The notes beneath the pieces were generated by a model, which was not told the DNA's origin, ran no database searches, and saw only the letters and a list, made by a program, of their open reading frames with translations. Shown here one piece after another: positions 1 to 41,251 of a DNA stretch of 41,251 bases (the first letter of the stretch is position 1; each line of letters begins with the position of its first letter). The position numbers and the translations under genes are program-made. Location of the stretch: NCBI GenBank assembly GCA_002269645.1, contig NIVC01003122.1, forward strand, positions 1 through 41,251, in the 5' to 3' direction. The DNA is from Macrostomum lignano. Taxonomy: Eukaryota.

Positions 1-27622: not shown

Positions 27623-27947
27623 CTTCAATGAAACTGACTAATCGACAGGCAGTGCCGCCTAGTTTCCAGGTGTTATAAAAAACTTTCACGGCTGACACTG
27701 GCAGGCAGGTGCAGGCAACGAGCAGGTTTGAGCAAGCAAGACTCATCATGATGTAGGAGGTGTGGCGTCGAAGGCCGCTATACTTGAAGCTCAGAAACAG
27801 GAACAGGCCGTTGCCGCCGACCGACAACAGGACGATGGCCGAGTACAGAGCTAGTAGAAAAATATCCGAGCTGCTGAGCTGCCGCGGGCCGAACAGCTTC
27901 TGGTGCAGCAGCTGCATCAGCTGGTGCTGGCTGAGGTTGCCATCAGG
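27623..27947 (-). CDS. Rhodopsin-class peptide-type GPCR, upstream coding exon (N-terminus, TM1-TM2, start of TM3); first in-frame Met 27917
   Basis: TM1 LLALYSAIVLLSVGGNGL (GN motif), TM2 SLACSNLLVACTCLP, ECL1 TWKLG, C3.25 (TACRL). Donor GAAG|GTGAAT at 27622. Frame is open upstream to a pyrimidine-rich acceptor (..CCCCGCCAG|) at 27948 and includes an N-L-S sequon. 5' boundary uncertain. Confidence 0.9.
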
Positions 27948-27977
27948 CTGGCGGGGACCGGAGGAAGAGGGGTGGAA

Positions 27978-30690
27978 TGTCTGAGAATGAGTAGATTAAT
28001 GACTGAGAATGAGTAGGTTGATTTCCGAGAATGAGTAGATTGATGTCTGAGAATGAGTAGATTGATGCCTGAGAATGAGTAGATTGATATGTCTGAGAAT
28101 GAGTAGATTGATGCCTGAGAATGAGTAGATTGATATGTCTGAGAATGAGTAGATTAATGACTGAGAATGAGTAGATTGATTTCCGAGAATGAGTAGATTG
28201 ATGTCTGAGAATGAGTAGATTGATGCCTGAGAATGAGTAGATTGATATGTCTGAGAATGAGTAGATTGATGTCTGAGAATGAGTGGATTGATGCCTGAGA
28301 ATGAGTAGATTGATATGTCTGAGAATGAGTAGATTGATGCCTGAGAATGAGTAGATTGATGTATGAGAATGAGTAGATTGATGTCTGAGAATGAGTAGAT
28401 TGATGCCCGAGAATGACTAGATAGATGTCTGAGAATGAGTAGATTGATGCCTGAGAATGAGTAGATTGATGTCTGAGACTGAGTAGATTGATGCCTGAGA
28501 ATGAGTAGATTGATGCCCGAGAATGAGTAGATTGGTATGTCTGAGAATGAGTAGATTGATGCCTGAGAATGAGTAGATTGATATGTCTGAGAATGAGCAG
28601 ATTGATGCCTGAGAATGAGTAGATTGATGTCCGAGAATGAGTAGATTGATGCCTGAGAATGAGTAGATTGATATGTCTGAGAATGAGTAGATTGATGCCT
28701 GAGAATGAGTAGATTGATTTCCGAGAATGAGTAGATTGATGTCTGAGACTGAGTAGATTGATGCCGAGAATGAGTAGATAGATGCCTGAGAATGAGTAGA
28801 TTGATGCCTGAGAATGAGTAGATTGATGTCTGAGAATGAGTAGATTGATGTCTGAGAATGAGTAGATTGATGCCTGAGAATGAGTAGATTGATACCTGAG
28901 AATGAGTAGATTGATGTCTGAGAATGAGTAGATTGATGCCTGAGAATGAGTAGATTGATGCCCGAGAATGAGTAGATAGATGCCTGAGAATGAGCAGATT
29001 GATGCCTGAGAATGAGTGGATTGATATGTCTGAGAATGAGCAGATTGATGCCTGAGAATGAGTAGATAGATGTCTGAGAATGAGTAGATTGATGCCTGAG
29101 AATGAGTGGATTGATGCCTGAGAATGAGTGGATTGATGTCTGAGAATGAGTAGATTGATGTCTGAGAATGAGTAGATTGATGCCTGAGAATGAGTGGATT
29201 GATGCCTGAGAATGAGTAGATTGATGTCTGAGAATGAGTAGATTGATGTCTGAGAATGAGTAGATTGATGCCTGAGAATGAGTAGATCGATGCCTGAGAA
29301 TGAGCAAATTGATGCCTGAGAATGAGTAGATAGATGCCTGAGAATGAGTGGATTGATATGTCTGAGAATGAGTAGATTGATGCCTGAGAATGAGTAGATT
29401 GATGCCTGAGAATGAGTAGACTGATATGTCTGAGAATGAGCAGATTGATGCCTGAGAATGAGTAGATTTATGTCTGAGAATGAGTAGATTGATGCCTGAG
29501 AATGAGTAGATCGATGCCTGAGAATGAGCAAATTGATGCCTGAGAATGAGTAGATTGATATGTCTGAGAATGAGTAGATTGATGCCTGAGAATGAGTAGA
29601 TTGATGTCTGAGAATGAGTAGATTGATGCCTGAGAATGAGTAGATTGTTGCCTGAGAATGAGTAGATTGATGTCTGAGAATGAGTAGATTGATGCCTGAG
29701 AATGAGTAGATTGATATGTCTGAGAATGAGTAGATTGATGCCCGAGAATGAGTAGATTGATGCCTGAGAATGAGTAGATTGATATGTCTGAGAATGAGTA
29801 GATTGATGCCTGAGAATGAGTAGATTGATGTCAGAGAATGAGTAGATTGATTTCCGAGAATGAGCAGATTGATGTCAGAGACTGAGTAGATTGATGCCCG
29901 AGAATGAGTAGATTGATGCCTGAGAATGAGTGGATTGATGCCTGAGAATGAGTGGATTGATGTCTGAGAATGAGTAGATTGATGTCTGAGAATGAGTAGA
30001 TTGATGTCTGAGACTGAGTGGATTGATGCCTGAGAATGAGTAGATTGATACCTGAGAATGAGTAGATTGATGTCTGAGAATGAGTAGATTGATGCCTGCG
30101 AATGAGTAGATTGATGCCTGAGAATGAGTAGATAGATGCCTGAGAATGAGCAGATTGATGCCTGAGAATGAGTGGATTGATATGTCTGAGAATGAGCAGA
30201 TTGATGCCTGAGAATGAGTAGATTGATTCCTGAGAATGAGTAGATTGATATGTCTGAGAATGAGCAGATTGATGCCTGAGAATGAGTAGATTGATATGTC
30301 TGAGAATGAGCAGATTGATGCCTGAGAATGAGTGGATTGATGTCTGAGAATGAGTAGATTGATGCCTGAGAATGAGTGGATTGATGTCTGAGAATGAGTA
30401 GATTGATGTCTGAGAATGAGTAGATTGATGCCTGAGAATGAGTGGATTGATGCCTGAGAATGAGTAGATTGATGTCTGAGAATGAGTAGATTGATGTATG
30501 AGAATGAGTAGATTTATGTCTGAGAATGAGTAGATTGATGCCTGAGAATGAGTAGATCGATGCCTGAGAATGAGCAAATTGATGCCTGAGAATGAGTAGA
30601 TTGATGTCTGAGAATGAGTAGATTGATGCCTGAGAATGAGTAGATTGTTGCCTGAGAATGAGTGGATTGATGGCTGACATTGAGTAGAAT
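27978..30690. repeat. 22/24-bp satellite (CTGAGAATGAGTAGATTGAT[AT]G[T/C])n, ~120 copies
   Basis: Directly visible; source of the 900-aa minus-strand ORF. Confidence 0.98.
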
Positions 30691-31242
30691 GGTGACATAA
30701 TGATTATATATAAGAATGGCTTGAGTAATTAGCTGGATGCCAAAAGTAGAGTACTCAATACAAATACAAATTTAAATGAAGCAATGCAGCCTACCTTCAC
30801 TGTGTTGATTAGGCTTTTGACTGACATTAGAAAATCAATTTTAAAGTCGTCCACACACACACGCTGTCTTATTCAGTGCTTTGGAGTGATCTTAAATCTT
30901 CAGGTAACTTCACGGAAGATTGCTGATTGGCCAGAGTAAGTGGCCAATAATATTAGAGTGATTTTCGACAAAAATGGACTCAGACTGCTTTAAACTCAAC
31001 TGGAATTTTCCTGTAAAGCAGTGTGGAAAATAAAAAGATGCACGGACACGTAAAGATAAGCCTGTTGCGGACACAGAGGCATCGAATTATGAGCAGTCAA
31101 AGGAAACGTAATTGGACCAATTACCAAAAACTGTGTAGCAGATTATCCTTAGACATCTGCGCTTGCTAGAAACTTGTGACCATAATTTGACCGGTTTCTC
31201 CTCACACTTCAAAATCTGAGTGTCCAGGGCCCGAAACACTTA

Positions 31243-32765
31243 CTAATTGCTATGAGACAGCTAATTCTCATCATTACTAAGCTATGAGACAGCTAATTCT
31301 CATCATTACTAATTGCTATGAGACAGCTAATTCTCATCATTACTAATTGCTATGAGACAGCTAATTCTCATCATTACTAAGCTATGAGACAGATAAGCCT
31401 CATTCATTACTAAGCTATGAGACAGCTAATTCTCATCATTACTAAGCTATGAGACAGCCAAGCCTCATCATTACTAAGCTATGAGACAGCTAATTCTCAT
31501 CATTACTAAGCTATGAGACAGCTAATTCTCATCATTACTAAGCTATGAGACAGCTAATTCTCATCATTACTAATTGCTATGAGACAGCTAATTCTCATCA
31601 TTACTAAGCTATGAGACAGCTAATTCTCATCATTACTAAGCTATGAGACAGCTAATTCTCATCATTACTAAGCTATGAGACAGCTAAGCCTCATCATTAC
31701 TAAGCTATGAGACAGCTAATTCTCATCATTACTAAGCTATGAGACAGCTAAGCCTCATCATTACTAAGCTATGAGACAGCTAATTCTCATCATTACTAAG
31801 CTATGAGACAGCTAATTCTCATCATTACTAAGCTATGAGACAGCTAATTCTCATCATTACTAAGCTATGAGACAGCTAATTCTCATCATTACTAAGCTAT
31901 GAGACAGCTAAGCCTCATCATTACTAAGCTATGAGACAGCTAATTCTCATCATTACTAAGCTATGAGACAGCTAAGCCTCATCATTACTAAGCTATGAGA
32001 CAGCTAATTCTCATCATTACTAAGCTATGAGACAGCTAAGCCTCATCATTACTAAGCTATGAGACAGCTAAGCCTCATCATTACTAAGCTATGAGACAGC
32101 TAATTCTCATCATTACTAAGCTATGAGACAGCTAAGCCTCATCATTACTAAGCTATGAGACAGCTAAGTCTCATCATTACTAAGCTATGAGACAGCTAAT
32201 TCTCATCATTACTAAGCTATGAGACAGCTAAGCCTCATCATTACTAAGCTATGAGACAGCTAAGCCTCATCATTACTAAGCTATGAGACAGCTAAGCCTC
32301 ATCATTATCATCATTACTAAGCTATGAGACAGCTAAGCCTCATCATTATCATCATTACTAAGCTATGAGACAGCTAAGCCTCATCATTACTAAGCTATGA
32401 GACAGCTAAGCCTCATCATTACTAAGCTATGAGACAGCAAGCCTCATCATTACTAAGCTATGAGACAGCTAAGCCTCATCATTACTAAGCTATGAGACAG
32501 CTCAGCCTCATCATTATCTTCATTACTAAGCTATGAGACAGCTAAGCCTCATCATTACTAAGCTATGAGACAGCTAAGCCTCATCATTACTAAGCTATGA
32601 GACAGCTACGTCTCATCATTACTAAGCTATGAGACAGCTAATTCTCATCATGACTAAGCTATGAGACAGCTAATTCTCATCATTACTAAGCTATGAGACA
32701 GCTAAGCCTCATCATTACTAAGCTATGAGACAGCTAATTCTCATCATTACTAAGCTATGAGACAG
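31243..32765. repeat. 32-bp minisatellite (GAGACAGCTAA[TT/GC]CTCATCATTACTAAGCTAT)n, ~47 copies
   Basis: Period 32 (e.g. 31581, 31613); internal inverted repeat ATGAGA..TCTCAT. Confidence 0.97.
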
Positions 32766-33681
32766 GAATAAGCCTAAAGATAGGAATAAGAGTGCAGGTA
32801 ACAGTCCCAGCTCAGCTCATCTTGACGGGATTAATAGAGCAGAGCCGAAAGTCTGCCTGGGGCTGAAATAAGAGATTTCACATTTCATTTCTTATTTGGG
32901 CAGCTGCTCAGTGATTTGATCAAGTCGCGTCCAGGATCGTGGGTCTGTTCCTAGCTGATAGCAAATGCCGTTCACTTTTACTCTTTCTGATTGAAAATTT
33001 ATTGCAAAACAATCACCTGTCGCACTTTCAAGCACACAGATTGCGTACTTTTTATACACAGTGTGTCAAAGTGAACCATGATTTCAATAGCATCGGCGCC
33101 AGCGACAGGGGCCAATGAAAGTTACCGCTGCACCTGCAGGTTGAAGGTTGAATTTCAGTTAAAATATGTTGAATTGAATTACGAGTAGTTTATAAAAACA
33201 TCGTCTGGAAGCTGGTAAAGTGAAAGTACTGAATGCTCTTTATAGAACTTTTGTCGAATGCATGGCATCAAAATTTGAGTTTTACCGCAGACATGAAAAA
33301 TCTATCTTGAAAAAAGACAGTCTCCAGGCGTTTCAGTGCGTTTGACAAGTCTCCAGTAGCATTTCTCTTGATTTTTTAGTCGCTAAACTGATGAAGCCAC
33401 CTTGGACCAGACTCATACATGTACTGTATGCGCTAGCTTCATGTGATCGCCGTAATAGCATTTCAGAAGGGTAATAGCATAAAAATCGTCCATTAAGTGC
33501 TTTAAAATGTAGGTTTTCTCTCTCGTTATTGTATTTGTAAGCAACGCGAATGCTACGTCCTTACGCACCCAGGACGTCTAGCGATCCTTGGACATTGACA
33601 GTTGAAATTGATGGCCTATTGCAGCTAAAACGCTCTCAGTACTACTTAGAAGACTGAGTACTGCAAGGCAACTTGTTATTA

Positions 33682-34849
33682 CGCCGGCTGTCCGGAAAGT
33701 CGTGAGAATGTATCTTAAAAAAGCAGTCAGAACTGTCGGAAAATACAGTAACAGTACTAGTTGGTAATATGATCTCCCGCCCCTTGTGTTGATTACAGCT
33801 TGGCAATGGTCAACGAGTCGCTGAACCTCTCTTTTCAAGCAATCTTCGTCAAGGCCCTCTTGCCCACTGCAACGCAGCTTCTCGAACTTCCTTGTGGTCG
33901 CTGAATGTGGTCGATGATCCCCTTGGCTAAGCCAGCACCTGTTTTTTACTTTGTGCCAGTGTCGTTCAGGTGCACCCATGTCTCATCTTCCACCTCTTTT
34001 GCCAAAAAGTTTTTTCCATGCCCTCGTTGTAAAAAAGCCTGCGAACTTTTTCTCCTCGGAGAGAGCGTGCGGAACCAGACAGCAGAAACTTTTTGAAGGT
34101 GCAATTCTCCGTCAAAATTTTGTGCACTGTTGTTCTTCTAAATTCCAAAAATTCAACGAGGTCCCTGATATAAACCTTTGAATCCTCTTCAACAAGAGCT
34201 CCGAGGAGCTGAGGCCAGGGGAACTGCTTCATCACGGAACTCTAAGTACCATCTGTAAACCGTTGACTGACTGGTGCCGCAACTCCAAAAACTTTGAGTA
34301 GCTCGTCATGACAACTGATAACGCAGATTCCAGGACTGTATCTAGCATTGGCATAAGTCTAGAAGTCTTCCATTTTGAAGAAATGCCTGTCAAAATTTGC
34401 AATCTTGATCACTGCGTTGCGTTGGTTATTGAGCGCATAGAGCATGGTGTGAGCCTTATATTGCCCGCTATTCCAAGCAGTTAGTCAAGTTGTGAGCTTC
34501 ATTTTTCAACCAATTGTCTATGGGATATACGAGGCATCGTATATAAATGCTCTATATGAGGTAAAGCACGCTATTTTCCGGGCACTTTTTTACGCTCGCG
34601 TTTTTTCCCATTGCGAGGCTTGTGGGGGGAATTGCTGACATGTCAAGGCTTACAAGGGCCTGCTGAGGTATATTGCAAAGAGACGCAACATGTAGTTTAT
34701 TAAAAAACTTGTACTGCATTATGGCTCCCCAACGGGGGCGCTGATTGCTAGTATGAGTCTAATATTGAAATTATCTGTGCACCATGTCAACAGCTTGCTT
34801 CTTTCTTGCTCGATTGACACATTCTCACGAATTTCCGCGACAGCCGGCG
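33682..34849 (-). mobile_element. Decayed, internally deleted mariner (Tc1/mariner) transposon
   Basis: ~30-bp TIRs: TA|CGCCGGCTGTCCGGAAAGTCGTGAGAATGT (33682-33711) and ACATTCTCACGAATTTCCGCGACAGCCGGCG (34819-34849). Frameshifted transposase remnants: HDELLKVFG..STVYRWY (HTH), TTVHKIL, SAVW..HALSEE (WVPHEL-like), DETWVH, C-terminal QRLVDHCQAVINTRG. Confidence 0.85.
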
Positions 34850-35617
34850 CGCGTGTCCTTGGGTTTGTGGGTTTCGCGGAGTATTTCCGTTTTGTAATTA
34901 TCTTTCAGAAGAACAATTGTAAAAATAAGTGTCGAACACATTTGGTTGAGTACAGCTGCGTCAGTCGGAACTGAAGTAATTCGTGCTGTAGTTGTGAACG
35001 TATATTTTTCAAAGAAGGTTTGTCAAGACAAAGACGCACAATCGGCGATGTCTGCTTCTCGTCATCGGCGGCCCAATGTGCTTTGTAACAACTCGCAAAA
35101 CTACCCTTAGTACCCTGATCTTTTTCTAGCGTAATCTAAAGTATTTTGTACCTGTCCGCCATTATTTGTGATGGGTACCTGCTAGGATCCTCTGGATGGC
35201 CAGTAGCAAACTTGCTGAGGATTTCTTTCCAGCTATTAATAAGCCGACGGCAAAATAGCGGACCCAAAGTGAATGTGATAAAATGAATTCTTCATCCAGT
35301 CAGACGAGATGCCCCTGGACCCAGTTGGCCGGCTTAAGTGCGCCTACCGCCTCGCGACAGCAGCAGCAGGTTGACAAACCCGAGCCTCAGTCGGTTGCCA
35401 CAAATGTCGCTGTCGCATCAGCCGCTGCCGCGCGGATTATCAAAGCAGACGCTGGGCCAGCTGGACCACTGCGCTTCGAAGCTGTTGATATTCCCGACGA
35501 CTCACTGATGGCGTGCCAGCTTCGGACTCATGCCAACCTCGTCGACGTCGTGGTCGACGTAGTAGTGGGCAAAGCGGACAGCGGCTAGGCGTTTGCCGAT
35601 GGCCGGATAGCCGGAAG

Positions 35618-35791
35618 TCATATCGAAGTCCGCCGACCGAAGCGACAGGCCGGCCCGTCATCCCAGGATCGGCGAGTGGCGTCGATCGTCGAATCAGCGT
35701 TGACGCCAGCGACAGCGGAGCAGATCAGCAGGGCCAGGTAGCTGACAGTCAGGATGGCGGACGATGAGGCAACGGCAGAGACTGGGTGCAT
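35618..35791 (-). CDS. Candidate secreted neuropeptide precursor (57 aa as read; 96 aa ending at 35502 if one base is added in the GGG at 35654-35656)
   Basis: Hydrophobic signal-like N-terminus (AILTVSYLALLICSAVAGVNA-DS), RR, then RF-G-RR in frame 1. The overlapping frame encodes SADFDMTSGYPAI-G-KR. A plausible 5'-UTR intron (GTAAGT 35980; CAG| 35809) supports a minus-strand transcript. Confidence 0.55.
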   Translation of the reverse strand: MHPVSAVASSSAILTVSYLALLICSAVAGVNADSTIDATRRSWDDGPACRFGRRTSI

Positions 35792-36553
35792 GACTTGCGC
35801 AATCACTTCTGGATTTTTTGTGGGTTGGTGGAAACAGGTGAGATGTTGTATACACGTACAATCATAAGTCCTAAACGACTCGAATGACTGGTGTGCATGT
35901 TCGTATTGACCCAGATTGCAAGGTGCACCAGCAGGTAAGAGTTGGACCCTGGGCCCAGAAGAGGTTAAAATACAACTTACGGTGGTGACCTAAACCGGAG
36001 AGCTGATTGAATTTCCAAAGAACCTGACAGGCAATAATTATTAGACGGCTCTGACCTTGACTGAGGCTCGGGCAGGTAAGTGGGAGAGGAAGAATCGTGG
36101 CCACGGAGGGCCGATTATAAAATGGCATCTTGGGCCTGGGCCATGGGCCAATGCTAACGCGATCAGTTGACTTATGAGGGGATGGGCGCAGTGGGCAAAC
36201 AGTCGATACAGTCCTAAACTGATTCGAAGGGAGACGGGCCGGCCACTTCAGCTGAAATGTGGGCTTGCGTGGGTGTGTGTAACATTGGCCCGGGGTTTGG
36301 TTAGCTAACAGAAGGCCAGCCGAATTTGGTCACTGATTCCAACTCATCTCAAAAGCAACCATCGAGATGGTTTACCCGCTTCTAGATCTACATGTATACT
36401 TGCACCTGCTTTTGATTGCTTAAATTGCTTTGTTAATTATAAAATACTATCGATAATTATGCTTAGCTCGTATACGAGAGTATAGGTCGTTTTTTATAGG
36501 TCGATTTTTCATGTTACGCAGTTCCAGGAAGCCTCTTTGGTTGTTGCTTCGCT

Positions 36554-36629
36554 AAAGGACCACTAGAAGTTACCGTTGTAACTCACGACCGATTTTGTAA
36601 CTCACAACGGTAACTTCTAGTGGTCCTTG
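36554..36629. mobile_element. 76-bp hairpin mini-MITE
   Basis: Perfect 25-bp inverted repeat (36555-36579 / 36604-36628) with a 24-nt loop, flanked by direct repeat CTTCGCT (36547-36553 / 36630-36636). Confidence 0.8.
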
Positions 36630-36705
36630 CTTCGCTCACCACAGTGAGTGACACTCGGCTTCCTTTTTGAAGACATGTCATTCCAATGCAGCTAGGCTGT
36701 AAGCC

Positions 36706-37032
36706 AAGAGCTACAAAGATTCGGACACCTCAGCTGAAGAGGCTGTTTTTGCAAAGCTAAATTGTCTTATTGAGCAGCTAATAAGGCTTTCGAACTTAAA
36801 AAATGAAAATCTGGCGTATTTTAGTGAGATACTCGCATCTTCATGCCTTCTGCAGCACCACAGTCCATCCTGCTTCCTACAAGTTCCTGCAGACTATAAT
36901 AACAAAATCAGCAATTCCGAGTGTTAGGCATCTACAGAGAGACTGTCTTCAGGCTTTGAGTAATCACCCTGATGTCAAGGCCACAGCTGAGAACTATAAT
37001 AAGCCAAAGATTGATAGCCTGAATCTGAGAGG
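36706..37032 (+). pseudogene. Frameshifted relic resembling the N-terminal part of a P-element/THAP9-type transposase
   Basis: LIEQLIRLSNLKNENLAYFSEILASSCLLQHHSP (shift) ASYKFLQTIITKSAIPSVRHLQR resembles the EQL..RYS...SP.AY..LR...LPS.RTL.R motif. Segment ends at a GG|GTAAGT donor (37033). Recognised by eye only. Confidence 0.45.
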
Positions 37033-37204
37033 GTAAGTGCTTCTACTTACAATTGATGAAATCTGTACAGGTATTGAATAATTTGAGCCTGGAAAGGAAA
37101 AATGTTCGGCACGCAGCTAGTATCTTCTGTAGAAGCAGCGTAATTCGAGAGAAAAATAATAGAAATTAGCTATAGTGTTATTTAGCTAGAATTGAAGAAA
37201 CGGT

Positions 37205-39102
37205 CTTACTTGACGTAGCTGCAGGGCTGTCCCGGGGGGACACAGCGGGAAGGCACGAACGCCCATTCCGCTAATCCCTAAACGGCCGATGCGTCGCTAT
37301 GGACGAAGGGTTGGCGCCGCCAGGGAGGTCCCCTACTGTCGCAGCAGCTATGGTGCTCTCTGGAAAGGAGAGTTCAGCCCTGCGGGGGCCCAGAGGTACA
37401 TGTAGCGCATGAGCTAATTAAGTTTTCGGGTTTGCACGCTTCAGTAATAGATGTGTGTGGCCCGAGGTAAGTGAGTCTGGCTCGCGTAAAGGCGGGACAG
37501 ATGCTGACAGAAGCAGCCGTGACCTGAGAGGGTCATGGTGGCAGCCCGGATGTCGCTGCTCGAGAGGCGCAGGACGAGCTTCCGGAGCTGGTGAGAGGGC
37601 TGAGGGACAGTGCCTCTGGATTGCATGCAGGTAGTGTAGTTCGCCCAGTCGAGCGGTGCTGGGTCCTGATCCACGCTTTGATTCGCGAGTCGATGACACA
37701 GCCAGGATAACGTTTGGTCCAGCTGCGGTGCTCTTTGCGGGGACAAAAACCACGTAGGGACTCTTTGGACGCTGGCCTTCGCGAAGAAAAAGGGCTCCGC
37801 GAGGTCAGCATCCAAGGAGACCGTCGTCAGCCGCTGGAGCAGCTGCTGAGCGTCCTCCTCACTGCGGAGCAATAAGAACGAATGTGCTTCGCAGCACCAT
37901 CCGCTCAATGCCAATGGAGATTCCCTCCTCGACAGTCAGCTCAATCAGATAGGAGTCAATAGCACTCCACCACATTTTGAAGCTGACCAGTGGTCCAGTC
38001 CTGGTCGCGACCTTGAATGATCACTCCCGGGATTTTGGCCTTGGCCTTCGCCGCAAAGGTAGCTCCCGAAGGAACCTCCTTGTTGGCAGTGCTATTTGTT
38101 GCGCCATGGTTTCGGCCTCAGCAGCCGCAGCAGCATCTCCAGGGAGCGCCCTGGCGAACTACTGGAGCTTCCACCGGCCGCCCGTCTGGTTGCCTTGGGA
38201 CGCCAGTCGCTTCAGCATCCATGGTGGACGCCGCCACTTTGGCCCCGCGGCTCCCTTCTTGGCCTGCCTTTTGGCGCGTTGCTTAGCGCGTTTGCGCTCA
38301 AGCCGAGCCCGCTGAGCTTCGTCGGATCTGCCAGATTTGGCCGGTCCTTTAGGTTCAGAGCCCGCGTTCCCTTAGATCCACCAGTAGAGCTGGCAGGTCT
38401 TTGGGTACTTTTGTTTTGGTAGCTCTCTGGTCGGATCTGCCAGCAGAGCCAGCCGGTCCCTTTGCCACAGTTGAATCAGTCGGTTGGGATCTGCCAGCAG
38501 GGCCGGCCGGTCCGTCGGACTGAGGTTGGGTTTAGAAGGGTCCCCGTCCTAGAATTAGCTTGATTATCCATAGTCGGCTCGAAGGCCATGATAAAGGTTG
38601 GTAGGCTACCCTCAAAGGGGAGCGGTACCCACCCGGCTGCTCCACCTGACCGGAAGTAGGCCAAAAGAACCCTCAAGGCTGGCCCGACACCAGGAGGGGG
38701 ACCGCTAGCGACCGACTACTCCCCGGCCTTCCAACCCTCGGCACGGTCGAACACCTTAGGCATTAGAGGGTACGTTGAGCAGTACCACGGCCTGCGGACT
38801 GGCGAGCCAAACTGCATACCCTAGTTCGGCAAAAGCCACTAGATGGGTTCCCAGCGCCGGCAGCTAGTCAGTCCGGCAGCCCTAGGGTCTGCCTTGAACA
38901 CTCGCGGGGACGGGTACCCCTGGGTCGGCTTGCGAAACTACGTGGGAAGGGGTCTGCGGCTGCCAGCGGCAAATAGAGGGTGCAGACCTCCACCAGCCTT
39001 TACCTGCTGAAGATAGGGGCAGGCGTGGAGCATCGCAGACCTTAGCCCATAGGCCTGGTCTGTCTCATACTTCACTGGCATGCTGAATACGTCCGTGCGA
39101 GC
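37205..39102 (-). mobile_element. Internally deleted non-LTR retrotransposon (LOA/R1-like LINE), 1898 bp
   Basis: Perfect 11-bp TSD GAAGAAACGGT (37194-37204 / 39103-39113). Decayed ORF1-like segments (GPAG[P/S]AGRS repeats, QRARLERKRAKQR, TFAAKAK..VII, VVFVP) are joined directly to an ORF2 C-terminal segment (IKAWIRTQH..W...TCMQSR..P......LRLSSSDIR....LSGHG.F..HL). No APE, RT or RNase H visible. Confidence 0.75.
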
Positions 39103-39211
39103 GAAGAAACGGTTGGTAAGTGGGGCGAAGGGCCCAAACGGTTATACGGGTAACGAGTAAATTCAACTAAAGGGGGTTGAGTGGAGAAGAAAGAAGGGGT
39201 TGACGAGTGGG

Positions 39212-39456
39212 GTCGCCATCATAAACCGAAAAATCACAACTCCGAAAGCCAAAATAGCATTGCTCATTAGCGCTGAAAAAATCACAACCCGAAATATCAT
39301 CATAACTCCGAAAGTGTTAGCAACGCCCATCATAAACCGAAATATCATAAACCGAAAAATCACAACTCCGAAGCCAAAATAGGGTTGGACATTGCTAGAA
39401 CTTTTTTGGAGTTATGATATTTCGAGTTTGTGATATTTCGGGTTTATGATGGGCGA
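39212..39456. mobile_element. Foldback / MULE-like MITE remnant with subterminal ATCATAAACCGAAA repeats
   Basis: CGCCCATCATAAACCGAAATATCA repeats (39214, 39324) are inverted at 39405-39456 (..TTTCGGGTTTATGATGGGCG). No convincing TSD. Confidence 0.5.
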
Positions 39457-39845
39457 TTTCGCAAAAGTAAGTACCACAGAAAAATTCTCGCGAAGTGTTG
39501 CTGCATTGCGAGTTCTAATAGACAGAGACACTACAACATTGAGACGAGTCGTAGCTTACCTGTGACTACCTGCGTATAATGCATCGATTTACGCAAGCTT
39601 GCGACAAGGACCACGTATATATGTTTTGGAATTTAATGCACATATATCCGCGGTACGGTATCACAGCATGAAGGACTACTTTAAGTAAGTATATACGTTA
39701 TACTAATCATCCTTTATTACATGTACGGACCAAAGAAACTCAAATCTATTTACTTTCGTCTTTTGCTGCGCATGTGCACATATATCATGTGTATCGACAT
39801 GCATCTACAACAATAAGTAACTTCATATGAATATTATATATTTAG

Positions 39846-40044
39846 AAACAGAAGAATACAGAAGAATGAGATTTGCTGGTTTTTCAGGTTTGTCACTACA
39901 AAGAGATATTTAAATAAATTGAATTTCAACACCATCCAGTCGGTTTCTTTTTCGTCAAATCCAAAAACCAAGGAGTTAGAAGAGCAGAAATGCACACACG
40001 TACATATGCTTTGCGTACTATTCATCACAGAACCAATACAATCT
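39846..40044 (+). pseudogene. Candidate exon of a decayed AT-rich spliced gene (unidentified)
   Basis: Stop-free frame NRRIQKNEICWFFRFVTTKRYLNKLNF...HMLCVLFITEPIQS between TTTAG| (or TTTTCAG| at 39887) and |GTAAGG at 40045. Confidence 0.35.
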
Positions 40045-40424
40045 GTAAGGAATATATAAATAAGCAAAAAGCTATCGGCTTTTTTAGTAGCTCTATTTTT
40101 AGTATATGGATTAGTCTAATGAAAAAGTTAAATTGTTATACTTCAATTATCGCTTTGGACGCCGATGTTCTGTTTTTCGCAAAATTTAAATTTGTTTCAA
40201 ATTTAGAATTAAGAGATTGTAATTTGATGTATATGGTCTAGAGCTAGAGAATAAGTCTTAGTCGAAGATATATATATTTAGATATATAACATATTATTGT
40301 ATTATATTTATTCATTCCTACTAACATTTTTGTAGTTTGCATGCACTGCCGATTTCATGCAGATTTTATTAAAAGACAATTAAATTTATTTAGATTTTTA
40401 AGACTTCTTGTATAAATTTTACAG

Positions 40425-40536
40425 GGGGTTAAGCAGGTTCGACAACAAGAGAGTTTTCGATGAAAGAAGGAATCTTTAATGATGACGAATCTTTGTCATC
40501 AGTAGTTGTCAGCAGGTGCAGCTGAAATTATAAAAG
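40425..40536 (+). pseudogene. Second candidate exon (disrupted) of the AT-rich spliced relic
   Basis: TTTTACAG| acceptor and AAG|GTAAGT donor. Protein-like GLSRFDNKRVFDE..GIFNDDESL...SAGAAEIIK needs indels and contains a stop. Confidence 0.3.
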
Positions 40537-40874
40537 GTAAGTGTAAAATTCAAATTGTCATTTATAGCTGCACTGTGACTTTAGGTCTAATATGATATAA
40601 ATGCTGCGACACAAGTACAATTTGCTGCTCGATCTAAAAGTATTGTTAATGTTATTATTTTTCTAGGAGCATACTTGCAATAAACTACATAATCAAAGCC
40701 ATTTTTCTTTATAATTATAATACAATTTGTGAGTTGTGATTGAAATTAATAATAAATTTGCTAATGATAATCTAAAGACATATAGCATTTCATAAAAAGT
40801 TTCAAGAAAAAAATCTGTCACTTTCTGCAAGTCTAGGCATTTGCCTCAACCTTGGCTAAACTATTGTGACTAAA

Positions 40875-40965
40875 TTGGCTTAGGGCAAAATGGTCTATGG
40901 GCAAAATTGTTATGGGCAAAATGGTTTAGGCAAAACATAAGGCCAAAATGGTTTAGGGGTAAAAC
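40875..40965. repeat. Short degenerate ~15-bp repeats (GGCAAAATGGTTTA)
   Basis: About five G/GCAAAAT[G/T]GT units, reminiscent of DNA-transposon subterminal repeats. Confidence 0.6.
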
Positions 40966-41251
40966 AACCAATTACCATATGGCTTAGTTGGCTAAGTATT
41001 AAGCTTAAGTCTATATCATGTTATTTATGCTATAAATTTAGATATATATTAATAGTATGTAATATAAGATATATGAGTATGTGATAAATCTAATGACAAG
41101 TATTTAAAGGATTAAACATTTGGTAATAATAGAATTTATTAATATATTAGACAATAAATTATATAAAAGGAAAATATACCCTATCTGAATGCAAATGCAA
41201 ACTAGAATGCAAATAAATATCCAAGGTCTAATTTTAAGATATGATTTGGCA

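What the first reader, a model, noticed from the sequence alone, without database searches (positions are those of the whole stretch)
35502..35808. Candidate neuropeptide precursor with two overlapping frames, each encoding an amidated peptide
Seen: signal-like leader, DSTIDAT-RR, then frame 1 gives SWDDGPACRF-G-RR (an RFamide; stop 35618). Adding one base at the GGG run (35654-35656) gives SWDDGAGLSLRSADFDMTSGYPAI-G-KR plus an acidic tail (stop 35502), with codons strongly C/G-ending. Established: G-KR/G-RR signals convertase cleavage and PAM amidation. Inference: either a homopolymer assembly error hides a 96-aa precursor (YPAI-amide loosely recalls pleurin/ETH-type PRI-amides), or a real allele or frameshift toggles between two peptides (the RFamide loosely recalls lophotrochozoan sulfakinin-type xDYGxGGGRFa). 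Neither matches a peptide I can name with confidence.
Basis: partly seen in the sequence, partly recalled or inferred. Interest (0 to 1): 0.75.

Follow-up and report, generated by a model that had tools for sequence, protein, structure and literature searches.

The report
Flatworm peptide precursor broken by assembly errors
The "two overlapping frames" are almost certainly single-base assembly errors in one of six near-identical copies of a Macrostomum lignano gene, which elsewhere reads as one 151-residue secreted precursor with an amidation-ready peptide ending in YPAI; the RFamide is an out-of-frame artefact.

Summary
The sequence is as described. On the minus strand, a signal-like leader and DSTIDAT-RR run into SWDDGPACRF-G-RR-TSI* (stop 35620-35618). 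Another frame carries ...SGYPAI-G-KR... (stop 35504-35502).

The window is the whole contig NIVC01003122.1 of the PacBio/Canu assembly Mlig_3_7 of the flatworm Macrostomum lignano. The locus is copy g4 of the annotated gene Mlig032804. All five other copies in the assembly have CCC where the window has CC (35653-35652), and all read SWDDGPGLSLRSADFDMTSGYPAI-G-KR in frame.

In the gene region the window differs from the three identical copies only by indels: five single-base changes in base runs, plus one extra CTG. Over 7.7 kb it has 61 private indel events, 50 of them in homopolymers, against 17 private substitutions.

So the frameshift is most likely an assembly error. The RFamide is out of frame in every other copy. 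The stop at 35502 also results from an indel.

The real ORF is probably 151 aa (35791..35334): signal peptide, five dibasic sites and two Gly-dibasic amidation signals. No homologue was found outside M. lignano, no Pfam family matched, and no literature mention was found.

It is best read as an orphan candidate prohormone, already annotated as a hypothetical protein. Interest is low to moderate.

The parts
35981..36086 (-). 5' exon (untranslated) of the annotated model BOX15_Mlig032804g4. The model is 'partial' and reads through it in frame.
   Evidence: P0003 sequence and its position (L003 5166-5634 = window 36086..35618). The donor C|GTAAGT is at 35981/35980.
35809..35980 (-). 172-nt GT-AG intron in the 5' UTR
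   Evidence: The P0003 junction ...GLGHH|QVIAQVMHPV needs the splice 35981 -> 35808. GTAAGT is at 35980 and the acceptor ..TCCAG ends at 35809. The intron is conserved in L001/L002.
35334..35791 (-). Full coding region of the precursor as it should read: ATG 35791, TAA 35336-35334. In the window it is interrupted by five single-base indels.
   Evidence: Five single-base corrections restore a 152-aa ORF. It is identical to the 151-aa P0004 except for one extra Leu. P0004 is encoded identically at three other loci. GC steps mark both ends.
35696..35791 (-). Signal-peptide-like N-terminus (residues 1 to about 28-32). The hydrophobic core is AILTVSYLALLICSAVAGV. Small residues sit at -3/-1 (AVA|G or VNA|D).
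   Evidence: The 11-residue Kyte-Doolittle mean reaches 2.5 at residues 12-22 only. No other hydrophobic segment occurs in the protein. SignalP was not available.
35669..35674 (-). First dibasic site (Arg40-Arg41), after the DSTIDAT propeptide
35652..35653 (-). Frameshift site: CC here, CCC in all five other copies (ORF position +139). This is the error that splits the ORF.
35618..35651 (-). Out-of-frame stretch that reads ACRF-G-RR-TSI* in this contig only. In the true frame it encodes GLSLRSADFDM.
   Evidence: The DNA is identical in the other copies but is read in the other frame.
35589..35668 (-). Candidate peptide 1 plus its processing signal: SWDDGPGLSLRSADFDMTSGYPAI-G-KR. The predicted 24-residue C-terminally amidated peptide has [M+H]+ 2557.166.
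   Evidence: It has the identical amino-acid sequence in the five other copies (P0001, P0002, P0004) and in the window after the one-base correction. Mass.
35524..35525 (-). Second missing C (CC versus CCC, ORF +268). Once the first error is corrected, it puts the TGA at 35504-35502 in frame.
35442..35444 (-). Extra T (TTT versus TT, ORF +350). It creates in-frame TGA TAA in the window.
35431..35431 (-). Missing G (GCG-CGG versus GCGGCGG, ORF +362)
35376..35378 (-). Extra T (TTT versus TT, ORF +416)
35358..35369 (-). (CTG)4 here versus (CTG)3 in the other copies: an in-frame extra Leu
35334..35498 (-). C-terminal extension after the Arg-Arg at residues 99-100 (frame-corrected): EYQQLRSAVVQLAQRLLDNP-RR-QRLMRQRHLWQPTEARVVNLLL(L)SRG-G-RR-T*. 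It has a second Gly-dibasic amidation signal at the very end.
   Evidence: P0004 and P0005, which comes from a second assembly. High GC persists to the TAA and then drops. The codon-position signal is weaker here. L001 and L002 stop before it.

Best explanation
The window is contig NIVC01003122.1 of the Macrostomum lignano DV1 assembly Mlig_3_7. The locus is copy g4 of gene Mlig032804, which is present in at least six near-identical copies in this partly duplicated genome.

The gene has a short 5' UTR exon, a 172-nt intron, and one coding exon. That exon encodes a 151-residue secretory pre-propeptide with this layout:
- signal peptide (about 28-32 aa)
- DSTIDAT, then RR
- SWDDGPGLSLRSADFDMTSGYPAI, then G-KR
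- an acidic spacer, then RR
- EYQQLRSAVVQLAQRLLDNP, then RR
- QRLMRQRHLWQPTEARVVNLLLSRG, then G-RR-T

Inferred mechanism: co-translational signal-peptide removal, cleavage at the dibasic sites by a PC2-type convertase, carboxypeptidase trimming, and conversion of the exposed C-terminal Gly to an amide. This would yield a 24-residue ...SGYPAI-amide and perhaps a basic 25-residue ...LLLSRG-amide. These would be released as neuropeptide- or hormone-like signals.

In the window copy the reading frame is broken five times by single-base length changes in short base runs. The first is CCC to CC at 35653-35652. These are residual long-read consensus errors near the contig end, not biology. The 'SWDDGPACRF-amide' is what the translation happens to read after the first error.

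What is shown: the copy structure, the indel pattern and the intact ORF elsewhere. What is inferred: secretion, processing, amidation and signalling function.
For: Identity of the locus:
- The protein search returns only M. lignano BOX15_Mlig032804 g3, g6 and g4.
- g4 lies on a 41251-bp contig identical to the window.
- g1, g5 and one more locus encode an identical 151-aa product.

The frameshift is an error:
- In a 1-kb six-way alignment, the window differs from the three identical copies only by indels and by no substitution (coordinates).
- Over 7.7 kb the window has 61 private indel events: 50 lengthen or shorten a run of the same base, and 44 are deletions against 17 insertions. It has 17 private substitutions. 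The other contigs have 0-16 private indel bases.
- Pairwise indel events are 66-80 for the window against any other copy, and 3-26 among the others.
- Against L005 over 33-41 kb there are 73 indel events and 18 substitutions. Over 35-39 kb the counts are 38 and 3. Window 27400-28000 is 100% identical to L005.
- The assembly was made with Canu from PacBio reads and polished with Pilon using short reads. It has 180 Mb of duplicated blocks at 95% identity or more, where short reads map ambiguously (PMC5730564).
- Five one-base corrections restore a 152-aa ORF.

It is a real gene:
- The annotation derives from RNA-seq-guided transcript assembly plus TransDecoder.
- The 5' UTR has a canonical intron.
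- GC steps coincide with the ATG and the TAA of the 151-aa ORF.
- Third-position GC is 0.75 in the first 68 codons, like the neighbouring GPCR exon at 0.79.
- The same frame is intact in a model from the independent ML2 assembly.

Prohormone anatomy:
- One N-terminal hydrophobic segment, five dibasic sites and two Gly-dibasic signals.
- M. lignano has a nervous-system PC2 homologue whose knock-down is lethal (PMC4490696).
Against: - Raw reads could not be inspected, so a real one-base deletion in this copy is not formally excluded.
- No homologue was found outside M. lignano among 5.8 billion proteins (word-indexed search) or 1.84 billion representatives (full phmmer). No Pfam family matched. 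Purifying selection across species is therefore not shown.
- Each candidate peptide occurs once only. There is no peptidomic or expression-site evidence.
- The C-terminal extension has a weaker codon-position signal (third-position GC 0.60).
- Two copies (L001, L002) share a GG to G change at ORF +277 that ends the protein at 96 aa. They also share other variants. The 96-aa form may therefore be a real allele, and the extension may be dispensable or non-coding.
- SignalP was not available. The n-region of the leader has no Lys or Arg.
Confidence: 0.78

Rival explanations
1. The one-base deletion, and the other four, are real. On this reading the window copy is a decaying paralogue or haplotype (a pseudogene) of Mlig032804, produced by the recent duplication in the DV1 line. 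If translated at all, its truncated product would end in ...ACRFGRRTSI.
For: The DV1 genome really does hold several copies, so redundancy would permit decay. One other copy, L002, has a private non-homopolymer T deletion and real substitutions. Raw reads were not checked.
Against: The window has 61 private indel events against 17 private substitutions, and 82% of the indels are in homopolymers. They are spread evenly through non-coding DNA as well. Substitution divergence from L005 is about 0.05% over 35-39 kb. By general knowledge, real sequence divergence gives far fewer indels than substitutions. The excess is confined to part of the contig: 27400-28000 is identical to L005.
Confidence: 0.08
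2. This is dual coding or programmed frameshifting: one mRNA yields both an RFamide and a YPAI-amide by ribosomal slippage at the G/C run.
For: Both frames carry a Gly-dibasic signal in the window sequence.
Against: In the five other copies the YPAI frame is contiguous with the signal peptide and needs no shift. In those copies the RF-G-RR reading is out of frame and unreachable without a frameshift. GGGCCGGCC is not a recognised slippery heptamer (general knowledge). The apparent toggle is a difference in the DNA of one contig, not an RNA-level event.
Confidence: 0.01
3. The gene is real but is not a neuropeptide precursor. It could be a lineage-specific small secreted or membrane-anchored protein, for example a gland or adhesive secretion product. 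It could also be a transcript whose ORF is fortuitous, with dibasic sites that simply reflect Arg-rich, GC-rich sequence.
For: There are no homologues and no family match. Each peptide is single-copy. Arg codons are frequent in 63% GC sequence. A 55-codon open extension is not improbable by chance; my estimate from composition is about 0.17. M. lignano has many orphan genes (general knowledge).
Against: A signal-like leader, a dibasic site soon after the predicted cleavage, a Gly immediately before KR, and a Gly-Arg-Arg one residue from the C-terminus together form the classic prohormone layout. The protein is short, lacks Cys outside the leader and has no domain. GC steps and third-position GC support translation.
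Confidence: 0.25

Closest known systems
Flatworm neuropeptide prohormones (npp/spp genes of Schmidtea mediterranea and Schistosoma; Collins et al. 2010, PMC2953531)
   Same: Small secretory precursor: an N-terminal signal peptide, peptides flanked by dibasic sites, C-terminal Gly as amide donor, no folded domain. Many planarian spp genes are likewise orphan families defined only by this anatomy.
   Different: No sequence relation was detected. None of the conserved flatworm motifs listed in that paper is present: YIRF, FDPIxF, YLTGGIRY, YHFFRL, FVRL/FVRI-amide, xDxPW-amide, AVRLMRL-amide, GLRxMRx-amide. The strings YPAI, PAIGK, AIGKR, GYPA, FDMT and SRGGRR do not occur in its eight supplementary files held as text. 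There is no peptidomic support here.
RFamide peptides, including sulfakinin/CCK-type
   Same: The window's broken frame ends in Arg-Phe-Gly-Arg-Arg. If it were real, this would give a C-terminal RF-amide.
   Different: The RF-G-RR reading is out of frame in five of six copies. It has no Tyr (the sulfation site) and no sulfakinin-type core; the defining motif is recalled from general knowledge. It is an artefact, not a member.
PRX-amide peptides
   Same: Amidated aliphatic C-terminal residue, with Pro three residues from the end.
   Different: The defining Pro-Arg-X-amide is absent; here the end is Pro-Ala-Ile-amide. The peptide is 24 residues long and acidic (pI 4.05). No sequence match was found.
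Residual homopolymer indels in long-read (PacBio CLR) assemblies of duplicated genomes
   Same: Single-base length errors in short base runs. Deletions outnumber insertions. Errors cluster in part of a contig and resist short-read polishing where near-identical copies make mapping ambiguous. The result is split ORFs in one copy but not its twins.
   Different: Nothing differs; this is the ordinary phenomenon. The assembly method is documented in PMC5730564.

Membership tests
Classical neuropeptide/peptide-hormone precursor (prohormone) | N-terminal signal peptide | tested here: inconclusive
   There is a single N-terminal hydrophobic segment (11-residue Kyte-Doolittle mean up to 2.5 at residues 12-22), with small residues at -3/-1 (AVA|G, VNA|D). 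No dedicated predictor (SignalP) was available.
Classical neuropeptide/peptide-hormone precursor (prohormone) | Candidate peptides flanked by dibasic convertase sites | tested here: met
   RR40-41, KR67-68, RR99-100, RR121-122 and RR149-150 in P0004. The first two are present in all six copies.
Classical neuropeptide/peptide-hormone precursor (prohormone) | Gly immediately before a basic site (amide donor) | tested here: met
   ...YPAI-G-KR in all copies. ...SRG-G-RR-T* in the 151-aa copies.
Classical neuropeptide/peptide-hormone precursor (prohormone) | Processing enzymes present in the organism | tested here: met
   Literature only. An M. lignano PC2 homologue (RNA815_2403.2) is expressed in the nervous system and its RNAi is lethal (PMC4490696). 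I did not look for the amidating enzyme.
Classical neuropeptide/peptide-hormone precursor (prohormone) | Conservation of the mature peptide in related species | tested here: inconclusive
   Only M. lignano copies were found. Genomes and transcriptomes of other Macrostomum species are not searchable with these tools.
Classical neuropeptide/peptide-hormone precursor (prohormone) | Expression in neurons or endocrine cells, and detection of the processed peptide | not testable with these tools
   No expression atlas or peptidome is at hand. Mlig032804 is not mentioned in the main text of any held paper.
RFamide / sulfakinin-type peptide | An in-frame C-terminal RF-Gly-basic signal that is reproducible across copies | tested here: not met
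   It is in frame only in the window contig. It is out of frame in L001, L002, L004, L005 and L006.
PRX-amide (pyrokinin/ETH/pleurin-type) | C-terminal Pro-Arg-X-amide | tested here: not met
   The C-terminus is Tyr-Pro-Ala-Ile-Gly-Lys-Arg, with no Arg before the last residue.
CRH/DH44/ELH-type peptide (considered for the 47-residue C-terminal region) | Detectable match to the CRF family profile (Pfam-A, which holds the CRF family PF00473) | tested here: not met
   hmmscan of P0004 and of the C-terminal 51 residues against Pfam-A at E<=10 returned no family. The resemblance (…QRLL…RRQ…, an amidated end, a length of about 45) comes from my memory only.
Programmed ribosomal frameshift / dual-coding gene | The same DNA sequence in all copies, with both frames reachable from one start | tested here: not met
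   The two readings correspond to different DNA: CC in the window, CCC in five copies.

The most novel reading that the evidence does not exclude
Mlig032804 encodes a Macrostomum-specific amidated peptide or peptides (...SGYPAI-amide and perhaps ...LLLSRG-amide). The cognate receptor would be the equally orphan rhodopsin-type peptide GPCR that lies about 7.4 kb downstream on the same strand (27917..23274). That would make a lineage-restricted, physically linked ligand-receptor pair. Separately, the 96-aa and 151-aa ends may be real alleles between subgenomes that switch the second peptide on or off.
Probability: 0.06. Interest if true: 0.6.

Novelty: new member of a known kind. Interest (0 to 1): 0.25.

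Why it matters
As flagged, the finding dissolves. Two amidated peptides toggled by a frameshift would have been remarkable, but the toggle is an assembly artefact.

What remains is modest but useful:
- A concrete correction for one locus of a widely used flatworm assembly: five one-base errors at named positions.
- A warning that the last roughly 8 kb of this contig carries about one indel per 100 bp.
- A testable orphan prohormone candidate in a regeneration and reproduction model, with exact predicted peptide masses. Neuropeptide repertoires outside planarians and parasitic flatworms are poorly known.

Tried and rejected
- Pfam scans of both window frames, the 96-aa and 151-aa forms, the C-terminal 51 residues and the upstream ORF found no family for any precursor-related sequence.
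- Rfam over the whole window found nothing.
- The word-indexed search of 5.8 billion proteins and the full phmmer search of 1.84 billion representatives returned only M. lignano copies.
- Literature string searches for PAIamide, YPAIG, GYPAI, SRGamide, LLLSRG, DFDMTSG and Mlig032804 gave nothing relevant. The planarian prohormone supplements contained none of the strings.
- Koziol et al. 2016 and McVeigh et al. 2009, the two papers most likely to list M. lignano npp genes, are not held. I therefore cannot exclude that the gene already has an npp number.
- The look-up of encoding contigs for the fused 699-aa model found no record.
- I considered the two indels around 35525 and ORF +277 to be a compensating pair, which would have implied selection on the frame. 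I rejected this once the three 151-aa copies showed that each contig carries a single deletion relative to CCC...GG.
- I considered a splice instead of a frameshift between the two frames. No donor-acceptor pair fits, and the other copies are collinear.
- I considered orcokinin/pedal-peptide likeness (FD..SG[FY]) and CRH/ELH likeness of the C-terminal region. Both come from memory only. The spacing differs for the former, and the latter has no profile match. Neither is claimed.
- I did not run structure prediction. A single-sequence model of a disordered prohormone would not discriminate between the explanations.
Full report
**1. What is in the sequence**

- From ATG 35791 the product is MHPVSAVASSSAILTVSYLALLICSAVAGVNADSTIDATRRSWDDGPACRFGRRTSI, ending at TGA 35620-35618.
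- A second frame is open from just after the GAT GAC codons. It reads RAGLSLRSADFDMTSGYPAIGKRLAAVRFAHYYVDHDVDEVGMSPKLARHQ, ending at TGA 35504-35502.
- The GGG run is at 35656-35654.

The window as a whole is eukaryotic and very rich in tandem repeats. It has no Rfam match.

**2. Where the window comes from**

I searched with the frame-joined 96-residue protein and found three proteins, all from the flatworm Macrostomum lignano:
- BOX15_Mlig032804g3: 96 aa, 97% identical over the full length.
- g6: 86 aa.
- g4: 98 aa, partial, on a contig of exactly 41251 bp.

The look-up of g4 shows that the window is the whole contig NIVC01003122.1 of assembly GCA_002269645.1. The cluster of g3 also holds a 151-aa protein, P0004. 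It is encoded identically at three further loci: g1, g5 and one more.

The gene therefore exists in at least six near-identical copies. This fits the published description of the assembly: 180 Mb in duplicated blocks of at least 95% identity in the DV1 line (PMC5730564).

**3. The frameshift**

All five other copies have GAC GGG CCC GGC CTG (D G P G L). The window has GAC GGG CC- GGC CTG.
- The missing base is a C in the run at 35653-35652.
- The restored residue is Pro, not Ala.
- In a 1-kb six-way alignment, L004, L005 and L006 are identical to each other. The window differs from them only by indels and by no substitution.

Within the ORF the indels are as follows:

| ORF position | Change in the window | Window coordinates |
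|---|---|---|
| +139 | C missing | 35653-35652 |
| +268 | C missing | 35525-35524 |
| +350 | T extra | 35444-35442 |
| +362 | G missing | 35431 |
| +416 | T extra | 35378-35376 |
| +424 | CTG extra (in frame) | 35369-35358 |

Two further homopolymer indels lie in the 5' intron region.

**4. Error or biology?**

Over a 7.7-kb six-way alignment, the window stands out:
- It has 61 private indel events. Fifty of them lengthen or shorten a run of the same base. Deletions number 44 and insertions 17.
- It has only 17 private substitutions.
- The other contigs have 0-16 private indel bases and similar numbers of private substitutions.
- Pairwise indel events are 66-80 for the window against any other copy, and 3-26 among the others. 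Substitution distances are comparable across all pairs.

Against L005 the pattern is sharper:
- Window kilobases 33-41 show 73 indel events and 18 substitutions.
- Kilobases 35-39 show 38 indel events and 3 substitutions.
- Window 27400-28000 is 100% identical to L005 with no gap.

An indel-to-substitution ratio well above one is the signature of residual long-read consensus error. So are the concentration in homopolymers, the bias toward deletions and the confinement to one part of a contig. Divergence does not produce this pattern.

The assembly method fits. It was built with Canu 1.4 from PacBio reads and polished with Pilon using short reads. By my inference, short reads map ambiguously among near-identical copies, so polishing fails there.

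Applying the five one-base corrections to the window restores a 152-aa ORF. It is identical to P0004 apart from one extra Leu from the CTG repeat.

I put the probability that the 35653-35652 frameshift is an assembly error at about 0.9. Raw reads could not be inspected.

**5. Consequences for the two 'peptides'**

The RF-G-RR reading is the out-of-frame translation of CTT CGG TCG GCG G. In the true frame this encodes L R S A D. It is in frame in this contig only, so the RFamide is an artefact. There is no toggling between two peptides.

The stop at 35502 is also an artefact of an indel.
- In the window it arises from the missing C at 35525-35524.
- In g3 and g6 the same ARHQ* end arises from a different change: GG to G at ORF +277.
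- L001 and L002 share that change, an 8-bp indel and two substitutions. It may therefore be a real haplotype variant, and this stays open.

**6. The real gene**

The annotated models come from RNA-seq-guided transcript assembly (StringTie/TACO) with TransDecoder. A minus-strand transcript is therefore implied for this gene family, although reads cannot be assigned to one copy.

Gene structure:
- The g4 model contains a canonical GT-AG intron at 35980-35809 in the 5' UTR. It is conserved in the other copies.
- GC content steps from 0.43 to 0.62 exactly at the ATG. It falls from 0.67 to 0.40 just after the TAA of the 151-aa ORF, not at the 96-aa stop.
- Third-position GC is 0.75 in the first 68 codons. 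The neighbouring GPCR exon gives 0.79. In the last 55 codons it is only 0.60.
- A 699-aa UniProt model (A0A1I8IKR7) matches residues 1-148 of the 151-aa form at 100% identity, so the frame is uninterrupted there. I take it to derive from the earlier ML2 assembly; that provenance is inferred from the accession series. This is partly independent support.

I conclude that 151 aa is the more likely full length, at about 0.7.

**7. Anatomy and likely mechanism**

P0004 has one hydrophobic segment, at residues 11-30. Small residues sit at -3/-1 (AVA|G or VNA|D). No other hydrophobic stretch occurs.

Dibasic sites lie at 40-41, 67-68, 99-100, 121-122 and 149-150. Gly precedes the second and the last.

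The inferred products, with masses, are:
- DSTIDAT.
- SWDDGPGLSLRSADFDMTSGYPAI-amide: 24 aa, pI 4.05, [M+H]+ 2557.166.
- An acidic 30-residue spacer.
- EYQQLRSAVVQLAQRLLDNP.
- QRLMRQRHLWQPTEARVVNLLLSRG-amide: 25 aa, strongly basic, possibly with N-terminal pyroglutamate.

M. lignano has a PC2 homologue with nervous-system expression (PMC4490696). Secretion, cleavage, amidation and signalling are all inferred from established prohormone biochemistry. None is shown here.

**8. Comparison with known families**

No Pfam family matches any form of the protein.

Sequence searches:
- The full phmmer search of 1.84 billion representatives found only M. lignano sequences.
- String searches of the paper library for the peptide motifs and the gene identifier found nothing relevant.
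- The conserved flatworm motifs tabulated by Collins et al. 2010 are absent. The motif strings do not occur in that paper's held supplements.

The RFamide is not in frame in the real gene. YPAI-amide lacks the Pro-Arg of PRX-amides.

Two resemblances of my own are from memory only and are not supported by any test: an orcokinin/pedal-peptide-like FD..SG[FY] motif, and a CRH/DH44/ELH-like C-terminal region.

Koziol et al. 2016 and McVeigh et al. 2009 could not be read. A prior npp designation therefore cannot be excluded.

**9. Surroundings**

About 7.4 kb downstream on the same strand lies a two-exon rhodopsin-type GPCR.
- Exon 1 is 27917..27623 and exon 2 is 24118..23274.
- Its best solved relatives are the orexin, NPFF, QRFP and CCK receptors, at E about 1e-8.
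- Its only hit at E<=1e-5 among 5.8 billion proteins is an M. lignano paralogue with 67% identity.

The 699-aa UniProt model joins an upstream ORF, the precursor and GPCR exon 2 while skipping exon 1. That is most likely an ab initio artefact.

The adjacency of an orphan peptide gene and an orphan peptide-type receptor is noted as a low-probability lead only.

**10. Verdict**

An assembly error does hide a longer precursor. The dual-frame and RFamide idea is not supported.

The underlying gene is an already annotated hypothetical protein. It is best read as an orphan candidate prohormone, at about 0.55-0.6. Interest is low to moderate.

Noticed in passing
window 23274-27917 (minus strand); exon 1 27917..27623, exon 2 24118..23274: This is a two-exon rhodopsin-type GPCR (Pfam 7tm_1). 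Its closest solved relatives are the orexin, NPFF, QRFP and CCK receptors, at only E~1e-8. Its only hit at E<=1e-5 is an M. lignano paralogue (P0006, 67% identity). The position of the TM3 'DRY' motif appears to read L-R-A. The gene look-up for this contig stretch (window 25618-41251) lists only the precursor, so at least GPCR exon 1 has no called gene there.
   Followed up: partly
window 35334-37914 and 23274-24118, versus P0005 (UniProt A0A1I8IKR7): A 699-aa UniProt model of M. lignano fuses three things in one frame: an upstream ORF, the whole 151-aa precursor (read through its 5' UTR) and GPCR exon 2. It uses a GT in the codons GGC GGT AGG as the splice donor and skips GPCR exon 1. It is probably a gene-prediction artefact. 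A real read-through transcript was not excluded.
   Followed up: partly
window 37418-37914 (minus strand): Two overlapping ORFs (37441..37914 and 37418..37753) correspond to one continuous stretch of P0005 (...SSEEDAQQLLQRLTTVSLDADL...VVFVPAKSTAAGPNVILAVSSTRESK). The window therefore carries a further frameshift here. The 265-residue N-terminal part of P0005 that contains this stretch has no Pfam match.
   Followed up: partly
window 33000-41251 versus L005 (NIVC01005075.1): Indel density is about 1 per 100 bp (73 events in 8.25 kb) with only 18 substitutions. Window 27400-28000 is identical to L005. The two contigs look like the same haplotype assembled twice, and the window's end is poorly polished.
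   Followed up: yes
L001 and L002, ORF position +277 (window equivalent about 35516): Copies g3 and g6 share a GG to G change that ends the protein at ...ARHQ* (96 aa). They also share an 8-bp indel and two substitutions further downstream. This suggests a real haplotype with a truncated precursor rather than two independent errors.
   Followed up: partly
L002 (NIVC01005171.1), gene 8873-9133: Copy g6 has several private changes: an in-frame 3-bp deletion in the signal peptide, four substitutions (two Val to Ile, one Asn to Thr, one synonymous), and a non-homopolymer T deletion right after the G-KR site. The deletion changes the whole C-terminal part. It is the most diverged copy.
   Followed up: partly
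window 9705-13494; also 928-1227, 5086-5304, 6339-7258, 8635-9324, 15922-16320, 18630-19448, 21346-22167, 24934-26273, 26882-27534, 27977-30688, 31240-32765: There is an unusually dense set of tandem arrays. They include a 3.8-kb (TAGA)n array, a 2.7-kb 22-mer array and a 1.5-kb 32-mer array. The 22-mer and 32-mer arrays lie between the precursor and the GPCR. This is in line with the published 15% simple and tandem repeat content of this genome.
   Followed up: no
L001/L004/L006 1-5311 (opposite strand to the precursor); window equivalent about 40500-41251: In the paralogous loci the upstream neighbour is a CDC14-like dual-specificity phosphatase gene (Pfam DSPn and DSPc). By collinearity with those loci, only its end would fall within the window.
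   Followed up: no
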